A stretch of DNA of 64,000 nt, from sequence record PZ445443.1; one strand, given 5' to 3'. Numbering within the stretch: position 1 is the stretch's first letter; every line of letters begins with the position of its first letter. Under the pieces are notes generated by a model. The model saw nothing but the letters and a program-made list of their open reading frames with translations. It had not been told where the DNA came from and did not search any database. A program made the position numbers and the translations under genes. Shown here one piece after another: positions 1 to 64,000 of this stretch. The DNA is from a phage.

Positions 1-9425: not shown

Positions 9426-10049
9426 ATGACCACCGTTAACATTACCGCAGGTTACAATTTATCTTTCGACGTGCTGACCGACGAACAAAAAGAAAAAGCC
9501 GTTGAAATGGTCCGCGAAAGAGAAGAACACAGCGGGGATAACTTTTTTGCAGAAAGTGTAATTGAATACTATAAAGAATATGTTTTTCCAGAGTATGGCC
9601 TTGAAGATACCGAAGTACATTGGTCAGGCTTTTGGTGCCAGGGTGACGGCGCGTCAATCAGTGCTGAAAACGTGGATTTAGAAAAATTTTTGCGTAAAGT
9701 AAAGGCCCTGACCAAGTTCCGATCAATTCGTCACTTGTTCGGCACAATGCACGATGGCGAGTTATCAGCCAGTGTTGAACGCGACAAGTACAGCCATTAC
9801 AGCCATGAAAACACTGTAAGCGGGTACATTGATACCACTTGGCTAGATCTGACCGCCAAACAAGAAAACAAAGTTGAAGAGCTGGAAGAGCTGATCACCG
9901 AGACGGTACGGGAGCTATCCCGCAAGGTTTACGTAGACCTGGAGGAGGCCTATCTTGAACAGTTTACTACCGAAAACCTGATCGGCCTTATTGAAGCCAA
10001 TGATTGGCGGTTTGATGTGGATGAATATGGGGAGATGAGTTTTTCATAA
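9426..10049 (+). CDS. hypothetical protein
   Basis: ATG with TAGGAGAA RBS; 207 aa, acidic. Confidence 0.6.
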   Translation: MTTVNITAGYNLSFDVLTDEQKEKAVEMVREREEHSGDNFFAESVIEYYKEYVFPEYGLEDTEVHWSGFWCQGDGASISAENVDLEKFLRKVKALTKFRSIRHLFGTMHDGELSASVERDKYSHYSHENTVSGYIDTTWLDLTAKQENKVEELEELITETVRELSRKVYVDLEEAYLEQFTTENLIGLIEANDWRFDVDEYGEMSFS

Positions 10050-10138
10050 ATAAAGTGTTGCAATAATCTAAAAACCTGCTATATTAAAACTCAAGGGGCG
10101 AGATGACTTGCCCCACACAAAACAAAGAGGATAACATC

Positions 10139-10519
10139 ATGAAAAACACCACCAAGGCCATTGACACCGTTATGTTTAACCTGGTTACATTCCGTGAAGA
10201 TATGAAAGATCTTCCACGTGAAACAGTGTGCGACCATATCGAAAACTATCGCAAACTTATTAAAGAATTGCCATTGAAACGAGATCAGTACGCGGCTAAC
10301 GCCATGCTTAACGCCATGATCAAAAAGATGATTCAGTGTGATTTAACTCTGGCCTATGATTATGCAGGTGGTCGTTTTGCAGTATACAATCAGCCCGTGC
10401 CTGGTATGAGCACCACCGAAGAATTGCACGCGCTCAATCTAAAACAAGATGTGTGGGATAGTATGCCCCGCGTGGTGGTATGGGTAGAAAGCGGAAAGAT
10501 TTACGGCGATAATTTTTAA
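10139..10519 (+). CDS. hypothetical protein
   Basis: Track start 10103 trimmed to ATG 10139 with AGAGGA RBS. Confidence 0.55.
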   Translation: MKNTTKAIDTVMFNLVTFREDMKDLPRETVCDHIENYRKLIKELPLKRDQYAANAMLNAMIKKMIQCDLTLAYDYAGGRFAVYNQPVPGMSTTEELHALNLKQDVWDSMPRVVVWVESGKIYGDNF

Positions 10520-10528
10520 TCAGGTAAC

Positions 10529-10558
10529 AGGCGGCGGCATATTTGCCGCCTTATTGTT
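10529..10558 (+). terminator. intrinsic terminator
   Basis: GGCGGCGGC-atattt-GCCGCC hairpin followed by TTATTGTT. Confidence 0.55.
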
Positions 10559-10586
10559 AATCAGAACTGTAAAAGAGGTACATAGA

Positions 10587-10958
10587 ATGGAATTTATCAT
10601 TTTGGCTATATTAGTTGCCTTGTTTAACGCCTGGATCGCTGGCAAGATGGGTAGATCCGCCTTTTTATGGTTTATTATATCTATCTTCCTGGGAGTGGTT
10701 GCAACTATTGTATTGGTTATCCTTGCAATTGTTGACAAGGGGAATAATAGAAAGGGTAAAGTATTTTCAGACCTGTACGACGCTCAAACGTTTGTCAACG
10801 CCTATTATAGTGATCTTCCAGTCTCCCTACGTTGCAGCCTTGCACAACAGGTTTTCGATGAAGCTAAAACCAGAGATCACGCCCATGAGATTTGTTTAAC
10901 TGAGGCGGATCGCCTATTTGAGAGGAATAGAAAATATGTGGACCAGCCGTTTAAATAA
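10587..10958 (+). CDS. membrane protein (two predicted TM helices)
   Basis: ATG 10587 with AAGAGG RBS; hydrophobic N-terminal half. Confidence 0.55.
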   Translation: MEFIILAILVALFNAWIAGKMGRSAFLWFIISIFLGVVATIVLVILAIVDKGNNRKGKVFSDLYDAQTFVNAYYSDLPVSLRCSLAQQVFDEAKTRDHAHEICLTEADRLFERNRKYVDQPFK

Positions 10959-11177
10959 TGCCACGTTAATTAACCCCTTTAGTGAAGATTTGAAGCCAGC
11001 CGCCTGGCGTGATGGATTCAATAACGAAAGCTTTATTTTCAGGCCTGATCTTAAGGAATTTTATAACAATGGATCGAACAACGACAGAGATAATTTTTCT
11101 TGTAATGTGCGTGGTGATAATACTCCTGGGGGCCATTGCAAACCACGTCACTGCTAACAGGAGGGAAGGGGGAGACG

Positions 11178-11297
11178 ATGACACCCAAGGATAAGCCCCG
11201 CACCGATAAGGCGCGCCGTGTTATGGTATGGCTTGAGATCATCGCCCTTGAAATATTGTTAGGCGTAGGGATGTATTTTATCGCTGTAAGTAACTGA
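11178..11297 (+). CDS. small membrane peptide (39 aa)
   Basis: ATG with GAAGGGGGAG RBS; hydrophobic core; not in ORF track (<60 aa); followed by strong terminator. Confidence 0.3.
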   Translation: MTPKDKPRTDKARRVMVWLEIIALEILLGVGMYFIAVSN

Positions 11298-11301
11298 TAA
11301 C

Positions 11302-11340
11302 GGCCCCCGATCCCTGGGGGCCTAACTTTTTAATTTTTTT
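11302..11340 (+). terminator. intrinsic terminator
   Basis: GGCCCCC-gatccct-GGGGGCC hairpin followed by T-rich run. Confidence 0.65.
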
Positions 11341-11439
11341 TCTCCCTGGGTGTTGCAATCCGATCCAGAATATGGATAATAACAATCAACGGGGAGACAC
11401 TCCCCACCGCACAGACAAAGTTCCAAAAGGAGAAACAAA

Positions 11440-11640
11440 ATGAGCAATAATATCCGCGTTATTAACTTCAAAAAAGAAGAAAAAATTGCTGTACTGGTTG
11501 ATGGTCAAGAAATCTTCAAGGGCGATTATGAAGATCATCAAACGGCGATTAGTATCACTCGCGTGATTGGTTACCATAATTTCTACCCCCAAGGCGCTGA
11601 GGCAGCAGTTAAACGAATCAAAGAGATTGTAGGCCTGTAA
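11440..11640 (+). CDS. hypothetical protein
   Basis: ATG with AAAAGGAG RBS; 66 aa. Confidence 0.55.
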   Translation: MSNNIRVINFKKEEKIAVLVDGQEIFKGDYEDHQTAISITRVIGYHNFYPQGAEAAVKRIKEIVGL

Positions 11641-11690
11641 AATTTATTTTTAGATGGCCTTGACTCCAGGGCCATCAATAAAGTAAATTT
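11641..11690 (+). promoter_or_regulatory. repeated intergenic hairpin-promoter cassette, copy 3
   Basis: Same element as 7290 and 7921. Confidence 0.45.
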
Positions 11691-11733
11691 AAACCCTGTT
11701 AAAATACCACGCAGTTAACAAGGAGTGATAGAC

Positions 11734-12033
11734 ATGTTTATCCAGGCTAATAATCTTTATTTCTTTGATGGTCAGATCGTAGATGGTGTGGAAGTGGAGA
11801 TCACCGGGTGCCCTGGCGGTCAGGCTATGACTTTCCGGAATAATGCCTTTGATGATTCTCATATCGTTATGAAAATGGAAGTTACGAAGCTGGACGACAA
11901 GAAAGCACTCATTGACTATTCTGTGAAAGATCATCCAGACTACCACATGATCTATGGTGATTTGTGCATTGTTGACCGTGACAAGGTAGGCGGCATTGTG
12001 ATCGCTATTGTGAACGATGTTTTCTCAAACTAA
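11734..12033 (+). CDS. hypothetical protein
   Basis: Track start 11725 (GTG) trimmed to ATG 11734 with AGGAG RBS. Confidence 0.55.
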   Translation: MFIQANNLYFFDGQIVDGVEVEITGCPGGQAMTFRNNAFDDSHIVMKMEVTKLDDKKALIDYSVKDHPDYHMIYGDLCIVDRDKVGGIVIAIVNDVFSN

Positions 12034-12050
12034 TTTCAGCAGGTGATTTT

Positions 12051-12401
12051 ATGAAAGTCAAACTATATTACCTTAATGAGCTTAACCCCCTTGCCCAGGT
12101 CCGCGCCCTGGCTAATACCTTGATTTGTGAGAAATCTGTATATTGTGTTGAGCTTAACGCCATGCGTGAACGTCTCAAAGGTGGTTACTTTGACATCCAT
12201 GCTGCAATCAACGGCCTGAATATGGAATTTATACGCCTACGTAACAGCCGCCGGAATCTGGCAAGAATGGAACAAGATCCGGCCCACCTTCGTAAACTGG
12301 TTATTGAAAATCATCTGATGTTCAATGCCGAGGGTGATTATTACCATTTTAACCGCAAACGTTGGTACCGTGGCGGCAATACAGACAAGGATGCAAAATA
12401 A
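12051..12401 (+). CDS. hypothetical protein
   Basis: 116 aa ORF. Confidence 0.5.
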   Translation: MKVKLYYLNELNPLAQVRALANTLICEKSVYCVELNAMRERLKGGYFDIHAAINGLNMEFIRLRNSRRNLARMEQDPAHLRKLVIENHLMFNAEGDYYHFNRKRWYRGGNTDKDAK

Positions 12402-12436
12402 GGCCCCTAGCAGGGCCTGCAGCGATATAATCACAT

Positions 12437-12470
12437 AAAGGCCATGCAACCGCATGGCCTTTATTATTTT
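12437..12470 (+). terminator. intrinsic terminator
   Basis: AAAGGCCATGC-aacc-GCATGGCCTTT hairpin followed by ATTATTTT. Confidence 0.65.
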
Positions 12471-12605
12471 GGCGTTACAACGGCATACGGAGCGCTTAAA
12501 AATTTTTTAAATAAGTACTTGCATCATGTCCGACAATATGGATAATAAGAGTTGTCGAAGGGGCTATGCCTCCAATCATTAACCGGATAGATAGGAGTTA
12601 AAATC

Positions 12606-12890
12606 ATGGCTATTGTTACCGCTGGTGATGTAGTAGAAATGGAAGCAAAATACTTAAAAACTGGTATGCATATCCTACGCAACGATCTTGAACTGGTCCT
12701 GACAATGGTTGACTATAACCCAGGGCAAGATTATCCAAGTGTTGACTACTTTTTTGAGTATGTCGATGAAGAGCTAAAAGAGGATGAGGCCTACTGCGGA
12801 GAATTCTGCAACTACTTTTGCCCTGACGAGGTTGTAAAAGTTATCTACCAACCTGGCGTACCTTTCCCGCTACACGCTATCAATAAATAA
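12606..12890 (+). CDS. hypothetical acidic protein
   Basis: ATG with TAGGAG RBS; 94 aa. Confidence 0.55.
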   Translation: MAIVTAGDVVEMEAKYLKTGMHILRNDLELVLTMVDYNPGQDYPSVDYFFEYVDEELKEDEAYCGEFCNYFCPDEVVKVIYQPGVPFPLHAINK

Positions 12891-12945
12891 ACCTGGCGGG
12901 GCCGAAAAGGCCCCCAATTATGAAAATAAAGAGAGGCAAATCATC

Positions 12946-13179
12946 ATGATGGAACAAATTAAACGCGCCGAGGCTATTAATGGCAACGTGATCTATTTTG
13001 TCAGCAAAAACGAAAAAGGCGTACCCTATGCGGCGGTAATAGTACAGCCTGACGGCGATTATTGGTGCACTGTGTACGGCGCTTATTCTTTTGGGCGTCC
13101 AGTGCATGATAAAATTTTGAAAGTAGCGAACCCTACCGGGAAAAATATCACAGCAGAAAAATTTTTTGAAAATAGTTGA
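12946..13179 (+). CDS. hypothetical protein
   Basis: ATG with AGAGAGG RBS; 5' UTR has GGCGGGGCC-gaaaa-GGCCCCC hairpin. Confidence 0.5.
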   Translation: MMEQIKRAEAINGNVIYFVSKNEKGVPYAAVIVQPDGDYWCTVYGAYSFGRPVHDKILKVANPTGKNITAEKFFENS

Positions 13180-13256
13180 CACGACCATATAAGACTGTAG
13201 TATATAAATCAAAGGGGGGCAACAAGCCCCACCAACCACAAAGAGGATAAAAAATC

Positions 13257-13436
13257 ATGGCTATTATTGCAAAGACTGAGATCGTAGGCTTAGATTCTAT
13301 TCTTCTCGCATATGAGGAAGCTATAGAAATGTATGTGGTTTCCTATGGTGAATATATCCGTGAATATAAATCTATTGATCTAGCTTTTGAATGTTATATT
13401 CGCCAGGTCAATAAAGCATATGATGATTATCGTTAA
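13257..13436 (+). CDS. small hypothetical protein (59 aa)
   Basis: ATG with AAGAGGA RBS downstream of TTGACA promoter and GC hairpin; not in ORF track (<60 aa). Confidence 0.4.
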   Translation: MAIIAKTEIVGLDSILLAYEEAIEMYVVSYGEYIREYKSIDLAFECYIRQVNKAYDDYR

Positions 13437-13518
13437 AATAGTTTGACAACAGTCAACAATCTGGTAAAGTGTACTACATAGCGCGGGAATACTTCCCGCC
13501 ATTAATGAGGATAATTTA

Positions 13519-13656
13519 ATGAAAACTTTCAACGCAACAGTCTCGACAATTGGTTATATTATTACAGTACAAGCCGTGGATCTGGTAGCAGCAGCAAACA
13601 AGATTAAAAAGATGATTCCGCCAGGCAGTGAATTTTCCGTTTGGAAAGTAAAATAA
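13519..13656 (+). CDS. small hypothetical protein (45 aa)
   Basis: ATG with GAGGA RBS after promoter and CGGGAAtacTTCCCG hairpin; not in ORF track. Confidence 0.35.
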   Translation: MKTFNATVSTIGYIITVQAVDLVAAANKIKKMIPPGSEFSVWKVK

Positions 13657-13854
13657 ATCTTGACAATAGTTTATTACTTGATAGACTGTATTTCGTAGGG
13701 CGGGGCAATAAGGCAACGCCCATTAATGATGGTAGAATCATGTTAGATAAAATTTTCACGGTTGTAGTAGTTGGCCTGGCATTATAGGTTGGAGTGGTTG
13801 CAACTATGGCTAACATGATCCTATCTTCCCATGGTATCGGTTAAGGTGAATCAA

Positions 13855-14070
13855 ATGATCACGAATAAGACAGGTAAAACGGAATTCTTGCGCGGCTTGC
13901 AGATCGGCAAGCCAGAGATCTGGTATTGCACTAAAACACCACGTGACGAAATGAAAGACTTCACCGCCACGCTGCAACGGGTAAAGATATCCATCACGCA
14001 GAAAAAGGCCTTGATAGTGGTGGAAGGTGAGATCCCTCAAACCGTTGTTATAGTTGAGCGTACAGCATAG
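13855..14070 (+). CDS. hypothetical protein
   Basis: ATG 13855 with AAGGTG RBS (alternative in-frame ATG at 13831); TTGACA promoter at 13660. Confidence 0.45.
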   Translation: MITNKTGKTEFLRGLQIGKPEIWYCTKTPRDEMKDFTATLQRVKISITQKKALIVVEGEIPQTVVIVERTA

Positions 14071-14161
14071 TTTAATTTATAGCGATACCTGAAAATTAAC
14101 CAATAAATCATAAACAGGCGGTTACCGCCGCCTTAAACGTAGCAGAAAGAGGCTAGACACA

Positions 14162-14446
14162 ATGAAAAAGATGATCGCAGTAGTTGCCCTGGTTGTTGGA
14201 CTTAATGCACCTGTAATGGCTAAAGAGCTGGCAAAAGAGGTTAATCTAACGGATATCCATGCCGTCAATCAAATCGGGGTTACTTATCGCTTATGCCTTG
14301 CCGCTAAAACTTTTAATGACGGTACAACAGAGTACTACGGATTCGAAGGTATCCGGTGCGGTGAGCTTGCTCGCGACCTTAAGGAAGATCCAGACCTGGA
14401 AGATCTGCCCATCACCGTAAACGGTAAAGCTTACGTAAACCGTTAA
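14162..14446 (+). CDS. secreted/periplasmic protein (signal peptide)
   Basis: ATG with AAGAGG RBS; N-terminal MKKMIAVVALVVGLNAPVMA signal-like sequence. Confidence 0.55.
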   Translation: MKKMIAVVALVVGLNAPVMAKELAKEVNLTDIHAVNQIGVTYRLCLAAKTFNDGTTEYYGFEGIRCGELARDLKEDPDLEDLPITVNGKAYVNR

Positions 14447-14448
14447 CC

Positions 14449-14583
14449 ATGAGAAAGATAATCATCACCTTGGGGATTGTGGCGGGATCGCTGGCGCTCT
14501 TTCCCCTTATGGTTAGGTATGTGCTGATCAGTATTGTCCTGGTAGTCAGTGATCTATTGGAAACGGTTGGCACCTTGTTTTAA
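14449..14583 (+). CDS. small membrane peptide (44 aa)
   Basis: ATG 2 nt after upstream stop; hydrophobic; not in ORF track. Confidence 0.35.
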   Translation: MRKIIITLGIVAGSLALFPLMVRYVLISIVLVVSDLLETVGTLF

Positions 14584-14595
14584 AGAGCGGTAAAA

Positions 14596-14787
14596 ATGAA
14601 TATCGAACAAGTTAGAAAAGTATTAGCGGTACTGCGTTATCATAATCATAGAAAGGTCATAGACGATCCTGATTATGTTGATTCAAGCCTGGAAGGGGAT
14701 ACACTACAAGCTATAAGTAACATGCAAGAATTGCTAAAGCGCATGACAGAGAAAAACCGACCGGACTACATAGGCGAAAAAATATAA
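14596..14787 (+). CDS. hypothetical protein
   Basis: 63 aa ORF followed by terminator. Confidence 0.45.
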   Translation: MNIEQVRKVLAVLRYHNHRKVIDDPDYVDSSLEGDTLQAISNMQELLKRMTEKNRPDYIGEKI

Positions 14788-14802
14788 TATTTATAAACTA
14801 CA

Positions 14803-14832
14803 AAACAGGGCTTGCAATGGTCCTGTTTTTTG
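14803..14832 (+). terminator. intrinsic terminator
   Basis: CAGGGC-ttgcaatgg-TCCTG hairpin followed by TTTTTTGTT. Confidence 0.55.
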
Positions 14833-14915
14833 TTATACTTGTTTCACGGCAGGCACCTGGCGACGGGTGGAGACAATCACCGGGCCTGCCTGTCATATAA
14901 GAACTATAAAAACCG

Positions 14916-14944
14916 TTGACATCTGCCATGGGGTGGGGTAACAT
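14916..14944 (+). promoter_or_regulatory. sigma70-like promoter (TTGACA-17-TAACAT)
   Basis: Hexamers upstream of CDS 14999; 5' UTR hairpin GGGCA-aaag-TGCCC. Confidence 0.5.
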
Positions 14945-14998
14945 TTATCTTGAAGGGGCAAAAGTGCCCACACAACAACCAGGAGAGAGGAAAACACT

Positions 14999-15271
14999 AT
15001 GTCAAGCTGGATTAATCAAGAAGTCGAATCACGTTTTAATGCTATTTGGGATCTCATCGAAAAAGAGGACGGAACATCAAGCCCCTACCTCAACAATTTG
15101 GAATTCCATTTTGTGGAAGCGATGAACGCAGAACATGATCACGAAGGTGGCGCGGATGAGTTCGCTAAAGGTTATGGCTTTAACAATGCCAACGAAATGA
15201 TCGAGGCGGTAGTACTCCAGGCTGAGGAAGATTATCAATTAAAAACGCTTGAATTCTGCCGCCATAAGTAA
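14999..15271 (+). CDS. hypothetical acidic protein
   Basis: ATG with AGGAGAGAGG RBS; 90 aa. Confidence 0.55.
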   Translation: MSSWINQEVESRFNAIWDLIEKEDGTSSPYLNNLEFHFVEAMNAEHDHEGGADEFAKGYGFNNANEMIEAVVLQAEEDYQLKTLEFCRHK

Positions 15272-15331
15272 TAAGATAATGACACGGGCCAAAAGGCCCA
15301 CTAATCAGAACCGCACAAAGAGGTAAACATC

Positions 15332-15595
15332 ATGAAACGTCTTGACCAGCTCAAACTAGTTCAATATATGGCTTATCGTGTTCTTGAAGTCCAGAAAGGT
15401 AGCAAAAAAGAGGTTTGCGAGAAAGCTTATAAGATCTTTACCCGCAAAAAAGATGACTGGATGCTACGCCAGACCAAAAAAGCCGATATACTGGGGTACC
15501 TGGAAGAAGAGATCCGCCTTGAAGAACAAGAAGAGATCCGCCGTAGTGAGGCAGATTATCAGGCAGCTTGGGAAAACTGGATGAGCAACAAATAA
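15332..15595 (+). CDS. hypothetical protein
   Basis: ATG with AAGAGG RBS; K/E-rich 87 aa. Confidence 0.55.
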   Translation: MKRLDQLKLVQYMAYRVLEVQKGSKKEVCEKAYKIFTRKKDDWMLRQTKKADILGYLEEEIRLEEQEEIRRSEADYQAAWENWMSNK

Positions 15596-15663
15596 TACAA
15601 CAAGTTACATGGTCAGGGGGGCAATAAAGCCCCTTGATCGCATGAAAATTATGCTATCTCTGG

Positions 15664-15692
15664 TTGACAGGGATCGGCAGTTTTGCTATATT
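15664..15692 (+). promoter_or_regulatory. sigma70-like promoter (TTGACA-17-TATATT)
   Basis: Hexamers upstream of CDS 15742. Confidence 0.5.
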
Positions 15693-15741
15693 CTTTTTTA
15701 AAGGGAAGTTGTAAGAAAATTAACTAAGAGGTAAAAACACC

Positions 15742-16161
15742 ATGAATATTAAATCTGATAATCCGGCATATAGCTTTGATAACGCTTTTTGTCACGGTCC
15801 GGCGGCGAAAGGTTTTGAAATTGATGGTAAACTAGTTATTGTCAATGTTGACGGGGAAGAGGTTGCAGTGTATCCGGTGGCAGACGTTAAAAGCCGTTTA
15901 CAATGCCGCATCGATGTTACCGCATATCAGCTTGATCCGGTCCGCGTAGTCTCCCTGGTCCTGGAGGAAGAAATCAAAGCAATGCACCACAGCAATAAGT
16001 TTATCGGTGACGCGCAAGATAATATGAAGGTATGCCGCTATAAAGTTAATGAAGTGCTTAAAGAATATGGATTTAAGGATCTGATGATCAAACGTGATGA
16101 AAAATTTCGTTATCGTAACGACCTGGCAAATCGAATCTATGAAATATACGAATCATTATAA
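15742..16161 (+). CDS. hypothetical protein
   Basis: ATG with AAGAGG RBS; 139 aa. Confidence 0.6.
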   Translation: MNIKSDNPAYSFDNAFCHGPAAKGFEIDGKLVIVNVDGEEVAVYPVADVKSRLQCRIDVTAYQLDPVRVVSLVLEEEIKAMHHSNKFIGDAQDNMKVCRYKVNEVLKEYGFKDLMIKRDEKFRYRNDLANRIYEIYESL

Positions 16162-16179
16162 TTTTTTAACTGAATTATC

Positions 16180-16206
16180 AAGGGGCTTAGGCCCCTTTCT
16201 TTTTGT
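16180..16206 (+). terminator. intrinsic terminator
   Basis: AAGGGGC-tta-GGCCCCTT hairpin followed by TCTTTTTGT. Confidence 0.65.
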
Positions 16207-18665
16207 CTGCTCTTCCCCTACCATAAACGGCCATACATGGCAAGTGGAATAATTGACGAGCCATCAATCCCACACACTGTACAAATATACATGTAAAATA
16301 ACTATTGCATAACTTTTCATTGTGTGGTAGCAGGGCCATTTTTACACGTTTTTCCTTCCAAAATTGCACGTAATGCAGCATTTGCACAAAATTTAACCTG
16401 ATGCATATCTTCAATAGCTTGTCAACAACTAAAAATCTTTATAAGTCATACACTTACATAACTACAAAAGCGTTTTCTACGTGAAAAATCGAGTATAACT
16501 ATAGCCGCCAGACCTCAGAATTTACGTACGCTCGACATTCTATAGCCTGCTAAGCATTTATTCCAACCATAGAATAACGGAATAGTCAATACCTGCATAA
16601 AATAATTATTCGTGTAAACTGCATAACATAAATCGGCCCAGGTGTCAACATTTTTCGTAAACAGTCCGAAATTATCACTATGAGTTATCATAAACAGGGA
16701 AATCTTTAGTCGTCTAATGTTTACTGTACATTACTATACTGACTGGAATCATTAGATGACTAAGAGAAAGATAAGAAATAATTAACAATACAATTATTTT
16801 ATCTGTAACAATAAGGCAACTATGCAAACGAATGGCATGGCGCGACGGAGTCGCGACATAATATAAAAGCAGTAACCATCACCCCCGTGATAGTTTGTCT
16901 GCAAACTATTAATCAGATCATAGTTGCCTTGTATTTAGTTAATCATGACATAACAAGCAAGGCAACTATAGATCTGCTAATAGTTGCCCTGCTTTTATAT
17001 TATGTCATAGAAACACCCGAAGGGGTGACCAAAGGTCACCTGGCATGGCCAGTGAAAGATTATTAACTTGCTAATAGTTATCATGCAAACGAATGGCATG
17101 GCTGATTATCGGTGTGTAAACAGTCAATCATGTAAATGGTTAGCATGTGAACAATCAGGAATGTAAACAATCCAGTGTGTAAACTAATAGGTGTGTAAAA
17201 GTGTCATGTTGTGTCAGTTAGGTCACATTATGTCATATTGTGTCAGACAAGTTTTTCTCCTCTTTGTCAAGTGCTGCATGAAAAATTTACAATCTGGTAT
17301 GGTAGCATTTTTGCGGCCCTGTTTACATTCAGGGGTGTATGTATAATCCTTGTTGTGTGGGCGTTTAGACGTCTGGACGGTCAGAAGTCTGCAGGTTAAT
17401 ATCTAATCTATTGGCTGCTAACTATATCCCACACAAATAGTAAGAAATATGATTGTTATATGCGTAAACTGTAACTCATGTTATCAATCCCTGTATGTAT
17501 CGCCAGTGGTGCGCATAATGGGTATTATGTTAAATTGCCCGTAATGATAAAGGTTCTCACAATGATAGGTATTCTCATTCACCCCCACAAAATAGATTGC
17601 AAATGTTGTGCCACTGTGTGAACGGCCTAGCCTATTAATTTGCCTCACTGCCTCGATATTTGAGAATTGTTATAAGAATGAGAAGTATTCCCATTTCGTC
17701 CGCCTGGCAGCACTCCTGTAGGTCAGGTCAAAATCGTGGTAGAACTGGACCTGTTCAGATATTTCTGGCTGACTCTTCAGGTCTGTGTGGGAAAAGCCAA
17801 CCTCTCCGGCGGGGCAGGGGATAGGTCAATTAAAAAATTTACGTGGTGTATGAAGCGCTCTTCAGGTAAGGCAGGTATTATGGGATGAAACCCTCTTCAG
17901 GCAATGATATTTGTGGGTGTGATATTTGCTGGAAAGCCAGATATGACGGGACTCCCGGCGGGGCAGGGGTGGTACAGACAGGGAAAATATGAAGGATGTG
18001 GTTGGGTAGATTGATCAGACAGGTAGAGTATGGAATATGTTACAAGTATGTTAAATATGGAGGTTGAATATCTGTAGGATTTGTGTGTAAAATCAAAGAC
18101 TTAAGTGGTGTTGTGGTATTTTCTATAAATAATTCAAGTTTAATAGGTGATATTTGTCTCTATCCGCTTTGTGTGGTAAACAGATTCAGATGAGATTGGT
18201 TTACAAGTGTATACATAATATACAAATTAAAGATACAAGAAACCCCCCTCCCCCTTCGGCTACCATTCACCTTTTCCTCTGACTGGTACTTAAACACTTA
18301 TTCAGACTCTTCAGGTTATCACCTATATATCATATGGCAGTGACTGGTGTCCTCCGGCCCCTCTTTCGTCACCCGTCCGCTTCGCCATGCTAATGCCATA
18401 GCCAATGGTTCGGTTGTTCACCCTGTTCACTCAGGTGTATCTCCATACCCCTTCAAACCGAAGAGAACAGAAAACCCGAATTACTCGGTAAAAGAAAAGA
18501 GAAGAACTTAATTTTATCAGGATAGGCAAGAATGTCAAGGCATGACTGCTCACTAAACAAGCAAACAGTCATGTGTGGGAGGTAAGTGATTGTGGTGGTA
18601 GGAAATTTAGTTGAAAGATGTGTTATAGGTGCTTCCAGCACTTTAGCCGGGCAGCTAATTGTGTG
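16207..18665. other. 2.5 kb ORF-free repeat-dense region between convergent gene blocks (candidate origin, packaging/injection-control region or ncRNA locus)
   Basis: No credible ORF with RBS; 20-bp direct repeat ATGCAAACGAATGGCATGGC (16822, 17083); TAGTTGCC iteron-like motifs; palindromes CGCGACGGAGTCGCG and GGTGACCaaaGGTCACC; GTGTGTAAAC run about 17120-17200; CTC(C/T)CGGCGGGGCAGGGG twice (17802, 17952); CTCTTCAGG 5-6 times. Confidence 0.6.
18511..18539 (-). promoter_or_regulatory. sigma70-like promoter on minus strand (TTGACA-17-TAAAAT) firing into the ORF-free region
   Basis: Reverse complement of 18534-18539 is TTGACA, of 18511-18516 is TAAAAT, spacer 17 bp; no CDS downstream. Confidence 0.45.
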
Positions 18666-18881
18666 TCAGTCCAGCGGTTCATCCTCTACTTCACTGAAAT
18701 CAATGTTCATGGTCTCCTCCCAACCATCGATCTCAGCACAAGAGTGGAGTTCTTTAGGGTTTACTCCCAAAGCCTCAGCAACAGAGTCTATATTTAACAC
18801 CTCTGGCAGGTATGATTCATCAAATTCAAGGTAAATCAGGCCACGAGTGTTGTCAGCCCCACCAAATATTTCTATCTTCAT
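18666..18881 (-). CDS. small acidic protein (MKIEI-start family)
   Basis: 71 aa ORF, acidic C-terminus. Confidence 0.5.
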   Translation of the reverse strand: MKIEIFGGADNTRGLIYLEFDESYLPEVLNIDSVAEALGVNPKELHSCAEIDGWEETMNIDFSEVEDEPLD

Positions 18882-19002
18882 GAAATCTCCTCTGGAAATG
18901 AGAGTGTGAACAGGGTTTTATGCGTTCCAATACGCTGGAATTATACACGTTTGCCTCTTCAGGCCATGCTTTAGCATGAGGAACCTGTGTGGGCTCGGTG
19001 CT

Positions 19003-19416
19003 TCATAGTCTACCACCTCTGAACTCTTCGTGCTCAGGCATAATAGAGAACCAGATATCTACGATGTCTCCCCACGTTAGGTCATCAGCCTCAGGATCTA
19101 CCTGGAGCGAAGATGGAGAATCTTCAGAATCGAAGTTTTCCTCTTTCACTGGCTCAGCCAAGGGACATATAGCCACTCCTTTGGATGTCTCTTCAGATGC
19201 ATGTGTGTTTATCATGTTCCACCCGTGAGTATTCCGGCAACAGCCACTATGGACGTAATGATCATCAGAATCACCACCAAAACCTCTGACAATGTTTTCA
19301 TTGTGTATCCCATATTCTCCAAACGATGTGTGGATACTATCACTGGAGCGACAATGTGTCAACAGAAACGCCGCGAGGGTTTGGTTAAAATCCGAGCGTA
19401 TGGTGATTTGGGTCAA
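19003..19416 (-). CDS. hypothetical acidic protein (start uncertain)
   Basis: Track start is TTG; a shorter ATG-initiated version is possible. Confidence 0.4.
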   Translation of the reverse strand: MTQITIRSDFNQTLAAFLLTHCRSSDSIHTSFGEYGIHNENIVRGFGGDSDDHYVHSGCCRNTHGWNMINTHASEETSKGVAICPLAEPVKEENFDSEDSPSSLQVDPEADDLTWGDIVDIWFSIMPEHEEFRGGRL

Positions 19417-19575
19417 AACGGACGTGCGTTCTCGCTACGCTCGAAATATAGAGTTGTTTGCAGGAAGCTCTTAAACGCTCTGTAATGAGATTAACTACCC
19501 AAGGTATGCAATCGTGCACCAGATAAAGAAAAGGACGCCACAGAGCGTCCTAGGTGTCTTAAATTTGATATTTTG

Positions 19576-19887
19576 CTATACCCACGAGGGCTTATCAAGA
19601 TTGGAGTAGCTGAAAGGTGTCAAAAGGTGACTGTCAAAATCTCTCAAACTATCCAAATCTTTTTCCTCGTCCTGACACCATCTGTGCCTACATTTATTGT
19701 TGTAGTGCATGGAATGCATAGCGTTCTGCAACTTAACAGGCACAAGTGATTCAGGAGTAGATAGTATTGTAGGGTATGCCAGAACCACCTCAAACAGTGG
19801 AAACACATCGAAACTAAAGTCTACCTCTGCAGAGGTTGATGGCATATAGGAGTATTTAGCCGCCTTTGTAGACATAATCCACCTCAC
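19576..19887 (-). CDS. hypothetical protein
   Basis: 103 aa ORF. Confidence 0.45.
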   Translation of the reverse strand: MRWIMSTKAAKYSYMPSTSAEVDFSFDVFPLFEVVLAYPTILSTPESLVPVKLQNAMHSMHYNNKCRHRWCQDEEKDLDSLRDFDSHLLTPFSYSNLDKPSWV

Positions 19888-20210
19888 ACAGGTTTGATAA
19901 TACCTTCACCGAATAACTCTTCATATCTAATCTTATCCGGATCCCACTCCTGGATAATTTCGAAGACAATATCCAACCCAGGAATAATCACTTCTCCAGT
20001 GTCAAGTTTGGCAAGAACAAAACCAGAAGGCTGAATGGTTTCCCAGTTGCGACGATTGGAATAGAAGACCTCGAAAATATCACCGACCTTGATCTGTTGA
20101 TCAAGATGTTCAAGATTCTCTTTCATATAGACGCAGCGGATTTTTCGTGCAGGCCATAGACCACCTGCATCACGTTCATTTAGCTCTTTCACAGTGATTG
20201 GCATTCTCAT
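19884..20210 (-). CDS. hypothetical protein
   Basis: Trimmed from 20261 to ATG (MRMPITV) with AAAAGGAA RBS; longer form would read through upstream terminator hairpin. Confidence 0.5.
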   Translation of the reverse strand: MRMPITVKELNERDAGGLWPARKIRCVYMKENLEHLDQQIKVGDIFEVFYSNRRNWETIQPSGFVLAKLDTGEVIIPGLDIVFEIIQEWDPDKIRYEELFGEGIIKPV

Positions 20211-20224
20211 AGCTGGTTCCTTTT

Positions 20225-20256
20225 GCAAATAGTGAAAGAGGGGCCGTAGCCCCTCT
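20225..20256 (-). terminator. intrinsic terminator-like hairpin (minus strand)
   Basis: AGAGGGGC-tacg-GCCCCTCT hairpin just downstream of CDS 20263..20568. Confidence 0.45.
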
Positions 20257-20262
20257 GCCATA

Positions 20263-20568
20263 TTATTCTACAGAGCGTTTGAACAGAATGTCTGCCTCAG
20301 ACATGTGCTCAACCTCTTCTTCAATCTTAGCGCGACGTTTTTCAGCTTCGTAGCGGATATCAAACTCTGTAGCCACCAAAGATTTGATGAATTTAGGAGA
20401 ATACAGATGATCCTGCTTCTCAACAAGAATGATATCCTTGATGGCATCTTTCAAATCTTTAATCTGAAGCTGGAGTTCCACCAGTTCTTCAATTGTTTTG
20501 CGAAGGCGATCACGTTCTGCAGTGTCAGAAGGAAGAGAGGTGAACAGTTCAACTTTAGATTTAGCCAT
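20263..20568 (-). CDS. coiled-coil protein
   Basis: ATG with AAGGAG RBS; heptad-rich charged sequence. Confidence 0.55.
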   Translation of the reverse strand: MAKSKVELFTSLPSDTAERDRLRKTIEELVELQLQIKDLKDAIKDIILVEKQDHLYSPKFIKSLVATEFDIRYEAEKRRAKIEEEVEHMSEADILFKRSVE

Positions 20569-20596
20569 AGTAAGAGTCTCCTTATGTTGTTTTAAA

Positions 20597-20848
20597 TTAA
20601 CGTTCTACAAAAATACCGTTCAGTTCAATAACCAGGAATTTCTGGTCTTCACTATCGTCTCGTGCCAACACCTCACAGACGTATCGGTCATCCCCATCAT
20701 CATCGCAGTCAAATACAAGACTGAGGACTTTATCATGATAAACCTTCGCCACTATCGCCTCGTAAGTATTGCCGATTGTGAATCCAAGATAATCTCCAAT
20801 GCATTTGACAACAACATGATCGCCAGCATTCAAGTCAATCTTCGTCAT
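20597..20848 (-). CDS. hypothetical protein
   Basis: Trimmed to ATG (MTKIDLN) with AAGGGG RBS. Confidence 0.5.
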   Translation of the reverse strand: MTKIDLNAGDHVVVKCIGDYLGFTIGNTYEAIVAKVYHDKVLSLVFDCDDDGDDRYVCEVLARDDSEDQKFLVIELNGIFVER

Positions 20849-21003
20849 TACTGCGCCCCTTGGGTAATAATACTGTATGTAAAACTTTAACCAGAGATGT
20901 GAATAACGCCCCAAAACACACCGATAGCGCTAAAACAGACAAGGCCATCATTAAAGCTTCAGTAAAATCAGTCACCCCTCACCTCTTGTTAGTCACTATA
21001 CTG

Positions 21004-21267
21004 TCATTTATCCTTGCCGTCAAGAACTTTTTTAAATCTTTCAGGGATATCGCCTGTTCTTAGATAGCTCATGACCTCACAAGGTTCCCACTTAAATTTC
21101 TTACAAAGCAGGGCGGCTGAGATTGTTTCATTGCGAAAAGAAAGGATATTAATATCCCATTCTGAGAACCCCAACTTCCGAAGGGTAGCTACAGAAATCC
21201 TCACCGCAACCCAGCAGCAAAAACATGCAACAAACGCCACTGCTATAACCCACATCAGGATGTTCAT
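21004..21267 (-). CDS. membrane-anchored protein with possible C-terminal HTH
   Basis: N-terminal TM helix; C-terminal segment resembles small DNA-binding HTH. Confidence 0.45.
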   Translation of the reverse strand: MNILMWVIAVAFVACFCCWVAVRISVATLRKLGFSEWDINILSFRNETISAALLCKKFKWEPCEVMSYLRTGDIPERFKKVLDGKDK

Positions 21268-21356
21268 ACAAGCACCTCACTGAAATACAAGACACAGTGT
21301 TAAGGTTACTGACCAGCAAATAATTAACAGTGCCGTTGCAACCTTGGCAAGATTTA

Positions 21357-21644
21357 TCATAGTGCCTCTAAGATTTCATATCCTTCGGGTCGGAATACAA
21401 GCCACTCCGTGGCTCCGTTTGGTCGATACGCTTTATACAGAACAACCTGATCTCGGCACATGCACATAGCTACATAGTTTTCATCCACACCTGCAGCCTG
21501 CATTGCAGCTTCTTCTCCGGCAACTGCTTTGCTTACAACCTCCTTGGTAGGCAGGTGTGCGATCAGCTCGTCACCATCATTAATTCCAAAATGACTGAGT
21601 TCTCCATTGGTATCTTTAATCTTAATCTTAACCAGATCTTTCAT
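21357..21644 (-). CDS. small acidic protein
   Basis: 95 aa ORF, tightly packed. Confidence 0.5.
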   Translation of the reverse strand: MKDLVKIKIKDTNGELSHFGINDGDELIAHLPTKEVVSKAVAGEEAAMQAAGVDENYVAMCMCRDQVVLYKAYRPNGATEWLVFRPEGYEILEAL

Positions 21645-21973
21645 TAGTCTTCCTCCAGGTTCAAAGGCCCTAAGATTTCATATGCCAGATTAGAAGTTAC
21701 CAGAGGGTCTTCTGCATCTTTAGTATTGTACCACCCGTGAATAACCAGAGTCCCACTTTGTTTCATGTCCAACTGGAACTCTTCTGCCGTTTCCTCATCC
21801 AGCTCCAAGATTTCCATGAGGTATTTGATGTTAGGAAGGTATGCAGCTGTTACAGTTCCCTCCACCAAACCTTCGGGCCAACCTACATCCGGATGACAAG
21901 TAGGAACCAAGTTGGTCAACTTAATGGTGTACGCTTTTTCTGCACGAGCCTTCAGTAACGGGTCAATCTTCAT
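21644..21973 (-). CDS. hypothetical acidic protein
   Basis: 109 aa; start overlaps upstream stop. Confidence 0.5.
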   Translation of the reverse strand: MKIDPLLKARAEKAYTIKLTNLVPTCHPDVGWPEGLVEGTVTAAYLPNIKYLMEILELDEETAEEFQLDMKQSGTLVIHGWYNTKDAEDPLVTSNLAYEILGPLNLEED

Positions 21974-22323
21974 TATTCGTCCTCCTCTTCGGTGCCTGCT
22001 TCCAGTAATAAGTTAAGAATATCTTCTGCACAAGGCTCATAGAACTCTTGGCCTTCATTATCGATGATTTTGTAGTCATCTCCGCGAATAATCAGAGGAT
22101 CACTCTCAAAATTATCGAGACCTTTAACAACGACAACACGATCGATTGCCATCATTGTAAGAACTTTATCGACATCTTCCTCTGCTACACCATACTGCAG
22201 CAGAATGTCTTTGGTAGGAGGAACAGCATCCACCACAACACCGTTACCAAAACCTTCCGGTAAGTTAGCTAAAATATCTTCCGGAACCACACTAACATCA
22301 AAACCAGTAATTTCTACTTTCAT
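21973..22323 (-). CDS. small acidic protein (MKVEI-start family)
   Basis: 116 aa, acidic tail. Confidence 0.5.
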   Translation of the reverse strand: MKVEITGFDVSVVPEDILANLPEGFGNGVVVDAVPPTKDILLQYGVAEEDVDKVLTMMAIDRVVVVKGLDNFESDPLIIRGDDYKIIDNEGQEFYEPCAEDILNLLLEAGTEEEDE

Positions 22324-22584
22324 TTACAGCACCTCTTCGTCAACTACTTCATAAAAATGGCCTGGGATTGCAATAGCGTTCTCACCTTCACCTACAAACA
22401 CAGTTCCGTCAAGAATCAACATCATAAGAGTTTCTGGAATATCCTCTTCCTGAACGTTGCCAAAACCTTTAATCAGCTCGTAGGTTGGAAGATTTACCTC
22501 TAAGATGTCACCATCTTTAGAGCGGAAATCAACACCATCCTGAATCTCTGCCATTTCAAGGTTTTTCAGTTTAATCTTCATCAA
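22324..22584 (-). CDS. small acidic protein (ends YEVVDEE)
   Basis: 86 aa; shares N- and C-terminal motifs with neighbours. Confidence 0.5.
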   Translation of the reverse strand: MMKIKLKNLEMAEIQDGVDFRSKDGDILEVNLPTYELIKGFGNVQEEDIPETLMMLILDGTVFVGEGENAIAIPGHFYEVVDEEVL

Positions 22585-22660
22585 TCAGTCTCCCGTCTTG
22601 TTAAGATGAAGGTATTATTTCACACAGGGTTGGTGTTGTCAACACCTGTGTGCAAGAAAA

Positions 22661-23053
22661 TTACTGAAACAGTGCGGATAAATTACCTTCTGGTGGGAAC
22701 TTATCTGCCAAAAACGGTGTTAGCACAGTAGCCTTCTGAAGATCTGGGGTCCACTCGTTGTTCAGAACATCCCAGTAGTACGCAATGTTGCTGTGTGGGT
22801 GCCGCATTACGAACTTTTTCCCTTCGTAGTCATCTGAAACCTCTACAGAAGAAATGACAACAGAATCTTCAAGTTCTTCATAGAAAGATCCGCCTTCAAA
22901 TTTCCAACGAGATGCAAGAGCCCCTGCCTTGAACGCTGCAGATAACGGACTGTCGGCAAGAACATACATTTCTTGCACTCTGTCGCTGCGATCTTTGCTT
23001 CTTACGTTGTATACAGTATCTGAGCTATACTCAACACGGTATAGGCTTACCAT
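22661..23053 (-). CDS. hypothetical protein, paralog of 24860..25258
   Basis: Shared motifs HP.S...YW...W.TP and TP.L with 24860..25258. Confidence 0.55.
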   Translation of the reverse strand: MVSLYRVEYSSDTVYNVRSKDRSDRVQEMYVLADSPLSAAFKAGALASRWKFEGGSFYEELEDSVVISSVEVSDDYEGKKFVMRHPHSNIAYYWDVLNNEWTPDLQKATVLTPFLADKFPPEGNLSALFQ

Positions 23054-23385
23054 TACCGCACCTCCTCAATAACTTCCACATCTGAACCCACCACAAATGC
23101 AAAAGGACAGGTTTCATGAAAGACATCCGGATCGCCGCCAAGCTTGCTAACAATTTCTCCACCACTAATAAACACAAGCTCACCGATATTCATCAGATTG
23201 CTGAAATAGTATCCATAATGATTAAAGAATGCAGCAGGGTCAGGTAGACTAGTAGCCTCAAGCACTACATCGGTTGAGGTTACTTTCTTATCATAGCCTC
23301 TCGCCTTCTGAGATGCAAGATCTGCAGAATCCTCAGGCGACCGGAGATGCACAGGAATTGTTTCACCAATAAAGCGTACTTTCAT
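23053..23385 (-). CDS. small acidic protein family member
   Basis: Trimmed to MKVRFIGE start consistent with family N-termini; ends VEVIEEVR. Confidence 0.5.
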   Translation of the reverse strand: MKVRFIGETIPVHLRSPEDSADLASQKARGYDKKVTSTDVVLEATSLPDPAAFFNHYGYYFSNLMNIGELVFISGGEIVSKLGGDPDVFHETCPFAFVVGSDVEVIEEVR

Positions 23386-23389
23386 ATTA

Positions 23390-23653
23390 TCACCCAACAA
23401 CCATAGCTTCAAAAGGGGTCATGAACGAATAAACGGCATCATCATCTGCTTCAGGGAATGCTCCCAAAGACTTCATGTCAGATCCCTTGACAAATACAAG
23501 GTTTTGATCAAAGGCTTCTTGGGGATCAATCCGATACATATTTCGTAGAATATCTCCTACCTCCTCATCAAGAGGTGAGTATGCTGTGCACGTTTTTCCG
23601 ATCAAGCTTTGAGAATCAGGGTATCCACCTGAAGTTTTAAAATAAACAATCAT
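23390..23653 (-). CDS. small protein, VKG-DL-AGA motif family
   Basis: Motif VFVKGSDMKSLGA shared with 25271, 25515 and 29170 ORFs. Confidence 0.5.
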   Translation of the reverse strand: MIVYFKTSGGYPDSQSLIGKTCTAYSPLDEEVGDILRNMYRIDPQEAFDQNLVFVKGSDMKSLGAFPEADDDAVYSFMTPFEAMVVG

Positions 23654-23744
23654 ATAGTATCACCTCTGGTAAGAGATTGGGATTCCTTTCCCACAAATAA
23701 TTACAAACCTTCCTTGTCGAGGAAGTATGCTAATCCAAGCAGGA

Positions 23745-24014
23745 TTATTCCTCTACAATCTCATACACATCCGGAGTTACAATCAACTCTTCTCCGTTAC
23801 CCGGTGCAACAAACACCACCAAACCTTCAGGTGTGTGCTTTTTAGCCATCTCGATAACATCTTCTCGCAGAGCTGGCTCCATCAGATCAAAACCTTCACC
23901 CAGGGCATCACGAACCACCTTCATATAGTCAACTGGTTGTGCTTCGACAATCATGCCTTCAACCAGTCCACAGTTTTTGTCTGCCAGCTCAGTTTTGAAT
24001 AATTTAATTTTCAT
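23745..24014 (-). CDS. small acidic protein (ends YEIVEE)
   Basis: 89 aa, family-like termini. Confidence 0.5.
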   Translation of the reverse strand: MKIKLFKTELADKNCGLVEGMIVEAQPVDYMKVVRDALGEGFDLMEPALREDVIEMAKKHTPEGLVVFVAPGNGEELIVTPDVYEIVEE

Positions 24015-24041
24015 TTAGAGGTCTCCTCAATTATTTGATAT

Positions 24042-24142
24042 TAATAGCCGTAACCTAACACATTAACTACAACTGCGATTGCAAACATAATTTCAAAGCA
24101 TGCAATCTCTACATTTGGGACTAATTTCTTAATCACGCCCAT
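24042..24142 (-). CDS. small membrane peptide (33 aa)
   Basis: ATG with GGAG/GAGGTG RBS; hydrophobic; not in ORF track. Confidence 0.3.
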
Positions 24143-24151
24143 TGTAGCACC

Positions 24152-24469
24152 TCATTCTCCAAAGTCAATCTTTACTTTGCCTTTCCCCTTACCTTTCTTT
24201 CCACCGCATTTAGCCAGCTGACGTGCTGCAACATCTACCATACGGTCAGTTGCCTCGTAAGCATCACTACCTTTAGCCTTGGCAATAACTTCTTTTCCAG
24301 AAGTGTCAAAAATGAACGCCATAACTTCCTGGTGATCATTTTCAACTTTTACACTTACACGTGCATGATTTACAGAAGGATGTAGACGCTCCAGTTTTGA
24401 CATTTTGTGGGAAATGAAAGACACCATGCCTTCGGTGATTTCTACGTTGCCAGTGATCTCAATTTGCAT
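24152..24469 (-). CDS. hpf: ribosome hibernation promoting factor / ribosome-associated inhibitor homolog with Lys/Gly-rich tail
   Basis: MQIEITGN-VEITE, KLE, VKVE and ARQLAK segments align with the bacterial HPF/YfiA family; C-terminal GGKKGKGKGKVK extension. Confidence 0.7.
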   Translation of the reverse strand: MQIEITGNVEITEGMVSFISHKMSKLERLHPSVNHARVSVKVENDHQEVMAFIFDTSGKEVIAKAKGSDAYEATDRMVDVAARQLAKCGGKKGKGKGKVKIDFGE

Positions 24470-24551
24470 AACGTGTTCCTTTTAAAGAAGAGGGAATAAC
24501 TCTCTCTTTGAAAACAATAATACTATAGCTGAAGCGTTGTGTCAACAGTTT

Positions 24552-24842
24552 TTACAGATTGTTGTCGATAGTATTTAAAATATCCACAGCAAGATTTGCC
24601 ATTTTTCGAACATACTCTGCAAACTCAACAGGATCCTTGATCAAAGAATTTACAGGGTCGTACCCTAGAGCGTTCAAAATGGCTGCAGCATCTACAACCT
24701 TTTCATCATTTGCAAAGATCTCTCCGTCAAACTTATAGGTCCATTTTGAGTCAATCTTGGCAGGGCATGGCTGGTCCATGCTTGTTACACCATCGTCTTT
24801 AACCTCTCCTGCGTTATCAATATTCAGAACTAAATCCATCAT
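24552..24842 (-). CDS. hypothetical acidic protein
   Basis: 96 aa ORF. Confidence 0.5.
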   Translation of the reverse strand: MMDLVLNIDNAGEVKDDGVTSMDQPCPAKIDSKWTYKFDGEIFANDEKVVDAAAILNALGYDPVNSLIKDPVEFAEYVRKMANLAVDILNTIDNNL

Positions 24843-24859
24843 AGTGGCACCTCACTGTT

Positions 24860-25258
24860 TCAGTTTAGCTTTTCTTCAACAACCCCATAGCTCGGGGCAG
24901 AGTCAAGAGCTTTTTGGTTTAAAAGTGGTGTAGCAGAATCTGCAAACGGTGTCCAAGTTTTTGTTCTGGCATTCCAGTAATGCTTCACTCTGGAATCTGG
25001 ATGCACTATAACAAAAACTTTTTCACTTGTCAACACATTAATTTCTTCTACACCCTTGCTGATAATTTCTCCGTCATAGCCCCCAGTCTGGTATCCTTCG
25101 TACCAGGTTCTTGCATAGGCATAGCCAGCCTGCCAGCATGCAGCCTCCTCCGAGGTGGAGACTACGTAGAAGTCTTTCTCAAATTCTGGAATACGCCCTT
25201 GCTTTACGCTCCAAGCTCCGCGAATTTTCATTGTAACTTTAAACAGTTTATTTTTCAC
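24860..25258 (-). CDS. hypothetical protein, paralog of 22661..23053
   Basis: Shared motifs with 22661..23053. Confidence 0.55.
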   Translation of the reverse strand: MKNKLFKVTMKIRGAWSVKQGRIPEFEKDFYVVSTSEEAACWQAGYAYARTWYEGYQTGGYDGEIISKGVEEINVLTSEKVFVIVHPDSRVKHYWNARTKTWTPFADSATPLLNQKALDSAPSYGVVEEKLN

Positions 25259-25270
25259 AACGGTTACCCA

Positions 25271-25525
25271 TCACAGCTCTACAATATCTGCATCTGACCC
25301 TACCCCAAAGGCATAATAGGACTCTTCCCCGAAATAATATTCAGGTGCACCAGCGGTGATCAGGTCTGATCCCAAGATAAACACCACGTTGTGGCCTACA
25401 TAACTGTGATGTTGCCGCACAGGATCATCCCACGGCAACCCTTCAAAGTATACCGCAGGAACTACCTTTCCCTTCAGGAAGGATTGTCCCAAGTAGACGT
25501 TAGAATCAAGAATTTTAACCTTCAT
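25271..25525 (-). CDS. small protein, VKG-DL-AGA motif family
   Basis: MKVKILD start; motif ILGSDLITAGAPE. Confidence 0.5.
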   Translation of the reverse strand: MKVKILDSNVYLGQSFLKGKVVPAVYFEGLPWDDPVRQHHSYVGHNVVFILGSDLITAGAPEYYFGEESYYAFGVGSDADIVEL

Positions 25526-25742
25526 GATCGTCCTCCACTACCTCTACATCCTCGCCTAGGGCAAAGTTGTAGGTCCACTGACTGTCAAAGCAGTCCTGAG
25601 GTGCACCAGCGGCAATAAGATCTGCTCCTTTTATTTTTAAAAGGTCAGGGTAATCTTCGTTAGGGACAGCAGTAAACACTTTTCCTACTAAAGGCTCCTG
25701 ACCAATATAGAAGCTTGAATCTAAAACTTTAACTTTCATCAA
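25515..25742 (-). CDS. small protein, VKG-DL-AGA motif family
   Basis: MMKVKVLD start; motif IKGADLIAAGAPQ; ends EVVEDD. Confidence 0.5.
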   Translation of the reverse strand: MMKVKVLDSSFYIGQEPLVGKVFTAVPNEDYPDLLKIKGADLIAAGAPQDCFDSQWTYNFALGEDVEVVEDDHEG

Positions 25743-26026
25743 CGGTCTCCATCAGGTGGTTGTGGGACGTAAACACTGTTACGAATATCGTCCGCAGTAT
25801 AGTAATAAGTGTCTCCAACCCTATCTCTGGCTGCAATGTACTCTGCTATACCAATAAGTGCCATTGATTTGGTGGCGTATCTTCCCAGCTCGTTAGCTCC
25901 CCAGTAGAATTTAGACCAATAGGGAATAAGACCGAACAAATATACCTTTTGACGAACTTCCCAGTAAGTGCCTTTCCCGACAAGTTTAAACTCAACTTCA
26001 CCACTGTTAATCTTTTTCATTATCAA
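25739..26026 (-). CDS. hypothetical protein
   Basis: 95 aa ORF, overlapping starts/stops. Confidence 0.5.
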   Translation of the reverse strand: MIMKKINSGEVEFKLVGKGTYWEVRQKVYLFGLIPYWSKFYWGANELGRYATKSMALIGIAEYIAARDRVGDTYYYTADDIRNSVYVPQPPDGDR

Positions 26027-26319
26027 TCTCCCTCCACCGTGGTTGGATTGTCAGTAAGAAATTGAGCATTAGCTGGAGGCACGCCTGACATTTTCCACAC
26101 AACCATAAGTTTGTAACCAGGCACTCTATTAAGTGCAGATCGAGTAGAGTTTGTGCACGTATATTTTCGCTTTCCAAACCCGTTCTCCATCATAATCCAG
26201 TACCCAGTATCTTTGTCACCAGGTATTGGTAGACCACCTTCATCAACCCACTGAATGGACCACGGCACGATGGCTACAGCTTTATATTTAAACTTTTTAA
26301 ACCACTCAAAAAGTTTCAT
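26023..26319 (-). CDS. hypothetical protein
   Basis: 98 aa ORF. Confidence 0.5.
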   Translation of the reverse strand: MKLFEWFKKFKYKAVAIVPWSIQWVDEGGLPIPGDKDTGYWIMMENGFGKRKYTCTNSTRSALNRVPGYKLMVVWKMSGVPPANAQFLTDNPTTVEGD

Positions 26320-26322
26320 AAT

Positions 26323-26412
26323 TCAGCCTCGCATAGACATAATCACTATAAACAGGCAAACAATGAATCCGAATGCCACGCCACCCATAAACGTTAATAT
26401 TGATGCAATCAT
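26323..26412 (-). CDS. small membrane peptide (29 aa)
   Basis: ATG with GAGG RBS; stop 3 nt before next start; hydrophobic. Confidence 0.3.
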   Translation of the reverse strand: MIASILTFMGGVAFGFIVCLFIVIMSMRG

Positions 26413-26414
26413 AG

Positions 26415-26600
26415 TCAATCAGCCTCGCTTGGCAATTCTTCCACCTTAACATGCCGAAAAGTGTTACCGTAATGGTTGATCCATGACATCAGCTCACTTT
26501 CTTGCTCTTCCTCTGGGATGAACTCTCGAATACTGACAAGTTTTAAGAAAACCCAATCACAATCTGCACCCATTCTACCAGACAGACAATAGTGCTTCAT
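26415..26600 (-). CDS. hypothetical protein
   Basis: 61 aa ORF. Confidence 0.4.
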   Translation of the reverse strand: MKHYCLSGRMGADCDWVFLKLVSIREFIPEEEQESELMSWINHYGNTFRHVKVEELPSEAD

Positions 26601-26619
26601 AAAAACCCTCCACCCTGGT

Positions 26620-26820
26620 TTAGAATACTGCCTCTTTTAATGATCCAAGGAGCAGCAGGTGTGAAATCTGATCCACATTCATGGTAGATTCAATCTCCTC
26701 TCTTTTGAAAGGTTCTCGGCAAAACAGTACTACATTCGGGTTTTCGCTACGCACTATATAATACAGATCGTTCAAATCATTCTCATAGTAGGTATTAAAT
26801 TTAAGAATTTTGTCACTCAT
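26620..26820 (-). CDS. hypothetical protein
   Basis: 66 aa ORF. Confidence 0.45.
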   Translation of the reverse strand: MSDKILKFNTYYENDLNDLYYIVRSENPNVVLFCREPFKREEIESTMNVDQISHLLLLGSLKEAVF

Positions 26821-27104
26821 TTTCTAATCCTCTTCTTAGATTTTTGGGGAGAAACGCTTTCTGCAATACGAGACAAACGTTCTTCTGAAGCCTTGCCTAT
26901 TCCAGGTTTTTTGAGTGGATTATCTTTATGACCACAATCCAATTGGATATTGGATACCTCTCCAACCTTGTAAGTCAATTCTAGCAAAAGGTTGTCGTCC
27001 TTGTCAAATGTTCTTACGATAAATTTTTTATCGTTCTCCTGAACTTCGTATCTGGTACCTGCAGTATACAGCATGGTGCCATCAGCATAGGATATCCAGA
27101 TCAT
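26817..27104 (-). CDS. hypothetical protein
   Basis: 95 aa; basic C-terminus. Confidence 0.5.
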   Translation of the reverse strand: MIWISYADGTMLYTAGTRYEVQENDKKFIVRTFDKDDNLLLELTYKVGEVSNIQLDCGHKDNPLKKPGIGKASEERLSRIAESVSPQKSKKRIRK

Positions 27105-27448
27105 TGAACCTCCTTCTGCTGCAACAGCATTAACTCTTTGTTAGAGATCTTTACTGCTGTTTTTATTGTTCCATCTTTACGGAACCACGACCAGAACTCT
27201 ACAGTGTCCCCACTATCAAGCAAAGCATACCCGTGGTAGAAGTCTTTGTCCTTGGACAGTTTCTCATCTATGTCTGCATCGACACATTCGTGATCCATAG
27301 CATTTTGCCTGAATGCATCGGTTATGCCAATGCACGCCTTGCTCTCAAAACTGGCATATCCGATATCTTTTAATTCAGTTTCCCAAACCCAGAACCCTAT
27401 AAAAGCCACAACAGCTACCCACATTAATATCGATTTAATCTTTGACAT
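27101..27448 (-). CDS. membrane-anchored protein
   Basis: N-terminal TM helix. Confidence 0.5.
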   Translation of the reverse strand: MSKIKSILMWVAVVAFIGFWVWETELKDIGYASFESKACIGITDAFRQNAMDHECVDADIDEKLSKDKDFYHGYALLDSGDTVEFWSWFRKDGTIKTAVKISNKELMLLQQKEVQ

Positions 27449-27508
27449 TCTCTCTACCTCTTTCTTAGTTTATTTAGTTATGGCACATCCTTTGTGCCTT
27501 ATTGCACG

Positions 27509-27970
27509 CTACTTAAACAACAGTTCAAGATAGTGCAAAATTAACAGAAGTTGAATTACGCCTAGCACCACGGCAAGTATGTTAATCTTAGAATCAAAAA
27601 ACTTCTTAACTTTTACCCTAAAAGGCTCCTTGATGTCCTTTACGATCCTATTTATAGATGATTTCATATCCCTGATTACCATCCTAAACATTAGAGACGG
27701 ATCTTCCTTCTCTGTAATAGAATCGAAAACATACTCTCTTCGGTCATAAGGACCTCCAGATCTGCGTATTAACCTCTCCACAGAGACCTCGTACGACACA
27801 CCTGTAACGTAATCATCTATGACAAGTAGTGACGGGTCTTTATCATCTAAGGGTATCAAAGTTATCTTTCCAGATTTTGTTAAAATTTCTCCTTTTTCAA
27901 GCAAGGTGTACCAATGCTCTCTACCAAGATTGTTGAGGCACGTTTTTACATATTTAACAAACATCGTCAC
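27509..27970 (-). CDS. protein with C-terminal TM helix
   Basis: 153 aa; hydrophobic C-terminal segment. Confidence 0.5.
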   Translation of the reverse strand: MTMFVKYVKTCLNNLGREHWYTLLEKGEILTKSGKITLIPLDDKDPSLLVIDDYVTGVSYEVSVERLIRRSGGPYDRREYVFDSITEKEDPSLMFRMVIRDMKSSINRIVKDIKEPFRVKVKKFFDSKINILAVVLGVIQLLLILHYLELLFK

Positions 27971-28170
27971 CCCTCATCGCACGTCTGATATAACCATTCT
28001 ATGAAATCTTGATACCATTCGCCCTCTGAGCGCTCCGTAGGCCAATAATCTTCACCCTCTCGTGCATTAAAATCTGAGTATTCAACTTTCCACTCCTTTA
28101 CCAGTTCGTGTAGAAGGTTTTCAGCCTGTTCTAAGGATTTATTTTTTGTCATTACTGTCCCCTTTTTCAA
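27967..28170 (-). CDS. hypothetical acidic protein
   Basis: 67 aa. Confidence 0.45.
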   Translation of the reverse strand: MKKGTVMTKNKSLEQAENLLHELVKEWKVEYSDFNAREGEDYWPTERSEGEWYQDFIEWLYQTCDEG

Positions 28171-28258
28171 GATAATTATACATTAGCGCCGCACCACCCA
28201 AAATGGCTACCAGCAGTAATACTCCTGAGAGCATTTCAATAAACATGGCTTGAAACAT
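28139..28258 (-). CDS. small membrane peptide (39 aa)
   Basis: ATG with AGAGGGG RBS; hydrophobic; overlaps downstream start; not in ORF track. Confidence 0.3.
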   Translation of the reverse strand: MFQAMFIEMLSGVLLLVAILGGAALMYNYLEKGDSNDKK

Positions 28259-28372
28259 TAGAAGGTCCCCTCTAATTTCACGCACCATTTTAAATACACA
28301 CTCTTTTCCCATGAAGATACTGAACTAAGGTCTGTATAGAATGCAATCTCCCTAAGAACAGTATAAACAGTT

Positions 28373-28609
28373 TCAGTCACTGTTACCATTCTTATCTGCC
28401 TCCTTCATTTTTCTGACGGTTTTACAGTGATCTACCAAGCACATAACAACAATGAAGAGAACGACAGGCCAAAAAGGTGCGGCAGTGATTATAATTATAA
28501 AGTCGTCAAACTTCACCCTTCGTGTGAACACGATGCATACACCTGTCAAGAATACAGCCGTTATAACGGCTATTACCAGGTAACCTATTAGCACAACATT
28601 TATACTCAT
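28373..28609 (-). CDS. membrane protein (two TM helices)
   Basis: 78 aa, two hydrophobic helices. Confidence 0.5.
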   Translation of the reverse strand: MSINVVLIGYLVIAVITAVFLTGVCIVFTRRVKFDDFIIIITAAPFWPVVLFIVVMCLVDHCKTVRKMKEADKNGNSD

Positions 28610-28639
28610 TAGTCCTCCCTTTGTAGGTTAAATTATATA

Positions 28640-29173
28640 CTACAGATGGTTGCTGATGGTGTCAAGAAAATTATCTCGTTCTTTCTCGGAGTTTTCACGG
28701 GTGTAGCTGAAAAACATATCTAGAATAACCTTATTGATATATTCCAGCTCCTCTGTGTTCAGGTACTTAGCAGGATCTACAATGACATCCCAAATATCAT
28801 ACAGACCACACTCATGATATCCATAACGCCACTCAATTGTCAAGCTGAGCGGCAAATCTTTACCGTCACAAACAACCTTCCATCTACATATGTTGGTATC
28901 TGGGCGTATCTGTGCACGGTATACCTGTACAAAATCCAATTTGAATTTGAGGTATTCGTCATGCAATTTAAGCACAAAGCTCTCGATTTGTGGAGACACT
29001 TTTGCAGCAAACTGTGCGTATTTGTATTTGCACTGGATGATCTTTCTGCGTTTTGCAGTTAAATTTTTTGCCGCCAGTTGTTCTTCAGTGTATCTCCACC
29101 TACGATCAATAAACGCAACAGGGTCTTTGTCCCCATAGAGGTCTTCCCAGTTAATCAGAAGCATACCTGTCAC
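28640..29173 (-). CDS. hypothetical protein
   Basis: 177 aa ORF. Confidence 0.55.
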   Translation of the reverse strand: MTGMLLINWEDLYGDKDPVAFIDRRWRYTEEQLAAKNLTAKRRKIIQCKYKYAQFAAKVSPQIESFVLKLHDEYLKFKLDFVQVYRAQIRPDTNICRWKVVCDGKDLPLSLTIEWRYGYHECGLYDIWDVIVDPAKYLNTEELEYINKVILDMFFSYTRENSEKERDNFLDTISNHL

Positions 29174-29403
29174 TCCTCCACAACTTCAAGGCCTTTGCCG
29201 CCTCGCTCTGGCAGATTACTTAAAGACAGGTAATACGTATAGTCAGGAGAGATCCTGCCAGACTCTGCACCTGCAGCTAGTAAATCTTTTCCCTTAACCA
29301 TGACAGCATTATCGTTTGCAGATAGTCGTTTTGCTTCCACAATTTTACCAACGCAGTCAACCAAGGAAGGGTACCCTAAATCTGTAAGAAATTTAACTTT
29401 CAT
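29170..29403 (-). CDS. small protein, VKG-DL-AGA motif family
   Basis: MKVKFLTD start; motif VMVKGKDLLAAGAE; ends LEVVEE. Confidence 0.5.
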   Translation of the reverse strand: MKVKFLTDLGYPSLVDCVGKIVEAKRLSANDNAVMVKGKDLLAAGAESGRISPDYTYYLSLSNLPERGGKGLEVVEE

Positions 29404-29442
29404 GCTACCTCCTACTTCTACCGTCCCTGGTAAGATAAATTA

Positions 29443-29841
29443 TTACTGAACAGAGCGCGGAGCTGGGAAGGATAACTCTTCTAAAGAGAAGATTTCATTT
29501 CCCACAATCCATGTTGCAGGATCATCTGGGTTGACTGGATAGATAATCATCACCTCGTCAGTGTTACATACCCGCTTTTTACCTGTGGAGTCATCAGCAA
29601 CCAGCATGCGCGGTTCTTCAGAAATGCACAGGTAGCCTCCTCGGCCCACTGTTCCTTCCACAGGGTCTTGTCCTTTGATCACGATGATTATCTTCTCTCC
29701 TGAGGCGATATTACCTTGCACACTCACCGTTTGACCAACCTTGGATGTGCCAATCTTAGTGACTTCGAACATTACATCCCGAATTACTGTTGCATAATCG
29801 CCAGACACTTTCTTACCTTCTTTAGTGATCTCAATCTTCAT
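29443..29841 (-). CDS. hypothetical protein (MKIEIT start)
   Basis: 132 aa ORF. Confidence 0.5.
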   Translation of the reverse strand: MKIEITKEGKKVSGDYATVIRDVMFEVTKIGTSKVGQTVSVQGNIASGEKIIIVIKGQDPVEGTVGRGGYLCISEEPRMLVADDSTGKKRVCNTDEVMIIYPVNPDDPATWIVGNEIFSLEELSFPAPRSVQ

Positions 29842-30077
29842 ACACTAGGCTCCTTAAATGAATCTATGTAATCAATTAAATCCCAAGCATCCCTATGACC
29901 TGTCAGAGGGTATACTTCTCCAAGAGGGATCATAGCAATAAGCCTATCAAAAACCCAATCTGGACGCAACATTTTATGATGATATTCCCACTCACCTTCT
30001 ACAGATTTTTTCTGAGTGATCAGAATCTCTGTGTAGTGTTTTGCCTGTCTTGAGTAAATTGAAAATGACTTATACAT
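29838..30077 (-). CDS. hypothetical protein
   Basis: Trimmed to ATG (MYKSF) with AGAGGGGGG RBS. Confidence 0.45.
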   Translation of the reverse strand: MYKSFSIYSRQAKHYTEILITQKKSVEGEWEYHHKMLRPDWVFDRLIAMIPLGEVYPLTGHRDAWDLIDYIDSFKEPSV

Positions 30078-30113
30078 AGATGACCCCCCTCTTGTTGAAA
30101 ACAAAATACACTA

Positions 30114-30398
30114 CTACCAAGTCACTGTCAAGTAGGCAACCGTGTTATTTTTCTCCGGAGAGATGCCAACAACATCCACCTGCAGACCTCCTGCCCTCAA
30201 ATCCCCAACAATGTGTGGGAAGTAGTCTGAGAGGTGTGATGGGAGATTTATCGAAAATCCGCATCCCAGAAAGCCTGCTACCGCTTTATTTTGTATCTCC
30301 CCTACAATCGCATCATAAATAGAGTTAAGCTCGTCAGGAAGCGTTACAGGGCGTTTTAGCGCTAACTGGTGCAACTTGTCCTTAGCACTCATTTTCAT
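30114..30398 (-). CDS. hypothetical protein
   Basis: Trimmed to ATG forming ATGA overlap with the methyltransferase stop. Confidence 0.45.
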   Translation of the reverse strand: MKMSAKDKLHQLALKRPVTLPDELNSIYDAIVGEIQNKAVAGFLGCGFSINLPSHLSDYFPHIVGDLRAGGLQVDVVGISPEKNNTVAYLTVTW

Positions 30399-30928
30399 TT
30401 CAAGTCTGCCTCTGGAGGTGCCAACCACATAAATGGCGGCAGGTCTAAACGGTTCTTCTTGTCCCACACAAAATATGCATATGCTTGCCCGTCAGTTCTG
30501 CCATTCGATTGGAATGATGGACGCTTAGATATTGTGATCACAGTGGTAGGTGCATTATCAAGCCACCATTCAAATCTGGCTTTGCTTTCCAGAAAATTAA
30601 GACGCAAAAGCATAATAACTACGTCAGCATCTTTCAACGCCTTGTCTACAAACTCACGAGCCAAGCTGTACGGTGGGTTGGTGATAATACAGTCAACATG
30701 GTTGTATTCTGTATTCAGATAGTCAACACCTTCTTGGATTTCTCCCCATGCAGATCCTAACGGCATACGGGAGTAGAACACGCCTGAGGCGCTATTTCTG
30801 CAAGGCTCCAAATAGGTCCAATCTTCTGGGAACGGAATGAGGTCATACAGCCCTTCTGCACACCACTCCGGTGTCACATACTCATCGTAGGCGTTACGTT
30901 GTTCATCAGGTTTTCTAGCACAAGTCAT
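30395..30928 (-). CDS. DNA N6-adenine methyltransferase (NPPY motif)
   Basis: Catalytic motif IITNPPYS. Confidence 0.7.
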   Translation of the reverse strand: MTCARKPDEQRNAYDEYVTPEWCAEGLYDLIPFPEDWTYLEPCRNSASGVFYSRMPLGSAWGEIQEGVDYLNTEYNHVDCIITNPPYSLAREFVDKALKDADVVIMLLRLNFLESKARFEWWLDNAPTTVITISKRPSFQSNGRTDGQAYAYFVWDKKNRLDLPPFMWLAPPEADLK

Positions 30929-30939
30929 GCAAATCTCCA

Positions 30940-30968
30940 GATCATAAAAGCCCTCCGAAGAGGGCTTT
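30940..30968 (-). terminator. terminator-like hairpin (minus strand)
   Basis: AAAGCCCTC-ttcg-GAGGGCTTT followed on minus strand by TTTTATGAT. Confidence 0.45.
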
Positions 30969-30979
30969 AGAATTAATGT

Positions 30980-32029
30980 TTAAGCTTCTTCGACAATTCC
31001 TGCGCCCAGGATTTTTTCATTAAGCTCTTTTGCTGTTTTAATAATATTGTCCACCAGACGCTTGCGAGTCTTATCTTTCACCTGAACTTCTTCACCTCCG
31101 TTCAGGGTAGTTTTCAATTGGGACAAAATGTCCTGAAGCTCTACCACAGAGAATCGCTGCAGATCTTCCGAGGTAATCTCACCTAGTGCAATCTTAACGG
31201 TCTCACCACTCTCCATCTGCAGATTCAGGAACACAGTGTGAACATCACCTTTCATACCATTTTCTTTTGCAGACTCAACAGCATGAACCAGCTCGTCCAA
31301 AGATGTGCATTGGTGAATCTCTGGAAGGCCTGCTTCACCTAACACACCTTCTTCATCGCTTTTTTCCAAAAGCTTTTTCGGTTTCTGTCCATTCTGAATG
31401 CGCTGAATGTTTTCATCGTCCAAGATGATAGCACCAGTTCTAGATGCCAGCTCTTCTCCATCCAACCACACTTCGCCACCAGCTGTGATTGATGCAATCT
31501 CATCTTCTGTTAGCACTCCACCATAGTATTTTTCAATCAGGCGTTCAAAACGTTTCTTCCAGTAGTTGACCTGGGTATTCATGTTCACACCATTGCCATA
31601 AGTACCGCCTTGATAGTAGTGGAACATAAATTCTGTGTCCGGAGCCACAGTCCGTTCTTTGCAACCCAGCCATAAGATTGTTCCTGCTGAGCAGCACATC
31701 CCTTCAGCGTGTACGACAACGCTTGCCTGAGACTCTCGGAATGCCTGCAAATACGCCATAGCAATGTGAACGCAACCACCAGGACTGTTAATGATTACAC
31801 GAATGCTTTCTTCCGGCTGAGCCATACGGATCGTCTGCAGACGAGACATATGATCTTGTAAGTCTTCCAAATCGTCGATATAAAGAACGTGGTCAACAAC
31901 AGGCGTTGGGTAGCTGTATGTTTCCATAATACCACCCGGCATACCAAACATTTTATTACTCATAGGTTCGAAACCGTTCTGTTTTTCTTTCATGCCGTGT
32001 ACCATGGTTCTGCGAGGTGTTAAATTCAT
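30980..32029 (-). CDS. ClpP-like serine protease (S14-like) with C-terminal extension
   Basis: INSPGG motif and serine motif CCSAGT typical of the ClpP family. Confidence 0.65.
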   Translation of the reverse strand: MNLTPRRTMVHGMKEKQNGFEPMSNKMFGMPGGIMETYSYPTPVVDHVLYIDDLEDLQDHMSRLQTIRMAQPEESIRVIINSPGGCVHIAMAYLQAFRESQASVVVHAEGMCCSAGTILWLGCKERTVAPDTEFMFHYYQGGTYGNGVNMNTQVNYWKKRFERLIEKYYGGVLTEDEIASITAGGEVWLDGEELASRTGAIILDDENIQRIQNGQKPKKLLEKSDEEGVLGEAGLPEIHQCTSLDELVHAVESAKENGMKGDVHTVFLNLQMESGETVKIALGEITSEDLQRFSVVELQDILSQLKTTLNGGEEVQVKDKTRKRLVDNIIKTAKELNEKILGAGIVEEA

Positions 32030-32089
32030 GAGAAATCCTTAATATTGGAAGTTGAAAGCTATTTATTTAAACCTGATTAACATTTACCT

Positions 32090-32401
32090 TTATTTAGCAA
32101 TCACTATAGAATACTTACGATTGTCAGAAGCATCCCAGCTCAATGATTGCCAGTCTACCACATACCACGTATCATTGTCAACAATTACTTTATCGCCTGT
32201 TCTGTAGCAGGTGCTGCTTTCAATAATCCGAGACTCGATAAAGAATCTGTGTCTGCGCTCACGTAGCAACGCTAAGTTGATTATATTACCACCACTGTCC
32301 TTGATCCACACATTCTTGGATCCTTTATTTGCCAAAATTGTCTCGCCGTTATAGACAAACAGGCAGTATATTTTATTCAGTCTCTCTTGTATTGTAGCCA
32401 T
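32090..32401 (-). CDS. hypothetical protein
   Basis: 103 aa ORF. Confidence 0.5.
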   Translation of the reverse strand: MATIQERLNKIYCLFVYNGETILANKGSKNVWIKDSGGNIINLALLRERRHRFFIESRIIESSTCYRTGDKVIVDNDTWYVVDWQSLSWDASDNRKYSIVIAK

Positions 32402-32504
32402 ACTATTTCCTTCTCCTTGTCTTGTCCGATAATAATATCTAAAGCTTACCTGTTTGTCAACAACTGTTTTAGATATTTAAGGGTGGAATAACCACCCTTC
32501 TGTA

Positions 32505-33293
32505 TTACTCAGAAACAGGGGTCCAAATATGATTTGCACGATCCTCAATAAGATTGAGTGCAATCTGACGACCCAACCCGGAACGAACGACATCGTCTGG
32601 ACTATCAAAGCTGATCATTCCAACCTCAGGATCTGGATGACGAGTAAAGAAATCCGTCACCCATGCAAGGCCAGATTTACCAGGGATGTCACGTTGGCTA
32701 TTATCGCCCATAATTACAAGGGTGGCCTGATCAGAGATCCTTGTGATAATTGACAACATTTCTTCAGGGTTAGTTTGCTGTGCCTCGTCAATCAGGACAA
32801 AGCATCGCTCATCGAAACTACGACCACGAATGCTTTCAACTTCACAAATCTCGATACGGCTGTTCTGACCGTCTCCCAGCATTGCGGCAAAAGCACCTTT
32901 GCCAACACGACGACAAATCGTGTCCATCATACTACGAAGGTAAGGCCAAAGCTTCTGCATTGACGTTCCCGGTTTGTATCCGCTTGATTTTCCGGTCTGT
33001 ACATAAGGACGTGCAACAATGATCTTATCAATCTCATTCTTACGCAGAAGATCACCTGCATATGCAGATGCCATGAATGTCTTACCGGATCCAAACACAC
33101 CGTTTACAATAATAATCTTACGTGACCCTAGATAATCAAGATACTTTTGCTGCTTTTTATTCATTGGTCGGAGAGCTGGAGCGGTGTGCTCTCGTTCGTC
33201 AGCAAATTTCTCAGCAGCCTTACGCAGGCGATCAGATTTGCGAGCCTCTCTAGCTTCATCACGCATGCGTTTTGTTTCTTTAGCTCGACCCAT
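32505..33293 (-). CDS. phoH: PhoH-like ATPase
   Basis: Walker A GVFGSGKTF plus PhoH-like downstream segments. Confidence 0.7.
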   Translation of the reverse strand: MGRAKETKRMRDEAREARKSDRLRKAAEKFADEREHTAPALRPMNKKQQKYLDYLGSRKIIIVNGVFGSGKTFMASAYAGDLLRKNEIDKIIVARPYVQTGKSSGYKPGTSMQKLWPYLRSMMDTICRRVGKGAFAAMLGDGQNSRIEICEVESIRGRSFDERCFVLIDEAQQTNPEEMLSIITRISDQATLVIMGDNSQRDIPGKSGLAWVTDFFTRHPDPEVGMISFDSPDDVVRSGLGRQIALNLIEDRANHIWTPVSE

Positions 33294-33331
33294 GTTGGGA
33301 CTCCTTTCAGATTGAGATGTGCCAAGTACTT

Positions 33332-33682
33332 TTACTGCAACAGTTTTTCAATAGCCGCTTCCATGCTGCTTGCAACAGCCTGAACTCGGATATTCATCTC
33401 TTCTTGGTGGATCAGCTCCTTAAGCTCTTTAATGGTAAATTCTTTAGAGAAACCTTCCACCATAATCTTGTGCAAGGCTTCTTGCGTATCTACTTGCAAG
33501 AACTTTTCCAGTTTGTTGGCAGAGGCTTCTAAATCAGCCCGAATACGAGGGTCATCTGTGCGATTCAGCATTAGACGTAAGCCATCAAGATTAGTAGAAA
33601 TAGCGTCTGCATGTTGAGTAACTAACCGTGGCAAAATGAGATCTACAAACTTATTAGCCAAATCGATACGTTCTTGTGTCAC
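33332..33682 (-). CDS. hypothetical protein
   Basis: 116 aa ORF. Confidence 0.5.
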   Translation of the reverse strand: MTQERIDLANKFVDLILPRLVTQHADAISTNLDGLRLMLNRTDDPRIRADLEASANKLEKFLQVDTQEALHKIMVEGFSKEFTIKELKELIHQEEMNIRVQAVASSMEAAIEKLLQ

Positions 33683-33792
33683 TGTTGCACCCCCTCTTCA
33701 TCCTCATGATATTTCTTTTCACGCTTGTGTTTTTTCTTAAGCTCAAGCGCAATCTCTTTTTTGTACGCCTTCTTCAAGGCTTTTTTAGCCAT
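33679..33792 (-). CDS. small basic protein (37 aa)
   Basis: ATG with AGAGGAGGTG RBS; ATGA overlap with downstream gene; K/R-rich; not in ORF track. Confidence 0.35.
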   Translation of the reverse strand: MAKKALKKAYKKEIALELKKKHKREKKYHEDEEGVQQ

Positions 33793-33854
33793 TTGGCACC
33801 TCCTCTGCTCTTATTACGCTAATTATAACCAACTTAACAAAGCTTTGTCAACGA

Positions 33855-34328
33855 TTAGTCAACCTGAACCCAACCATCCGCTACCTTTTTAAACATTCTT
33901 TGGTTATCACTACCTCTGAATGGTTTTTTGGTGGGGTTATCTTTTTCGTACTTACCATCCATAATGTAATCGACACTATCTTTAATGTAATCTGGGACTT
34001 CTTCAAACAAATACCCTGTGTACACCCAGATAGTTTTTGTGTTGCCGAAGCGTTCACGGATAGCGAGAATGATCGAGTACATACCATCGATATTGTAAGG
34101 CGCTAAAGGTTCGCCACCACACAATGTAACTCCGGTAATATGTTTCGGCTCTATAGAGTGAAGTATACTCTCAATTGTGTCATTTGTTAACGGTTCCCCT
34201 TTAGCGGGTGACCAAACACTTTTGTTTTGGCAACCAACGCAGTGATGTGGACAACCAGAACAGAACACCGTTGTCCTAATGCCTGGGCCGTCAACCATGC
34301 TACACTCTATAATATTAACAACATTCAT
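33855..34328 (-). CDS. nrdG: anaerobic ribonucleotide reductase activating protein (radical SAM)
   Basis: CxxxCxxC radical-SAM motif (CSGCPHHCVGC); adjacent to nrdD. Confidence 0.8.
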   Translation of the reverse strand: MNVVNIIECSMVDGPGIRTTVFCSGCPHHCVGCQNKSVWSPAKGEPLTNDTIESILHSIEPKHITGVTLCGGEPLAPYNIDGMYSIILAIRERFGNTKTIWVYTGYLFEEVPDYIKDSVDYIMDGKYEKDNPTKKPFRGSDNQRMFKKVADGWVQVD

Positions 34329-34561
34329 TCCTTATCCTCTTTGAGGTAGGGATATTCAGGCCCACAATAAGCTCTATCTAAGAAAACAGCTTCTTCCCCT
34401 CTGGAATCAGTAGATCTATAATACCCATCCCCATGGTAACTAACGAACCAGTAGCACCCATCATCGCTTTCTACTGTTGTGGCTCTGTCCGAATGAAAGA
34501 TAATTTCGTAATCCTTACCGAATGTAAACCATCTGTTAGCTTTTACACAGACACCTATCAT
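34325..34561 (-). CDS. hypothetical protein
   Basis: 78 aa ORF. Confidence 0.45.
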   Translation of the reverse strand: MIGVCVKANRWFTFGKDYEIIFHSDRATTVESDDGCYWFVSYHGDGYYRSTDSRGEEAVFLDRAYCGPEYPYLKEDKE

Positions 34562-34712
34562 AAGGAACCTCTCTTCTGTGGTGTGCTTCTATTCAAGATA
34601 AACCTATAAAAGTCCATTTGATGAAGCCGTATAACTTTTTATACTTACGCTTCAGTGCTAACAATTTTATCTTGATTTTCTTGATAGATTTCCGCATTTC
34701 GCCCCCTTATGC

Positions 34713-34829
34713 TTATAAGTACTCCGCATCGCATTCAGGGCAATGCCAAATAAAATCGTCCAGTGCCTTGCACCAACGAAGATTGCAACGACAACCACAC
34801 TTGCAAATTTTATAAATACCTTTAGACAT
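34713..34829 (-). CDS. Cys-rich zinc-ribbon microprotein (38 aa)
   Basis: ATG with AGGAGG RBS 8 nt upstream; CKCGCRC...CPEC; replaces track ORF 34667..34903 in another frame. Confidence 0.35.
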   Translation of the reverse strand: MSKGIYKICKCGCRCNLRWCKALDDFIWHCPECDAEYL

Positions 34830-34890
34830 ACTGTACCTCCTAGTTCACTGTGCCAACAATATGCCACATCCTTGTGGCTTTTGTCAAGTA

Positions 34891-37014
34891 TCAGCAACCA
34901 CAACTTCCGTAGTGCTTAACCCGTTCTATAACTTCCGCTTGCTTACCTTTATTGTAAGGACGGGAGTTAGGACTGGAAAGGTATCCAGACACACGTCGAA
35001 TTACGCTGATCGTTCCCTCTTCATGGTTTCCACACTCTGGGCATACAAAGCCTTTAGCTGTTGCACTGAACTCACCAGAGAAACCACACTTGAGACATTT
35101 ATCCACAGGCTGGTTGATACCAAAATACATAATGTGTTTATATCCGAAATCAACAAGAGCTTCCAAAGCATCTAAGTTGTTTTTCAGATTTGGTGTCTCT
35201 ACGTATCCGATGTTGCCACCAGAGGAGATCATAGCAAAACCTTCCTCATACTCCCACTTATCAAAAGGAGAGCTATTGATCCATACTGGCTGATGGAAAC
35301 TGTTGGTGAGATATTCATGCTCGTGCTTCAACACTTCCGGATATTCACGATCCAGACAGGTTGCAGCTTTATAGCATAGACTCTCAGAAGGAGTGCCGTA
35401 CAAGCTAAATGCTAGTCTACTTTCCTTCTTGTATCGCTCACAAGCATCTCTCATGTGCTGAAGTATTCCAAGAGCTAAAGCCTTGTCACCCTCCCTGCCC
35501 AAAATCTGACAGGTTTCATACACACCAATATACCCAATACTGATGGAAGCGTACCCGTCATAGAAGAGTTTATCAATACTCTCTTCAGGATCCAGGCGAG
35601 CAAGAGCGCCTTCACACCACATGATGGGGTTCTGCCCTGCCTTTGTTCCTTTTAGACGGTTAACCCTTACAAGGTGAGCCTCGTATGCAAGATTCAGGTA
35701 TTCGTCAAGAACTGCAAAGAAATCAACACCTTCCGTTTTAGCTTTTGCCGCAATCATTGGCAGGTTAAGGCTAACAACGCCTAAGTTAAATCTGCCAAGG
35801 TATTTCTCCTCGCCTGTTTCCAAGTCATTGTATTTGCTAAGAAAACTCCGGCAACCCATGCTCGTTACTTTGCCATCTGTCGAGCCTGTCACTTTACTAT
35901 TTAGTGGAACAGAAACAAAGTCAGGATAAATCCGCTCTGCAGAGCATTCCAGAGCTAATCGTTTCAAATCATAGTTGGGATCTCCAGGGCTCATGTTGAC
36001 ACCCTCTTCTAGGAAGAACAGCACTTTAGGGAACACAGGTGTGATACGTTCTTCACCAAGACCCATTTTGTGGACTTTCAAGTAGTTTTTGGTAATCATT
36101 CTACCAAAGACCGAGGTATCCAGTCCTAAACTTAATGTGATGAATGGAGTTTGCCCGTTGACAGAGGTTAACGTATTGATTTGATATAGCAAAGTCTGCA
36201 TGCTGTCAAATACGTCTTTATCTGTCATTTGCATTGCAACAGTCTCAGCATCTGGCAACCAGTGTTCCTGGCAAAATTTAAGGTTCTTCTCATAGGTCGC
36301 CTCAGCATACTGTGCCAGATAATGATCAATATGGCTCATAGTCTGACCCCCATATTGAGCACTAGCTACTGCACTAGAGATTTGGCTAAGGATTGTTGTT
36401 GCAACCCCTATTGACTTCGGCTTACTGACATGGGCGTTACCAATGTTGAATCCGTTTTCCAACATATCTGGATAATTTACCAAACAACAGTTTGTTAACG
36501 GACTGATCAAGTAGTCAAGATCATGCACATGGATGAAGCCTTTATTGTGCTCTTCTGAGACACGGTCTGGCAGGATCTGTGTTGATGCAAGGTGTTTGCT
36601 AAGGATGCCTGCAAGCAGGTCACGATGAGTGTGTACATGATTGGTAGGCTTATTTGCGTTTTCTTTTGTAAATTCATCACAAGTTCGATCCAAGAAGCCA
36701 CTAATATCTGCAAGCAGTTTTCCACCTGCCTCTCTGTTATTATCTCTTGTCTGTCTATACTGGATGTATTCTCTGGCTGCACATTTTAAACCCATATCCA
36801 TAAGAGCATCTTCAACAAGGATATGGATATTTTTTACAGAGATCGTGCACTGATCGGTTGGTAGATTGTTAGCAACAACTTCATTAACCGCACAAGCGAT
36901 CCGGTAAGCTTCTTCTTCAGTATGTCCAGACTCAAGTAAGGCGGACTCTGCCGCCTTGATCACCTTAATTCCGTTATAGACCTCTTCTCTACCGTCCCGT
37001 TTTACAACTTTCAC
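34891..37014 (-). CDS. nrdD: anaerobic ribonucleoside-triphosphate reductase
   Basis: 707 aa; C-terminal glycyl-radical motif RRVSGYL and Zn-ribbon cysteines. Confidence 0.85.
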   Translation of the reverse strand: MKVVKRDGREEVYNGIKVIKAAESALLESGHTEEEAYRIACAVNEVVANNLPTDQCTISVKNIHILVEDALMDMGLKCAAREYIQYRQTRDNNREAGGKLLADISGFLDRTCDEFTKENANKPTNHVHTHRDLLAGILSKHLASTQILPDRVSEEHNKGFIHVHDLDYLISPLTNCCLVNYPDMLENGFNIGNAHVSKPKSIGVATTILSQISSAVASAQYGGQTMSHIDHYLAQYAEATYEKNLKFCQEHWLPDAETVAMQMTDKDVFDSMQTLLYQINTLTSVNGQTPFITLSLGLDTSVFGRMITKNYLKVHKMGLGEERITPVFPKVLFFLEEGVNMSPGDPNYDLKRLALECSAERIYPDFVSVPLNSKVTGSTDGKVTSMGCRSFLSKYNDLETGEEKYLGRFNLGVVSLNLPMIAAKAKTEGVDFFAVLDEYLNLAYEAHLVRVNRLKGTKAGQNPIMWCEGALARLDPEESIDKLFYDGYASISIGYIGVYETCQILGREGDKALALGILQHMRDACERYKKESRLAFSLYGTPSESLCYKAATCLDREYPEVLKHEHEYLTNSFHQPVWINSSPFDKWEYEEGFAMISSGGNIGYVETPNLKNNLDALEALVDFGYKHIMYFGINQPVDKCLKCGFSGEFSATAKGFVCPECGNHEEGTISVIRRVSGYLSSPNSRPYNKGKQAEVIERVKHYGSCGC

Positions 37015-37289
37015 TTTTTCTCTCCAAAACCATTCTTAACAAAAGAGATGAAATCGTCGGCACCGCCTATATGGACACTTTCAAGATTGCTTTCTAAGAA
37101 GATCTGCGGCAACGTTCTGGGTACGATTGGACTGCACTTCTCAATAAGCTCTTCTTTTGTGTAACCCTCGCCAAGTGTCTTATATACAAAAGGCAGACCT
37201 TTACTGACTGCAAATTCTTTTGCTCTTACACAATGTGGGCAGTTATCTTTACCGTAAATAATAAAGAAAAAAGATTTTTCACAGCTCAT
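37011..37289 (-). CDS. glutaredoxin/NrdH-like redoxin
   Basis: CPHC active-site motif; between nrdD and nrdB. Confidence 0.65.
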   Translation of the reverse strand: MSCEKSFFFIIYGKDNCPHCVRAKEFAVSKGLPFVYKTLGEGYTKEELIEKCSPIVPRTLPQIFLESNLESVHIGGADDFISFVKNGFGEKK

Positions 37290-37292
37290 GTA

Positions 37293-38381
37293 TTAAAACT
37301 CCCAAATTTCTTCTTCAGCGTCATTAACAGTTGTGTTGACGCGGTAGTCAGTGTTCGACATTTCTTGGTTCGCCGTCTGTTGCAATGAAGGTTTCATCCA
37401 CACCTGCATAAACGGTAGAGGGTCCTTTGTTGGCGGCACAAAGTCTTTGTCGATGCCGTAGTAATCATAAATCGGTGAGCAGTTATAGTCAACCCATTCT
37501 TTAAGCAACGGTGAGTTAAGACCTATAATCGCTCTTCCTTCGCTGAAAATATAGTCACTCCAACCGTACTCTTTGGTTCGTACTTCATCAAGAATCTCTT
37601 TTAACTCCCCTTTTATCTCAAGGAAGCTTTTCTCCCATGCTGGATCATTAAGCAGGATATCAATGATGGCAAAATCACCTTTCGAGTGTAGCATTTCGTC
37701 AAGCATGATTTTTTGAACAAGCTGCGCCACCTGAACAAAAATACCCTGTTCAGCTACTGCGAAAGTGCATGCAAAACTTGCAATAAACTCAATACTCTCC
37801 AGAGCTAAAAGTGCAAAAAGCGCTCTAAGAATGCATTTCCGCACAACATCTTCTTCAACACTAGAAGGATCCAGTCGGTATTTTGCACCAATAACCTCAA
37901 GCTCTTGCATATATTTGACAATAACGCCGGATCTGCTCAGAACGTTTTGGTTTTCCTGAATCTCTTCTATAATCTCACGGGCATTGGGGAGGCATTGTCT
38001 AACAATCTCTGAGTAAGTTAGTGCGTGAAGAACTTCAATCTCTGACTGTTTCATCAATAGAGTGAAAAGCTCACTATTGGTGATAAATGGTGAAAACAGA
38101 CAAATGATAGATCTTGCCGCAACGCTATCAGCCTCCCATTGCCACATCAAGGTCTGCACCATCACGTCATAAGTTGACTTTGAGCATGTTACAAAATCTG
38201 AAATAGATTGCGACAAATCCACTTCATCCTCTGCCCAGTCTTGTTCTTTTTGTTTTTTGTATAGTTCAAACAGTTGTGGATATTTTTTGTTGATAGAGTC
38301 GTACATACCCATTTGCTGTCCCAGAAACAGCGGATAGTCACCAGTTTTATGAGCGGTGTTCTCAGCATTAAATACAGCCAT
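37293..38381 (-). CDS. nrdB: ribonucleotide reductase small subunit (class I beta)
   Basis: 362 aa ferritin-like ORF immediately downstream of nrdA. Confidence 0.7.
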   Translation of the reverse strand: MAVFNAENTAHKTGDYPLFLGQQMGMYDSINKKYPQLFELYKKQKEQDWAEDEVDLSQSISDFVTCSKSTYDVMVQTLMWQWEADSVAARSIICLFSPFITNSELFTLLMKQSEIEVLHALTYSEIVRQCLPNAREIIEEIQENQNVLSRSGVIVKYMQELEVIGAKYRLDPSSVEEDVVRKCILRALFALLALESIEFIASFACTFAVAEQGIFVQVAQLVQKIMLDEMLHSKGDFAIIDILLNDPAWEKSFLEIKGELKEILDEVRTKEYGWSDYIFSEGRAIIGLNSPLLKEWVDYNCSPIYDYYGIDKDFVPPTKDPLPFMQVWMKPSLQQTANQEMSNTDYRVNTTVNDAEEEIWEF

Positions 38382-38420
38382 TATTCTAACCTCTAAAATG
38401 GGGCCGAAGCCCCTTTAAAA

Positions 38421-40736
38421 TTATAGTGCACAGCTTTCGCAATACGGATCTTCAACTGAACTATCTGCAATCAAAGGATAGTTCTTTCTGGTTTCATCTT
38501 CAGCCTGTTTCTTGGCATGAAGTTCCTCTGCCAAGGAGTCACCAGCACCAACCCTAGAGTTTAAATAATACCATGTCTTCATCCCGAATTTAGTGGCACG
38601 GATAAGGTACCCTAGCTGCTCCTTCATTGAAATTTTACCATCTTTCAACTTGGTGTAGTCTATGTATAAATCCGCGCTGATTGCCTGACCTGTGAATTTT
38701 TGAATCACAGCATACATATCGATCATGTCGTTAGTATCAACGTCCCAAGCCGAAGTGTAATACTCTTTCAACTCATCATAGTCAGGAACGATAAACAGCA
38801 CCTGCCCTTGTGGCGACTTTTTAAAGATAATGTGCTCACGGACAGGATAAACCCCGTTAGTGGTGTTTGTTGCCAGCGAAGAGCTTTCATTAGGCATATA
38901 TGCTTCAAGAACGCTATTACGTAGCCCACCATTTTCAATGATCTCTTTACGTAACCCTTCCCAATCCTGTTTAAGAGAAGGATCTTTCACCACGCTATCG
39001 ACCTCTTTGTTATAGGTGTCGATTGGTAACCAACCTTCTGGATATTTTGTCTTATGCATCCACTCGCAGACACCACGCTCTTTTGCCAACCGTAAACTTG
39101 CCTTATGCAAGCTGTAGCTGTGAAGTTCTGCAAGATCGTGAACAAGCTGTTTACTTTCAGGAGATCCGTAAGCAACCTTGTGGCTGGCAATAAAATGTGC
39201 AACATTGGTAAGGCCAACCCCGATGGATCTGCGTTTTTTAACAGTGCTCTCCATATTTTCATACGGATATGTCATGATTTCCATAACATTGTCAATCATA
39301 AGCACCGTGTAGTATGCAACATCCTCATACTCCTCTGGGGTAACCCTTCCAGCTACAAGGGATGACAGGAAGCACAATGCAACCTCACCATCATCAACAT
39401 CGTACTTGAAGATATTACGCATATCTGAATAGCCTTTTGTCGGGAGGGCTATTTCTGCACACAGGTTACTTGAATAGATCACATCTTTAAAAGGTGTATG
39501 TCTATTCATCTCATCTGTCCAGTATACGAACAGCCTTCCAACCTCAGTACGCTGCGTGAGCAGTTCAACAGCAAGATCTCTAGCTCGGATCCATGTTTTA
39601 GGAATACTGTCATCTTTAGCGATACGATCAACCTCTGCATCAAACTCCTCCATAGACATGGTGAAGATACCCTCATGCAGTTGAGGCGCGTGCTTATAAG
39701 AAACAAGCATCCAATCCAAATTCTTAGCCACACGGTTGATAAACGACCTATTAATACCGATGGAGTAGTCCATGGTGTTGATTCTTTTTGAAGCAACAGT
39801 CATAGGGTTTCTCAAACGGATTAGCTCATCAATCTGCGGGTCCAGTGCAAGGAATGATACTGTTGCAGAACCGCCACGTGATTGTTGTCTGTTCTCCTTA
39901 ACACCAGCATCAATACCTCGATAATATGGAATCTTACCCATATGTTTAATAGTGTTACCACGAACACCATCGCCTGCAGATCTTGAGGATAAGTAGTAGC
40001 CGATACCTGCTTGGTTAACCGTCATTGTGTACGCAACTTCACGTGCCACACCAATAGATTTTGCTGTATCATCAGCTTTTATTACACAACAAGATGCATA
40101 CCCTGTCTTACCTGTACGCAGCCCGTTTAAGTACGGTGTCGGAGCATTGATCTTTAGGTCGGACAGATAAGTGTATAATTTTACAACATCGTTGATACGA
40201 CGTTCTTTCGGCATATTCTTCATGACAGCCATTGCTATCCCCATAAACATCATCTGGGGAGATTCAAACAGGGTGTCTTTAAGAGTATCCTTGATCCCGT
40301 ATTTGTCGCGAAACTGTTTAAGGACTGCATAGCCATAACCGAGATCTTTACTGTGATCAATAACAGTGCCTAAAGTGTTTAACTCGGTAAAGCTATAACC
40401 CATATCCTCCCAATACCCTTTCTCAACCATGTCGTTGTAAAATGATGGTAAGGAAGGGATCTTTGTAAACCCTCCAAAAGCCTCTTTATAAATCTGACCA
40501 ATAAGAACACGACCAGCCATACGGGAATGTGCTTCGTCTTTACGGCTAACACAGGAGTCTATGATAGCTTGGTTAACTTCTTTGGTCGTACATCCATCAT
40601 ACAGTCGTTTGTATGCATCCAGTGCAATGTGTGACCAATTGCCGTTACCGTCGTCACCGAAAATAGCTGCCTTATTTAAACGTTCTGGATCGAATGCCAC
40701 TTCACATCCGTTGCTTTTAATTACCTTGGTGATCAA
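38421..40736 (-). CDS. nrdA: ribonucleotide reductase large subunit (class Ia alpha)
   Basis: 771 aa; active-site NLCAEI motif; C-terminal CESCAL cysteines. Confidence 0.85.
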   Translation of the reverse strand: MITKVIKSNGCEVAFDPERLNKAAIFGDDGNGNWSHIALDAYKRLYDGCTTKEVNQAIIDSCVSRKDEAHSRMAGRVLIGQIYKEAFGGFTKIPSLPSFYNDMVEKGYWEDMGYSFTELNTLGTVIDHSKDLGYGYAVLKQFRDKYGIKDTLKDTLFESPQMMFMGIAMAVMKNMPKERRINDVVKLYTYLSDLKINAPTPYLNGLRTGKTGYASCCVIKADDTAKSIGVAREVAYTMTVNQAGIGYYLSSRSAGDGVRGNTIKHMGKIPYYRGIDAGVKENRQQSRGGSATVSFLALDPQIDELIRLRNPMTVASKRINTMDYSIGINRSFINRVAKNLDWMLVSYKHAPQLHEGIFTMSMEEFDAEVDRIAKDDSIPKTWIRARDLAVELLTQRTEVGRLFVYWTDEMNRHTPFKDVIYSSNLCAEIALPTKGYSDMRNIFKYDVDDGEVALCFLSSLVAGRVTPEEYEDVAYYTVLMIDNVMEIMTYPYENMESTVKKRRSIGVGLTNVAHFIASHKVAYGSPESKQLVHDLAELHSYSLHKASLRLAKERGVCEWMHKTKYPEGWLPIDTYNKEVDSVVKDPSLKQDWEGLRKEIIENGGLRNSVLEAYMPNESSSLATNTTNGVYPVREHIIFKKSPQGQVLFIVPDYDELKEYYTSAWDVDTNDMIDMYAVIQKFTGQAISADLYIDYTKLKDGKISMKEQLGYLIRATKFGMKTWYYLNSRVGAGDSLAEELHAKKQAEDETRKNYPLIADSSVEDPYCESCAL

Positions 40737-40984
40737 TTTGCTTCCTCCACTTCATTAACGTATTTATCAAGGCAGGTATCAGTATCTTGCTGGATAAAGG
40801 TATCCTCTTCTACAGAGATATTTATAATTTTACCTGTATACTCGTCATAATAAACATCATCATACATTTTAATATCGTTTGTCAGGCCGTTGAACCAAAG
40901 CCAACCAACATATTCTGCCCGACTTGCAAAACCAAGATCCTTCCACTTGGAGTTATGACTCATCTTCACCACCTTAGCTTTCAA
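40733..40984 (-). CDS. hypothetical protein
   Basis: 83 aa ORF. Confidence 0.45.
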   Translation of the reverse strand: MKAKVVKMSHNSKWKDLGFASRAEYVGWLWFNGLTNDIKMYDDVYYDEYTGKIINISVEEDTFIQQDTDTCLDKYVNEVEEAN

Positions 40985-41474
40985 TACCGAATAATTTTTC
41001 TAGGCGATGCAGATCTTCAAAATTGAAAGGTTCATCAACAATATGAATATCTTCAGCCTTTTCAGATTGTTTTGTATACTTTCTTACATTAACACGATCC
41101 TCTACAGGGATATCATACGGAAGATCTTGAACAAGCATTGCCTCACCGGGTGCTTTATCTACATCCAAAATATCTACACCGTTATACATTTGCGGGTATC
41201 TAAAGTCTGCACGCATGACACCAGCAAATACATCTGCCTTTCGATAATGTGTTGGCTTATTTTTGCATCGAACGTTTTTTCCACGAAGAACATCAATACT
41301 TTTTAAATCAAACCCTACGGCAAAGAGTGCAGCTCGGAGACCGTTTCGTGTGCGAACGTTAAACCCTGGAACGGTAGATAGGAAATCCAAAGTAACTGAA
41401 ATAAATGTCTTTTTAGGAATCATAACATTACTCATATCTGTCTCCATTTCTGGCTCACCAACAAAGTGAGCCAT
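40974..41474 (-). CDS. hypothetical protein
   Basis: 166 aa ORF in nucleotide-metabolism block. Confidence 0.5.
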   Translation of the reverse strand: MAHFVGEPEMETDMSNVMIPKKTFISVTLDFLSTVPGFNVRTRNGLRAALFAVGFDLKSIDVLRGKNVRCKNKPTHYRKADVFAGVMRADFRYPQMYNGVDILDVDKAPGEAMLVQDLPYDIPVEDRVNVRKYTKQSEKAEDIHIVDEPFNFEDLHRLEKLFGIES

Positions 41475-41533
41475 TATTATAGATTATCTGATACTATTAG
41501 TCAACACAAAAGTTACCTATCGCTGTGATAGGA

Positions 41534-42517
41534 TTAACCTTTCACGAAGTGGTTATTAAGCAGTTGTCTGTGCTGAACCCACCCACAAAAGTTGGCAGAC
41601 CAGAATTTACCATCACGGTCTTGATGGGTTACACCTTCCTGCCAAGTACTAATGTCTTGTGTGATTTCACATGAAGACAGGTAGTAGTTTAAACGTTCCA
41701 TTGCGTTATCATGATCCATAGGTGTTGCCTGGTGTTCGTAAGGGCTTGCATGAATACGATCCCCACCAATCAATTTTTTAGCCACACTGTCTGCCTTTTC
41801 AAACGTACTGTCAATATTTCGATAAGATACTTGTGCACAGCAACTAGCACTAATAGACAGAGCTTCTTTAGTATCAAGAATGCAGAGCTTTCCTTCTGTG
41901 TCACGTACAGCGTAGTTAAACTCTCCGTCCAAATAAACGTGCTCTACATATGGAGTGTGCCATTGACCTGGTTTAAGGATTTCAGGAGTGCTATTCACAA
42001 GAGCTTCCCACATACAATTAGCCAACATCTGAATCGTAGGATCCGCATCGTGCCAGCAACGGAGATGGAAAAAATTATTCCACTCTGTGCTTGTTACAAC
42101 TGTTTTCATGCGCTGAAACGGCTCCACTAAGCGGTTACATACTTGTTTATGGTAACCAGCAAGGGCGAACTTCTCTGCATGCCAAGCGGCGTTTTTTGCA
42201 GCTTCTTTCCAAAACTCTTCAGGGGTTAGCTCCATGTCAGTGTACTCTACACGGATCTTTTGATCATGTTCCCCACCATCTTCCATCCCTCGCTTATTTA
42301 CACCGAAGCGAACTGGCATTGCCGGATTCTCCACAATCTGCTGCAGCATCTTGCCGACAGGCACTGCACGGGAAGACATGGCGTTTCGGCTGAATACTCG
42401 ATGCGTCATAAGCTCTGAGTGAATAATTCGAGGATACTCTAGCTCAAAAGTGGTGATGCGCTTACCTTTCTCGGAAATGCTGTCAGCAATGATCTTTGCA
42501 GTGCACAGTTTTAGCAT
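41534..42517 (-). CDS. thyX: flavin-dependent thymidylate synthase
   Basis: ThyX signature RHRxxSxNxxSxR present as THRVFSRNAMSSRA. Confidence 0.8.
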   Translation of the reverse strand: MLKLCTAKIIADSISEKGKRITTFELEYPRIIHSELMTHRVFSRNAMSSRAVPVGKMLQQIVENPAMPVRFGVNKRGMEDGGEHDQKIRVEYTDMELTPEEFWKEAAKNAAWHAEKFALAGYHKQVCNRLVEPFQRMKTVVTSTEWNNFFHLRCWHDADPTIQMLANCMWEALVNSTPEILKPGQWHTPYVEHVYLDGEFNYAVRDTEGKLCILDTKEALSISASCCAQVSYRNIDSTFEKADSVAKKLIGGDRIHASPYEHQATPMDHDNAMERLNYYLSSCEITQDISTWQEGVTHQDRDGKFWSANFCGWVQHRQLLNNHFVKG

Positions 42518-42717
42518 TATTTAGCTCTCCTTGTTTTAATTTTGGAAATTTCGTCTGGGTTTATATTGGCCTTAAATGCAAGGTATCTGTTAAACATATC
42601 AGAGCACATGTCTTGGGTGATCCTGGAGGCATACACTAGCTTACCCCCCAGATCATATACCTCCAGCCAGTCACCGTATCTGACTACAGGATCTCCACCT
42701 TTAGAACATCTGCCCAT
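42517..42717 (-). CDS. hypothetical protein
   Basis: 66 aa ORF. Confidence 0.4.
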   Translation of the reverse strand: MGRCSKGGDPVVRYGDWLEVYDLGGKLVYASRITQDMCSDMFNRYLAFKANINPDEISKIKTRRAK

Positions 42718-42718
42718 T

Positions 42719-43312
42719 TCAAATACCTTCTAAAAACTTTCCTATTTTATACCAACTATTAGCGATATAGTCAACACTGACCTTTAACTCCTCGAATTGC
42801 TCATAAGGCGTATCTTTTAGGATTTTAATAACTTCAGGTCGTGAAGCGAATTGGTTAAGGTATTCATGCCTGTCGTCAATTATAACATCTACAGCCACAT
42901 TTCCTTTGAAATGTGTGGCGTAGAAGCCGTGACCCTGGGTGTGATCGTCCAGATCCATAAAATCACTGGTCCAACGCTTTAAGAACCTTGATTTAGATGC
43001 AAGGTGACCTTTCTTGCATACCGAGATAAATGCAAGCTTGTGACCACGAGCCACCAAATCTTTCATAACCTCAATAGCCCCCTCTTCAGGCTTAAGAAAG
43101 TCGTAGAGGAATGGGTCACTCCAGAAATCAAAAGGCCCTATGATGTTTTCTTTGGGGCGATCAGGCCAATACTTTGACAGATCGTAATACATCAGCCCAT
43201 TAGAAGGTTTAGCGACTGCCTTACTGGCTGGACCATACAAACGCTCCAACCACTCCCACCATGCTGTTCCTGAATCTACCAGTGTCAAATCTACATCAAT
43301 TCCGATTAACAT
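42719..43312 (-). CDS. HAD-family 5'-nucleotidase/deoxyribonucleotidase-like
   Basis: N-terminal DVDLT (DxDxT) motif. Confidence 0.55.
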   Translation of the reverse strand: MLIGIDVDLTLVDSGTAWWEWLERLYGPASKAVAKPSNGLMYYDLSKYWPDRPKENIIGPFDFWSDPFLYDFLKPEEGAIEVMKDLVARGHKLAFISVCKKGHLASKSRFLKRWTSDFMDLDDHTQGHGFYATHFKGNVAVDVIIDDRHEYLNQFASRPEVIKILKDTPYEQFEELKVSVDYIANSWYKIGKFLEGI

Positions 43313-43923
43313 TCTTCTTGGGCCTCTTTAGCATCAATATACTTGCACACAATCTCCGATGCACACTCCCAAGGTGCACCTTCAGGGTTTACAACATCGA
43401 ACTCAATCCCTTTTATTCCGTTCTTTTCCAGACTTAGATAGGTTCTGGAATCATTTCCCCAGTCATATCCGACACGGTGAATACGGAACAACAACAGATC
43501 TCCACCTGTGCTGTATGCGTACTCGCTAAGGCATGCCAGCTCCTCTCTGAAGCCACCATCGGAGTAAACAACAACCCCTTTACCTTTAGGGAAATCTTTC
43601 TTCAAAGATTCGACTGCGGCTTTACCGAAAGCATCCTCACCAAAAATAGGTTTAATCAGATTTTCACTACAATGGATCATCCATTCTCGCGGAGAAACAT
43701 GCTTGCCGTCTATCATTAAGAAAGGGCAAGGCTCTTCTTTGTAGTGGCGGTCATAAAGTGCATTCCAGAGCTGAGGAGTTACACCAGCTGCCTTAATTGC
43801 CACACTGAATAGCATCTCCTTAACCTCACGGTGGTGTGAGTTAGGAATAGCTTCCAACAAGAGATCTGCAATGTGATCCTTACCACTGCTAGGTGGGGCA
43901 TTAAGAACAATAATATCCATCAA
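43306..43923 (-). CDS. deoxynucleoside monophosphate kinase-like P-loop protein
   Basis: N-terminal P-loop NAPPSSGKDHIADLL. Confidence 0.55.
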   Translation of the reverse strand: MMDIIVLNAPPSSGKDHIADLLLEAIPNSHHREVKEMLFSVAIKAAGVTPQLWNALYDRHYKEEPCPFLMIDGKHVSPREWMIHCSENLIKPIFGEDAFGKAAVESLKKDFPKGKGVVVYSDGGFREELACLSEYAYSTGGDLLLFRIHRVGYDWGNDSRTYLSLEKNGIKGIEFDVVNPEGAPWECASEIVCKYIDAKEAQEEC

Positions 43924-44123
43924 AAACCTCCGTGGTATTCTTCAACTGCATCAATAATACTTTTACACTTATCTACCAGCTCGTTAGCCACTACAGCATC
44001 GTCTTCCCAAACAGCTTCCTCAATCTGATCAAGCAATGATCGCATCTTGCCCATCATTTCTGGGATAAAGTTTTCTGAAAAGCTGTCTGGAATTGTTAAC
44101 TTTAGTGTCATTGCGGTCTCCAA
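43920..44123 (-). CDS. hypothetical acidic protein
   Basis: 67 aa ORF. Confidence 0.45.
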   Translation of the reverse strand: METAMTLKLTIPDSFSENFIPEMMGKMRSLLDQIEEAVWEDDAVVANELVDKCKSIIDAVEEYHGGF

Positions 44124-44138
44124 CCATACTATGCGTTA

Positions 44139-44597
44139 TTAGAAGTTTGTTTTTACACGTCCCTTTTCATCGACTTCGTTATTAGCTAAAAGCGTTACAA
44201 AGTCTGTGAAACGGACATGAAGAACTCTTTTCTTATCAAGGTATCCTAAAGCCACCCCTGAGAAATTTAGCATCAAAGGGGCTAAAGAAGCTCTGGCACT
44301 GAAATGCTGTTGTTCTACCCTTCCAACACCCTTAGTGTAGGAAGGGTTAAGATTGTAAGTTCTGAATCCTAGTTTTGTTGGAGCTTTAGAATTAAAAACA
44401 ACTTTATAGCGTTTCTTACTCAACTTATGCTCCAGGATAAGCATTCCCTTATCACCCTTGATAAGTTGAAAATCTGTAAAGTGCTCTTTTAAGACGAAAG
44501 GTAGTGCCAGCCCCATCGCCTGCCCCCTTTGTACCGCTGTCTCACCAAAAGCTTTTGCATCAGTAAGTTCTTTGGTCAAGTCTATGCTTTTGATCAT
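44139..44597 (-). CDS. hypothetical protein
   Basis: 152 aa ORF. Confidence 0.5.
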   Translation of the reverse strand: MIKSIDLTKELTDAKAFGETAVQRGQAMGLALPFVLKEHFTDFQLIKGDKGMLILEHKLSKKRYKVVFNSKAPTKLGFRTYNLNPSYTKGVGRVEQQHFSARASLAPLMLNFSGVALGYLDKKRVLHVRFTDFVTLLANNEVDEKGRVKTNF

Positions 44598-45378
44598 ACC
44601 TAGTCTCCAAAATGTATTGTAGTTCTTTCTTACCTATACTCTTCATTCCGGCAGTCTTACCTGCTTCTTCTTGAAAAGAAGAATAGCATTCAGCAAACAC
44701 TCTGTCAACACCGTCAACTAAAGATTTTATGAAATATGTTGATTCTTCAGATTTTGGGTCATCATCCCCCAATACTTTTCCAGCATTATACCCAACACGT
44801 CTTACACAGAAGTCGTAGTCATCTGGTGTGCTAAAAGAAAATAACTTATTCTCTCCAATCTTTACAGGATCCCTATTGCACTCCTTTTTCTCCCAAATTT
44901 GGAAAACACATGGCACGTCATAAGGTTTGCCATTAAGTAAAAACGAGTTCTTAGGGCACCTTTCGCTGTAGACAAGGTGCATCGACATGTCCAATTTGTT
45001 TGCAAAAAATATTTTTTCAAATGTCCGTGGCAAGATGAAGGCTATAGCCCCTCCAAGCTCTAGCAATGATGCACAATGGTTAAAGAATTTGCAAGCTAAG
45101 GATGAATTCTTGCCAAATGGTGGGTTACCTATGAAGACATCTGCCTTGGGATGCACCTCCAAGAAGTTTGCCTGAATGCACGGTGTTGGTCCTTCAAATT
45201 CAGGGTCTGGTACTAAATCGTACGACAGTATCTCTGAAAATAGTTTTGAAAAAGAACCCCTTCCAGCAGAAGGCTCAACGTATGCACAATTCCCATATTT
45301 GTCTTTTACTTTACCAACAAGATATTCTGCATACCCTGGGTTTGTGTAATATTTGTCGTTAGACTCTTTCTTGCTCAA
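44560..45378 (-). CDS. DNA methyltransferase (NPPF motif; N6-adenine or N4-cytosine)
   Basis: Catalytic motif FIGNPPFG. Confidence 0.65.
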   Translation of the reverse strand: MSKKESNDKYYTNPGYAEYLVGKVKDKYGNCAYVEPSAGRGSFSKLFSEILSYDLVPDPEFEGPTPCIQANFLEVHPKADVFIGNPPFGKNSSLACKFFNHCASLLELGGAIAFILPRTFEKIFFANKLDMSMHLVYSERCPKNSFLLNGKPYDVPCVFQIWEKKECNRDPVKIGENKLFSFSTPDDYDFCVRRVGYNAGKVLGDDDPKSEESTYFIKSLVDGVDRVFAECYSSFQEEAGKTAGMKSIGKKELQYILETRYDQKHRLDQRTY

Positions 45379-45424
45379 AGTGCCTCCAAAAGGAAAAGGG
45401 AGGCTTGCGCCTCCCCTCTACTTG

Positions 45425-46414
45425 TTAGATTATCTGAATCAGGGTGTTTTTCATCTCTTCTCTGGTACGGATGTTGTTACGATCACGAACAACAGATCCA
45501 CAACCTTCGCAGCGGTATGTTTTAAATGCACTCAGCTGAGTATACGCCAAAGCTTCTTCCTCGTGAAGGTGTTCTCCACCACAGCGTGGGCAACGAACCT
45601 TTAGCTCCTCGTCCTGGTAGTACAATGACATGTTTGGGTGCTGCTTAGCAAACGGGCGAGCCAGCAAATACAGGCCTTCCAGAGACAGGATATCACCAAC
45701 ATTATACTCCCGCATCTGTTTAAATGCCTCAAGATCACCGTGAACACACTTGATCCACATTTCAAATGTGTGGTCAATCAGTTTCTGCCGGGCTAGTTGG
45801 AAGTATTTGCATGCATACTCTAAAGTGTTTGCATTCAAACGGAATGCCTTCTTGATCATTTTAAGGGTGTCAACCTCTTTGTAGGGGCTTGTTGGAGGCA
45901 ACCCGTGAAATGCAAATCGTTGGTTGGCCCACCCGCAGTCAAAACCTGAATTGTGGGCTACTGCGACATCGCATTTATCCAGATAATACCACAAATCCTG
46001 AATCAATTCGAGATCATTGTGAATATCCTCATCCCACATTTTGTAATCGGGAAGAGCGCAGTCAACCACACTAGGGCTGTCTAACCACTTACCTGCGAAA
46101 GTTAGCATATAAGGCATAACTTCAATACCACAGGTTTGAATGTTGGTCTTATAGTGCCCAAAGAACCAGCCGTTTGTTGGGGATGTCTCTGTATCATACA
46201 CCCAAACTTTAGCGCCTTTGTGCTCTTCAAGGAAGCGCTCCGTTGCTTCTCCTACAATCTCTGACATATTCTCTTGTGCACGTTTAAGCTGTAGTCGGAT
46301 CCAGCTCTCACGTGACTCACGGCCTAAAAATTCACGAGCAATTTGTCTATTAGTGTATCCCTGTTGCTTTAGTGTTAAAATTTGCTCAAGAGTTAACTTT
46401 GTCATCATCGTCAA
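45425..46414 (-). CDS. DnaQ-like 3'-5' exonuclease with N-terminal HTH and C-terminal Cys cluster
   Basis: Exo I motif VYDTETS; C-terminal CPRCGG...CEGCG. Confidence 0.55.
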   Translation of the reverse strand: MTMMTKLTLEQILTLKQQGYTNRQIAREFLGRESRESWIRLQLKRAQENMSEIVGEATERFLEEHKGAKVWVYDTETSPTNGWFFGHYKTNIQTCGIEVMPYMLTFAGKWLDSPSVVDCALPDYKMWDEDIHNDLELIQDLWYYLDKCDVAVAHNSGFDCGWANQRFAFHGLPPTSPYKEVDTLKMIKKAFRLNANTLEYACKYFQLARQKLIDHTFEMWIKCVHGDLEAFKQMREYNVGDILSLEGLYLLARPFAKQHPNMSLYYQDEELKVRCPRCGGEHLHEEEALAYTQLSAFKTYRCEGCGSVVRDRNNIRTREEMKNTLIQII

Positions 46415-46420
46415 GATTCC

Positions 46421-46642
46421 TTAGTAAAACTGAAGAATGTCTTTTAAAGCGAAGTCACGATATTCGCCCTTGTCTACATCGAAGGCACGCATCAACCACT
46501 GCTCTTCTTTATGATACTCTGTAGAGCCAAACCATAAATTAGGCTCAGTAACGCAGCGATCTGCAACAACACCTTTCCAGTTACGGTATTTCATCCTGAT
46601 CAGGACTGAGTCGCAAGGATTGAATACCTTTTTCATCCCCAT
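46421..46642 (-). CDS. hypothetical protein
   Basis: 73 aa ORF. Confidence 0.4.
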   Translation of the reverse strand: MGMKKVFNPCDSVLIRMKYRNWKGVVADRCVTEPNLWFGSTEYHKEEQWLMRAFDVDKGEYRDFALKDILQFY

Positions 46643-47186
46643 AGAAGTCTCTCTCCTCAGTTTTCTTTATAAACTCCTGCATGTAGGACTCAATAGCCTC
46701 ATGCTTGGTGCACTCTGGATTAATGACAAGATTGAGATCTGATTCTGCTCGTGCAATAACCGTAGCTTTAGAGCATCTCCTCAAGAACTTTGTCATATCA
46801 TCTCTGTAGTTTTTGTGGAGCGGGAAGTCGCTGTAGTCTTTCTCCAGATAGTCAGCCATCCGGCGCAACGCCTCTGATAAGCTGCAATCTGTATACTCGT
46901 TACAGTATTTCATCCAGTATTTAAGCACATACCCCTCAAAGGTATTAGTGCACTGAGACAAAACACCCCTGCAACGACCAGTCAGATGATCATGATCTAA
47001 ACAAGGCTTACGAAGTGGCTCGCACAAGATCGGATCAAGACCATCCTGCTCCTCTGACAATTCTTTTCGAAAGTTGGCTATGTCCTTAGAATCTTTTAGC
47101 CACCCGCTATGAACGGGGGCTTTGACAGCTTTCTTTCTTATTTTACGCTTTGCGATAACCCCTCCAGATGCGCCCTGCCTATCCAA
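46581..47186 (-). CDS. endonuclease VII-family nuclease
   Basis: Motif CLDHDHLTGRCRGVLSQCTN. Confidence 0.55.
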   Translation of the reverse strand: MDRQGASGGVIAKRKIRKKAVKAPVHSGWLKDSKDIANFRKELSEEQDGLDPILCEPLRKPCLDHDHLTGRCRGVLSQCTNTFEGYVLKYWMKYCNEYTDCSLSEALRRMADYLEKDYSDFPLHKNYRDDMTKFLRRCSKATVIARAESDLNLVINPECTKHEAIESYMQEFIKKTEERDFYGDEKGIQSLRLSPDQDEIP

Positions 47187-47767
47187 TAAGCATCTGCGAG
47201 ATCGGCCTTACCTTGTACCAAATTGATCCCATCTAGGAACCCTGGTTCAGATACTTCGCAGGCCTTAACCATCAACTTTTTATCCATCGTAACAGGTTTC
47301 TTCACAGTATGCTCTTTACCTGTCTTTTTGTCAAGCTTTTTCTTCTCCTCAAAAGCAAGTTCTTCAGGAAGATGACTACGAGCAAACTTTTTGGCAGTTG
47401 TTGGTGTCACTGTGTGAACCTTAAACAGGCCGTCATTTTCACAATCAGCTAAAGCATCCCAAAGCATAACTTCGAGACCGTAAAACAACCCAGCCAGTTC
47501 ACGTGTGGCATCCCCGCGAGATCCGAAGGAAAGTCCTTCCATAACCACGGTGTCAACGCCGTGCGTGTGGATATAATATCTGACCTGTTTGCAGATCCAG
47601 TCAATACGCTCAGCAGCTGTTGCAAAAGAAACCGTCCCTGGTTTCTTCTCTTTTGCAGATGAGCTTTGAGTTCGTAACACAACCTTATGAACAGGCTTTC
47701 CATCGTCCCATACAACGCAAGCTGTGTGTGTCAACGACTGGTCTATGGATAATAGACGCTCTCTCAT
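47138..47767 (-). CDS. putative RuvC-like Holliday junction resolvase
   Basis: N-terminal LLSIDQSLTHTACVV resembles RuvC-fold first strand; weak. Confidence 0.35.
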   Translation of the reverse strand: MRERLLSIDQSLTHTACVVWDDGKPVHKVVLRTQSSSAKEKKPGTVSFATAAERIDWICKQVRYYIHTHGVDTVVMEGLSFGSRGDATRELAGLFYGLEVMLWDALADCENDGLFKVHTVTPTTAKKFARSHLPEELAFEEKKKLDKKTGKEHTVKKPVTMDKKLMVKACEVSEPGFLDGINLVQGKADLADAYWIGRAHLEGLSQSVK

Positions 47768-48099
47768 ACTTCCTCATCCTCCTCTCCTTCATCAGGAGCA
47801 TAAGCCTTATCTTTGAACAAGACGAGAGAGCAAAGCTTAACATCTGTTTCCACACTGGTGAACATGCATAACCGCTCGCCCTCAATCAGTTCACAATCCT
47901 CTTTTAAAACAGCAGACCATACACGGTCATCTGCGTAATCATCAGTGTACAGGATGTATGAAATGGTGTCATCTTCATACAACCGCCACATACCTGTGGC
48001 AACAACGAATGTATTTTTTGTTTTAAGTGTCCCTGTTGTATGATCATCCTCAAAAACAGCTTCCATAATTGCACTATCTACAGAATTTTTAGTCATCAA
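47764..48099 (-). CDS. hypothetical acidic protein
   Basis: 111 aa ORF. Confidence 0.45.
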   Translation of the reverse strand: MMTKNSVDSAIMEAVFEDDHTTGTLKTKNTFVVATGMWRLYEDDTISYILYTDDYADDRVWSAVLKEDCELIEGERLCMFTSVETDVKLCSLVLFKDKAYAPDEGEEDEEV

Positions 48100-49235
48100 A
48101 TTGCTCCAACATTTCTAAGAACGTTAACAAGTTTTGTTTGATCATTGAATGTTCGCTTCATATACAAACAGTCAAAAATTATACTCATCCATTGACCTAC
48201 GGAAATTCTACGATCAACACCATTGAAGTCAGTATACTTAACAACACCTTTCGGGAACCACTTCTTGTACTGATCAATAATAGCCACCCACATCTCCTTT
48301 GGAGTGCTGCACTGAGACAGTAGGTAGAATGCTGAGGCATCCCCGAACTTACCCTTACCGATAAGTCCTTGATACGGCTTGATATTGTCAGCAGAGTCAC
48401 CACACAGCATTTGGTATCCGAAGAACAGCATTCCGTAACCACCAACCTCTCCATTAGGCTTCATGAAGATGTTTCCCATACCGTTATCGATCAGCATAGG
48501 GGTTTCCCTTACAAAATCTCCCTTATCGTTTCGCATGGGATCGAACACAAGCCCCGGTAGTGTTCTTTGGTCCTTATCAATAGAGATAATAAACTTGTTG
48601 AACTTACCTGTTTTTTGGTAGTGGTTCCAACCTTCAAATTGCTGGATAGCTAACCAGTCGTCAGCCTCGATACCGTTGATCACTTGAGCATTATACTGCT
48701 TTTGGAGATACTGTCTTGCATCTCCAAGCAGCAGTGGTCGAAGAGTATTGTTACGGTTGGCTTTGTATCTTTCCGGCATGGGAAGATCTAGTCTGAAATT
48801 ACCTGTGCCTCCAAGTACCCCCACGCACCGATCTTCCGGAATACCGAGATAATTAAGGACTGCATTAGCTTTACACTTAATTGTGTGCAAGCAGTTCTCT
48901 ACAGGATCAGGGGTTTGGATATCCAAGACATCGAAATCTTCTCGTGTCCACGGAATAAACTCCTTGCCAGCCTTTTTACATGCAGCTTCACGGTTGGTAT
49001 TCTCAGCTTTTAACCAACCACCAACGGTGTTCTTCTGCCGCCCCCAGAACTCTGTTCGTGTTTTAAACATCTTCTTACGTCCGGAGGCTTTGTGTGTTAC
49101 CTCAATTGTCCTTTTTTCACAACTTGCTGCAGCTTGATATGCAACCTGATCGAAGTCATAATAAACTATAGCGTCAGGTTCAAGAAGATCAGCCAGACAA
49201 TCTATGGACTCAATAAGTGGATATTCTCTACTCAA
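48096..49235 (-). CDS. 5'-3' exonuclease / flap endonuclease-like protein
   Basis: FEN-like acidic clusters GIEADDWLAI, ISIDKD and GDSADNI. Confidence 0.5.
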   Translation of the reverse strand: MSREYPLIESIDCLADLLEPDAIVYYDFDQVAYQAAASCEKRTIEVTHKASGRKKMFKTRTEFWGRQKNTVGGWLKAENTNREAACKKAGKEFIPWTREDFDVLDIQTPDPVENCLHTIKCKANAVLNYLGIPEDRCVGVLGGTGNFRLDLPMPERYKANRNNTLRPLLLGDARQYLQKQYNAQVINGIEADDWLAIQQFEGWNHYQKTGKFNKFIISIDKDQRTLPGLVFDPMRNDKGDFVRETPMLIDNGMGNIFMKPNGEVGGYGMLFFGYQMLCGDSADNIKPYQGLIGKGKFGDASAFYLLSQCSTPKEMWVAIIDQYKKWFPKGVVKYTDFNGVDRRISVGQWMSIIFDCLYMKRTFNDQTKLVNVLRNVGAI

Positions 49236-49536
49236 AGACCCTCCTGTTAGTTATTCTGCAAGATGGTTGGATGCTGTAATGGAATGCATCATCACTTTCT
49301 GCAATAAGTGACTCAACATCCCAATACTTTTCAAAAAGGAACGGATTAGAACCCCAGTGATGAGTTATTTTCATCAAGGAGTCTGGTATCAGATAACCAG
49401 AGATCTTAACTACATCACCAGGTTGAATTGTGTTTTCATGAAGGTTGCTTGCCTTCTTCAGGATCATACCTTTATGATTCTCGTTTGCATACAACTGGAC
49501 AATATCTTTATCTTCAACAATAAAAATTTTAAGCAT
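49228..49536 (-). CDS. hypothetical protein
   Basis: 102 aa ORF. Confidence 0.45.
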   Translation of the reverse strand: MLKIFIVEDKDIVQLYANENHKGMILKKASNLHENTIQPGDVVKISGYLIPDSLMKITHHWGSNPFLFEKYWDVESLIAESDDAFHYSIQPSCRITNRRVFE

Positions 49537-49595
49537 ATCTAGTTCTCCTGGTTTATAAATATCTGAACGATAATATCAGATTAATAACACTTTTG

Positions 49596-49889
49596 TCAAG
49601 ACTTTTTAGTCTTTCTTGGAGAGCTTTTTGTTGATCTTTTCCTTTTGTGGTAGATTCCAAGTGCAGCGTTTTCTTGGGCGCACGTTTTAACAGTTCTCAG
49701 ACAAGAACTTTCAGCTTTAGGCAGGTTTAACTCCCACCAACCAAGCCAGTAAAGTTCTGATTCAGACAACTGCTCAGATTCAGCCTTCCGATACAAGGCT
49801 TGCATACCTCTAATGATATCGTCCAGAGGTGTATCGAATACAAAAGCTGTCTTATCGAATTTCTCTTTTACAGGTCTCTTAGCCATCAA
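49596..49889 (-). CDS. hypothetical protein with basic C-terminus
   Basis: 97 aa ORF. Confidence 0.45.
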   Translation of the reverse strand: MMAKRPVKEKFDKTAFVFDTPLDDIIRGMQALYRKAESEQLSESELYWLGWWELNLPKAESSCLRTVKTCAQENAALGIYHKRKRSTKSSPRKTKKS

Positions 49890-50343
49890 GGTAACCCTCT
49901 ATCCACGAAAAGTCAGTCTTCCATTCTGGAACTTTACTAAGCTCACGCCACTCTGCAAAGCAGTCTCGGTAATACGCCTCTGCCATACCTTTGGTGATCT
50001 TATTCACCTTAGCCAACTGATTAACTGCCTGAGCATACTTTCCACGGATATTTGCTAACCCAGGATGCACCGATGTGTGACAATCTGGGCACAACGCTAT
50101 CAGTCCGACAAGCCGGATCACTCCCTCTTCGAAAGTGTAAAGTTCATGACACTCCACTGGGTGTTTGCTGCCTTTACCTCCGCACACCTCACAAGTGTAG
50201 TTGGCTTCTCTGTAGCACTTCTTACGGATCTTATCCCACTCACTCTTCTTCACAGCGTTTCGGAGGTTATTATACCAAGCTGTTTCTGGGATCAGTTGCA
50301 CAATAAGCCTGCGTTCAGACTTCATTAAACGTCCGTCTTCCAC
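49879..50343 (-). CDS. HNH endonuclease
   Basis: Cys/His HNH arrangement CEVCGG...HELY...CPDCH. Confidence 0.6.
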   Translation of the reverse strand: MEDGRLMKSERRLIVQLIPETAWYNNLRNAVKKSEWDKIRKKCYREANYTCEVCGGKGSKHPVECHELYTFEEGVIRLVGLIALCPDCHTSVHPGLANIRGKYAQAVNQLAKVNKITKGMAEAYYRDCFAEWRELSKVPEWKTDFSWIEGYLDG

Positions 50344-50352
50344 GTATCCTCC

Positions 50353-50559
50353 TCATTCAAAGAAATGGGTGCGAGGGCAGGAACCTGCCTCACCTTGTTT
50401 CACAAGTTCGTAGAGCTCACCTTGGCTTGTCTCATAAAGGCAAATACGTTTACCATTGTCCCGATATACATCGACAAGATACGCTGTTTCACCTGCAAAC
50501 ACGACACCACAGGCCAGACATGCTGCCATGAACAAAATTGCCAACAGAAAATCTTTCAT
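50353..50559 (-). CDS. small lipoprotein
   Basis: Signal peptide with lipobox LACG; 68 aa. Confidence 0.5.
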   Translation of the reverse strand: MKDFLLAILFMAACLACGVVFAGETAYLVDVYRDNGKRICLYETSQGELYELVKQGEAGSCPRTHFFE

Positions 50560-50622
50560 GGTTAAACCCTCCTAAACATTTTATGAGGTAAAAATACCAC
50601 GTCCGTGTGGTTATGTCAATGA

Positions 50623-51384
50623 TTAATCCTCAACACAAGGTCTTGGATAGCCTCTGGATAACTTCCACTCAGTTAGTGACATCCCTCCGTAGAGACAGTT
50701 TACTTCCCAAGATTTTCTTGCACAAACTGCCTCCCACCACGGATTTAGCCACTTCCTGTCGTTGAAGCACCTTAAGTTTCTTCCTTTGTTATCTCGTGCC
50801 CTCCAACAGGTATCTTTCTTAGACCAATCAATACCAGGCAGGATATTATTCTTGTGCGGGTTTGGAACTATCTTTAAAGCCTCTTCAGGGTTAGCTATTG
50901 ACCATTCAATCCTAGACTTAGCCTCTTCGAAAGTGTCAAAATCTCCCAACCTAACATTTACCCTATTTATCCTTCTACTTGCCCTCCACTTACCCTCTCT
51001 TTTCAGCCATACCACCCCAGTCACTGTAGAGGTATTATTGCTTTGTACATTTTCCAAGGCTCTCTTACAGTAGTTATCCCAAGGCTTCAACATTTGAAGG
51101 TTTTCTATCTTGTCTACAGGCACCCCGTTAGTAGAATTTTTCTTAGAGACAATATGATCGATATGCCAAGTATCTGTGACACATCCGTAAAACATGTCAA
51201 AAATTTCCCTATGTCTGCCACGTTTAACATTTGTCAGCTTATTATACACTTGGAAATATCCAGTCTTTTTGTTGTAGTGTCCAGCCCTATTTCCATTTCT
51301 ACTGCAGCCAGGTTTCCAAAAGATTAGATCACCATCCTTGTACCAATAAGGATAGTGATCATTAAAAAAGAAATGTATCGTCAT
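50623..51384 (-). CDS. HNH homing endonuclease with AP2-like DNA-binding domain
   Basis: HIDHI...N...N HNH motif; C-terminal AP2-like segment. Confidence 0.65.
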   Translation of the reverse strand: MTIHFFFNDHYPYWYKDGDLIFWKPGCSRNGNRAGHYNKKTGYFQVYNKLTNVKRGRHREIFDMFYGCVTDTWHIDHIVSKKNSTNGVPVDKIENLQMLKPWDNYCKRALENVQSNNTSTVTGVVWLKREGKWRASRRINRVNVRLGDFDTFEEAKSRIEWSIANPEEALKIVPNPHKNNILPGIDWSKKDTCWRARDNKGRNLRCFNDRKWLNPWWEAVCARKSWEVNCLYGGMSLTEWKLSRGYPRPCVED

Positions 51385-51438
51385 ATCTCAACACACCTCT
51401 GGTGTAGCAAGGTAGGCGAGTGGCCTACCTTTTGATCA

Positions 51439-51936
51439 TTAATCCAGAACAACACCTCCAAACTCTACAAATTTCTTAAGCAACTTGTCAATGGTTTTTG
51501 GATTTTGGTCGTACTGGTTGTATGGGAACGAAGCCCAAATATTTGAGGTCTTACGTATAGCAGATTTAATATGACCGTTATCTATATCTTCAAGTGCTTT
51601 ACGTTCTCTGATCAACTGGATCGCCCACTTATCCTGACTGTCTGGTCCAAAATCAGGCAACTTAAGCTGTTTTTTGTAGTGTTCCCAGTATTTGACAAGA
51701 AATTGATATTTACCGCAGGCTGTAGTTCTTTGCCCTTTTGAGTTAAACACTTTACCAGGGCGACCGTTTGCAAAAGGGTGCGTAGAAAAATCTGTAAAGA
51801 TTTCAGGTTTTCCGTCCATCCCGTATGCTACAACATCGTATCCTCCACATTTGGTGGCAGGGTGGGTTGTTGTTCCCTCTGCCCAGCCAATAAGATCCAA
51901 GAAAGCTTTTCGTTGAACATTTTTATCAAGTTTCAT
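51439..51936 (-). CDS. endolysin, lambda R-type lytic transglycosylase
   Basis: N-terminal QRKAFLDLIGWAEGT matches lambda R-family catalytic region. Confidence 0.75.
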   Translation of the reverse strand: MKLDKNVQRKAFLDLIGWAEGTTTHPATKCGGYDVVAYGMDGKPEIFTDFSTHPFANGRPGKVFNSKGQRTTACGKYQFLVKYWEHYKKQLKLPDFGPDSQDKWAIQLIRERKALEDIDNGHIKSAIRKTSNIWASFPYNQYDQNPKTIDKLLKKFVEFGGVVLD

Positions 51937-52059
51937 TTTTCATACTCTCCAGTTTACTCATAACTAACCCGATCAACAACACTGCATAGTGTGGTTATGT
52001 AGGTGCCAATTGAAAACCATCATTCAATTGGTTACCGTTACCTACTAGACCTTCCTACA

Positions 52060-53325
52060 TTATTCCAGCACCTCCCAAGTTTCTGGATTAAGATTGCGGA
52101 ATGCGATACCCACAGGGAATTGAGGCACACCGTCCACCGTACGCTGTTGGAATTTTATCGTGATAAATTTGCCAACATATGAGCAGCATTTTTCGTAGTT
52201 CCTTACGGCAAAAGTGCCTTTCATTTTGCATTTGCATTGTGTCCCATCTTTCTCTTCGCAGATAAGAACACCTTCTCCGTTTTTATCTTTTTCAACACCG
52301 ATCACTTTTGCTTCAACATCGGTGAACAGTTTCCACTTGAGCAGATCAGTAGAGCGTTGACCGTATTCGTAGGTGCCACGGAAGTTACGAATAATAGATC
52401 CTTCATAACCTTCCTGCATGTACTGTCCGATGGAGTTGCGAACCTCTTCCTCGTTGTAGGCGATCTTGAAAGGAACACCCTCGACGTTGGTGAGATGGTT
52501 AACTTCACAATAATCAATAACTTCCTGAAGATTTGTGGCCCGATCTTCCCAGCGATGGATGCAATCAGGAACATCGAACACCATCAGTTTCAGGTCATAA
52601 GAGCAGTAACCTCCATACCGATCAGAATCACGGACAGGTTCTTCATAAACCGGATGATCAACCTTGTTGAAGTCTTTCCAGGTCTCCTCTCCGGCCTTGA
52701 TCGCTTTCTCACGGCGTTTTATGTCTGCCATGAAGTCCTTATCAATTTCTTTCTCAATGTCTTCCAGACTACGCCATTTCTTAACGAGGGAGGTTATTTT
52801 CTGCAACGGTAGACCGTGAATGTAGAACTCTCCATCAAATTCATCAAAGCCTGTTTCTTCATGCAGGTCTTGTAGCTCACGGAGGATGTTACCTTTCGGC
52901 TCATACACTTTGTTACCGCGAGAGATGAATTTAGGTACACCGTCTACGAATTTGACAAAGCAACGGTTCCCGTCAAGTTTGTGTTGCAGGTGGCATGGAT
53001 ACACAATAGCGTGTGGTTTTTTCGAAGCATCTTGCGCCAGCATAGGTGAAATGTCAATGGCCTCAAGGTCTTCGACATTTTCTTTGTAACCCAGCCGGAC
53101 TTGCTTTTCCCATTTAGACTGCGCCTCTAAAACAGCTTGTTCTTCTGCTGTAGTTTCGTTGGATCGCCCGATGTTTTTGGCTTCACATTTTGTGGTTTTT
53201 GATTGTACAGCGCCACCAACCCTGCCGAACACAACAATAACCTCGTTGCCGCTTGTATCGACTTTCCACATCTGGATGGACCCGTCTTTATTGCGAGCAT
53301 AAAGTGTTGTTTTGAATTGATGCAT
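52060..53325 (-). CDS. ATP-dependent DNA ligase
   Basis: Adenylation motif KLDGNRC (KxDG); 421 aa. Confidence 0.75.
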   Translation of the reverse strand: MHQFKTTLYARNKDGSIQMWKVDTSGNEVIVVFGRVGGAVQSKTTKCEAKNIGRSNETTAEEQAVLEAQSKWEKQVRLGYKENVEDLEAIDISPMLAQDASKKPHAIVYPCHLQHKLDGNRCFVKFVDGVPKFISRGNKVYEPKGNILRELQDLHEETGFDEFDGEFYIHGLPLQKITSLVKKWRSLEDIEKEIDKDFMADIKRREKAIKAGEETWKDFNKVDHPVYEEPVRDSDRYGGYCSYDLKLMVFDVPDCIHRWEDRATNLQEVIDYCEVNHLTNVEGVPFKIAYNEEEVRNSIGQYMQEGYEGSIIRNFRGTYEYGQRSTDLLKWKLFTDVEAKVIGVEKDKNGEGVLICEEKDGTQCKCKMKGTFAVRNYEKCCSYVGKFITIKFQQRTVDGVPQFPVGIAFRNLNPETWEVLE

Positions 53326-53594
53326 TACTCTACCTCTTCCTTAAAAATTTTAAACATCTCTTCTTTACTCATTACCAACCAGTCACCCATAAAATCAACA
53401 AGCCAATCACCCTGGTACAAGACTAGGTTACCAAACGGCTCTACAAGCTCACACATACGACGAAGATCTCTGGTCCGAACAGGTGACGATGTAAACACAC
53501 CTGTATCAATCCACCGTTGCAGATCAGATACTGATGAAGAGCTTCCGTCAAACTGGTGTGCTTCTACAGGTTTAGCAAGATTAAATAACGGCAT
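53325..53594 (-). CDS. hypothetical protein
   Basis: 89 aa ORF. Confidence 0.45.
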   Translation of the reverse strand: MPLFNLAKPVEAHQFDGSSSSVSDLQRWIDTGVFTSSPVRTRDLRRMCELVEPFGNLVLYQGDWLVDFMGDWLVMSKEEMFKIFKEEVE

Positions 53595-53889
53595 TGCAGT
53601 CCTCCTTATCTAATAGGTCTTTTATCGGGTAAACAAGCAGGTGTGGATCGTAATAATTTATAGTTTTATTCTGCCACACTATGAACTTAATTACAACTAA
53701 ATTTACCACATCTTTATCTCCATGCAGTCCAACACACAGATTTGTCCATATTTTGTGGTTGAATACTTTGCTGTCGATGTAGATCTTAGTGTCAAACTTA
53801 TCCTCTATCCTACCTATAAGTTTAACCAATTCTTTCATCTGATCTCCAAACACAGCATCGTTTTCAAGATCTCTGGAGTGCTTGTACAT
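53581..53889 (-). CDS. hypothetical protein
   Basis: 102 aa ORF. Confidence 0.45.
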   Translation of the reverse strand: MYKHSRDLENDAVFGDQMKELVKLIGRIEDKFDTKIYIDSKVFNHKIWTNLCVGLHGDKDVVNLVVIKFIVWQNKTINYYDPHLLVYPIKDLLDKEDCNAVI

Positions 53890-53952
53890 AACTTTCTACC
53901 TCACTTGCATACTTTCCGAAACAAGTAAAGCCGGGTAATCCCGGCTATGTTG

Positions 53953-54666
53953 TTAAATATACTCTGTTACATCCTTGAAGCTCGAAGGCTTCATGATCTT
54001 ACCTTTACTGTCAAGGAATATGATAACTTTATTACCGTTGTAGAATTCTTCCTTAGCAACAAAACCTTCATATCGACCATCAAAGCGTCGCTCAAGATCT
54101 TTAATCTCCAACTCGATGAGTTGTTCAGCAGGCATATCTGCACTGGCACCGTGTGAATACCGTAGATGATTTACCCGTGCAAACTTGCTGTCATTCGATT
54201 TGAGAACCTTACGCATCATCCCGCACACATCTCCGCGAAGCTGGAACAGCAAAGCTGTTGACAACTCTGCTAAGCGGTAAGCGGATGCTCTTTGCTTAGA
54301 GGTGTTTTTCGCAGCGATCAGTGTATCATAGAACTCACCGATCTTGAACTTAAGATCATGCGGATTATCAAACAGGTCTGACCACATTTTGTGATTATCA
54401 TTAACAAGATAAGCGGCATAACTTGTGACAACGTGAAGATCGCAGGCCTCTTTTAGCAGGTGATCTCCGCCATCACCTTTCTCCAGCTCTTCCAAAACTT
54501 CATTGAACTCTTCCTCAATGAAGCTAAGCTGTAATTCGAACGGTGTGTATGATTTTTTCACTTTAGCTGCCACACGGTTCCAGTTTTCCACCCAGTTGGC
54601 AGACCAAAGGTAGTTTTCAGGCTGGGACAGTTTTTCAAGGTTGTCAATTAATTTAGTATTCAGCAT
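53953..54666 (-). CDS. hypothetical protein (possible MazG-like pyrophosphohydrolase segment)
   Basis: EEEFNEVLEEL...LKEACDL weakly resembles the MazG EExxE motif. Confidence 0.45.
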   Translation of the reverse strand: MLNTKLIDNLEKLSQPENYLWSANWVENWNRVAAKVKKSYTPFELQLSFIEEEFNEVLEELEKGDGGDHLLKEACDLHVVTSYAAYLVNDNHKMWSDLFDNPHDLKFKIGEFYDTLIAAKNTSKQRASAYRLAELSTALLFQLRGDVCGMMRKVLKSNDSKFARVNHLRYSHGASADMPAEQLIELEIKDLERRFDGRYEGFVAKEEFYNGNKVIIFLDSKGKIMKPSSFKDVTEYI

Positions 54667-54679
54667 TAAAGGTCTCCTT

Positions 54680-55441
54680 TTAAAGTTCCATAAAGTTTTC
54701 TACGGTCTCAATGAATGTTTTATCAGAGAAAGCGTCAACCGCCCCGTTAAACCAAACCGGGATGCCGCGATCCTCGTACTGGTAAATATCACTACGTGAA
54801 ATGCCATTCTCCTCTAGATGCTGTGAGTCGTATTTGTTAACGATCAGCAGTTTGGTGCCCTTATTGCAGGCAGGGAATAGCTCCCAGTTAAAATTGATAA
54901 CTGTGTTGGAACACCCTACAAGGATAACCATATCATTGCTTGTAAGAGAAGTCAACAGGTCATACATGTCTGTATACTTCGGAGCTACTTCTCCGAAGAA
55001 CACCACATTAGGTTTAACCCAGGTATACTTTCCTGCATCTACCTCAGAGTATCCAATGTCCTTAATGACGTCACTTCCTTCATCGTCCTCATAGACTATT
55101 TCTGGCAAATACCCGTGAACATGTAAAATATCTTCATGTTTTACACCAGCACGCTCCAGCAAATCATCTACATTGGTGGTAAGGTTGATCACACGACCAG
55201 ACCAGCGGGAATACCACTCAGCGATCCGAAGATGTGCAAGGTTAGGCTCAACACCGCCTAGAGCTACACGACGTGCATTGTAAAAGTCATGCACCTTGTA
55301 GTAGTTCTTGGCAAAGGTGTGGATGTTGCACACCTCATCGATGCTGAAATTCTCCCACATTGCAGTGCTACCAGATCGGAAAGTGGGAATACCAGATTCA
55401 GCGCTCAAACCAGCACCGGAGATAATAATCAGTCGTCGCAT
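54680..55441 (-). CDS. Sir2-family NAD-dependent deacylase/ADP-ribosyltransferase-like protein
   Basis: N-terminal NAD-binding motif GAGLSAESGIPTFRSG. Confidence 0.75.
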   Translation of the reverse strand: MRRLIIISGAGLSAESGIPTFRSGSTAMWENFSIDEVCNIHTFAKNYYKVHDFYNARRVALGGVEPNLAHLRIAEWYSRWSGRVINLTTNVDDLLERAGVKHEDILHVHGYLPEIVYEDDEGSDVIKDIGYSEVDAGKYTWVKPNVVFFGEVAPKYTDMYDLLTSLTSNDMVILVGCSNTVINFNWELFPACNKGTKLLIVNKYDSQHLEENGISRSDIYQYEDRGIPVWFNGAVDAFSDKTFIETVENFMEL

Positions 55442-55449
55442 AAGTGTCC

Positions 55450-55800
55450 TCAGTAGATGTTTTGTTTAATCTCTATTCCAAACTTTTTAAACGAGTCAGC
55501 TGCAAGCATGAATTTACGAGCCGCTGATGGGTTAGAAGTATGCACGAAAATCTTCACGTTGTCAACTACAGGGGGCTTACCAAATACAAATTTTTCCTCC
55601 AACATAGATAGGCAATCGTACCCTTCGAACACCTCTCCAAGGTCGTTGTCCATGTGCCACTCAGAAACGCGTCTGTAGAGCTTTCCCCTATCGTTAATAA
55701 AATCTATAAACTCGGAGGAATTCTTTAGCCAAATAGCGTCTGGGAGCCCATAATTTGACGGATCTCTCAAGTCATCCAGCCACACAATCAACTTCTTCAT
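55450..55800 (-). CDS. hypothetical protein adjacent to Sir2
   Basis: 116 aa; 9 bp from Sir2 start. Confidence 0.5.
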   Translation of the reverse strand: MKKLIVWLDDLRDPSNYGLPDAIWLKNSSEFIDFINDRGKLYRRVSEWHMDNDLGEVFEGYDCLSMLEEKFVFGKPPVVDNVKIFVHTSNPSAARKFMLAADSFKKFGIEIKQNIY

Positions 55801-56732
55801 TGCATATAGTTCTCGTTGTGGAAATAGTAATCAAGTATCTCACGGCGTTCCTGCTCCAGGAGGCAGTTCCACACATCTTCTGTGTAATTGTTACGAATGA
55901 AGTTTACCATGCCGTAAAACTCTTCGTCAACACGTTTAAAGATATCATCATCCCAAATCTTCCAAGCTTTACCCCTCATTACGGCCTTCCGTGCCAGGTA
56001 GTATGGAGACTTGATCTTCAGCCGCAGGTCATAAGGGTAGTAAGGCTTACGGATCATATACCCTTCGCCCCTTGTTTCTGCGGCTAATTCTTTTGCATAG
56101 CTGAACGGGATTTCACGCACAGTGTGAGGACGTTTTGCACCAAGGTATTTGGCAATCCCATCTAAAGCTGCTTCTGGTAGCATTATTCCAGAATCATTAT
56201 ATCTGCAACCTATCAAATATGCGCCATGGTCTTCTTGAACAATATGCGGATCTGAAGGGTGACAAATTTCAAACATGAATGTCATGTTTTCATTGCCCAT
56301 AACCTTCTTGATAAGATCTAAATTACCACATTGCTCTTGGATGGTTTCCTTTGCAAGGTTACAATATGGAGAATCAAGAGACCCGGTTGTTGAGAACAAT
56401 AGGTCACCTTTATGAGATGATACCACACCAAGGAATCCGTTCTTTTTCTCTACCGCAGTCACAAGCTTATTGTCAGGCAGGTTGGTGGAGTTTTCTCCCA
56501 AGTTAAACACTTTTGTGAAGGGCCATGCCACAACATTTCCTTCATTACCTACAACAATGCCTCGGCACTCCAGTAAACGAGGGGACAAATGCCATAAATT
56601 GTTGTAAAATACTTTTCTAGCATATTTATAGATCTTTAACCCGAGATCTGGGTAATACCTACTGGTTACAAGACCTTTGTCAACTAGGTCGTCTGCATTA
56701 AAATACTTCATTATACGTTCCTCATTTGTCAT
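55797..56732 (-). CDS. Rnl1-like RNA ligase
   Basis: Nucleotidyltransferase motifs: I EKKNGF, IV GEGYMIRK, V LRLKIKSPYY. Confidence 0.55.
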   Translation of the reverse strand: MTNEERIMKYFNADDLVDKGLVTSRYYPDLGLKIYKYARKVFYNNLWHLSPRLLECRGIVVGNEGNVVAWPFTKVFNLGENSTNLPDNKLVTAVEKKNGFLGVVSSHKGDLLFSTTGSLDSPYCNLAKETIQEQCGNLDLIKKVMGNENMTFMFEICHPSDPHIVQEDHGAYLIGCRYNDSGIMLPEAALDGIAKYLGAKRPHTVREIPFSYAKELAAETRGEGYMIRKPYYPYDLRLKIKSPYYLARKAVMRGKAWKIWDDDIFKRVDEEFYGMVNFIRNNYTEDVWNCLLEQERREILDYYFHNENYMQ

Positions 56733-56832
56733 TTTGTCAGTCTATCCTGCCACACAAATAACCTAGTGTCAACACTTGAAATTAACAAAACAGTCAGGTA
56801 TACTACCGTTGAAATTAAAACGGAGGGTCACT

Positions 56833-57243
56833 ATGTCTAAAATGCTATATATCGTGCGTGGTCTACCAGGGTCTGGCAAATCAACACTGGCAAATGCGCT
56901 ATCTTTAGAGGGTCTGTATCCACATTTTGAGAACGACATGTTCTGGTATGACGATGACGGCAATTACAACTGGGATGCAAGTAAAGTAACACTCGCAGCA
57001 AAATGGTGCAAAGATAACGTAGAAGATATGATGCGTATGGGATACGACCGTATCGTGGTAAGTAATACGTTTACAAAAGAAAAACATGTGCAGGAATATG
57101 TTGACATGGCAATCAGTCATGGGTATAGTTATACCGTGATCGTGGTTGAAAACCGCCACGGTAATAAAAGCATTCATGATGTTCCAGACAAGGTTGTGGA
57201 TCGTATGGAACGCCAGCTTAAAAACTGCATTAAACTTAAATGA
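56833..57243 (+). CDS. P-loop polynucleotide 5'-kinase-like protein
   Basis: Track start 56776 trimmed to ATG 56833 with GGAGGG RBS; Walker A GLPGSGKST. Confidence 0.5.
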   Translation: MSKMLYIVRGLPGSGKSTLANALSLEGLYPHFENDMFWYDDDGNYNWDASKVTLAAKWCKDNVEDMMRMGYDRIVVSNTFTKEKHVQEYVDMAISHGYSYTVIVVENRHGNKSIHDVPDKVVDRMERQLKNCIKLK

Positions 57244-57250
57244 GGAATGT

Positions 57251-57805
57251 ATGAAATACTTTGTAACAAGCGACACACACTTTCTCCACCAGCGGGTCAT
57301 GGAGTTTGATTCATGTCAAAAACACAGATCTCAGTATGATCACAATCTTGACAGTATGAATGCGGGAATCATCGCCAAGTGGAACTCTGTTGTGTCACCT
57401 GCAGACACTGTGTTCCACTTGGGAGATATTGCGTGCACCAATGATAAGAATATCAACAACTTACTTCCAGATATTCTAAATATGTTGAACGGACATATTA
57501 TTCTTGTTCGTGGCAACCATGACACAAGGACGACTGTCAGAATTATGAAAGAGTTCGGTCATGAGGTTGTAGATTATTACGAGCTTCGCCACAACAAGAA
57601 TTTGATCTGTATGAGCCATTACCAGTTTGCAAAGTGGAACAGAAAGCCTCACGGATCAGTCCAACTGTTCGGTCATGCTCACGGAACCACACAACAGTTG
57701 TTTGGCAGGCAGCTTGATGTCGGTTGGGATGTGTGGGGGAGACTCTTACCATTAGAAGAGGCATACCGTATTGCAATGAGTTTTGATATTGACAGCAGGG
57801 AGTAA
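57251..57805 (+). CDS. calcineurin-like metallophosphoesterase
   Basis: Track start trimmed to ATG 57251; motifs DTHF, GDIA, GNHD. Confidence 0.65.
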   Translation: MKYFVTSDTHFLHQRVMEFDSCQKHRSQYDHNLDSMNAGIIAKWNSVVSPADTVFHLGDIACTNDKNINNLLPDILNMLNGHIILVRGNHDTRTTVRIMKEFGHEVVDYYELRHNKNLICMSHYQFAKWNRKPHGSVQLFGHAHGTTQQLFGRQLDVGWDVWGRLLPLEEAYRIAMSFDIDSRE

Positions 57806-57852
57806 TCCCTGCTATTTTAAAGAAAATTGCCACACAAGGAGAATCAGGAGAT

Positions 57853-58203
57853 ATGAAAGATGGGGATAAGCTGCTATATCTTAAAGTCCCCCTTGAAATA
57901 CTATCTATGTCAAAAGTTTTGAATGACACAACTGGGGAGGTTGTTGTTCTTGACTTGTATGACAAGATCGTATACTGCTACCTGCACAACTGGTATAAGC
58001 TTGGAGGAAATTCACGCTTCACACCAAGCACAAGGAAAATTGCAGCAGATGTTGGGATAAAGAAAACAAAAGCAGCAGCGTGCGTTAAAACTTTAGAATG
58101 TGCAGGAGTGGTTGAAACATCCACACAAGGGAGAGGTAAAAGATGCACATTTTCCAAAGTTTTGCCACCAGAAGAAGTTATTCGGATGTCAACAACTGGT
58201 TAG
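57853..58203 (+). CDS. putative HTH DNA-binding protein
   Basis: ATG with CAGGAG RBS; HTH-like STRKIAADVGIKKTKAAACVKTLECAGVVE. Confidence 0.5.
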   Translation: MKDGDKLLYLKVPLEILSMSKVLNDTTGEVVVLDLYDKIVYCYLHNWYKLGGNSRFTPSTRKIAADVGIKKTKAAACVKTLECAGVVETSTQGRGKRCTFSKVLPPEEVIRMSTTG

Positions 58204-58278
58204 ACCAGTAAAAAACTTAAATATCTGTACTATAAGGATTCGTATGTTTTATGTTCGCCATGGAACGGATACTATTAA

Positions 58279-58362
58279 CTGTCCGTGATACGGACACTAC
58301 TGTCCGTCACGCGGACACATCTGCCCGTAATACGGACACTAACTGTCCGTGATACGGACACA
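58279..58362. repeat. array of four tandem palindromic operator-like sites (GTCCGT-N3-ACGGAC) at 21-22 bp spacing
   Basis: Cores at 58281, 58302, 58323 and 58345; copies 1 and 4 perfect, 2 and 3 one mismatch. Confidence 0.6.
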
Positions 58363-58500
58363 TAAAGAATATAACTAAAATAACTAAATAATAAAAAATA
58401 AAAGATCTAGTACTTATGGTACTAAGTACATATACTTAACTTATGTAGAATATACTAGATCCTAAGTACCATGTTTTAAATTTATTACTTACTATGGACA
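58363..58500. promoter_or_regulatory. AT-rich region with nested inverted repeats
   Basis: About 85% AT; inverted repeats AGATCTAGTA/TACTAGATC and ATGGTACT/AGTACCAT. Confidence 0.4.
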
Positions 58501-58790
58501 GTGTCGGCCCTTCATTGGCACTCGCCTACGAGGGGCGAGATGCCGGGCCTCCTTGGTGCACACAATAACAGAAGTGCATACATGCAGGTCTGTTAACATG
58601 TGTGGGAGCGAAGCGATAGCGCAGGCCAAAGGCCGAGCACTGATGTGGACCACCGACGAAAGCTTGCCAGCGCCGTAAGGAGTCGGTTGAGAGTCTCCCG
58701 CGCGAGCTTGGATGAAGTTTATGTGTGGAAACTGACAAGAAGGCCCCTAAATCGCTCCACAGCTATATAAACTATACCAGGTAATGCAAT
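58501..58790. other. GC-rich ORF-free island A (candidate structured RNA or protein-binding region)
   Basis: Locally high GC in an AT-rich genome; hairpins visible; only low-complexity ORF lacking RBS. Confidence 0.35.
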
Positions 58791-58864
58791 CGCACCAGTT
58801 TGATAGAAAAGCTCGTTACAAAGCGATACAGTGAGTTTTTCTATAACTTGAAGAGGAGGCAGTT

Positions 58865-59443
58865 ATGGGTTCACGCAAAGATGACCGTGAAAAGATTGCA
58901 AAACGTTATCAGAATGAAGAACAGATGGAGAAAACTTTCAAGTGGAAGCCCGGTTTCCAGCGTAATCATTCTAACGCTCGTGATCGTAAGCATCCGGATA
59001 AGTGGCTAACACCGCCAAATGATGGCATGCAGGTTGGGGATGAGAAGGAGATGTCGCCTGGAAAAGATGGCAACTACATTCGCACTAAGGACGCTGGTCC
59101 AAAGGATGACAGCTATCTTGTAGATAAGGTTCTTGATGGTATCAATGTAGATGTTGACACTGCACGAAACCTTTTTCTTGGGTGGTATCGCACAGGTTTT
59201 TTCGACATCAAGGCTATTCGTCGTGTTTGTGATATTAAAAAGTCTGCATATGATGACGACTCGTTACATCGCACCCTGAGACAATATTCAGAAAGATATG
59301 GTCATCCGGTTATCACTCTTGACGATGTTAACGAAGTGATGTATCATGCAGAGGTTGTTGCAGGAAGATTTGGTGATGCATATCTTGATATCCTTTCTGC
59401 AAAGGATGAGGTAATGTTAAATAAGATTTACTATGAACGCTGA
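58865..59443 (+). CDS. hypothetical protein
   Basis: ATG with GAGGAGG RBS; 192 aa. Confidence 0.55.
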   Translation: MGSRKDDREKIAKRYQNEEQMEKTFKWKPGFQRNHSNARDRKHPDKWLTPPNDGMQVGDEKEMSPGKDGNYIRTKDAGPKDDSYLVDKVLDGINVDVDTARNLFLGWYRTGFFDIKAIRRVCDIKKSAYDDDSLHRTLRQYSERYGHPVITLDDVNEVMYHAEVVAGRFGDAYLDILSAKDEVMLNKIYYER

Positions 59444-59453
59444 GGGGCGATTA

Positions 59454-59642
59454 ATGAACAACCCGGTAGCAAAGAACTGTAATAAGTTCAACAAGTCTGC
59501 AATTCACACTGACAGGAAAAAGAGCTGGTCTCCTGACATTGACGAGGAGCTTGAGAGTTACTTTGAAGACCTGGTCACCAATGCAGATGAGGTTGCGATT
59601 AAAGAATACGCAGACAGGAAGGATAAGGCCGGAATCTGTTGA
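59454..59642 (+). CDS. hypothetical acidic protein
   Basis: Track start 59433 trimmed to ATG 59454 with GAGGGG RBS. Confidence 0.45.
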   Translation: MNNPVAKNCNKFNKSAIHTDRKKSWSPDIDEELESYFEDLVTNADEVAIKEYADRKDKAGIC

Positions 59643-59667
59643 CAAAAATAGTGTTACCTGATAAGAT
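59639..59667 (+). promoter_or_regulatory. sigma70-like promoter (TTGACA-17-TAAGAT)
   Basis: Hexamers upstream of CDS 59719. Confidence 0.45.
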
Positions 59668-59718
59668 CTGCAATATGATGTGATGCAATTTTAACTTACG
59701 AGGTCTACAGGTAATGCT

Positions 59719-59961
59719 ATGTTTAAGGTTAAGCTCGTTTTTCGTTCCATGAATGAGGATTATTTAGAAGATGAAGGTGAATTTCGTGCACTGGATGATG
59801 CAATAGATTTTGCCAACGACTTAGCTTGTATGAATACAGGTTATGGGCTATGTTGTTGGGATGGTGGTGTTCAGATCGGTGATAGCAAGATCTTCTACTT
59901 CTACCCTGAGCCTGATAACAAACAAATTAAGTATGTTTTATTTATTTGTGCTTTACAATGA
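59719..59961 (+). CDS. hypothetical protein
   Basis: 80 aa ORF. Confidence 0.5.
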   Translation: MFKVKLVFRSMNEDYLEDEGEFRALDDAIDFANDLACMNTGYGLCCWDGGVQIGDSKIFYFYPEPDNKQIKYVLFICALQ

Positions 59962-60040
59962 GGTTGTTTTCGTGTATCATGATGAATATCCAATTTAAAG
60001 ATGAATTTGATGGCTTTATCTCTGGATGCTTTGAAACAGG

Positions 60041-60250
60041 GTTCGGAGAAGACTGAGTTCCCCTTAGAGGGCTTGATAGTGCACCACACTTAAAATGGTA
60101 GGGGCAGCCAGCACATGACGATGTGACCCCAGCCAACCTGTAACAAGGTCGAGCCGAAGCGCGGGTAATAGGCCTCTGGTAACCCACTTGTTGGGTCTTG
60201 CTGGTCCAGGACGCTGGACAAGTCGCAGGGAACACCACCCTGCGGCGAAC
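60041..60250. other. GC-rich ORF-free island B (candidate structured RNA)
   Basis: High local GC; hairpins CACAT-gacg-ATGTG, GTCCAG-gacg-CTGGAC, GCAGGG-aacaccac-CCCTGC; overlapping minus ORF looks spurious. Confidence 0.35.
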
Positions 60251-60296
60251 TTGACAATCAGTATTTGCTATGATAAAATCCACCTATCACGTGATA
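60251..60296 (+). promoter_or_regulatory. sigma70-like promoter (TTGACA-18-TAAAAT) with perfect palindrome TATCACGTGATA at the start site
   Basis: Palindrome at 60285-60296 lies between -10 element and RBS of CDS 60308. Confidence 0.45.
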
Positions 60297-60307
60297 ATGG
60301 AGGAAAC

Positions 60308-60646
60308 ATGGCGGATACAACTAAAAAGCGTCGCCGTAGAGGCAGACCTCTGAAAGAGGAGTCCAACGCCATTCAGCTAGAGAAGAACATCCTTGATATG
60401 AAGGAATCTTTTATAGCGATGGTTCCAGAAGCTCACAAAGTTTTAAGAGAGCTGATGTTGGACCCGAAAACCAAACAAAATATTCGTCAAAGCATTGCAG
60501 AGTATGTTCTTGATAAGGCAGACCGAATGCAGGAAGAATATGATGAGATGTTTGGTGAAGAGGAAGAGGTGGTAGTGGAAGAGGCTGAAAAACCAGCACC
60601 TTTTATGCCATTTACTACAGAAATACAGCCTGTTAGCAATAGATAA
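60308..60646 (+). CDS. hypothetical protein with basic RRRRGRP N-terminus and acidic C-terminus
   Basis: Track start 60188 trimmed to ATG 60308 with GGAGG RBS. Confidence 0.55.
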   Translation: MADTTKKRRRRGRPLKEESNAIQLEKNILDMKESFIAMVPEAHKVLRELMLDPKTKQNIRQSIAEYVLDKADRMQEEYDEMFGEEEEVVVEEAEKPAPFMPFTTEIQPVSNR

Positions 60647-60655
60647 AATATTTTC

Positions 60656-60684
60656 TTGACAAACTTTGCTTAACAGTGTAATAT
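60656..60684 (+). promoter_or_regulatory. sigma70-like promoter (TTGACA-17-TAATAT) for tRNA cluster
   Basis: Hexamers about 60 bp upstream of first tRNA. Confidence 0.5.
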
Positions 60685-60742
60685 TGTAAACATGGTCTCC
60701 CACCTTTTCTGGCGGCTAAGGTGTAAAAGAAAGCCACCCAGT

Positions 60743-60817
60743 GCCCTGTTAGCTTAGTGGATAAAGCAGCGGCCTTCTAAGCCGTTGACACTGGTTCGAG
60801 TCCAGTACGGGGTGCCA
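60743..60817 (+). tRNA. tRNA-Arg (anticodon TCT), CCA encoded
   Basis: Hand-folded cloverleaf: 7-bp acceptor stem (two G-U), anticodon loop CTTCTAA, T-loop TTCGAGT. Confidence 0.7.
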
Positions 60818-60821
60818 AATT

Positions 60822-60908
60822 GGGGAGTTATCCCGTAGAGGTAGCGGTGTAGACTGTAAATCTATTGTCATTGCGACTCGGGTGGTTCGACTCCACCACT
60901 CCCCACCA
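60822..60908 (+). tRNA. tRNA-Tyr (anticodon GTA), long variable arm, CCA encoded
   Basis: Perfect 7-bp acceptor stem GGGGAGT/ACTCCCC; anticodon loop CTGTAAA; T-loop TTCGACT; 87 nt. Confidence 0.7.
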
Positions 60909-61022
60909 AATTTATATTTTTAGATGCATAAATAATACAGATAATGGCATTGATATTTATCGTCGTTTATACTAGTCACTAACTGCTCGAAAATCAGTGT
61001 CATTATCAGTATAATTTATAAA

Positions 61023-61113
61023 GGAGGGTAGGGAGCAATGGTGCTCAAGCGGTCTTGAAAACCGTCCCGTTGAGGATGACTCGATGATGGTTCGATTCCA
61101 TTACTCTCCGCCA
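61023..61113 (+). tRNA. tRNA-Ser (anticodon TGA), long variable arm, CCA encoded
   Basis: Acceptor GGAGGGT/ACTCTCC; anticodon loop CTTGAAA; T-loop TTCGATT; 91 nt. Confidence 0.65.
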
Positions 61114-61211
61114 CATTGTTGACCTTGTAATTAAGCGAAAGTCGGAAGCAGAACCGGATTATCAAATGTTACAGTCGTCATCGCCGACTAGCAACATGGT
61201 CAACATACTGA

Positions 61212-61308
61212 GCTAGGTAAGCCCTTTGGCAAGGGCGAGGATTTTTAATCCTGAAAATAGACGAGGTAGTCGTTGAATACATAGGTGGTTCGATTCCATC
61301 ACCTAGCA
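61212..61308 (+). tRNA. atypical tRNA-like gene (possible UUU anticodon, oversized variable region, no encoded CCA)
   Basis: Perfect acceptor stem GCTAGGT/ACCTAGC and T-arm GGTGG-TTCGATT-CCATC; anticodon arm non-canonical (AGGA-TTTTTAA-TCCT); 29 nt between anticodon and T stems; 97 nt. Confidence 0.4.
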
Positions 61309-61315
61309 CCTTTTT

Positions 61316-61391
61316 GCTGATGTAGCACAATCGGTAGTGCAATTGATTTGTAATCAATAGGTTGTAGGTTCAAGTCCTGCCATCAGCACCA
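61316..61391 (+). tRNA. tRNA-Thr (anticodon TGT), CCA encoded
   Basis: Perfect acceptor stem GCTGATG/CATCAGC; anticodon stem ATTGA/TCAAT with loop TTTGTAA; T-loop TTCAAGT. Confidence 0.75.
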
Positions 61392-61392
61392 A

Positions 61393-61467
61393 GGCCCTGT
61401 AGCTGGAAGGTTCAAGCAAGCGACTCATAATCGCCAGACGGTGGTTCAATTCCACCCAGGGCCACCA
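61393..61467 (+). tRNA. tRNA-Met or tRNA-Ile2 (anticodon CAT), CCA encoded
   Basis: Perfect acceptor stem GGCCCTG/CAGGGCC; anticodon loop CTCATAA; T-loop TTCAATT. Confidence 0.7.
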
Positions 61468-61478
61468 AATAGTAAATA

Positions 61479-61555
61479 CTCCGCGTAGCTCAGCTTGGTA
61501 GAGCGCCTGATTTGGGATCAGGAGGTCGAGTGTTCGAATCACTCCGTGGAGACCA
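61479..61555 (+). tRNA. tRNA-Pro (anticodon TGG), CCA encoded
   Basis: Acceptor CTCCGCG/CGTGGAG; anticodon stem CCTGA/TCAGG with loop TTTGGGA; T-loop TTCGAAT. Confidence 0.7.
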
Positions 61556-61601
61556 CTTTCAGTTATACTTTAAACATATATAAACAAAAGGAACCTTTAA
61601 A

Positions 61602-61871
61602 ATGTATACACTTAAAATTGTAGAGCGTGTAAATCCAACTCATACCGTAGATTTTCGTGACGATTTCAATCCTCTGGCTGTAAATCTTCGAGAGTCATAT
61701 CATGAACTCAGCTGCGATGCAGTGGTGGTCTTTTTTGAAGACAACTCTGAAGGGGCGGTAGCTTGTGTTGTTGATAGTGAGCAGAAGTTTTATATTTACA
61801 GAGATGTAGATGCATACTTGATGAATGAAAATGCAGTTACTGTTAGAATCATCCACCGAGTGCCTCGATAA
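61602..61871 (+). CDS. hypothetical protein
   Basis: ATG with AAAGGAA RBS; 89 aa. Confidence 0.5.
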   Translation: MYTLKIVERVNPTHTVDFRDDFNPLAVNLRESYHELSCDAVVVFFEDNSEGAVACVVDSEQKFYIYRDVDAYLMNENAVTVRIIHRVPR

Positions 61872-61925
61872 GTATTAGTCTCCTTTTAGTTAGTTTCGAT
61901 CTATTTAGGTTACTCAATTTTAACC

Positions 61926-61958
61926 CGCCCCGTTAGCTGTATAGCTGCGGGGTTTTTT
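61926..61958 (+). terminator. intrinsic terminator
   Basis: CCCCG...AGCTgtatAGCT...CGGGG hairpin followed by TTTTTT. Confidence 0.55.
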
Positions 61959-61976
61959 CGTTTCTGGAGCCTTAAA

Positions 61977-62375
61977 ATGATTTCAGTTTTAACATGGCTG
62001 AGCAGGTATAAAGGGATCATAAAAGGTTTAGTTTTTGCAGCTGCGATAGGTACAGCTTATCTTGGGGCCGTGTATTGGTTTAACTCTAAGCTTAATGATG
62101 CCTACCAAGAAGGTGTGTCAGCAACAGAGTTAAAGTGGGAACGGATCCTTGATCAGCAACAAAAGCAGGCCGACAAAATTAAAATGGGCCACGCAGAGGA
62201 GGTTAAAAACCTTGAAAAATCCCTTTCTGATCTGCAGGATAAATTAAATATAGCTGAGAAGGCAGGTAAAGAAAAGCAGATTATCTACCTCCAGTCACCT
62301 GAAGGCAAGAAGTCAACACTTCCTGATCAGCTTATAGATATTTATAATGAGAGTATCAATCAGGAGGATCAATGA
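61977..62375 (+). CDS. i-spanin-like protein (Rz-type)
   Basis: N-terminal TM helix then charged coiled-coil region; overlaps downstream lipoprotein gene. Confidence 0.5.
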   Translation: MISVLTWLSRYKGIIKGLVFAAAIGTAYLGAVYWFNSKLNDAYQEGVSATELKWERILDQQQKQADKIKMGHAEEVKNLEKSLSDLQDKLNIAEKAGKEKQIIYLQSPEGKKSTLPDQLIDIYNESINQEDQ

Positions 62376-62659
62376 GAGTTGCTACACTGTTTATTGTGTG
62401 CTTGTTATTATGTGGGTGTGCAACCAGCGTTGAGAGAGAATACAAGATTGACCCTCCTGATGTAGGAAGGTTGATTGTTAAACCCCCGGAAGGTGCCATG
62501 AAACCACCTGCTAAAGCTATGCCTTTGAAGAAAGGTGCGCCAGATGCAGTGAATTCTGGCATTATGAGGGATAATAATCTGTCTTGTAGCAATGATAGAG
62601 CTAAATTGATCATTTTGCAAGACTATATTAGAACACTTTTTCCAAAGGAGAGAGGTTAA
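62372..62659 (+). CDS. o-spanin-like outer-membrane lipoprotein (Rz1-type)
   Basis: Signal peptide with lipobox LCGC; proline-rich; ATGA overlap with upstream gene. Confidence 0.5.
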   Translation: MRVATLFIVCLLLCGCATSVEREYKIDPPDVGRLIVKPPEGAMKPPAKAMPLKKGAPDAVNSGIMRDNNLSCSNDRAKLIILQDYIRTLFPKERG

Positions 62660-63087
62660 TGTCTAAGATTTACGGACCGTGTTCTGAAAAGCAGAAGATG
62701 ATCCTAGAAAACGATGCAGATATTTTGGTAATCGGCGGTGCCGCAGGGTCTGGCAAGTCGTTCCTCTTGCAATTGATGCCACTTAAAATTATTGATGACC
62801 CCCACAGCTCTGTGGTTATGTTCCGAAGAACAACCCCACAGTTGGAAGGTGAGGGTGGATTATGGCCTAAAGCAGTAGCTATTTATAGTGATCTGCCTGA
62901 AAACATTAAGCCAAAGTTTAGAGAGAAGGATCATAAGTTCATTTTTCCACGGTTTGATCCGAACACTGGCAAGTGGGATAGAAGCAAAAAGGGAGCTGTT
63001 GTAAAATACTGCCACATGGAGTATGTACAAGATAAGCTTAACCATCAGGGGCTTGAGTACACCATGGTTTGCTTCGATGAGGGTTAA
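62659..63087 (+). CDS. terminase large subunit, N-terminal ATPase segment (interrupted after Walker B)
   Basis: Walker A VIGGAAGSGKS preceded by QK-ILE-DA; ends at Walker B-like MVCFDEG followed by stop. Confidence 0.5.
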   Translation: MSKIYGPCSEKQKMILENDADILVIGGAAGSGKSFLLQLMPLKIIDDPHSSVVMFRRTTPQLEGEGGLWPKAVAIYSDLPENIKPKFREKDHKFIFPRFDPNTGKWDRSKKGAVVKYCHMEYVQDKLNHQGLEYTMVCFDEG

Positions 63088-64000
63088 TTTGTAGCTCTCG
63101 TAAAACCTCCCTAATTGCGGGGAAATCTTTATTATTGACACCACCAACCTGTCATGGTAACATGACAGAGGCTTCGAAGAGAGATCGAAGGTATGGTAAC
63201 AGTGTGTTAATTTAGATAATCCGCAGCGAAGCATCCGAGAGGATGAACGTTCAACGACTAGTCGAAAGACGTAGAATCAAGCGATTCGAAACGGGAGGGT
63301 GAATGTGTAATACTAAAAAATGTATGGATTGCCAAAGAGTTCTACCTATTGATGATTTCTTTTTATCATCTAAGAGCAAGGATGGATACTCAGGTACATG
63401 CAAGGAATGCTATATGTACTACAGGAAGGGTGGATCTCGTAAAAACAAAAATATGGTTAAGAGAGATGATGCAGCATTGTTTATTCAAGACTTGCTGAAG
63501 AAAGGTGAACTTTTTGAATGCAAATCTTGTCATGAAAGTATGCTCGCTGATAGTTTTTACACAAAACGTGACTATGGTAAAGTATATCTGGTTACGAACA
63601 GGTGTAAGATGTGTGAAAAGTTTTATCAGATTGAGAAGAAATTTCACATAACAAAAGATGAATACTATCGTCTACTCTCAGATCAAGATCATAAGTGTGC
63701 CATTTGTAGAATATCCCTTGATGAGTATAGGACGCAAGGGTATAGAGATTTCTTTTGTGTTGATCATGACCATAAAACTGGTGCTGTAAGAGGGTTGCTT
63801 TGTGATAAATGCAACAGAGCTTTAGGTTTCTTCCAAGAGGATGAGGAAACTATTCTTAGAGCGGCAGAGTATTTACACATTCATAAGATATAGTCTGGTC
63901 TGCATGGAGACATGCAGCTGCCTGAAAATGGCGGGGCAAGACTAGCGACCTTGCCCGAACATAAACGACACAATTCGAATGGGAGCAGATAGACTATCTG
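63088..64000 (+). mobile_element. intron-like insertion (probable group I intron with homing endonuclease ORF), 3' end beyond window
   Basis: Interrupts terminase ORF at a conserved site; structured flanks (TAGTCT...AGACTA, GGGCAAG...CTTGCCC pairings); free-standing nuclease ORF with own RBS. Confidence 0.4.
63303..63893 (+). CDS. endonuclease VII-family homing endonuclease
   Basis: ATG with GGGAGGGTG RBS; motif CVDHDHKTGAVRGLLCDKCN; N-terminal Cys clusters. Confidence 0.6.
   Translation: MCNTKKCMDCQRVLPIDDFFLSSKSKDGYSGTCKECYMYYRKGGSRKNKNMVKRDDAALFIQDLLKKGELFECKSCHESMLADSFYTKRDYGKVYLVTNRCKMCEKFYQIEKKFHITKDEYYRLLSDQDHKCAICRISLDEYRTQGYRDFFCVDHDHKTGAVRGLLCDKCNRALGFFQEDEETILRAAEYLHIHKI

Follow-up and report, generated by a model that had tools for sequence, protein, structure and literature searches.

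A phased palindrome array, an AT-rich tract and a small winged-helix protein: a candidate iteron-type replication origin of Vequintavirus phages

What is the function of four regularly spaced palindromes and a strongly AT-rich tract that lie side by side in the non-coding DNA of a virulent coliphage, just after the gene of a small helix-turn-helix (HTH) protein? A preliminary description of this locus, made from the letters of the sequence, had proposed a replication origin or a partition site with its cognate binding protein and had named a cooperative repressor operator as the alternative. In the present analysis the array, the AT-rich tract and the 116-aa protein are considered to be an iteron-type replication origin and its initiator in Vequintavirus phages, a reading whose chances are put slightly above even. 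The narrower claim, that the array serves the adjacent protein as its cognate binding site, is very probable, and published transposon data indicate that the locus is helpful to the phage rather than essential.

The window, that is, the whole analysed stretch of 64,000 nucleotides, belongs to Vequintavirus, a genus of rV5-like myoviruses with genomes of about 137 kb. Identity of the region to Escherichia phages of the genus is 99.6%, and 118 phage records contain it. Sir2-like genes and an RNA ligase gene occupy the minus strand up to a divergent switch at about 56.75 kb, after which the plus strand carries a polynucleotide-kinase-like gene (AAA_33, P-loop), a metallophosphatase gene and the HTH gene. 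The HTH-like gene previously described ahead of the array is a real ORF of 116 aa (57853-58203) with HTH signatures. A promoter-like sequence lies directly upstream of it and is overlapped by no palindrome or half-site (Table 1). On its 3′ side a 660-bp gap (58204-58864) holds no credible ORF, and past this gap follow, in order, a 192-aa gene of unassigned function, small genes, a tRNA cluster, spanins and terminase. The repeats are annotated in GenBank only mechanically, as 'repeat_region', and no paper linking array, AT tract and protein, or defining an origin for rV5-like phages, was found in the literature.

Table 1. Positions, in the window, of the features that make up or border the locus.
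Feature	Coordinates	Strand	Basis or remark
Sigma-70-like promoter	57789..57818	+	TTGACA, 18-nt spacer, TATTTT, extended -10 TG; 10/12 matches, consensus match only
Winged-helix protein gene, 116 aa (rV5 gp79, Bas54 bas54_0212)	57853..58203	+	Similarity to phrog_12838 and 4RO3
Palindrome array, four 21-22-bp units with one 17-bp palindrome each	58276..58361	.	Proposed iterons, candidate dimer sites
Site 1	58280-58296	.	TGTCCGTGATACGGACA, perfect palindrome arms
Site 2	58301-58317	.	TGTCCGTCACGCGGACA
Site 3	58322-58338	.	TGCCCGTAATACGGACA; position 3 is C here, T in phage JEP1
Site 4	58344-58360	.	TGTCCGTGATACGGACA, identical to site 1
AT-rich tract, candidate DNA-unwinding element, 137 bp	58361..58497	.	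Extreme AT content and instability
GC-rich non-coding block, between the AT tract and the next gene	58498..58760	.	Conserved, diversity 0.059

A minus-to-plus switch of both GC skew and transcription is located at about 56.7 kb, 1.5 kb from the array locus. In the rV5 genome paper the origin was sought by skew analysis, which revealed transcription switches only, one of them at 66.7 kb; this rV5 position corresponds to about 56.75 kb of the window. Since the skew switch coincides with the change of transcription direction, it is not independent evidence for an origin. The same paper describes a T7-like replisome with a gp4-type primase-helicase and PolA, a family-A polymerase.

Each palindrome of the array has the form TGTCCG-N5-CGGACA (6+5+6), and the start-to-start distances are 21, 21 and 22 bp. 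The four copies and the 21-22 bp spacing given in the preliminary description are correct, whereas its consensus, GTCCGT-N3-ACGGAC, was slightly over-specified, the arms being TG(T/C)CCG and CGGACA. Over all copies and related phages TG(T/C)CCG-N5-CGGACA is the invariant core, and variation is confined to the five central bases. The centres in the window read TGATA, TCACG, TAATA and TGATA, none of them poly-A; across copies and relatives TGATA, TGAGA, TCACG, CCACG, CTACG, TAATA and CAATA occur. When up to two mismatches are allowed, TGTCCGTNNNACGGACA has five matches in the 64 kb against 0.12 expected from shuffled sequences. Four of these are the array, and the fifth, with two mismatches, lies at 44201. 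A search of complete E. coli genomes for satellites or prophages with the array found none.

At lengths of 60, 100 and 136 bp alike, the adjoining AT tract exceeds every other stretch of the window in AT content. Its AT content had been given as about 85%, a value that holds for the first 60 bp (85%) and is too high for the whole tract (79%). It also contains the least stable 100 bp, with a nearest-neighbour dG of -102 kcal/mol against a window mean of -132 (sd 6), which places its stability about 4.9 sd below the mean of 100-bp windows. The nested inverted repeats reported earlier for this block are present, namely GTACTTA-N6-TAAGTAC at 58410-58429 and GATCTAGTA paired with TACTAGATC. Two GATC sites occur in the tract, at 58404 and 58458. 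Neither a DnaA box nor an IHF consensus was found in the intergenic region. The GC-rich block that follows has no Rfam family match at 58498-58760, its substitutions show no 3-base (coding) periodicity, and six distinct sequences contain no compensatory changes; its folding z-score is about -2.5 on both strands. This block is probably a feature separate from the element formed by array and AT tract.

The 116-aa protein matches phrog_12838, named 'replication initiation protein', with an E value of 5e-80, and further initiator PHROGs more weakly. Two Pfam families fall just under their thresholds, DUF6945 with 27.4 bits (cutoff 28) and HTH_36 with 24.5 bits (cutoff 25). PF06970 (RepA_N) gave no match at E <= 1 and PF04492 (Phage_rep_O) gave none, and the searches of NCBIfam and PADLOC returned nothing meaningful. 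The best solved relative is PDB 4RO3, PLE RepA's N-terminal domain (NTD), found at E 3e-6 by phmmer with the single sequence and at E 4e-13 with the family profile; the N-terminal domains of staphylococcal RepA_N proteins are weak matches in the same list. AlphaFold2, run on nine diverse sequences, predicts a winged helix with an N-terminal beta-hairpin (pLDDT 81.4), the model obtained from five near-identical sequences being poor (pLDDT 45). The top seven Foldseek matches are all RepA_N NTDs and include 4RO3, 4PQL, 5KBJ (RepA on iteron DNA) and 4PT7. After the wing the model contains one short helix (106-112) and no C-terminal effector domain, and close relatives are equal in length. By its profile matches and predicted fold, the protein is a stand-alone homolog of the DNA-binding NTD of RepA_N and PLE-RepA initiators.

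The family has a narrow distribution. A tblastn search detected it only in the 118 Vequintavirus records, and a word-indexed protein search retrieved near-identical Vequintavirus proteins only. In 1.8 billion representative proteins, searched exhaustively with HMMER, there were one cluster below 1e-30 and a dozen distant relatives between 1e-6 and 1e-3, which are HTH_36, DUF6945, DnaD_N or O-like initiator proteins. In one of these distant relatives the domain is fused to a GIY-YIG nuclease, which is the architecture of ICP1 Odn. Several small relatives carry acidic tails ending in PF or NF, reminiscent of the tails of SSB and T7 gp2.5; the rV5 protein has no such tail. Through PHROGs the protein is labelled 'replication initiation protein' in GenBank, and many records call it 'putative transcriptional regulator'. 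Table S3 of the rV5 paper lists gp79 as 'structural protein (MS evidence)'. The basis of this entry is two non-tryptic, single-spectrum peptides with XCorr values of 1.86 and 2.08 and Sp ranks of 20 and 79; with scores at the threshold they are most likely false positives, and the assignment as a structural protein is set aside.

Conservation within the genus was assessed on 12 distinct Vequintavirus sequences, some of them from metagenomic relatives with no more than 87-91% identity in the protein. In the array the nucleotide diversity is 0.024, in the AT tract 0.044; the corresponding values are 0.12-0.16 at third codon positions of the flanking genes and 0.34 in the 22 bp immediately 5′ of the array. 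The constraint on array and AT tract therefore equals that on first and second codon positions. On this alignment, array and tract are under purifying selection across the genus, and the 22 bp that precede the array vary freely. The number of units is two in navn, three in FFH2, four in most phages including rV5 and the window, and six in O157 typing phage 14; the changes always involve whole units and keep the phasing. Several Logan assemblies are broken within the array, as expected of a repeat. Conservation of the palindrome array in related phages, which had been suggested as a check, is thus found, with invariant arms and 2-6 units.

The same palindrome recurs in unrelated viruses. An exact scan of IMG/VR for CTGTCCG-N5-CGGACAC yielded mostly single chance matches and, in addition, six independent arrays of 3-7 copies, spaced by 20-27 bp, on contigs of 49-70% GC. 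At least five of the six lie inside an ORF with an N-terminal HTH (winged-helix) domain. Three independent families of array-bearing ORFs score as 'replication initiation / O-like' PHROGs or HTH_36, and contigs L052, L091 and L092 carry the array inside an O-like ORF. A relatively A/T-rich stretch is found on the side of these arrays that faces away from the HTH-coding part. When the window protein was compared by phmmer with the ORFs beside the foreign arrays, no match was obtained; hhalign aligned the window family with one array-bearing ORF family at a probability of 84% over HTH and wing. As direct protein similarity is weak, the link to the IMG/VR arrays rests on the shared DNA motif and on similarity at the family level.

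Two distant homologs in cultured phages are accompanied by tandem palindromes as well. The gene of gp115 of Pseudomonas phage phiPMW lies at a divergent switch beside RNA ligase and kinase genes, with tRNAs downstream, which is the neighbourhood seen in rV5. It is associated with three GGACA-AAA-TGTCC palindromes, which use the same pentamer half-site in the opposite arrangement, and a GATAGA-rich AT tract lies just upstream of gp115. Upstream of gp227 of Erwinia phage pEp_SNUABM_01 (Vequintavirinae, Henunavirus) there are an AT tract and two palindromes of the type TGCTCAA-T-TTGAGCA. In both phages annotated promoters are overlapped by the palindromes, which lie upstream of the gene that encodes the homolog itself. 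The protein and tandem palindromes in its vicinity thus go together, and the sequence of the site changes with the protein. An IMG/VR search with the distant homolog subgroup found no related loci. The cognate-site reading draws on this co-localisation across homologs, on a dyad symmetry that matches the dimeric relative, on the conservation of the arms and on a phenotype common to gene and array in transposon data.

These data come from a HIDEN-SEQ preprint of 2025 (10.1101/2025.11.20.689424), in which Bas54 was subjected to saturating transposon mutagenesis. Bas54 is phage MaxBurger and has the same four-site array. In the HTH gene, bas54_0212, 17 of 20 TA sites were hit with a mean of 13.6 reads. 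Over the array lies a small spurious ORF, bas54_0213, in which 4 of 7 sites were hit (mean 18.1); it and the HTH gene are both classed as 'Intermediate'. Between the array and bas54_0214, 140 bp with 30 TA sites fall outside the gene-level tables. Flanking genes have means of 135-400 reads. Insertions in the GC-rich block were tolerated (bas54_0214, 5/5 sites, mean 135; bas54_0215, 4/6 sites, mean 78), and the 192-aa gene, with 31 of 34 sites hit and a mean of 139.5, is 'Non-essential'. Read counts are normal in bas54_0216, and bas54_0218 is itself depleted. It follows from the read counts that the fitness defect is the same for gene and array: specific, about 10-fold and not lethal. The 192-aa neighbour does not belong to the pathway of HTH gene and array. 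Being non-essential, gene and array cannot be the sole obligatory origin. In the same data set an intergenic region of about 2.5 kb between convergent genes received zero insertions (10.1101/2025.11.20.689424). It corresponds to about 16.2-18.7 kb of the window and is rich in repeats. As a candidate for an essential cis element, and perhaps for the main origin, this region has to be taken seriously.

The proposed mechanism, which is inferred as a whole, is that the protein binds the sites, that binding melts the AT tract and that replication starts at the locus. The 116-aa stand-alone NTD would bind each TGTCCG-N5-CGGACA palindrome as a dimer. With the sites two helical turns apart, the dimers would lie on one face of the DNA and form a compact nucleoprotein array, which would distort the DNA and help to melt the adjacent AT tract. 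At the opened tract the T7-gp4-like primase-helicase and the family-A polymerase of the phage would start synthesis. Such an origin would improve fitness and be dispensable, presumably because initiation is redundant; the other routes may be another origin, for example the transposon-free 2.5-kb region, or recombination-dependent replication.

Several observations count for an origin at this locus. The protein belongs, by its relatives, to an initiator class; the order of gene, iterons and AT tract is that of the lambda ori and of the viral contigs; tandem palindromes with AT-rich DNA also lie beside the genes of the other homologs (phiPMW, Erwinia); and gene and array show the same depletion in Bas54. 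Against it counts that a protein of 116 aa has no effector domain to recruit helicase or primase; to our knowledge, every characterised RepA_N or O-type initiator has one. The iteron centres are not poly-A, unlike those of typical RepA_N iterons, and the protein stays under the Pfam cutoffs, which also speaks against an origin, and the shared depletion of about 10-fold fits a regulator and its operator equally well. The origin proposed in the preliminary description is therefore supported in part: homology to initiator NTDs, arrays in O-like genes, the extreme of AT content and selection favour it, and the non-essential nature of gene and array limits it.

If the protein were a transcriptional regulator and the array its operator, cooperative binding at the four sites would repress or activate transcription through or from the 660-bp region. 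The regulator would act on the small genes downstream, on the tRNA cluster and on the lysis/terminase operon, and loss of protein or sites would cause misregulation and hence a fitness cost. This possibility is the main rival of the origin, though rather unlikely. The winged helix is generic and also occurs in regulators of the MarR, SarX, CodY and LexA types, many GenBank records carry the regulator label and the protein lacks an effector domain; the palindromes of phiPMW and the Erwinia phage sit at the promoter of the homolog's own gene, as in autoregulation, and gene and array have the same non-lethal transposon phenotype. However, a scan limited to sigma-70 consensus promoters found none with at least 9 of 12 matches in 58204-58864 on either strand, and there is no site at the promoter at 57789-57818. 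In other viruses the same arrays lie inside initiator genes and not at promoters, the nearest relatives of the protein are initiators, and a regulator would leave the extreme and conserved AT tract beside the sites without a reason. Of the downstream genes, bas54_0214 and bas54_0216 have normal counts, bas54_0215 about half and bas54_0218 is depleted. Because downstream genes tolerate insertions, a regulator could explain the fitness cost only through toxicity of overexpression.

The remaining alternatives place the array in RNA, packaging or segregation. As an RNA-level element, the palindromes would be 3′ hairpins of the winged-helix mRNA and act as a terminator, an attenuator or a REP-like stabiliser. 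The array does begin 76 bp past the stop codon, and in single-stranded form its folding is very strong (-25 kcal/mol, z-score -6.6). Nevertheless, no T/U run follows any of the hairpins and a terminator scan found none; the arm sequence itself is kept, not only its complementarity, and compensatory changes do not occur. Helical phasing of 21-22 bp and copy changes by whole units are properties of DNA, and the same arms are found in unrelated viruses inside initiator genes, so that an RNA element is very unlikely. Still less probable is a pac site, with the protein as small terminase subunit and the array as its packaging site. An N-terminal winged helix and binding to repeated sites are known from some small terminases, the terminase large-subunit gene is about 4.3 kb downstream of the array, and gp79 is the protein listed as structural in rV5 Table S3, but the relatives in sequence and fold are initiators, not terminases. 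The small-terminase reading is rejected on the viability of Bas54 mutants with insertions at 17 of the gene's 20 TA sites. An arrangement of phased repeats with a small protein that binds them also resembles centromeres of types Ib, II and III, and an E. coli 'plasmid' record of 137.5 kb (CP057073.1) is a Vequintavirus genome, as would suit a partition site with a centromere-binding protein for episomal maintenance. This option of the preliminary description is hardly credible and is rejected. The phage is virulent; the neighbouring genes (kinase-like, metallophosphatase, 192-aa) include no ParA-, ParM- or TubZ-type NTPase and no ParB-type gene; the likeness of the protein is to RepA NTDs and not to ParB, ParR or TubR; and the adjacent AT tract would again be left without a reason.

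An origin of the proposed kind can be compared with several known systems. RepA of PLE, a phage satellite of Vibrio cholerae, has a dimeric winged-helix NTD and binds three tandem semi-palindromic iterons (PMC7145576, Barth et al., NAR 2020), and RepA and iterons are both required for PLE replication by the ICP1 replisome (PMC7145576; PMC8263062, eLife 2021). It has no evident BLASTP similarity to staphylococcal RepA, its assignment to RepA_N being made by structure (PMC7145576). The locus resembles PLE in the winged-helix NTD and in tandem semi-palindromes that lie in non-coding DNA near a divergent strand switch, and PLE is a replicon that depends on the phage-encoded replisome of a large myovirus, ICP1. 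The PLE module is also fused to a GIY-YIG nuclease in ICP1 Odn, as it is in one distant relative of the window protein. In contrast, PLE RepA has a C-terminal domain, which the window protein does not, and the three PLE repeats of about 30 bp converge on a poly-A tract, whereas here four units of 21-22 bp have a variable 5-bp centre. RepA and iterons are required in PLE, whereas a gene and array of the window type are dispensable for plaque formation; and PLE is a satellite, whereas here the phage itself is concerned.

In staphylococcal RepA_N plasmids, dimers of the NTD bind iterons that are semi-palindromic direct repeats in tandem (PMC7145576). Their NTD fold (S. aureus pSK41 and pTZ2162; 4PQL, 4PT7, 4PTA, 5KBJ) is second-closest to that of the window protein after 4RO3; the latter, however, has no PF06970 match and no C-terminal domain, and its iteron centres are not poly-A. 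The origin of S. aureus RepA_N plasmids lies within the rep gene, whereas the array of the window lies outside the gene, 76 bp past its stop codon. These are plasmids of Gram-positive hosts, as opposed to a virulent coliphage.

In the origin of phage lambda four dyad-symmetric phased repeats precede an AT-rich unwinding region, the order being NTD-coding part, iterons, AT tract. The window likewise has four phased dyad-symmetric repeats with an AT-rich tract on one side, and IMG/VR contigs with TGTCCG-N5-CGGACA have the array inside an O-like gene, as lambda does. In the window, by contrast, the array lies outside the gene, and the protein lacks both a C-terminal domain for a P-type helicase loader and a Phage_rep_O match; the iteron sequence is unrelated to that of lambda. 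The oriF and oriG of T4 and the primary origin of T7 can be deleted at a cost in fitness only, other origins or recombination-dependent replication taking over. Deletable origins match the Bas54 transposon phenotype, and the rV5 replisome is T7-like. However, T4 and T7 origins are activated by transcription, through an R-loop or RNA polymerase priming, without a known dedicated iteron-binding initiator such as is proposed here. The kind of element is well known, and the unusual trait is an initiator that consists of the DNA-binding domain alone.

In its widest form the proposal is that a virulent myovirus replicates in part from an iteron origin of the plasmid or satellite type, with an initiator made of a DNA-binding domain only, and that this origin is auxiliary to the essential cis element of 2.5 kb. 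Such a combination is tentative and, taken as a whole, somewhat doubtful. If it holds, opening of the DNA would need no recruitment domain: a gp4-type helicase able to load itself would need no more than array and AT tract, or else a new partner protein would take part. The module and its half-site (TGTCC) would then be common to phages, O-like initiators, the PLE satellite and homing-nuclease fusions, a distribution that would suggest that phages and their parasites exchange modules for origin recognition.

Since the genome paper, rV5-like phages (Vequintavirinae) have been without a defined origin, and the locus offers a concrete and small candidate: a protein of 116 aa, four sites of 17 bp and an AT tract of 137 bp. 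Phages of this group are widely isolated and are used in E. coli O157 biocontrol and in therapy cocktails, and their engineering could make use of the element as a replicon that depends on the phage. An initiator without effector domain would be an unusually minimal system in which to study the opening of DNA by iteron binding alone. Finally, the link to PLE RepA and Odn suggests that one module for origin recognition is traded among phages, satellites and nucleases.

The 21-bp palindrome units adjacent to the gene of the 116-aa HTH protein usually number four, but this count varies naturally among relatives. Three units are found in phage FFH2 (L008), two in phage navn (L010), and six in O157 typing phage 14 (L011). 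In all three, the number changes by whole units only and the phasing is kept.

The same palindrome is also present outside this group. Phased TGTCCG-N5-CGGACA arrays of 3-7 copies occur in unrelated viral contigs from IMG/VR with a GC content of 49-70% (L013/L052/L082, L043, L091, L092, L124, and L125). The ORFs that enclose these arrays have an HTH at the N-terminus, and several of them score as initiators of the lambda-O-like kind. The array encodes the tail of a 133-aa HTH protein in L052 and L082, where the initiator appears to be split into this protein and a separate 164-aa ORF.

Among the distant homologs of the HTH protein, gp115 of Pseudomonas phage phiPMW is preceded by an AT tract rich in GATAGA and by three copies of the palindrome GGACAAAATGTCC. 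Its gene is located at a divergent switch, is adjoined by RNA ligase and kinase genes, and has tRNAs downstream; the rV5 locus shows synteny with this arrangement even though the two phages belong to unrelated genera. Several small distant homologs (P0009, P0016, P0017, and P0019) carry acidic C-terminal tails ending in PF or NF, which resemble the tails through which SSB and T7 gp2.5 bind their partners. Unlike them, the rV5-type protein has no such tail. In Table S3 of the rV5 paper, the product of gene 79 (DQ832317), which is the HTH protein, is listed as "structural protein (MS evidence)". This label is probably wrong because only two weak peptides are behind it, both non-tryptic and single-spectrum, with XCorr values of 1.86 and 2.08 and Sp ranks of 20 and 79.

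Coordinates of the features discussed (window positions unless a locus is named)
Feature	Position	Property
Non-coding region	16162-18665	about 2.5 kb
22-mers of TGTAAACA type	within 16162-18665	four copies
Perfect inverted repeat	16855-72 with 16989-17006	18 bp
Exact direct repeats	within 16162-18665	20 bp and 15 bp
Tandem repeat	17201-17245	10-bp unit
HTH protein gene	57853-58203	116 aa
Palindrome units	58276-58361	
GC-rich non-coding block	58498-58760	GC ~58%
bas54_0218 counterpart	59719-59961	80 aa
tRNA cluster	60743-61552	
tRNA-Sec-like elements	60822-60904, 61023-61109	
Further tRNA-cluster element	61212-61308	97 nt
Group I intron	63075-63917	Rfam 48.5 bits (gathering score 50)
HNH-type endonuclease ORF	63303-63893	
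phiPMW palindromes and AT tract	L140 2837-2913	three palindromes

The group I intron, whose score is slightly below the gathering score, interrupts the terminase large-subunit gene and contains the HNH-type ORF, as previously described in the rV5 genome paper. In the tRNA cluster, two long elements score best as tRNA-Sec-like and are annotated as Tyr and Ser in related records, where the 97-nt element is given as "tRNA-OTHER" or Lys. As regards database records, the 137.5-kb PLSDB entry CP057073.1, classed there as a non-mobilizable plasmid of E. coli, is the genome of a Vequintavirus; contamination or a carrier state may account for the entry. The name "Campylobacter phage" is given to eighteen GenBank records that are nearly identical to Vequintavirus E. 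coli phages and are probably mislabelled.

The GC-rich block directly 3' of the AT tract is kept across the genus. Its substitutions lack coding periodicity, and no Rfam family matches it. Both strands give a folding z-score of about -2.5, and no compensatory changes were found among the few distinct sequences available for comparison. Phage Bas54 tolerates transposon insertions in the matching block (10.1101/2025.11.20.689424). In the same Tn-seq data, bas54_0218, slightly downstream, has a mean of 12.1 with 16 of 19 sites hit (10.1101/2025.11.20.689424). The HTH gene and the array have equally low read counts, and bas54_0218 may act in the same pathway.

The 2.5-kb non-coding region, flanked by convergent gene blocks, holds no credible ORF and no copy of the TGTCCG-N5-CGGACA site. 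It is repeat-dense, with a GC content of 0.30-0.40 in part of its length, and its counterpart in rV5 is the "non-coding" box. The matching intergenic region of Bas54 received zero Tn-seq insertions (10.1101/2025.11.20.689424). This region is a candidate essential cis element and possibly the main origin.

Follow-up and report, generated by a model that had tools for sequence, protein, structure and literature searches.

We find that the GC-rich, hairpin-rich island at 58503-58795 of the phage DNA analysed here (PZ445443.1; the window is the whole stretch of 64,000 nucleotides) is best read, if only tentatively, as a conserved, structure-dependent accessory arm of an iteron-type, lambda-O-like origin module. 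The proposed module runs, in order, from a winged-helix (wHTH) initiator-family gene through four iterons and a strand-asymmetric A-rich tract to the hairpin array. Between relatives the initiator and the iterons are traded as a specificity cassette and the array is retained. We rank this reading first because the layout is as in an iteron origin of the lambda kind, with the specificity half swapped and the flank kept. It is supported by the conservation of the island in the phage contig L004, by five compensatory changes in its stems, by its linkage to iterons and by the homology of the wHTH protein. We infer that the module is an origin, and likewise every way in which the array would act.

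The GC content of 58503-58745 is 57.2% against a window mean of 42.4%, and the 250-nt segment 58501-58750 (56.8% GC) holds the top value in the 64 kb (sd 3.5%, z = 4.1). By segment the GC fraction is 0.585 at 58500-58699 and 0.54 at 58600-58799, with flanks of 0.32-0.43. A GC-rich island in an AT-rich genome, as described by an earlier sequence-only reading, is thereby borne out as the strongest GC peak of the window. That reading had set its extent at 58501-58790; an island does lie there, but the conserved element has a sharp start at 58503, its GC-rich core extends to near 58745 and the variable tail beyond reaches about 58795. The tail (58746-58795, + strand) has 42% GC, is 67% identical to L004 as against 86% for the core, and is weakly similar, by eye, to the GTAGTGCAATTGCATTAC segment of the plasmids described below. 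The placement before the next coding sequence also stands, whereas the supposed operator/AT-rich region resolves into four iterons (58276-58361) followed by an A-rich AT tract. Folding of the whole island is only moderately better than that of shuffled sequences (z = -2.1 on each strand); structural support comes from the comparison of relatives rather than from folding energy.

The first element of the island is P1, a two-tier hairpin (58503-58552, + strand) with an outer stem 58506-58510/58545-58549 and an inner stem 58517-58527/58533-58544 that has a bulged A at 58540 and TAYGAGG in its loop. The hairpin quoted in the sequence-only reading (CTCGCC 58521-58526, loop TACGAGG, GGCGAG 58534-58539) is present and forms the inner part of P1 (58521-58539). 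P1 is stable both as RNA (-28.1 kcal/mol, z = -3.0 against dinucleotide shuffles) and as DNA (-15.1, z = -3.1), and all of its 15 pairs are kept in six distinct sequences (100% paired), two of the pairs having gone from G-C to U-A by compensatory change in plasmid L037. Next comes a variable middle hairpin (58553-58605, + strand; stems 58559-58564/58599-58604, 58566-58572/58589-58595 and 58575-58578/58583-58586; z = -3.0). Phages A6-1, Pr121LW and typing phage 5 lack 18 nt of it (58562-58579) through a natural deletion between short direct repeats; the middle hairpin is dispensable. The TGTGTGGGAG motif (58599-58608, + strand), found before every plasmid cassette, is the candidate 5' strand of a long-range helix, H1, and CTCCCGCGCG (58695-58704, + strand), kept in nearly all family members, is its candidate 3' strand. 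The predicted helix (58599-58608 with 58695-58704) includes three U.G pairs, and we regard it as suggestive only. In its extension the pair 58589-58712 is U-A, A-U and G-C in three clades, which is no more than suggestive since the three states track phylogeny and adjacent pairs break. Between the putative H1 strands lie small hairpins (58609-58643, + strand), GCG/CGC and GGCC-AAA-GGCC (58624-58634), which include a GCGAAGC motif and alone fold no better than shuffles (z = -0.8).

Most phages and the type-1 plasmids keep the motif TGTGGACC (58644-58651, + strand) intact; type-2 plasmids have TGTGGAG in its place. This motif is followed by the hairpin H2 (58652-58687, + strand), with outer stem ACCGAC 58652-58657/GTCGGT 58682-58687, inner stem CTTGC 58663-58667/GTAAG 58675-58679 and loop CAGCGCC. 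The ten pairs of H2 are 100% paired in nine distinct sequences, with three compensatory pairs and an A-U/G.U/G-C series at the base; none of 500 shuffles reaches its score. When the 3' partners of P1 or H2 are slid by 1-3 columns, compensatory pairs fall to zero and pairing drops to 20-60%. The five compensatory changes in P1 and H2 set the phages apart from a plasmid family of about 13.5 kb. Thus the covariation comparison put forward in the sequence-only reading yields compensatory pairs in both stems and none in the slid controls, and its stem-loops prove to be conserved and maintained by compensatory substitution. Compensatory pairing of this kind marks a structured element, and hairpins in single-stranded DNA would give the same result. 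Searched for with a covariance model, the H2 region turns up exactly once per genome and nowhere else in the window. Further downstream, AGGCCCCTAAAT (58741-58752, + strand) is conserved in the phages and takes the form GGCCCCTAAATGGCC in the plasmids. The heptamer TGTGTGG is not specific to the island, occurring 15 times on the + strand and 17 times on the - strand of the 64 kb. For DnaA boxes, the best sites in the island match 7/9 positions of the consensus, as judged by eye.

The window belongs to a Vequintavirus (rV5-like) genome: many such phages of E. coli match the region at 98-99% identity, and it is present in 118 GenBank phage records, all at 88% identity or more. Sensitive and "distant" blastn searches against phages recover it in no other genus. 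The flanking proteins are likewise genus-restricted; in Seunavirus and Mydovirus the synteny via the phosphoesterase is not kept and the H2 model finds nothing in the loci compared. DNA-pattern and protein-based scans of IMG/VR return one divergent phage only, plus one chance match, and matches in Collinsella and other genomes were rejected as chance 21-mers. The most informative phage comparison is with L004, a 137-kb IMG/VR contig whose downstream protein is 82% identical. Its wHTH gene and repeats are unrelated to those of the phage at the DNA level, the wHTH proteins being 28% identical, and similarity restarts exactly at the first bases of the island. From there the core is 86% identical and P1 94% (3/50 positions differ), as compared with 21-33% difference at third codon positions of neighbouring genes. 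Given that the core is conserved beyond third codon positions, the island is under purifying selection. It is also separable from the initiator/iteron cassette.

The same core occurs in plasmids. A metagenome scan with a 21-nt core pattern identified two contigs of about 14 kb (L014 and L019), which have a core of 62-68 nt in common with the phage at about 84% identity, and the same element is found in circular E. coli plasmids of 13.2-13.7 kb. Among 5,426 complete E. coli genomes it occupies nine places in seven plasmids and none in chromosomes. In about 11 plasmid and metagenome elements the core lies directly 3' of iterons, of several different sequences, and an A-rich tract. The plasmid island sits in a CDS-free stretch of about 2.2 kb and has a constant order: iterons of varying sequence, the A-rich tract and a conserved 5' segment; then zero to three unrelated hairpin cassettes with TGTGTGGG ahead of each; then the core TGTGGACC-H2-AGAGTCTCCCGCGC, followed by GGCCCCTAAATGGCC and the strong sigma-70 promoters of the downstream operon. 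Otherwise near-identical plasmids differ in cassette number (0-3), the difference falling between identical 8-nt repeats. One plasmid, L037, carries a P1 homologue as well. In type-2 plasmids H2 is swapped for the palindrome TCCGGATAAG...ATCCGGA, which we take to resemble E. coli REP units, and the flanking motifs are kept. Perfect palindromes with 3-nt loops are frequent among the cassette hairpins and have alternating purine-pyrimidine tracts beside them, and some cassettes include C(UUCG)G loops. A likeness of 58691-58720 in the phage to the E. coli I-E CRISPR repeat, judged by eye, was set aside, the 3' stem arm being missing; a CRISPR array or mimic was likewise rejected, the sole recurring unit being the 8-nt TGTGTGGG and not repeats of 28-37 nt. 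The plasmids encode O-like replication-initiator homologues together with a major head (capsid) protein, a neck protein and a tape-measure protein; the last matches Vequintavirus proteins over most of its length at 27% identity. Their gene tables, which are incomplete, annotate no terminase. Phage and plasmids share a second non-coding element, of 51 nt and three hairpins, at 17009-17059.

Upstream of the island, the wHTH (HTH_36) gene (57853-58203, + strand) encodes 116 aa, probably of the lambda-O-like initiator family, with a Pfam HTH_36 match (E = 2.3e-5) just under the cut-off. Its product is a distant homologue of the wHTH proteins of L004 and the plasmids (24-28% identity, pairwise E 1e-6 to 8e-5). 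The plasmid homologues match the PHROG "replication initiation O-like" (E = 1e-7), and the phage protein itself has no direct O-family match. GenBank records label the gene "replication initiation protein" or "transcriptional regulator". Within the module, the wHTH gene makes up the specificity half, which varies. The four iterons (58276-58361) are 21-22 bp long, spaced by 21, 21 and 22, and contain an internal dyad TGTCCGTnnnACGGACA in each; they are exchanged for unrelated repeats in L004 and in every plasmid lineage. They are followed by an AT-rich tract of 141 bp (58362-58502, 21.3% GC), a candidate DNA unwinding element. The 41 bp beside the iterons (58362-58402) have 7% GC and 71% A on the + strand and lead into AT-rich palindromes; L004 and the plasmids have comparable A-rich tracts between their iterons and the island. 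Thus 58276-58402 shows one feature expected of an iteron origin, at least three direct repeats of about 20 bp and then an AT-rich tract.

From 56776 onward every gene lies on the + strand. Neither a sigma-70-like promoter nor an intrinsic terminator is predicted at the island edges, and on the + strand the closest sites that resemble promoters lie at 57789 and 59227. Downstream, the leader of the next coding sequence (58796-58864, + strand) contains a hairpin with a 12-bp stem (58803-58814/58833-58844), then the RBS GAGGAGG. This leader is 93% identical to L004 as against 83% for its coding sequence, a 192-aa ORF at 58865-59443, and folds with z = -3.0; it adjoins the island and may or may not be part of the element. 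Nearby are a tRNA cluster and genes for RNA repair.

How might such an array act? As homology and architecture suggest, the initiator would bind the iterons and the A-rich tract would melt. The GC-rich palindromes could then fold on the exposed or negatively supercoiled strand, where the hairpins may serve as an auxiliary element, either an unwinding boundary and/or a replisome entry or priming signal comparable to ssi signals, or alternatively a site that responds to supercoiling or gyrase, as pSC101 par does. RNAalifold energies are equal for both strands, and over 19 family members the strand z-scores favour neither strand consistently, the - strand being at least equal in most phages. The strand symmetry of the hairpins, the triloop palindromes, the origin-like attachment and the lack of a delimiting promoter or terminator hint at a DNA-level or replication-linked role, which we consider at least as likely as a free-standing RNA. 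As the folded species we slightly prefer single-stranded or supercoiled DNA over a + strand transcript. Against the accessory arm, the multibranch core (58598-58706) folds better than shuffles only as + strand RNA (z = -1.5, versus +0.1 and +0.8 as DNA). Moreover, the island is probably transcribed: the genes of this row all share one direction, the island is on their sense strand, and no terminator is predicted ahead of it. In addition, the phage and plasmid contexts perhaps derive from a single transfer, which would leave fewer independent observations of iteron linkage.

The main evidence against the accessory arm comes from transposon insertions in the close relative Bas54 (HIDEN-SEQ preprint, 10.1101/2025.11.20.689424), whose gene coordinates correspond one-to-one to window positions. 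Insertions are found at 17/20 TA sites of the wHTH gene (57853-58203; mean count 13.6) and at 4/7 sites of an "ORF" over the iterons (58251-58352; 18.1). The counts are higher for bas54_0214, which covers P1 and the middle hairpin (58501-58596; 5/5 sites, mean count 135), for bas54_0215, which covers the core (58600-58770; 4/6, 78), and for the downstream coding sequence (58865-59443; 31/34, 140) (10.1101/2025.11.20.689424). Insertions in the wHTH gene or the iterons thus carry a cost of about 10-fold and are not lethal, and the island is therefore dispensable in the laboratory, with an effect of the core of two-fold at most. Given that island insertions are tolerated, the contribution of initiator and iterons needs no intact or adjacent island. 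The rV5 paper describes a circularly permuted genome and draws an unexplained "non-coding" box. It also speaks against the accessory arm in that its authors could not define an origin and its supplementary gene table marks the wHTH protein as a "structural protein (MS evidence)".

It is chiefly the Bas54 result that keeps close behind the accessory arm a rival that we regard as a real possibility, namely that the island is a novel structured ncRNA, or a structured domain of a polycistronic + strand transcript, that acts as RNA independently of replication. Its role could be, for example, regulatory, protein-sponging or anti-defence, with the cassettes as swappable functional domains; laboratory dispensability suits an accessory RNA, and cassette turnover resembles diversifying evolution. 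The GC-rich island in an AT-rich genome beside tRNA and RNA-repair genes, the compensatory changes with the A-U/G.U/G-C series at the H2 base, the C(UUCG)G loops of the plasmid cassettes, the sense orientation with no terminator upstream, and a core closed by a U.G-rich helix and more stable than shuffles only as + strand RNA are all consistent with it. Yet no Rfam family is matched. Rfam 15 at gathering threshold over the whole window gives six tRNA matches only (60743-61552), and in an E-value scan of 58200-60450 the best match is rli43 (RF01477) at 23 bits against a threshold of 100. This match mostly covers the iterons and AT tract and has base composition alone in common with the island. 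Rfam on four plasmid and metagenome homologues gives nothing relevant, and ARAGORN predicts neither a tRNA nor a tmRNA within the island. The proposal of a ribozyme, intron remnant or described regulatory RNA in the sequence-only reading, and the Rfam scan it suggested, thus find no match. An independent RNA is further opposed by the lack of a promoter or terminator of its own and of a folding strand bias across the family, and by the common triloop palindromes. Likewise, on the plasmids a strong terminator lies upstream of the island on the sense strand and no sigma-70 promoter is predicted for it. In a search of public assemblies for transcripts the ORF is found in genome records only, and the RNA reading leaves the constant attachment to iterons unexplained. 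To a small protein gene, by comparison, we give almost no credence, be it the 31-aa ORF (58501-58596), the 56-aa ORF (58600-58770) or the 70-aa minus-strand ORF. The overlapping ORFs (31, 41 and 56 aa on the + strand, 53 and 70 aa on the - strand) are all short, start with GTG or TTG and lack an RBS. Some GenBank records annotate two of them as "hypothetical protein" and others none, and the original rV5 annotation counts the 56-aa ORF as gene 78 (pI 12, no homologue). Besides these annotations, indels of 18, 3 and 3 nt together with a -1/+1 pair, and six substitutions at 58646-58697 in one codon phase, would suit a coding sequence. However, those substitutions are synonymous only in a start-less, stop-bounded frame and fall at second codon positions of the 56-aa ORF, which does stay open in relatives. 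The 70-aa ORF has in-frame stops in 6/8 relatives, the open frame of plasmid L014 differs from that of the phage, and 1-nt differences between plasmids shift frames. A coding reading is rejected on these stops, on the clade-inconsistent frame and on a phase that is synonymous only where there is no start; the description of the island as free of a meaningful ORF holds.

Two further explanations concern the mobility of the element and its use by others. Selfish or neutral palindromic cassettes (REP/BIME- or miniature-mobile-like) might have entered a permissive intergenic spot by TGTGTGGG recombination, conservation then reflecting recent spread and not function, which we hold to be improbable. 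Cassettes that are mutually unrelated and vary from zero to three between identical 8-nt repeats of otherwise near-identical plasmids, the natural 18-nt deletion between short direct repeats, the REP-like palindrome that replaces H2 in type-2 plasmids and the tolerated Bas54 insertions would all fit. Nevertheless, the core, P1 and H2 are kept between very different replicons via compensatory, not random, changes, and the core is slower to diverge than the third codon positions of the genes around it. The element is single-copy in each genome, with no second site in the window, and nothing similar occurs on the chromosomes of the 5,426 E. coli genomes. Very unlikely, in our view, is a cis recognition signal for a helper function, with the 13-kb plasmids as putative rV5-like satellites and the site serving packaging initiation, helper-induced replication or induction. 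The capsid, neck and tape-measure genes of the plasmids, the last of them Vequintavirus-like, with no terminase annotated in the incomplete gene tables, and at least two non-coding elements in common with the phage (the island core and the 51-nt element), point that way. But rV5 packages by headful according to the rV5 paper, a pac site should be essential where the island tolerates insertions, and compensatory stem changes are unexpected for a double-stranded protein-binding site. Doubtful, though not far-fetched, is a broader idea, an undescribed class of interchangeable stem-loop cassettes that are delimited by TGTGTGGG, anchored by a conserved core and shared by lytic rV5-like phages and plasmid-borne elements that encode capsid and tape-measure proteins and would be their parasites. 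Such a class could act as a handle to capture the helper replisome at satellite and phage origins or as a trans-acting decoy or anti-defence RNA array under diversifying selection.

The reading as an origin-flanking accessory arm, which we continue to favour tentatively, bears on phages that are widely used as therapy and biocontrol candidates, since the locus supplies a specific candidate for their origin, a module whose conserved hairpin arm is unusual, and a new structured element absent from Rfam. It also reveals that a virulent myovirus is linked by sequence, unexpectedly, to small E. coli plasmids that resemble its satellites. If functional, this link would offer a testable case of satellite and helper sharing replication or RNA signals; should the element work as RNA, it would add an ncRNA family that is modular and swaps its cassettes.

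The origin of phage lambda comprises the O protein, four dyad-symmetric iterons, a strand-asymmetric AT-rich tract and a conserved right-hand palindrome of 28 bp. The phage module resembles it in having a small wHTH protein, probably of an initiator family, four dyad iterons of about 20 bp, an A-rich tract and a palindromic segment, and in that the iterons and the DNA-binding domain of the initiator vary next to a conserved flank. Unlike in lambda, the flank is a series of GC-rich hairpins of about 250-290 nt in all, the iterons are not inside the initiator gene, the origin is putative and the flank is dispensable by Tn-seq. Accessory cis elements of origins include the ssi signals (G4-type, phiX-type, RSF1010 ssiA/ssiB) and the gyrase site pSC101 par. 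Like these, the island is hairpin-rich, non-coding, placed beside iterons and an AT-rich region, and at most helpful rather than required, a likeness that is architectural only; going by their descriptions, its cassette modularity with the TGTGTGGG delimiter sets it apart from them. ColE1 RNA II/RNA I is likewise a fast-evolving multi-stem-loop of several hundred nt by an origin, with compensatory change, but here no promoter is placed, neither an antisense partner nor an RNase H-type transition is evident, and the module is iteron- and initiator-driven. REP/BIME elements, too, are clustered GC-rich imperfect palindromes with short conserved linkers in transcribed intergenic regions, and one plasmid cassette is REP-like. 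The island, by contrast, occupies a single locus per replicon and has a conserved non-palindromic core, and its absence from chromosomes, as against nine places in seven plasmids among the 5,426 E. coli genomes, led us to reject membership. The closest known kinds are therefore origin-flanking accessory elements and origin-associated structured RNAs, and no described family matches. What appears to be new is that the cassettes are modules set off by a fixed 8-nt delimiter, and that a virulent myovirus has the element in common with small plasmids coding for phage structural proteins.

Next to the GC-rich hairpin array (island A) lies an origin-like module whose winged helix-turn-helix (wHTH) gene and iterons behave as an exchangeable unit. 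In L004, a divergent phage relative that keeps island A, positions 2250-2360 are equivalent to the iterons at 58276-58361 of the window, yet they hold other repeats (TGCATCAGAT-type) and accompany another wHTH gene. The genomes are otherwise collinear, and the pair is a clean case of a swapped initiator/iteron specificity cassette. For the wHTH 'initiator/regulator' protein (57853-58203), the gene table that supplements the original rV5 paper gives 'structural protein (MS evidence)', an odd entry for a replication initiator.

Downstream, the leader of the 192-aa ORF (58796-58864) shares 93% nucleotide identity with L004, against 83% for the ORF, and carries a hairpin with a 12-bp stem (58803-58814 / 58833-58844; z = -3) just 5' of the RBS. 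The leader is thus better conserved than the ORF, and its hairpin suggests a translational or stability operator. Island B (60011-60260), at 54% GC the second-highest GC peak in the window, shows about 91% conservation in L004 across the portion that aligns. It is directly followed by a near-consensus sigma-70 promoter (60251-60279), and the Bas54 orthologue of the gene after this promoter is essential. By eye, GGTAGGGGC...CCCC...GGACTTGC motifs are common to island B and a segment that sits between promoters in the 13-kb E. coli plasmids described below.

Directly upstream of the origin-like module is an RNA-repair set (55797-57805) encoding RNA ligase 1, polynucleotide kinase/phosphatase and a metallophosphoesterase, and about 2 kb downstream is a cluster of seven tRNA genes. 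One tRNA-like gene (61212-61310; 97-99 nt) was left without assignment by ARAGORN, with a 4-base anticodon 'atcc', scores just 35.5 bits in Rfam and is tRNA-Lys according to other annotators; it may contain an insertion, an intron or an unusual anticodon loop.

Elsewhere, 2.4 kb at 16162-18585, continuing to about 19330, are free of any ORF of at least 80 aa. CTCTTCAGG motifs recur in this stretch, GTGTGTAAAC-type short repeats occupy about 17110-17250, and TGTGTGG has seven + strand copies in 16321-19327. The rV5 paper's 'non-coding' box is probably this stretch, which probably also corresponds to the Bas54 intergenic region of about 2 kb that received zero transposon insertions (HIDEN-SEQ preprint, 10.1101/2025.11.20.689424); if so, the stretch is essential. 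Within it, three triloop hairpins abut one another in a 51-nt element (17009-17059): CACCC-GAA-GGGTG, GGTGACC-AAA-GGTCACC and CTGGC-ATG-GCCAG. A degenerate, inverted copy of the element lies at 19142-19192.

Eighteen GenBank records (MG0656xx; 'Campylobacter phage C12, A141, ...') labelled as Campylobacter jejuni phages match this E. coli phage region at about 89-99% identity among the matches listed, and are probably mislabelled or contaminant genomes.

The 51-nt element is also carried by a family of circular, non-mobilisable E. coli plasmids of about 13.2-13.7 kb, where the second stem reads GGTGACT-GAA-AGTCACC, a compensatory change. The family was found in seven of 5,426 complete genomes; members L037-L045 include NZ_CP020521.1, NZ_CP035869.1, CP148565.1, CP134895.1, NZ_CP043822.1 and NZ_CP074841.1, among others, and metagenome contigs L014 and L019 also belong to it. 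These plasmids carry genes for O-like initiators, for a major head protein and a neck protein, and for a tape-measure protein that is a distant relative of the Vequintavirus one; no terminase is annotated in their gene tables, which are incomplete. They have several non-coding elements in common with rV5-like phages and resemble plasmid-borne satellites of those phages, or miniature relatives, that have not been described before.

Follow-up and report, generated by a model that had tools for sequence, protein, structure and literature searches.

A pseudoknotted RNA family of bacteriophages, defined by sequence comparison and often encoded near tRNA genes

Island B of an rV5-like phage

The DNA analyzed here (PZ445443.1, 64,000 nucleotides; hereafter the window) originates from an rV5-like phage (Vequintavirus). 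In it, a small ORF (59719-59961) is separated from the promoter of the gene at 60309-60646 by a GC-rich gap, designated island B, which raises the question of whether the hairpins seen in this gap belong to a functional RNA and, if so, of what kind. Over this region, Escherichia phages inoa and WalterGehring are 100% identical to the window, and phage rV5 is 96% identical. The first-pass annotation had described island B as a GC-rich, ORF-free block with three hairpins, two of them sharing a GACG loop, that ends at a TTGACA promoter. This description was borne out: the GC content of the island is 0.54-0.61 against 0.33-0.45 on either side (150-nt windows over 60050-60249), the three hairpins (h, 2 and 3 in Table 1) are present, with the GACG loop in the first two, and the promoter, annotated in rV5 as P74, forms the 3' limit of the RNA unit, being itself outside the RNA. 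On the + strand, the island contains only ORFs of 30-36 aa at its 5' edge, in a frame that meets a stop after six codons in a sister lineage (see below); a 113-aa ORF on the minus strand (59942-60283) is frameshifted by 1-nt indels in the related loci L021 and L057. In the reference annotation of rV5, the gap is empty.

A promoter-like site upstream of the island (59952-59980) is conserved in L021 and has TATTAT as its -10 box in L057. A terminator scan of the + strand between 58200 and 61000 found no intrinsic terminator, i.e., a GC-rich hairpin with a U-run. Since the folding energy of island B does not exceed the chance level (MFE z = -0.90 on the + strand and -0.58 on the - strand), its hairpins alone are no proof of function, and they gain significance only via conservation and covariation, as judged from sequence comparison. 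ARAGORN predicted seven tRNAs in the window and none in island B, and blastn with 11-nt words found no host homologue in E. coli genomes. The search against Rfam, proposed as a check in the first-pass annotation, gave no match on island B: the Rfam 15 matches in the window are to tRNAs and a group I intron, all outside the island. The intron match (63075-63917, + strand) scores 48.5 bits against a gathering score of 50 (E = 3e-10). At 61212-61310, ARAGORN predicts a 99-nt "tRNA-???" with a four-base anticodon, whose homologue in phage Gotham is annotated as tRNA-Lys-TTT; this tRNA may carry an intron or be atypical in some other way.

Architecture of the RNA family and its support

The architecture of the family was derived from 63 distinct instances read side by side and then from a curated parse, which replaced the automatic longest-stem choice of helix A, as the latter took wrong distal stems. 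In the 5'-to-3' direction the order is as follows: helix A, the 5' strand of the pseudoknot K within the first 1-5 nt of the A loop, an optional hairpin h, the 3' strand of A, the 5' strand of helix B, hairpin P2, C-R-(A), P3 of 2-3 bp, GGUAA, the 3' strand of B, a linker of 0-9 nt, and the 3' strand of K. There is no spacer between A and B or between B and P2. Helix A has 4-7 bp; helix B has 4-5 bp and in most cases one bulged nucleotide in its 3' strand. P2 is a nearly invariant hairpin, A-CCU-GUAAYA-AGG-U, which together with P3 and the invariant GGUAA closes a three-way junction. The columns of P2 and GGUAA are invariant in 46/46 seed sequences, A, K, B, and P3 vary freely in sequence with pairing kept, and invariance is concentrated in P2, its loop, and the junction. 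Hairpin h spans 0-38 nt, being absent in the L007, L011, and L035 groups, where 7-12 nt of the loop remain.

Exactly one copy of this motif was found in the window by the covariance model (Table 1). Its stretch from P2 to the junction (60136-60168) departs from the family consensus only by an extra G (CGGGUAA). Hairpin 1 of the first-pass annotation is the variable insert h of this larger pseudoknotted motif, and hairpins 2 and 3 are lineage-specific additions on its 3' side. In the L065 (sister) lineage, hairpin h reads CUACG-GACG-CGUAG, i.e., the GACG loop is kept and the stem is changed.

Table 1. Features of island B and its immediate surroundings (all on the + strand; positions are those of the window).
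Feature	Position	Sequence or comment	Basis
Promoter-like site, putative start of an island B transcript	59952-59980	TTTACA-17-TATCAT	Consensus scan, 10/12
5' module	60057-60100	GUUCCCCUUAGAGGGCUUGAUAGUGCACCACACUUAAAAUGGUA	Small hairpins at 60061-60071 and 60078-60090
Core motif, member of the phage RNA family	60101-60180		Model R1, cmsearch 62.8 bits
Helix A	60101-60104 with 60127-60130	GGGG/CCCC	Model R1
Pseudoknot K	60107-60111 with 60176-60180	GCCAG/CUGGU	Permutation test and T4-like alignment
Variable hairpin h (hairpin 1 of the first-pass annotation)	60112-60125	CACAU-GACG-AUGUG	Model R1
Helix B	60132-60135 with 60169, 60171-60173	GCCA with U + GGC, A60170 bulged	Model R1
P2	60136-60139 with 60146-60149	Loop GUAACA	Model R1
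P3	60153-60154 with 60161-60162		Model R1
Junction	60163-60168	GG(G)UAA	Model R1
Small hairpin, lineage-specific	60182-60196	ACCCA-CUUGU-UGGGU	UCCCA/UGGGA compensatory change in L057
Hairpin 2, lineage-specific 3' module	60204-60219	GUCCAG-GACG-CUGGAC	Compensatory changes
Hairpin 3	60224-60244	CGCAGGG-AACACCA-CCCUGCG	Substitutions among relatives in the loop only
Promoter of the next gene (60309-60646)	60251-60279	TTGACA-17-TAAAAT	11/12 consensus positions

A MAFFT alignment of 46 natural sequences served as the seed from which covariance model R1 was built. In the seed, the four nested helices are 95.3% paired, compared to 71.8% in column shuffles and 25-44% in slid controls, and 151 double-sided changes are observed. 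In the IMG/VR and metagenome sets recovered with R1 pairing is again 96%, a value flattered by the fitting of these alignments to R1, whereas the seed alignment was not fitted. Over all three sets, the share of paired cells is 95-96%, shuffles reaching 71-72% and slid controls 25-48%, and each set shows 151-243 double-sided changes; the covariation check suggested by the first-pass annotation has revealed a conserved secondary structure. Helices A and B retain 91-96% pairing across the family, with multiple pair types.

As Infernal cannot model the pseudoknot, it was tested by two other routes. First, the best duplex between the first 10 nt of the loop and the 15 nt following the 3' strand of B was computed for 17 mutually unrelated representatives and compared with 20,000 permutations of the partners. 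The observed value was 95.5, compared to 75.9 ± 4.0 (z = 4.9), and 0/20,000 permutations reached it. Second, in the natural alignment of 26 T4-like members, the three central pairs of K are paired in 26/26, one of them occurring as CG, AU, GC, or UA and another as GC or CG. A generic pseudoknot test, RNAduplex between large flanks, was uninformative, giving -11.4 kcal/mol on the diagonal and -10.7 kcal/mol off the diagonal.

In the helices of the family, 44 G-U pairs are found versus 14 A-C pairs, and the RNA is therefore read from the + strand, the same as that of the genes and tRNAs. By sequence comparison the core is thus shown to be an RNA family with a fixed architecture and with compensatory changes in four helices and the pseudoknot. 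The earlier suggestion of a small RNA of its own, or else a structured 3' UTR, was on target: the island is a conserved structured RNA on the + strand, which in a sister lineage is directly preceded by a strong promoter. Hairpin 1, however, is only its variable insert.

Accessory modules, distribution and genomic context

The sister lineage (L062, L065, L066, L149, L152, L162, and L186) comes only from metagenomes and carries the same RNA, followed by a gene whose protein is 68% identical to that of the window. In this lineage, a near-consensus sigma-70 promoter, TTGACA-17-TATACT (11/12), which is much stronger than the site at 59952-59980 of the window and closer to the RNA, ends ~50 nt upstream of helix A, and the next promoter starts 35 nt past the end of the model; the RNA unit can therefore be at most ~170 nt long. 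The 44 nt between the start site and helix A in the sister lineage are almost identical to positions 60057-60100 of the window, while the flanks diverge. Since this near-identity is seen in both Vequintavirinae-like lineages, the 5' module belongs to the RNA. Its structure is deduced from complementarity, as there is no variation in it; in addition to the small hairpins listed in Table 1, the loop ACCA (60083-60086) could pair with UGGU (60096-60099). A block CCCNUAGAGGGCUUGAWAGUGC was also noticed both 5' and 3' of the core in the sister lineage (L065 8464-8632; L062, L066, L152, L162, L186, and L149), its 5' copy being nearly identical to positions 60060-60082 of the window.

The 3' hairpins are real, lineage-specific accessories, as far as can be judged from sequence comparison. 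The small hairpin at 60182-60196 is dispensable, since it is deleted in L180. Hairpin 2 shows a double compensatory change, GCUCAG/CUGAGC, in L057, where the GACG loop is kept, and a U-G wobble in L021; its site in the sister lineage is occupied by GCUGG-AGACGGA-CCAGC. Hairpin 3 is missing from the sister lineage and, as it lacks a U-tract, is not an intrinsic terminator; the other two 3' hairpins have no U-tract either.

A sensitive BLAST search with the island retrieved 118 rV5-like and ~460 T4-like genomes, the T4-like matches covering only positions 60125-60172 of the window. In T4, the match falls into the unannotated 145-nt gap between denV and the regB promoter. Exact-pattern scans yielded 64 loci in IMG/VR, 53 in metagenomes, and 69 in GTDB, and cmsearch with R1 gave 69 IMG/VR and 52 metagenome matches with scores of 43-83 bits. 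The cultured phages Pylas, Phapecoctavirus DE16, and rV5 score 67-75 bits, rV5 reaching 74.7 bits although it was outside the seed. The family also occurs in many uncultured phages, as well as in phAPEC8-like and N4-like (Pylas) groups. In bacterial genomes, the 69 pattern matches are close to the chance expectation, with one convincing case: a copy in a 949-kb record labeled as a megaplasmid, pPLMAXa of Pseudomonas sp. PLMAX (L108, 4497-4585), the only convincing non-phage copy, scores 52.5 bits and has all helices and the pseudoknot (CCGAA/UUCGG) intact. Some T4-like contigs contain tandem, diverged copies ~20 nt apart (L016 5079-5303, L050 8968-9193, and L184 310-535). Nearly everywhere the motif is unannotated or overlaid by spurious small ORFs. 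Among the database records inspected, 18 GenBank entries MG0656xx ("Campylobacter phage" C2, D1, and others) are more than 99% identical to E. coli rV5-like phages in this region and are probably mislabeled or contaminants.

The motif tends to occur near tRNA genes. In 14 of the 30 sequence clusters a tRNA is encoded on the same strand within 1 kb, and in 0/30 on the opposite strand, the background being 15% of locus bases. Between motif and tRNA there are 4 to 600 nt. In the window, the motif lies ~560 nt upstream of tRNA-Arg (60743), the first of a seven-tRNA array (60743-61555), with another gene (60309-60646) and its promoter in between. Closer arrangements are found elsewhere: in L156 the motif begins 3-4 nt past the CCA of tRNA-Met; in L059 it begins 5-6 nt past tRNA-Ser, with a canonical intrinsic terminator ~12 nt after the 3' strand of K; in L189 it is flanked by a tRNA and a tRNA-like sequence, at spacings of 17 and 12 nt; in Phapecoctavirus DE16 it is located mid-way in a 10-tRNA array; and in Klebsiella phage Pylas (Schitoviridae) it resides in an ORF-free kilobase following a tRNA array. 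T4-like phages are the exception: 5-8 kb separate their motif from the tRNA array, and it follows denV or one of various internal-protein genes. In most of them it lies 15-130 nt upstream of the P-loop gene phrog_1488, whichever gene precedes. Beyond the T4-likes, no protein family was found as a common neighbor across lineages, and phrog and Pfam searches of flanking proteins produced matches of unknown function only. Genes similar to those for RNA repair, namely a 3'-phosphatase/5'-polynucleotide kinase (as annotated in phage Gotham) and a metallophosphoesterase-like ORF, are present at 56776-57805, just upstream of the region with the small RNA and the tRNA array.

Possible functions and relation to known RNAs

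With moderate confidence, and from sequence evidence, we interpret the motif as a self-contained, stable small RNA that would be matured together with tRNAs and would act via its junction on some conserved factor of host or phage. This reading is based on the helices that covary freely around an invariant junction, the location in tRNA arrays with tRNA-like spacing, the cases with a dedicated promoter or terminator, the tandem copies, and the changing protein neighbors. In the window, transcription would begin at the weak promoter 59952 or result from read-through from promoter 59639, and the transcript would be trimmed by host tRNA-maturing enzymes (RNase P, RNase E, and exonucleases) to a discrete, stable species. 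The A/K pseudoknot and a continuous A-B-P2 stack would hold the RNA rigid, as a scaffold presenting the invariant junction and loop, through which the RNA would work; the hypothetical partner could be a small ligand or a conserved protein of host or phage. Neither antisense pairing nor coding would be involved, and an accessory role would fall to the 5' and 3' modules specific to Vequintavirinae. Three facts speak against a stable RNA in the window, the weakness of the nearest upstream promoter-like site, the absence of a terminator, and the ~560 nt, with another gene and promoter, that separate the motif from the first tRNA. Across lineages, the lack of a conserved neighboring protein and, in T4-likes, the 5-8 kb to the tRNA array also speak against this reading, and the T4-like position just upstream of phrog_1488 would also suit a cis-acting leader.

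Such a cis-acting mRNA element is possible, but on the whole unlikely. As a mechanically stable double pseudoknot, the motif would then belong either to the 3' UTR of the operon before it or to the 5' UTR of the gene after it, and would serve to stop exonucleases or scanning by RNase E, to punctuate processing, or to control the next gene as a riboswitch-like leader. Besides the phrog_1488 arrangement, this is suggested by the loci of the window, T4, and L064 type, where the motif ends the upstream transcription unit just before the next promoter, and by the 10 nt preceding helix A, which are 69% A/U, as at RNase E sites. However, a promoter within 60 nt downstream of the motif was found in only 3/30 cluster representatives, and the rule that the motif always precedes a promoter was rejected on the same count. 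Moreover, tRNA arrays offer no mRNA that could be regulated or protected; a terminator follows the motif in L059; in the sister lineage, the motif has a dedicated promoter and the next gene another; no alternative terminator or platform sequestering the Shine-Dalgarno sequence was seen; and no Rfam riboswitch model matches.

More doubtful is the possibility that the family constitutes a new functional RNA class with the invariant three-way junction as its active or binding site, being either an aptamer or decoy, or a new ribozyme. Covarying helices around an invariant junction are the conservation pattern of an aptamer or an active site. In the first case, an aptamer or decoy expressed from tRNA arrays may sequester a host factor acting on tRNAs or defense signals; in the second case, a self-cleaving or processing ribozyme may reuse the HDV-like topology with a different catalytic core. 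The invariant CUGUAA(N) (60138-60144) coincides with the anticodon loop of tRNA-Tyr(GUA), tRNA-Tyr of the window (60822-60908) reading gaCUGUAAAtc, and GUAA recurs in the invariant GGUAA (60164-60168). A mimic for an enzyme or nuclease recognizing the anticodon loop is therefore conceivable, but the match is a lead only, since the chance of matching some tRNA loop is estimated at roughly 10%.

The motif may likewise represent an aptamer class of its own. As in the present family, pairing of a hairpin loop with a segment farther 3' clamps a conserved junction in the ZTP riboswitch and in tRNA-like structures of plant viruses. The family also resembles aptamers in its invariant junction and freely covarying helices; it shares no sequence or Rfam model similarity with riboswitches or tRNAs, and has neither an expression platform nor a 3' CCA. 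Two identities were tried and rejected. A tRNA is excluded, as ARAGORN predicts none in the island and the Rfam tRNA model does not match the motif at any locus. A known riboswitch class is excluded by the lack of Rfam matches and by what follows the motif, namely a promoter in the window, and tRNAs or a terminator in other phages.

Still less probable, by analogy, is a self-cleaving ribozyme of the HDV-like nested double-pseudoknot type, cutting at the 5' end of helix A and thereby releasing upstream tRNAs or mRNAs, as theta ribozymes do. The order of strands is indeed that of HDV-like and theta ribozymes, with A corresponding to P1, K to P2, h to P3, and the B domain to P4. Theta ribozymes, which are HDV-like, tRNA-associated, and found in gut phages (PMC10879173), provide a phage precedent. 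Like them, the family is phage-encoded, and in some lineages it is located a few nucleotides after a tRNA gene, two of these (L156 and L059) starting 3-6 nt past the tRNA 3' end. On the other hand, the catalytic C at the first J4/2 position, which defines the HDV-like family and whose change to U inactivates the ribozyme (PMC10879173), has no counterpart: among 43 cluster representatives the first nucleotide after the 3' strand of B is U in 21, A in 13, G in 9, and never C. The P3/L3/P1.1 core is also missing. Hairpin h is absent in the L007, L011, and L035 groups and has 14-38 nt elsewhere; the region analogous to P3/L3, absent in the L007 and L035 groups, spans 7-40 nt in the others; and there is no analogue of the P1.1 pairing between L3 and J1/4, as no spacer separates A and B. 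Moreover, conservation in the family is concentrated in the analogue of P4, which is dispensable in HDV-like ribozymes, the linker varies between 0 and 9 nt, the distance to the tRNA is far from constant, and no Rfam ribozyme model scores on the motif.

Finally, that nothing here functions as RNA, the hairpins being due to chance, the region a small protein gene, or the signal a DNA-level operator, homing, or recombination site, is most improbable: the insignificant folding energy of the island, the small ORFs touching it that are annotated in some GenBank records, and the invariance of the P2 region already at the DNA level would agree with it, but it is contradicted by the compensatory changes in four helices and the pseudoknot across unrelated phage families, by the strand asymmetry of G-U over A-C pairs, and by the lack of conservation of the island ORFs among relatives.

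Among known phage RNAs, the stable small RNA favored above may be compared to RNAC and RNAD of T4, which are likewise non-coding, lie on the same strand as the phage tRNA genes, and are presumably matured by the tRNA-processing machinery. The family shares with them the strand of the tRNA genes and a position in or beside tRNA arrays. However, RNAC and RNAD are situated in the tRNA cluster, while the T4 locus of the family is the denV-regB gap, and the family, unlike RNAC and RNAD, is spread over several phage families. Identity with these RNAs was rejected, since the published RNAC probe does not contain the motif and R1 finds no second copy in those T4-like loci that include the tRNA arrays. 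T4 itself is one of the most thoroughly studied phages. According to a 2010 review of T4, no riboswitch or trans-acting small RNA had been functionally characterized in this phage, and its two known small RNAs had no known role (PMC3014915).

The family is absent from Rfam 15, none of whose models matches the motif at E ≤ 1 in the window and six diverse loci or at E ≤ 5 in two T4-like loci, and a full-text literature search with the core sequence string and for a denV/regB non-coding RNA returned nothing relevant. We rate it as a new RNA family of a generally known kind, the small RNAs that phages encode together with tRNA genes. No counterpart has been described for its fold and consensus, and the motif could be among the 10,006 candidate viral structured RNAs catalogued in PMC10690425. 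As the invariant junction resembles an aptamer or a catalytic core and the motif travels with tRNA genes, the family is a concrete and tractable candidate for phage RNA biology, in particular for tRNA processing, host takeover, and anti-defense; R1 is a model ready for genome annotation.

The first-pass annotation had also proposed that island B and a second GC-rich block, island A, flank a mobile or co-regulated cassette. This idea was not upheld: the two islands have no sequence similarity, the model matches only once in the window, island A occurs in Vequintavirus alone, and the core of island B is present in many phages lacking both island A and the cassette. Island A was for the same reasons, i.e., the lack of sequence similarity and of an R1 match, rejected as a second copy or partner. 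Taken by itself, island A (58490-58770) is ORF-poor, has a GC content of 0.55-0.58 and a significantly low MFE (z = -3.0), does not match Rfam, and was found in 118 records, all of Vequintavirus. Upstream of it, four imperfect palindromes TGTCCGT-N3-ACGGACA, ~21 nt apart (58280-58360), are followed by an AT-rich segment (58363-58480, GC content 0.23); judging from its sequence, the palindrome array looks like iterons or operators and is possibly an origin or a regulatory region.

Follow-up and report, generated by a model that had tools for sequence, protein, structure and literature searches.

A five-arm, tRNA-shaped RNA family of Vequintavirinae whose anticodon-like loop differs between genera

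Results

An atypical gene in the tRNA operon of an rV5-like phage

The window analysed here, the whole stretch of 64,000 nucleotides presented (PZ445443.1), belongs to an rV5-like Vequintavirus and is 99.9% identical to NC_011041, which rules out a T5-like phage context; the T5-like setting assumed in a first-pass annotation of this DNA was thus wrong. The tRNA operon has a sigma-70-type promoter, TTGACA-17-TAATAT, at 60656..60684 on the + strand, found by a promoter scan and corresponding to the P(tRNA) site in the rV5 RefSeq record. Inside the operon, 98 nt 3' of tRNA-Ser and 7 nt 5' of tRNA-Thr, lies a gene at 61212..61310 (+), consisting of 97 nt up to the discriminator and an encoded CC, as supported by Rfam, ARAGORN and our family model R1; the sequence matches the earlier description of an atypical 97-nt tRNA-like gene at 61212-61308 (+). 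In other genera, 2 nt separate the gene for this five-arm RNA from the CCA of the preceding tRNA. The rV5 array is reduced to six tRNAs, and the five-arm RNA gene is nonetheless retained.

The acceptor stem is a perfect 7-bp helix, as noted before, between GCUAGGU (61212..61218) and ACCUAGC (61301..61307), and all seven pairs are kept in the 24 aligned variants of the family, four of them with compensatory changes. It is followed by A8 A9 (61219..61220), where A8 replaces the usual U8 in 24/24 aligned variants (position 9 is A or G) and co-occurs with a U at position 14, likewise in 24/24, meaning that the U8-A14 core pair is not present in these variants and an invariant A8/U14 stands instead. 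In the D arm, GCCC-UUUGGCAA-GGGC (61221..61236), three of the four stem pairs covary; a 6-bp stem closed by the 4-nt loop UGGC is an alternative reading of the arm, RNAalifold adding two invariant U-A pairs.

The anticodon-like arm, AGGA-UUUUUAA-UCCU (61238..61252), follows from the sequence and the Rfam alignment, its stem covaries, and it is framed by two invariant columns, G61237 (position 26, or 27 in a G.G mismatch) and G61253, so that the earlier account of 4 bp plus a mismatch and the loop TTTTTAA was accurate. The loop has 7 nt with U33, the triplet UUU at 61244-61246 and A37 A38 at 61247-61248, and the stem has 4 bp, or 5 if the G.G mismatch is counted and position 26 is given up. Pairing of U31-A39 and U32-A38 is also possible and would yield a 5- to 6-bp hairpin with a loop of 3-5 nt.

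Between the anticodon and T stems lie 30 nt (61254-83), not the 29 counted previously, and the hairpin GACGA/UCGUU reported there is present. This region is made up of a 5' flank, AAAAUA (61254..61259; G-AAAA is invariant family-wide), the extra (fifth) arm GACGA-GGUAG-UCGUU (61260..61274; MFE fold), and a 3' flank, GAAUACAUA (61275..61283), whose AUACAUA is invariant in 28/28 variants. The T arm, GGUGG-UUCGAUU-CCAUC (61284..61300), has the canonical loop ascribed to it earlier, with 5/5 stem pairs kept and one compensatory. The discriminator is A73 (61308), an A in 5/5 UUU variants, and the 3' trailer reads CC-UUUUU (61309..61315), directly before tRNA-Thr at 61316. CCA is thus incomplete: all six neighbouring tRNAs encode it, as stated in the first-pass annotation, but here the sequence A73-C-C-UUUUU does supply the CC. 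A terminator scan flags the T-arm/acceptor hairpin and the downstream U run in rV5, a run that occurs in rV5-type copies only.

Prediction and folding

The Rfam tRNA model (RF00005; gathering score 29) recognised the element with 35.5 bits (E=0.00095, whole window), versus 60-77 bits for four of the neighbouring tRNAs, in a register identical to the one proposed earlier, with the loop UUUUUAA. Orthologues from TH18 (33.1 bits) and L055 (29.4 bits) also scored above the cut-off, and the Seunavirus/Mydovirus copies (~23 bits) and Henunavirus copies fell under it. ARAGORN found a cloverleaf at 61212-61310, labelled 'tRNA-???' with a 4-base anticodon 'atcc', and made no call at all for the Seunavirus/Mydovirus copies. 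Neither Rfam nor ARAGORN returned a standard class II Leu/Ser tRNA, so that neither of the two outcomes named in the first-pass annotation as refuting it, a missing cloverleaf or such a tRNA, was observed. The MFE fold is the five-arm cloverleaf (-34.2 kcal/mol, z=-4.09), none of 200 shuffles being as stable, and RNAalifold independently gives the cloverleaf from the alignment.

A family restricted to Vequintavirinae

We found 28 distinct variants, all in Vequintavirinae, 24 of which, from five genera, entered the covariation alignment. Every stem cell is paired (480/480), with compensatory change in 10 of the 20 pairs; none of the shuffles equals the covariation score, and sliding the partners by 1-3 columns reduces pairing to 32-47%. 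In the anticodon stem, 27:43 is A-U, G-C or G-U and the fourth pair A-U, U-A or C-G, and at the acceptor end C2:G71 occurs in 24/24 and G1:C72 in 22/24 variants. The tertiary elbow pair 19:56, between G61229 of the D loop and the T loop, is GC in 15 variants, UA in nine and unpaired in none.

The fixed core comprises A8/U14, the two G around the 4-bp anticodon stem, and GAAAA and AUACAUA around a swappable hairpin. In Av-05 and TH18 a compensatory change turns an A-U pair of this hairpin into G-C, and other genera have at least four other hairpin types in its place. Together with the D loop UUUG(G/U)(C/U)AA, the T loop UU(C/A)GAUU and the 7/5 helices, A8, the G-stem-loop-stem-G arrangement and the GAAAA...AUACAUA frame define the family, and the rV5 copy in the window shows every one of these features. 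Conservation is highest in the core flanks, the D loop and the elbow and lowest in the anticodon loop and the fifth arm. On model R1 the window copy scores 103.5 bits and members score 92-115, including L059, which lay outside the training set, compared with 24.5 bits for the best canonical tRNA. The family thus consists of structurally constrained, tRNA-shaped RNAs specific to Vequintavirinae, with a five-arm cloverleaf and a tRNA elbow, and the element in the window is very probably a real, selected tRNA-like RNA.

A first pattern scan of 185,579 bacterial species genomes for homologues gave 0 matches, and the nine matches of a second bacterial scan were all due to chance (R1 <=23 bits). Pattern scans of IMG/VR and metagenomes for remoter viral relatives returned only Vequintavirinae-type contigs and chance matches in coding sequences. 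A sarcin-ricin-like reading of the 'GAAYUAACAGUAY' arm type was rejected as inconsistent between variants. An antisense or seed role for AUACAUA (complement UAUGUAUU) was likewise set aside as unsupported; inspection by eye covered the start of the downstream ORF and gave a 6-mer match.

One body, several anticodon-like loops

Four loop classes are carried on this one body, and the anticodon is not conserved among the orthologues (UUU, UAU, UCC/GCC, UCA). The UUU triplet is restricted to the genus Vequintavirus, where the loop is UUUUUAA with A73. Avunavirus has UUUAUAA, triplet UAU, with U or C at position 73, and the Avunavirus copies Av-05 and TH18, the closest relatives, show UAU on the same arm with decaying acceptor ends, including a G1.U72 in one variant. 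Seunavirus and Mydovirus have 6-nt C-N-N-CCA loops, triplet UCC or GCC, with U73-CCA; these loops become 8 nt if the closing C-G opens, and position 33 is A, C or U. Henunavirus has [C/U]AUCAAA, with A33 and triplet UCA, again with U73-CCA. The discriminator is A in 5/5 UUU variants and U in 20/20 NCC and UCA variants, and all 14 NCC variants combine C35 C36 A37, U73 and an encoded CCA, the loop varying at 33 and 34 only.

The identity set of E. coli LysRS is U34 U35 U36 plus A73 (PMC9976931), and the window copy carries it in full (UUU at 61244-46, A at 61308), the pairing of UUU with A73 representing a single evolutionary event. Seunavirus/Mydovirus copies match the glycine set taken from the same source (C35 C36, U73, G1:C72, C2:G71). 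The Avunavirus combination of UAU with U or C at 73 matched no identity set. To our knowledge, tRNA-Sec is the sole host tRNA with a UCA anticodon.

In its body the five-arm RNA does not resemble phage tRNA-Lys, a Mydovirus tRNA-Lys reaching 9.8 bits on R1. Gene conversion from a phage tRNA-Lys was rejected, the anticodon arm being unlike canonical phage tRNA-Lys arms, as was an origin from tRNA-Gly, with no canonical tRNA-Gly among the R1 matches. Mydovirus and Henunavirus arrays contain a canonical tRNA-Gly(UCC) and tRNA-Lys(UUU) besides the five-arm RNA, and the UGU anticodon of the adjoining tRNA-Thr is unchanged in all arrays examined. ARAGORN found no second Lys tRNA in rV5, and Lys codons amount to 76 per 1000 in the long ORFs of the window. 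In Henunavirus arrays, tRNAs for Trp, Asn and Lys also have added arms, yet normal anticodon loops. The gene has been lost in V18 and O157 typing phage 4 via a Tyr::element chimera, and the five-arm RNA is therefore dispensable, at least in culture. JES2013, like V18, is a natural deletion phage.

Comparison with known RNAs

Canonical class II tRNAs (Leu, Ser, Tyr) resemble the five-arm RNA in having a cloverleaf whose anticodon and T arms are separated by an additional hairpin, 7/5 helices, G18 G19, the T loop UUCGAUU, the elbow pair 19:56 and a place in a tRNA operon. They differ in that the five-arm RNA has a 30-nt variable region with 6-nt and 9-nt invariant single-stranded flanks, a 4-bp anticodon stem between two invariant G, A8/U14, and a triplet and loop length that vary between orthologues; class II tRNAs reach only 22-24.5 bits on R1, and no supported register of the five-arm RNA gives a Leu, Ser or Tyr anticodon. 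The tRNA-Sec model (RF01852) shares the long extra arm and a D arm readable as 6 bp with a 4-nt loop, and it is the best Rfam match of the Henunavirus copies with UCA-A-A (39-40 bits). The helices of the five-arm RNA are, however, 7/5 and not 8/5, its discriminator is U or A and not G, and the rV5 copy has UUU; a tRNA-Sec identity was rejected, as the best orthologue reaches 40 bits against a gathering score of 47 and the acceptor stem has 7 bp.

Small non-tRNA RNAs within a phage tRNA operon are also known from T4, namely species 1 (rnaC) and species 2 (rnaD), the former having paired termini and a T arm of the tRNA type (GGGUUCGAAUCCC). We know of no function for either. At 139 and 119 nt both exceed the five-arm RNA in length, and neither forms a full cloverleaf; homology was rejected, since R1 matches in T4 only tRNA-Thr and tRNA-Leu at ~21 bits. 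In Bacillus cereus tRNA-Other, mascRNA, the herpesvirus TMER units and bacterial YrlA, the tRNA shape serves processing or the binding of proteins in place of normal decoding. These mimics have other architectures and no homology to the five-arm RNA, and no phage family whose anticodon-like triplets differ by genus is among them; the Rfam YrlA match was sub-threshold (25 bits, gathering score 69) and off-target, at 61420-61532.

T5 tRNA-Lys counters the defence system PARIS. Other phage tRNAs that escape or compensate for tRNA-cleaving defences, such as T5 tRNA-Tyr against retron Eco7 and mycobacteriophage tRNAs, are phage copies of the targeted isoacceptor with altered anticodon-arm features, and Lys(UUU) is among the favoured targets (PMC10264068, PMC11555353, PMC13056530). 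These are otherwise normal class I, decoding tRNAs, in contrast to the five-arm RNA with its extra arm, its shorter anticodon stem and its orthologues with other triplets or unreadable loops.

Discussion

Since the same body bears different loops in its orthologues, a role as 'a Lys tRNA' cannot be what the family conserves. The Lys-like character proposed in the first-pass annotation holds for the rV5 copy, with its UUU and A73, and does not extend to the family. From the comparison of loops across genera, we infer that the conserved job is probably not the reading of one fixed codon. The same annotation had offered as an alternative a pseudo-tRNA or some other RNA using a tRNA scaffold; the second fits the family best, and the first is strongly disfavoured by full stem pairing and compensatory change. 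Its suggestion of a nuclease-resistant substitute or decoy may apply to the rV5 version.

A tRNA mimic is more likely than an ordinary lysine tRNA. The RNA would mature like the neighbouring tRNAs, with RNase P cutting the 5' end at G61212, exonucleases removing the 3' trailer and the CCA-adding enzyme of the host extending the encoded CC to CCA. The conserved job would reside in the L-shaped body and its enlarged invariant core (A8/U14, G..G, GAAAA, AUACAUA), on which each genus would set one synthetase's identity set through the anticodon-like triplet and the discriminator. In this phage, factors that act specifically on tRNA-Lys(UUU) would recognise the RNA and probably charge it; for them it would be a surrogate or decoy substrate, e.g., for Lys-directed anticodon nucleases of E. 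coli defence systems, and not an efficient codon reader. We give this mimic or decoy mechanism a tentative estimate of somewhat less than an even chance. Anti-phage nucleases repeatedly target tRNA-Lys(UUU), whose cleavage products rose, for example, 194-fold with a bacterial Schlafen nuclease (PMC13056530), and phages are reported to answer tRNA-targeting defences with tRNAs of their own (PMC10264068, PMC11555353).

Some observations sit poorly with such a role. The rV5 loop is wholly canonical for decoding (U33, A37, U32.A38), Henunavirus (UCA) and Avunavirus (UAU, U or C at 73) fit a decoy badly, and a stoichiometric decoy would require high abundance. The lack of another Lys tRNA in rV5 together with its 76 Lys codons per 1000, the loss of the gene in V18 and O157 typing phage 4, and the single evolutionary event behind UUU with A73 count against it as well.

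Less probable, though to be taken seriously, is a true tRNA-Lys(UUU) of unusual build, charged by LysRS and reading AAA/AAG, which would supply the lysine-rich phage proteome or replace host tRNA-Lys destroyed by nucleases, its short anticodon stem and extra arm making it a poor nuclease substrate. The canonical 7-nt loop U32 U33 UUU A37 A38, with A73 completing the Lys set (PMC9976931), is what such a tRNA would carry, and at least eight records of the BASEL collection and a few others annotate the gene as tRNA-Lys. With no other Lys tRNA and the lysine codon frequency given above, rV5 could use one; the Henunavirus tRNAs for Trp, Asn and Lys show that added arms and normal anticodon loops can go together, and phage tRNAs escaping tRNA-targeting defences are on record (PMC10264068, PMC11555353). 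Against it stand orthologues of the same body with loops unfit for normal decoding (6 or 8 nt, or without U33), the UAU triplet and decaying acceptor ends of its nearest relatives, Av-05 and TH18, and a body unlike that of phage tRNA-Lys (9.8 bits on R1). In the rV5 copy itself, the anticodon stem is one layer short (4 bp), U31-A39 and U32-A38 could shrink the loop to 3 nt, CCA is incomplete, and the Rfam score is low beside those of the four neighbours (35.5 bits vs 60-77).

An unlikely extension of the mimic reading is that the family provides a non-decoding five-arm scaffold, a programmable decoy that takes on, in each genus, the identity set of a single host tRNA. If true, phages of E. coli would carry the Lys set and phages of Salmonella, Klebsiella and Cronobacter the Gly set together with CCA, the RNA would be charged or bound as that tRNA is and would soak up or misdirect effectors attacking it (anticodon nucleases, aminoacyl-tRNA or acceptor-end toxins), and the aberrant tRNA gene at the neighbouring 'position 2' would act as a further decoy of this type. 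U73 and G71 are the features by which the Salmonella toxin TacT is reported to recognise its target Gly-tRNA (reviewed in PMC9976931).

We consider it quite unlikely that the RNA acts independently of its anticodon, either as a protein-binding platform built on the GAAAA/AUACAUA core or as a processing or termination module tuning the tRNAs and spacer RNAs of the operon. Such a role accords with the distribution of conservation, strongest in core flanks, D loop and elbow and weakest in the anticodon loop and fifth arm, with the terminator-like T-arm/acceptor hairpin and CC-UUUUU of rV5, and with the tRNA-like stable RNAs in the T4 tRNA operon. It leaves unexplained, however, the fixed C35 C36 A37 beside variable positions 33 and 34 in 14 variants, the joint change of discriminator and triplet, and the strict U73-CCA of 20 variants, and the downstream U run is limited to rV5-type copies.

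A functionless, decaying tRNA pseudogene carried along in the operon is strongly disfavoured and very improbable. The incomplete CCA, the loss of the gene in two Vequintavirus lineages, the sloppy acceptor ends of Avunavirus copies and the neglect of the element in the rV5 reference annotation and genome paper would suit decay, but the pairing of 100% of stem cells over five genera, with ten compensatory pairs and a compensated tertiary pair, would not; nor would the invariant single-stranded segments, the retention of the gene in the reduced six-tRNA array of rV5, or the identity of at least 99% over the aligned stretch in 96 of 166 matching GenBank records. A standard class II or suppressor tRNA in another register, AUCC or UUA, is hardly credible: ARAGORN's 'atcc' and the labels tRNA-Stop(tta) in JLBYU08 and tRNA-TERM in SophiaRose point to it, but 'atcc' needs AUUUU (61241-45) to pair with AAAAU (61254-58), a pairing that we reconstructed and that is confined to the rV5 type and impossible in other genera, 'tta' presupposes a one-base shift of the loop that no stem supports, and the covarying stem A/G-G-G-N fixes the UUU register.

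We found no description of the Vequintavirinae five-arm RNA in the literature; the rV5 genome paper lists six tRNAs, and GenBank entries disagree about the gene (none, Lys, Stop, OTHER). Across hundreds of these records, among them those of therapeutic-candidate rV5-like phages, it bears one of four mutually incompatible annotations or lacks any, and 'tRNA-Stop' labels could falsely imply suppressor activity. Current readings of phage tRNA genes see in them either a means of codon supply or a substitute for tRNAs lost to host immunity, and the five-arm family fits neither: a tRNA body with an enlarged core is under strong structural selection across five genera, while its anticodon loop is rewritten per genus, often in forms that the ribosome should be unable to use. 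As a mimic or decoy, the RNA would represent a new RNA-based counter-defence and a natural tRNA scaffold whose identity can be swapped; as a decoder, it would show that translation can accommodate a variable region of 30 nt, an anticodon stem of 4 bp and A8/U14.

The element within the tRNA operon

Over the tRNA cluster, the sequence shares 99.9% identity with Escherichia phage V5/rV5 (NC_011041) and about 100 relatives; the phage is an rV5-like Vequintavirus and lacks the T5-like context assumed in the first-pass annotation. The cluster (60743-61555, plus strand) lies downstream of a sigma-70-type promoter (60656-60684), found by promoter scan and given as P(tRNA) in the rV5 RefSeq entry, and comprises, according to ARAGORN, six ordinary tRNAs: Arg(UCU), Tyr(GUA), Ser(UGA), Thr(UGU), Met(CAU) and Pro(UGG). 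Among them lies the element (61212-61308, plus strand), which exceeds the gathering score of the Rfam tRNA model (35.5 versus 29 bits; E = 0.00095 over the whole window), is labelled 'tRNA-??? (atcc)' by ARAGORN (61212-61310) and has a five-arm cloverleaf as its minimum-free-energy fold (z = -4.09; none of 200 shuffles folds as well), in agreement with the tRNA-like gene first proposed. Its perfect 7-bp acceptor stem, canonical T arm and non-canonical anticodon-like arm, AGGA-UUUUUAA-UCCU with one G on each side of the 4-bp stem, are as originally described; the D arm is GCCC-UUUGGCAA-GGGC and the discriminator A73. The GACGA/UCGUU hairpin is likewise present, but in a stretch of 30 nt instead of the reported 29 nt, and CCA, encoded by all six neighbouring tRNAs, is indeed not complete in the element, although its 3' end, A-CC-UUUUU, does encode CC. 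The T-arm/acceptor hairpin followed by CC-UUUUU (61282-61315) scores as an intrinsic-terminator-like site, and the U run occurs in rV5-type copies only.

Other parts of the operon also drew our attention. The AT-rich Tyr-Ser spacer (60909-61022, 114 nt) forms an extended, imperfectly paired hairpin (-26.2 kcal/mol, z = -4.45, 0/200 shuffles as good) and contains a promoter-like TCGAAA-17-TATAAT (60987-61015); it may act as an internal promoter or give rise to a small RNA. The ends of the 98-nt spacer between Ser and the element (61114-61211) pair, UUGACC (61118-61123) with GGUCAA (61198-61203), in a fold that is not significant (z = -1.55); this spacer is kept in some rV5-type contigs and swapped out in others. 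The CAU-anticodon tRNA (61393-61467), tRNA-Met in rV5 RefSeq versus tRNA-Ile (codon ATA) in BASEL records, may be elongator Met or a lysidine-modified Ile2. Partial matches to 60650-61600 were found in 737 phage records at 80-95% identity, and because these include Tequatrovirus and other non-Vequintavirinae, some individual tRNA genes are apparently common to several phage families. Matches also include 18 GenBank MG0656xx 'Campylobacter phage' records, which look like mislabelled or contaminant genomes, those listed being 99-100% identical to rV5-like coliphages across the cluster.

A family specific to Vequintavirinae

The element is specific to Vequintavirinae. BLAST matched 166 phage records, homologues in Seunavirus, Mydovirus, Henunavirus and Avunavirus were reached via weaker matches, and pattern scans of IMG/VR and metagenomes contributed further copies, giving 28 distinct variants, all on Vequintavirinae-type contigs of about 120-150 kb. 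R1, a covariance model built from 24 variants, scores members at 92-115 bits, including one outside its training set (L059), and finds one copy per array, whereas the top canonical tRNA in four phage arrays reaches 24.5 bits. A first pattern scan of bacteria (one genome per species, 185,579 species) returned no copy, and the nine matches to a second bacterial pattern all scored at most 23 bits on R1, compared with at least 92 bits for true members.

Selection on the tRNA-like structure

The 24-sequence alignment was used to test pairing in four stems (acceptor, D, T and, for the anticodon stem, its three outer pairs) and at the tertiary pair 19:56. Standard pairing was present in 480/480 cells, against 85% in column shuffles and 32-47% with partners slid by 1-3 columns; 10 of the 20 pairs showed changes on both sides, and the covariation score of 0.438 (0.165 in shuffles) was reached by none of 500 shuffles. 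Position 19 in the D loop is matched without exception by position 56 in the T loop, as G:C in 15 sequences and U:A in nine, which is direct evidence of a tRNA-type elbow, and RNAalifold independently returned the same cloverleaf. The fourth anticodon-stem pair covaries as well (A-U in rV5, U-A in Seunavirus, C-G in Henunavirus and L059). Several unusual features are invariant: A8 is combined with U14, opposite to the U8/A14 of ordinary tRNAs; a G stands on either side of the 4-bp anticodon stem; and GAAAA follows that stem and AUACAUA precedes the T stem. At least five unrelated hairpin types occur between the GAAAA and AUACAUA flanks; different types can sit on identical scaffolds (BIS47 versus DP/KPP-1), and there is covariation within types. 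Together, this shows the element to be a selected tRNA-shaped RNA gene within a promoter-driven tRNA operon.

Anticodon loop and identity elements

The loop differs among genera. The five Vequintavirus variants carry UUUUUAA (triplet UUU) and A73 followed by CC (four) or CA (one); the three Avunavirus-like variants UUUAUAA (UAU), U or C at 73, no CCA and, in one case, G1.U72; the 14 Seunavirus/Mydovirus variants C-[A/C/U]-[U/G]-C-C-A (UCC or GCC) and U73-CCA; and the six variants from Henunavirus and two metagenomic lineages [C/U]AUCAAA (UCA) and U73-CCA. The Seunavirus/Mydovirus loop, closed by a 5-bp stem, has 6 nt (8 nt with the closing C-G open), and U33 is not fixed; ARAGORN calls none of these copies and Rfam scores them at about 23 bits. 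The Henunavirus loop has 7 nt but A33, and its copies reach 39-40 bits on Rfam tRNA-Sec, under the cut-off of 47. The 'atcc' register of ARAGORN, reconstructed as AUUUU/AAAAU pairing, was rejected because this pairing cannot form in genera outside the rV5 type. The adjacent tRNA-Thr keeps UGU in all arrays examined. With Lys(UUU) and Gly(UCC) among the 20-23 ordinary tRNAs of the Mydovirus and Henunavirus arrays, the element is redundant there as a Gly reader.

In the 14 variants with UCC or GCC, the loop varies at positions 33 and 34 only; every one of them has C35, C36, A37, U73, an encoded CCA and C2:G71, and G1:C72 is almost constant. Among these kept nucleotides are the bacterial GlyRS identity elements G1-C72, C2-G71, C35, C36 and U73, and U73 and G71 are also how the Salmonella toxin TacT reads Gly-tRNA (reviewed in PMC9976931). 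UUU with discriminator A in the Vequintavirus copies equals the E. coli LysRS identity set, UUU + A73 (PMC9976931); this combination represents one evolutionary event, and neither Avunavirus (UAU, U/C at 73) nor Henunavirus (UCA) copies match a clean identity set. Features of decoding geometry (U33, loop size) are thus free to vary, and the nucleotides read by synthetases and other tRNA-specific proteins are kept and change together, a pattern that is suggestive but, with a single event behind UUU + A73, no proof.

Other unusual tRNA genes in related arrays

Directly upstream of the element, Seunavirus/Mydovirus arrays carry a second aberrant tRNA-like gene (L004 1119-1194; L005 1118-1194; L007 1051-1126; L008 1051-1125), annotated Ile, Ser or '???', with a conserved body, compensatory acceptor changes, U1:A72 and G73-CCA. 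Its loops (ACGAUUC, AAGAUUC, ACAGAUCC or ACGAUA; 6-8 nt) lack U33 and keep GAU, and it may be the same phenomenon. In Erwinia phage pEa_SNUABM_55 (L058), three tRNAs that are normally class I, without a long variable arm, have added arms: tRNA-Trp(CCA) (3445-3531, minus strand, 87 nt) and tRNA-Asn(GUU) (2372-2457, minus strand, 86 nt) a class-II-like variable arm with a 4-bp stem and GAAA tetraloop, and tRNA-Lys(UUU) (2520-2605, minus strand, 86 nt) an additional hairpin in the D arm.

Discussion

The element is real and conserved, yet misannotated or unannotated: the paper on the rV5 genome gives six tRNAs without mentioning it (PMC3606486), GenBank records give it no label, tRNA-Lys, tRNA-OTHER, tRNA-???(atcc) or tRNA-Stop(tta), and our literature search found no published description. 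Class II tRNAs are nearest in kind, but the element lacks the U8/A14 of tRNAs, its orthologues do not share one anticodon, and its anticodon stem has 4 bp (5 with a G.G mismatch) where a tRNA has 5. In context, the nearest precedent is the T4 species 1 and 2 RNAs, stable tRNA-like RNAs of a phage tRNA operon, for which we know of no function; a T arm and pairing termini are present in T4 rnaC, but neither rnaC nor rnaD matches R1 or shows homology.

For the window phage, we tentatively favour a tRNA-Lys look-alike that may serve as surrogate or decoy rather than as an efficient decoder. On this reading it would be recognised, perhaps charged, by Lys-specific factors. By analogy with tRNA biology, it would be released by RNase P and 3' trimming, and its CC would be completed by the host CCA-adding enzyme. 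Anti-phage nucleases often target tRNA-Lys(UUU) (PMC13056530), and phage-encoded tRNAs are reported to counter such defences (PMC10264068, PMC11555353); these nuclease-evading tRNAs are nearest in proposed function, but are normal decoders. The main rival, somewhat unlikely, is a tRNA-Lys that does decode and merely has an atypical body, its case being the fully canonical loop in rV5, the lack of any other Lys tRNA in rV5 in the ARAGORN analysis of the cluster, 76 Lys codons per 1000 in long ORFs of the window, and the apparently normal tRNAs with added arms in related arrays. An anticodon-independent role in protein binding or processing is improbable.

Phages V18 (L060 847-947) and O157 typing phage 4 (L061 837-932) carry chimeras in which the 5' part of tRNA-Tyr is fused to the 3' part of the element, with the Tyr 3' half, Ser, both spacers and the element 5' half deleted and acceptor strands that no longer pair, so the element is dispensable in culture; that it is a pseudogene is nevertheless very improbable alongside the covariation. 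Phages are known to encode atypical tRNAs and RNAs that resemble tRNAs, and the element belongs among these; we infer that its conserved role across the family would not be the reading of one fixed codon but would depend on the L-shape and enlarged core.

Follow-up and report, generated by a model that had tools for sequence, protein, structure and literature searches.

A probable mobile group I intron with an Endo VII-type endonuclease gene in the large-terminase gene of an rV5-like phage

Introduction

Subgroup IA introns are common in phages. Introns in the terminase gene were described for phage rV5 ('Introns in terminase'; Kropinski et al. 2013, PMC3606486) and also for LL12 (PMC6658697), and in Pectobacterium phage CB7 (Certrevirus, Vequintavirinae) splicing of an intron in the large-terminase gene, terL, has been proven by RT-PCR and Sanger sequencing (PMC7344957). 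Enzymes with an Endo VII motif have been divided into an endonuclease clade, in which the motif is C-terminal, and a resolvase clade, in which it is not, and the JES2013 orthologue of the enzyme considered below is one of four intron-encoded myovirus members of the endonuclease clade (PMC6083498).

We analysed a 64,000-nt stretch of phage DNA (record PZ445443.1; hereafter the window), which ends within an interrupted terL. The terL intron of this phage group is already known and was annotated years ago. Since its first report dates from 2013, and that of the endonuclease family from 2018, the present case adds no novelty and opens no new question. It does set the stages of a textbook homing cycle (empty site, intron only, intron plus endonuclease gene) side by side in one phage genus, with a putative Endo VII-type homing endonuclease located within a packaging gene that is essential for these phages.

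Results

From 62659 to 64000, the end of the window differed from Escherichia phage MaxBurger, an rV5-like Vequintavirus also known as Bas54 of the BASEL collection (MZ501093), by 2 substitutions in 1,342 nt (99.9% identity). We conclude that the element found there is almost certainly a mobile group I intron, probably of subgroup IA type, inserted in the Vequintavirus large-terminase gene just past the Walker B codons (FDEG|TQF). Its main parts, with the evidence for each, are as follows.

62659..63084, plus strand: terL exon 1 (ORF list; Pfam Terminase_6N; PHROG; identity to the FV3 TerL N-terminus)
63085..63967, plus strand: group I intron, 883 nt (RF00028; U(-1)/omega-G rules; collinearity with intron-less FV3)
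63303..63893, plus strand: putative homing endonuclease gene, 196 aa (Pfam, PHROG and PDB matches; exact GenBank sequence named 'putative homing endonuclease')
63968..64000, plus strand: first 33 nt of terL exon 2, ACACAATTCGAATGGGAGCAGATAGACTATCTG, read as TQFEWEQIDYL (collinearity with intron-less alleles)

The ORF at 62659-63087 encodes 142 aa, includes SEKQKMILENDADILVIGGAAGSGKS and ends in MVCFDEG before TAA; exon 1 comprises its 142 codons and closes with T63084, which supplies the U to the U.G pair of P1. Walker A lies at G26-S34 (nt 62734-62760) and Walker B at D140-E141 (nt 63076-63081). The ORF matched Terminase_6N in Pfam (E = 1.1e-05) and 'terminase large subunit' in PHROG (E = 4.6e-76) and had 100% amino-acid identity with the N-terminus of the uninterrupted TerL of FV3, which bears out the initial annotation's reading of a terminase N-terminal ORF that stops after FDEG. 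Its estimate that this ORF falls about 300 residues short was too low, the actual shortfall being 373 residues against a 515-aa protein. The 3' exon had been expected to lie beyond the window; its first 33 nt (63968-64000) are inside, while the remaining 1,089 nt, including the stop codon, are indeed outside. The in-frame continuation to be sought downstream starts at 63968 and, read from MaxBurger after the 11 codons in the window, completes a TerL of 515 aa.

Both the U at -1 (63084) and G63967, followed by ACACAA, were read straight from the sequence, and the predicted ligated junction is ...GATGAGGGT^ACACAATTC.... Joining the exons at U63084/G63967 restored the frame and yielded a 515-aa protein identical to GenBank ABI79304.1 (rV5 TerL). 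Comparison with intron-less relatives, as had been proposed, showed collinearity with this predicted product, since FV3 and I29 carry the same 291 residues in one unbroken stretch (100% amino-acid identity, FDEG|TQFEW). PF03237 (Terminase_6N) extended unbroken over the junction (residues 25-294, E = 6e-20), and Terminase_6C (PF17289) also matched (residues 394-489, E = 5e-06). From these family matches, the spliced product is predicted to be a terminase large subunit of Terminase_6 type, with an N-terminal Walker A/B ATPase and a C-terminal RNase H-like nuclease.

The first three bases of the intron form an in-frame stop, UAA, and its last base is the omega-G, G63967. The group I model RF00028, one of the checks proposed at the outset, gave a full-length match at 63075-63917 (48.5 bits, E = 5e-11), and the same intron minus the endonuclease gene, in phage naswa (319 nt), scored 84 bits over model positions 1-253. 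The gathering score of RF00028 is 50 bits, and the window intron falls below it because of a 583-nt insertion in P8; an Rfam scan of the whole window at gathering thresholds returned tRNAs only, and the intron surfaced only at an E-value threshold. Automated pipelines therefore overlook this intron, as the endonuclease insert drops its score slightly below threshold. A group II intron was also considered and gave no match, and an intein is contradicted by the stop codon and the RNA core.

Folding of the region agreed with this assignment. The roughly 215 bp after the exon 1 ORF, which the initial annotation had described as structured and non-coding, correspond to 215 non-coding nt at 63088-63302 with a minimum free energy (MFE) of -67.2 kcal/mol (z = -4.1, with 0 of 200 shuffles as good). 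The mini-intron made by cutting out the endonuclease gene had a folding z of -6.2, consistent with the structured sequence that had been noticed 3' of the nuclease ORF, with complementary pairs resembling group I core stems. In a MAFFT alignment of four whole homologous introns, P4-P6 was misaligned, since the homologues from the Aeromonas and Pseudomonas phages possess a P2 but no P5 extension, and covariation was therefore counted for P3, P7.2, P9 and P9.2 only. Across these helices in the four sequences, 95% of cells were paired and 9 of 25 pairs were compensatory, compared with 32-43% paired and 1-2 compensatory pairs in slid controls. The structural parts of the intron are listed below.

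63094..63099, plus strand: internal guide sequence GCUCUC (Rfam alignment of P1; read from sequence)
63106..63111, plus strand: P3 5' strand CCUCCC (pairs with 63293-63298 in the MFE fold)
63116..63250, plus strand: P4-P5-P6 domain with a branched P5 extension (Rfam alignment; MFE and centroid folds)
63256..63260, plus strand: P7 5' strand GACUA (partner strand UAGUC at 63891-63895; consensus columns in Rfam, ACGACUA and AGAUAUAGUC)
63261..63287, plus strand: P7.1 at 63261-63270 (GAAA loop) and P7.2 at 63274-63287 (MFE fold)
63293..63298, plus strand: P3 3' strand GGGAGG, doubling as the endonuclease Shine-Dalgarno (MFE fold; read from sequence)
63301..63310, plus strand: P8 5' strand GAAUGUGUAA (pairs with 63873-63882; includes the endonuclease start codon, 63303-63305)
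63873..63895, plus strand: P8 3' strand at 63873-63882 and P7 3' strand UAGUC at 63891-63895 (Rfam alignment; read from sequence)
63900..63956, plus strand: P9 at 63900-63917 (GAGA loop), P9.1 at 63918-63934 and P9.2 at 63934-63956 (MFE fold)

In P1, the guide sequence GCUCUC (63094-63099) pairs with exon GAGGGU (63079-63084), with a wobble at U63084.G63094, and by inspection a short P10 of 3-4 bp pairs with exon 2. Compensatory changes affected 2 of the 6 pairs of P3 (in the Aeromonas and Pseudomonas phage homologues), 4 of the 7 of P9.2 and 1 pair of P9, and in P7.2 two pairs were changed on both sides; the P5b stem shows a double change from C-G to U-A between the window and naswa. The P4-P6 domain contains hairpins at 63149-63168 (GUAA loop) and 63172-63190, and P6a at 63232-63245 (GAGA loop). 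P8 has 10 perfect pairs by inspection, which the mini-intron fold recovers, and in naswa, the Aeromonas phage and KIL2 its position is occupied by unrelated sequences that likewise form hairpins. P7.1/P7.2 between P7 and the P3 3' strand are a mark of subgroup IA, and IA-like hairpins of both kinds (P7.1/P7.2 and P9.1/P9.2) were present in the MFE folds (63261-63270, 63274-63287, 63918-63934 and 63934-63956). By inspection, and because a homologue matches the T4 nrdD intron in blastn, the intron would belong to subgroup IA and appears IA2-like.

The 196-aa ORF matched Pfam Endonuclease_7 (PF02945, E = 2e-21), with the motif at residues 110-192, and PHROG endonuclease VII (E = 3.4e-33). PDB matches were to Hpy99I and T4 Endo VII, and the DHHRN catalytic residues and zinc-binding cysteines all aligned, C131/C134, D153, H154, H156, R163, C167/C170 and N171 corresponding to C23/C26, D40, H41, H43, R54, C58/C61 and N62 of T4 Endo VII. 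The catalytic string D153-H154-D155-H156 lies in this C-terminal Endo VII (DHHRN, His-Me finger) domain, which is preceded by two N-terminal CxxC...CxxC modules (C7/C10-C33/C36 and C73/C76-C101/C104). These family motifs point to a putative Endo VII-motif (DHHRN) homing endonuclease, and the C-terminal position of the motif fits the endonuclease clade, not the resolvase clade. The gene has its own ribosome-binding site, as initially noted (GGGAGGG, 63293-63299, with a short Shine-Dalgarno to AUG spacing of ~4 nt), but it is not free-standing, being embedded in the intron as a 583-nt cassette in the P8 loop, with its UAG stop codon (63891-63893) inside P7. A promoter/terminator scan returned 9 promoter-like sites where 5.3 +/- 2.2 were expected, not a significant excess. 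The best candidate for an internal promoter (TTGACA-17-TAACAT, 63135-63163) was rejected, as it sits in a structural helix kept in alleles that lack the endonuclease gene.

Among ~119 near-identical records, 52 carry the intron, 29 of them together with the endonuclease gene and ~23 without it, and ~66 are intron-less. The JES2013 allele is 98.7% identical to the window here. Insertion was precise to the base, and the sequence ...GAGGGC ACGCAGTTCGAATGGGAG... runs unbroken in FV3, in the other intron-less alleles that were examined and in both contigs from IMG/VR. This presence/absence polymorphism at one precise site in near-identical genomes suggests that the intron is mobile. In many related GenBank records exon 1, the endonuclease and exon 2 are listed as three unrelated genes, or the endonuclease is named as a recombination enzyme.

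The exon bases flanking the site also differed between allele types. Compared with intron-bearing alleles, the examined intron-less Vequintavirus alleles showed synonymous differences at -1, where they have C in place of U, and at +3, where they have G in place of A; at +6, intron-bearing alleles always had A, and six of seven intron-less alleles had G, the exception being B9-1 (A). None of the seven intron-less alleles examined had the donor flanks GGT|ACACAA. Related introns, apparently of IA type, occupy three points within 30 nt of terL. Aeromonas phage 4L372XY has one after HQG that lacks an endonuclease, CB7 has one between D and E that carries an HNH endonuclease, and the intron here follows DEG and carries one of Endo VII type. 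It is conceivable, though we consider it doubtful, that the Walker-B coding stretch of terL is a contested homing hot spot in which intron-less alleles are endonuclease-resistant variants under selection, making ~55% of the population immune. The flank pattern may instead be a mere by-product of co-conversion and the need for U at -1. If the resistance reading were true, FV3-type GAGGGCACGCAGTTC would stay uncut and the GAGGGTACACAATTC site would be cut, while cutting of both would indicate ordinary homing with co-conversion.

Discussion

Three other explanations of the locus have to be weighed. The gene could be split and unspliced, with TerL made as two polypeptides (residues 1-142 and the C-terminal part) that assemble after translation. 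The split of the Aeromonas phage Aeh1 ribonucleotide reductase by mobE is a reported precedent, cited in the CB7 paper, and CB7 itself has one non-splicing element (PMC7344957); moreover, an ATG occurs 24 nt into exon 2, and many GenBank records list two separate terminase CDSs (e.g. naswa_30 and naswa_31). These annotations look like automated calls, however, and a product started at that ATG would lose the residues right after Walker B. The complete group I core with covariation, and a U(-1)/omega-G junction that is exact, in frame and gives the intron-less protein residue for residue, also speak against a split gene, which we regard as very improbable.

Still less probable is that the intron is decaying or splicing-defective and this terL copy a pseudogene or assembly artefact. 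The Rfam score below the gathering threshold would fit such decay, as would V18, in which a frameshifting 9-nt duplication and a 1-nt deletion adjoin the intron site. Yet the same arrangement recurs at 98-99.9% identity in 29 independently isolated, plaque-forming phages that need TerL, and the viability of the sequenced isolate is implied by isolation itself; all core helices are intact, as is the endonuclease ORF with every catalytic residue kept. Weak Pfam matches between the 142-aa ORF and further P-loop families, and the name 'recombination endonuclease VII' given to the nuclease in many records, could suggest an unrelated small P-loop ATPase beside an ordinary Holliday-junction resolvase gene. 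An unrelated ATPase, which the initial annotation had named as the finding that would overturn its reading, is ruled out by the identity with the FV3 TerL N-terminus and the PHROG terminase match, and a resolvase is contradicted by the C-terminal, endonuclease-clade style motif (PMC6083498) and by the lack of the nuclease ORF in three quarters of close relatives; of the three explanations we give this one the least credence.

The sequence comparisons show how the locus is built, which families its products match, that it is exactly collinear with alleles lacking the intron, and that the intron is present in some near-identical genomes and absent from others. How the mobile intron would work is our inference, which covers its splicing in vivo, the activity and target of its endonuclease, its homing, and a competition between translation and folding. 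The pre-mRNA would fold into a P1-P9.2 core, in which exogenous G would attack 3' of U63084, paired in P1 with G63094. Exon 1 would next attack 3' of omega-G63967, joining GAGGGU to ACACAA in an mRNA for uninterrupted 515-aa TerL, while on unspliced RNA ribosomes would halt at the UAA formed by the first three intron bases. Because the endonuclease Shine-Dalgarno lies in the P3 3' strand, its AUG in P8 and its stop in P7, translation and core formation would be mutually exclusive on any one RNA molecule. During mixed infection the endonuclease is expected to cut intron-less terL close to the insertion site, and recombinational repair from the intron-bearing genome would copy the intron, along with adjoining exon bases, into the cut genome (homing).

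Among known systems, the T4 nrdD (sunY) intron and other T-even IA2 introns likewise meet an in-frame stop shortly after the 5' splice site and may carry an endonuclease ORF in one of their peripheral loops; their P7.1/P7.2 and P9.1/P9.2 would correspond to the hairpins predicted here. The Aeromonas phage homologue of the window intron has blastn matches to the nrdD intron; T4 nrdD nevertheless differs in host gene, endonuclease family (I-TevII, not Endo VII-type) and ORF location. The C-terminal motif CX2C...DHDH...R...CX2C-N is common to F-CphI and the endonuclease here (PMC6083498). F-CphI, which has been characterised biochemically, is encoded by a free-standing gene next to the psbA intron ('collaborative homing'), whereas the putative endonuclease of the window is intron-internal and has two extra N-terminal Cys4 modules.

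Within phage terminase genes, it was in a siphovirus of a Gram-positive host that a large-subunit gene was first reported to contain a group I intron (PMC3606486); we set this case beside the window by description. The CB7 group I intron lies in the orthologous terL, but 6 nt upstream, between the Walker B D and E codons, and its HNH endonuclease ORF is in a different loop. The first terL intron of rV5 (NC_011041, rv5_gp065, a three-exon join) shares gene, insertion site, intron sequence and spliced protein with the window, although at 319 nt it lacks the endonuclease gene; further downstream, terL of rV5 contains a second intron, with an HNH endonuclease, whereas the window lineage has only one, judging from MaxBurger. 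MaxBurger/Bas54 itself, whose record joins two pieces into terL and names the ORF a 'putative homing endonuclease', shows no material difference from the locus described here.

Gene arrangement at the end of the window

The element interrupting terL, the terminase large-subunit gene, is real, and its interpretation as a group I intron in the initial annotation was essentially right. The ORFs and intervening sequence are arranged as follows.

62659-63087: terL exon 1 ORF, 142 aa, start MSKIYGPCSEKQKMILENDADILVIGGAAGSGKS, end MVCFDEG, then TAA
After this ORF and before 63303: ORF-free stretch, 215 nt
63303-63893: endonuclease ORF, 196 aa, GGGAGGG just before it
From there to the window end: tail of ~100 nt

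This layout of terminase ORF, 215-nt gap and nuclease ORF had been noted from the sequence, and database matches agree with it: the 142-aa ORF matched Terminase_6N (Pfam, E 1.1e-05) and 'terminase large subunit' (PHROGs, E 4.6e-76), and the 196-aa ORF matched Endonuclease_7 (Pfam, E 2e-21) and 'endonuclease VII' (PHROGs, E 3.4e-33). Across 62659-64000, Escherichia phage MaxBurger (Bas54, MZ501093; position + 61976 = window position) was 99.9% identical with 2 differences, and 28 further rV5-like Vequintavirus phages were 98-99.7% identical. The MaxBurger record gives terL as a two-piece joined CDS (683..3113) and labels the inner ORF 'putative homing endonuclease'.

Immediately 5' of terL lie i-spanin (61977-62375) and o-spanin (62372-62659, lipobox LLLCGC) genes, the o-spanin stop codon overlapping the terL start codon in TAATG. 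Upstream lies a tRNA cluster of seven genes (60743-61555; Arg, Tyr, Ser, ?, Thr, Met, Pro), among them a 99-nt tRNA at 61212-61310 of identity '?' and with a four-base anticodon, 'atcc' (ARAGORN), which scored only 35.5 bits (Rfam) and is tRNA-OTHER in the annotation of the Vequintavirus naswa.

Structure and covariation of the intron

The Rfam group I intron model (RF00028) matched 63075-63917 over all 253 model positions (48.5 bits, E 5e-11), a comparison that the initial annotation had suggested. Because this score is 1.5 bits below the curated threshold, scanning the complete window at the gathering score misses the intron; the score is lowered by 583 nt inserted in the P8 loop, and the same intron without this insertion in naswa (319 nt) scored 84 bits. 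The proposed structured flanks and core stems were likewise borne out, with fold z-scores of -4.1 for the non-coding 5' part and -6.2 for the intron with the ORF excised (0 shuffles equal in each case) and with core helices identified.

Helices of the window intron, assigned by inspection, Rfam alignment and MFE folds
P1: exon GAGGGU 63079-63084 x guide GCUCUC 63094-63099; U63084 pairs with G63094
P2: absent
P3: 63106-63111 x 63293-63298
P4-P6: 63116-63250; branched P5 extension, two GNRA loops
P7: 63256-63260 x 63891-63895
P7.1: 63261-63270
P7.2: 63274-63287
P8: 63301-63310 x 63873-63882
P9: 63900-63917
P9.1: 63918-63934
P9.2: 63934-63956
omega-G (last intron base): 63967

P7.1/P7.2 and P9.1/P9.2 are hallmarks of subgroup IA, to which the introns of T-even phages belong, and by inspection only the window intron would be placed there too. 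Covariation was assessed by aligning the window intron (ORF removed) with those of naswa, Aeromonas phage 4L372XY and Pseudomonas phage KIL2 (n = 4), the latter two being ORF-less terL introns located via TerL tblastn (RF00028, 85-95 bits). Counting P3, P7.2, P9 and P9.2, and leaving out P4-P6, where the alignment is unreliable, standard pairs occupied 95% of cells and 9 of 25 pairs showed two-sided changes, compared with 32-43% paired and 1-2 such pairs when the partner strand was slid 1-3 columns. The P8 sequence was wholly different in all four lineages and formed a hairpin in each, and within the genus the window and naswa differed in P5b by a double change, C-G to U-A.

A sigma-70-like site (63135-63163; TTGACA, 17 nt, TG-TAACAT; 10/12 matches) lies 140 nt before the endonuclease ORF, inside the P5 extension, and is also kept in alleles without the endonuclease gene; the promoter scan as a whole gave no excess over chance.

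Predicted splice junction and spliced product

An exon-final U, an intron-final G and the reading frame leave a single junction solution, in which exon 1 ends at T63084 (GAT GAG GGT), the intron spans 63085-63967 (883 nt; first bases UAA, last AACG) and exon 2 begins at 63968 (ACA CAA TTC GAA TGG). The 3' exon had been placed outside the window; instead, the last 33 nt of the window encode TQFEWEQIDYL of exon 2. Extension into MaxBurger supplied the expected in-frame continuation, giving a 515-aa protein in which Terminase_6N spans the junction (residues 25-294, E 6e-20) and a Terminase_6C match appears as well. GenBank ABI79304.1 ('terminase large subunit [Escherichia phage V5]') is exactly this sequence, and therefore the curated join of the rV5 authors yields the same protein.

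Comparison with intron-less relatives independently gave the same result: terL of FV3 and I29 is unbroken and collinear with the predicted spliced TerL, matching it at 100% identity over the first 291 residues and reading MVCFDEGTQFEWEQ. The GenBank alleles of intron-less FV3, bov10K2, nimi, B9-1 and V18 and two IMG/VR contigs aligned base for base across the site, indels in V18 excepted. V18 (NC_041937; locus L012, ~240-290) has a 9-nt tandem duplication, GGTTTGCTT, and has lost 1 nt, both just before the insertion site; these changes frameshift terL, and its record shows two CDSs. They could be sequencing error or a repair scar.

Endonuclease and probable intron mobility

The Endo VII motif occupies residues 110-192 of the 196-aa protein, where the zinc and catalytic positions of T4 endonuclease VII align with C131/C134, D153, H154, H156, R163, C167/C170 and N171. 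Hpy99I, a restriction enzyme, aligns through its pair of Cys4 zinc repeats with residues 57-192, and two extra CxxC...CxxC modules are N-terminal (C7/C10-C33/C36, C73/C76-C101/C104). GenBank lists a protein identical to that of the window under 'putative homing endonuclease [Escherichia phage DrSchubert]'; elsewhere it goes by 'recombination endonuclease VII'.

The endonuclease cassette (63301-63883) stands as a clean replacement for a 19-nt P8 hairpin, between flanks GGGAGGGU and UAAGAUAUAGUC common to the short-form intron. Among ~119 database records with near-identical terL, some of them RefSeq/GenBank duplicates, ~66 were intron-less, ~23 had the intron only (including rV5 itself, LL12, slur16 and naswa) and 29 had intron and endonuclease gene, the 5' part of the intron being present in 52. 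About 18 'Campylobacter phage' records (host C. jejuni; MG065635-MG065682) were ~98% identical to E. coli Vequintavirus here; probably the hosts are mislabelled or the lysates were contaminated.

On the basis of what is established for group I introns and homing, we infer that terL pre-mRNA would self-splice to give full-length TerL, that ribosomes on unspliced RNA would end at the intron-initial UAA, and that in mixed infection the endonuclease would cleave intron-less terL, with repair copying the intron in. The 3' strand of P3, GGGAGG, is also the endonuclease Shine-Dalgarno, as read from sequence. Because, in addition, the endonuclease AUG lies in the P8 5' strand, its last codons form the P8 3' strand and its UAG lies in P7, endonuclease translation and folding of the catalytic core should exclude each other on one RNA, a conflict described for T4 introns.

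Exon bases flanking the site differed with intron state (alignment A1 of intron-less alleles; window 63084, 63970 and 63973). Intron-less alleles read GGC/ACG CAR in 7/7 examined, with C at -1 and G at +3 in all seven and G at +6 in 6/7, and intron-bearing alleles read GGT/ACA CAA, all with T, A and A at these positions. U(-1) is needed for the P1 wobble pair, and the +3 and +6 A's can lengthen a short P10 with UUGU 63089-63092. This association could reflect co-conversion of adjacent exon bases during homing, splicing constraints, or resistance of intron-less alleles to the predicted endonuclease.

Comparison with known terminase introns

The DHHRN homing endonuclease family, in which the window protein falls, was defined from the biochemically studied F-CphI, with the 'Escherichia phage 2 JES-2013' protein one of four intron-encoded myovirus members (Fang et al. 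2018, PMC6083498); at this locus, JES2013 and the window share 98.7% identity. For a terL intron of CB7, a related Certrevirus, RT-PCR and sequencing demonstrated splicing (PMC7344957). By our reading this Pectobacterium phage intron (locus L013, ~385-1340) lies 6 nt upstream of the window site, between D and E codons, and carries an HNH ORF in a different loop. The 4L372XY intron (L005, 1838-2137) lies 29 nt upstream, after HQG, and thus three insertion sites cluster at the Walker B codons. The 4L372XY record shows two separate terminase CDSs and no joined CDS. In KIL2 (L004, 3080-3302), RF00028 matches a second time (68.9 bits), overlapping the 3' end annotated for the joined terL CDS (3119), and this terL may contain a further unannotated intron.

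Both a description and an annotation of this terL intron already exist for Vequintavirus genomes. The rV5 paper has a section 'Introns in terminase' and thanks David Shub for intron placement (Kropinski et al. 2013, PMC3606486), and the LL12 genome announcement reports introns in terL and the DNA polymerase gene (PMC6658697). The rV5 record (NC_011041; L008, 2725-5570) gives terL as a three-exon join, in which intron 1 is the window intron in its 319-nt short form, lacking the endonuclease gene, and intron 2, further downstream, has an HNH endonuclease (ORF 3907-4602). MaxBurger, the closest relative of the window, has the first intron only.
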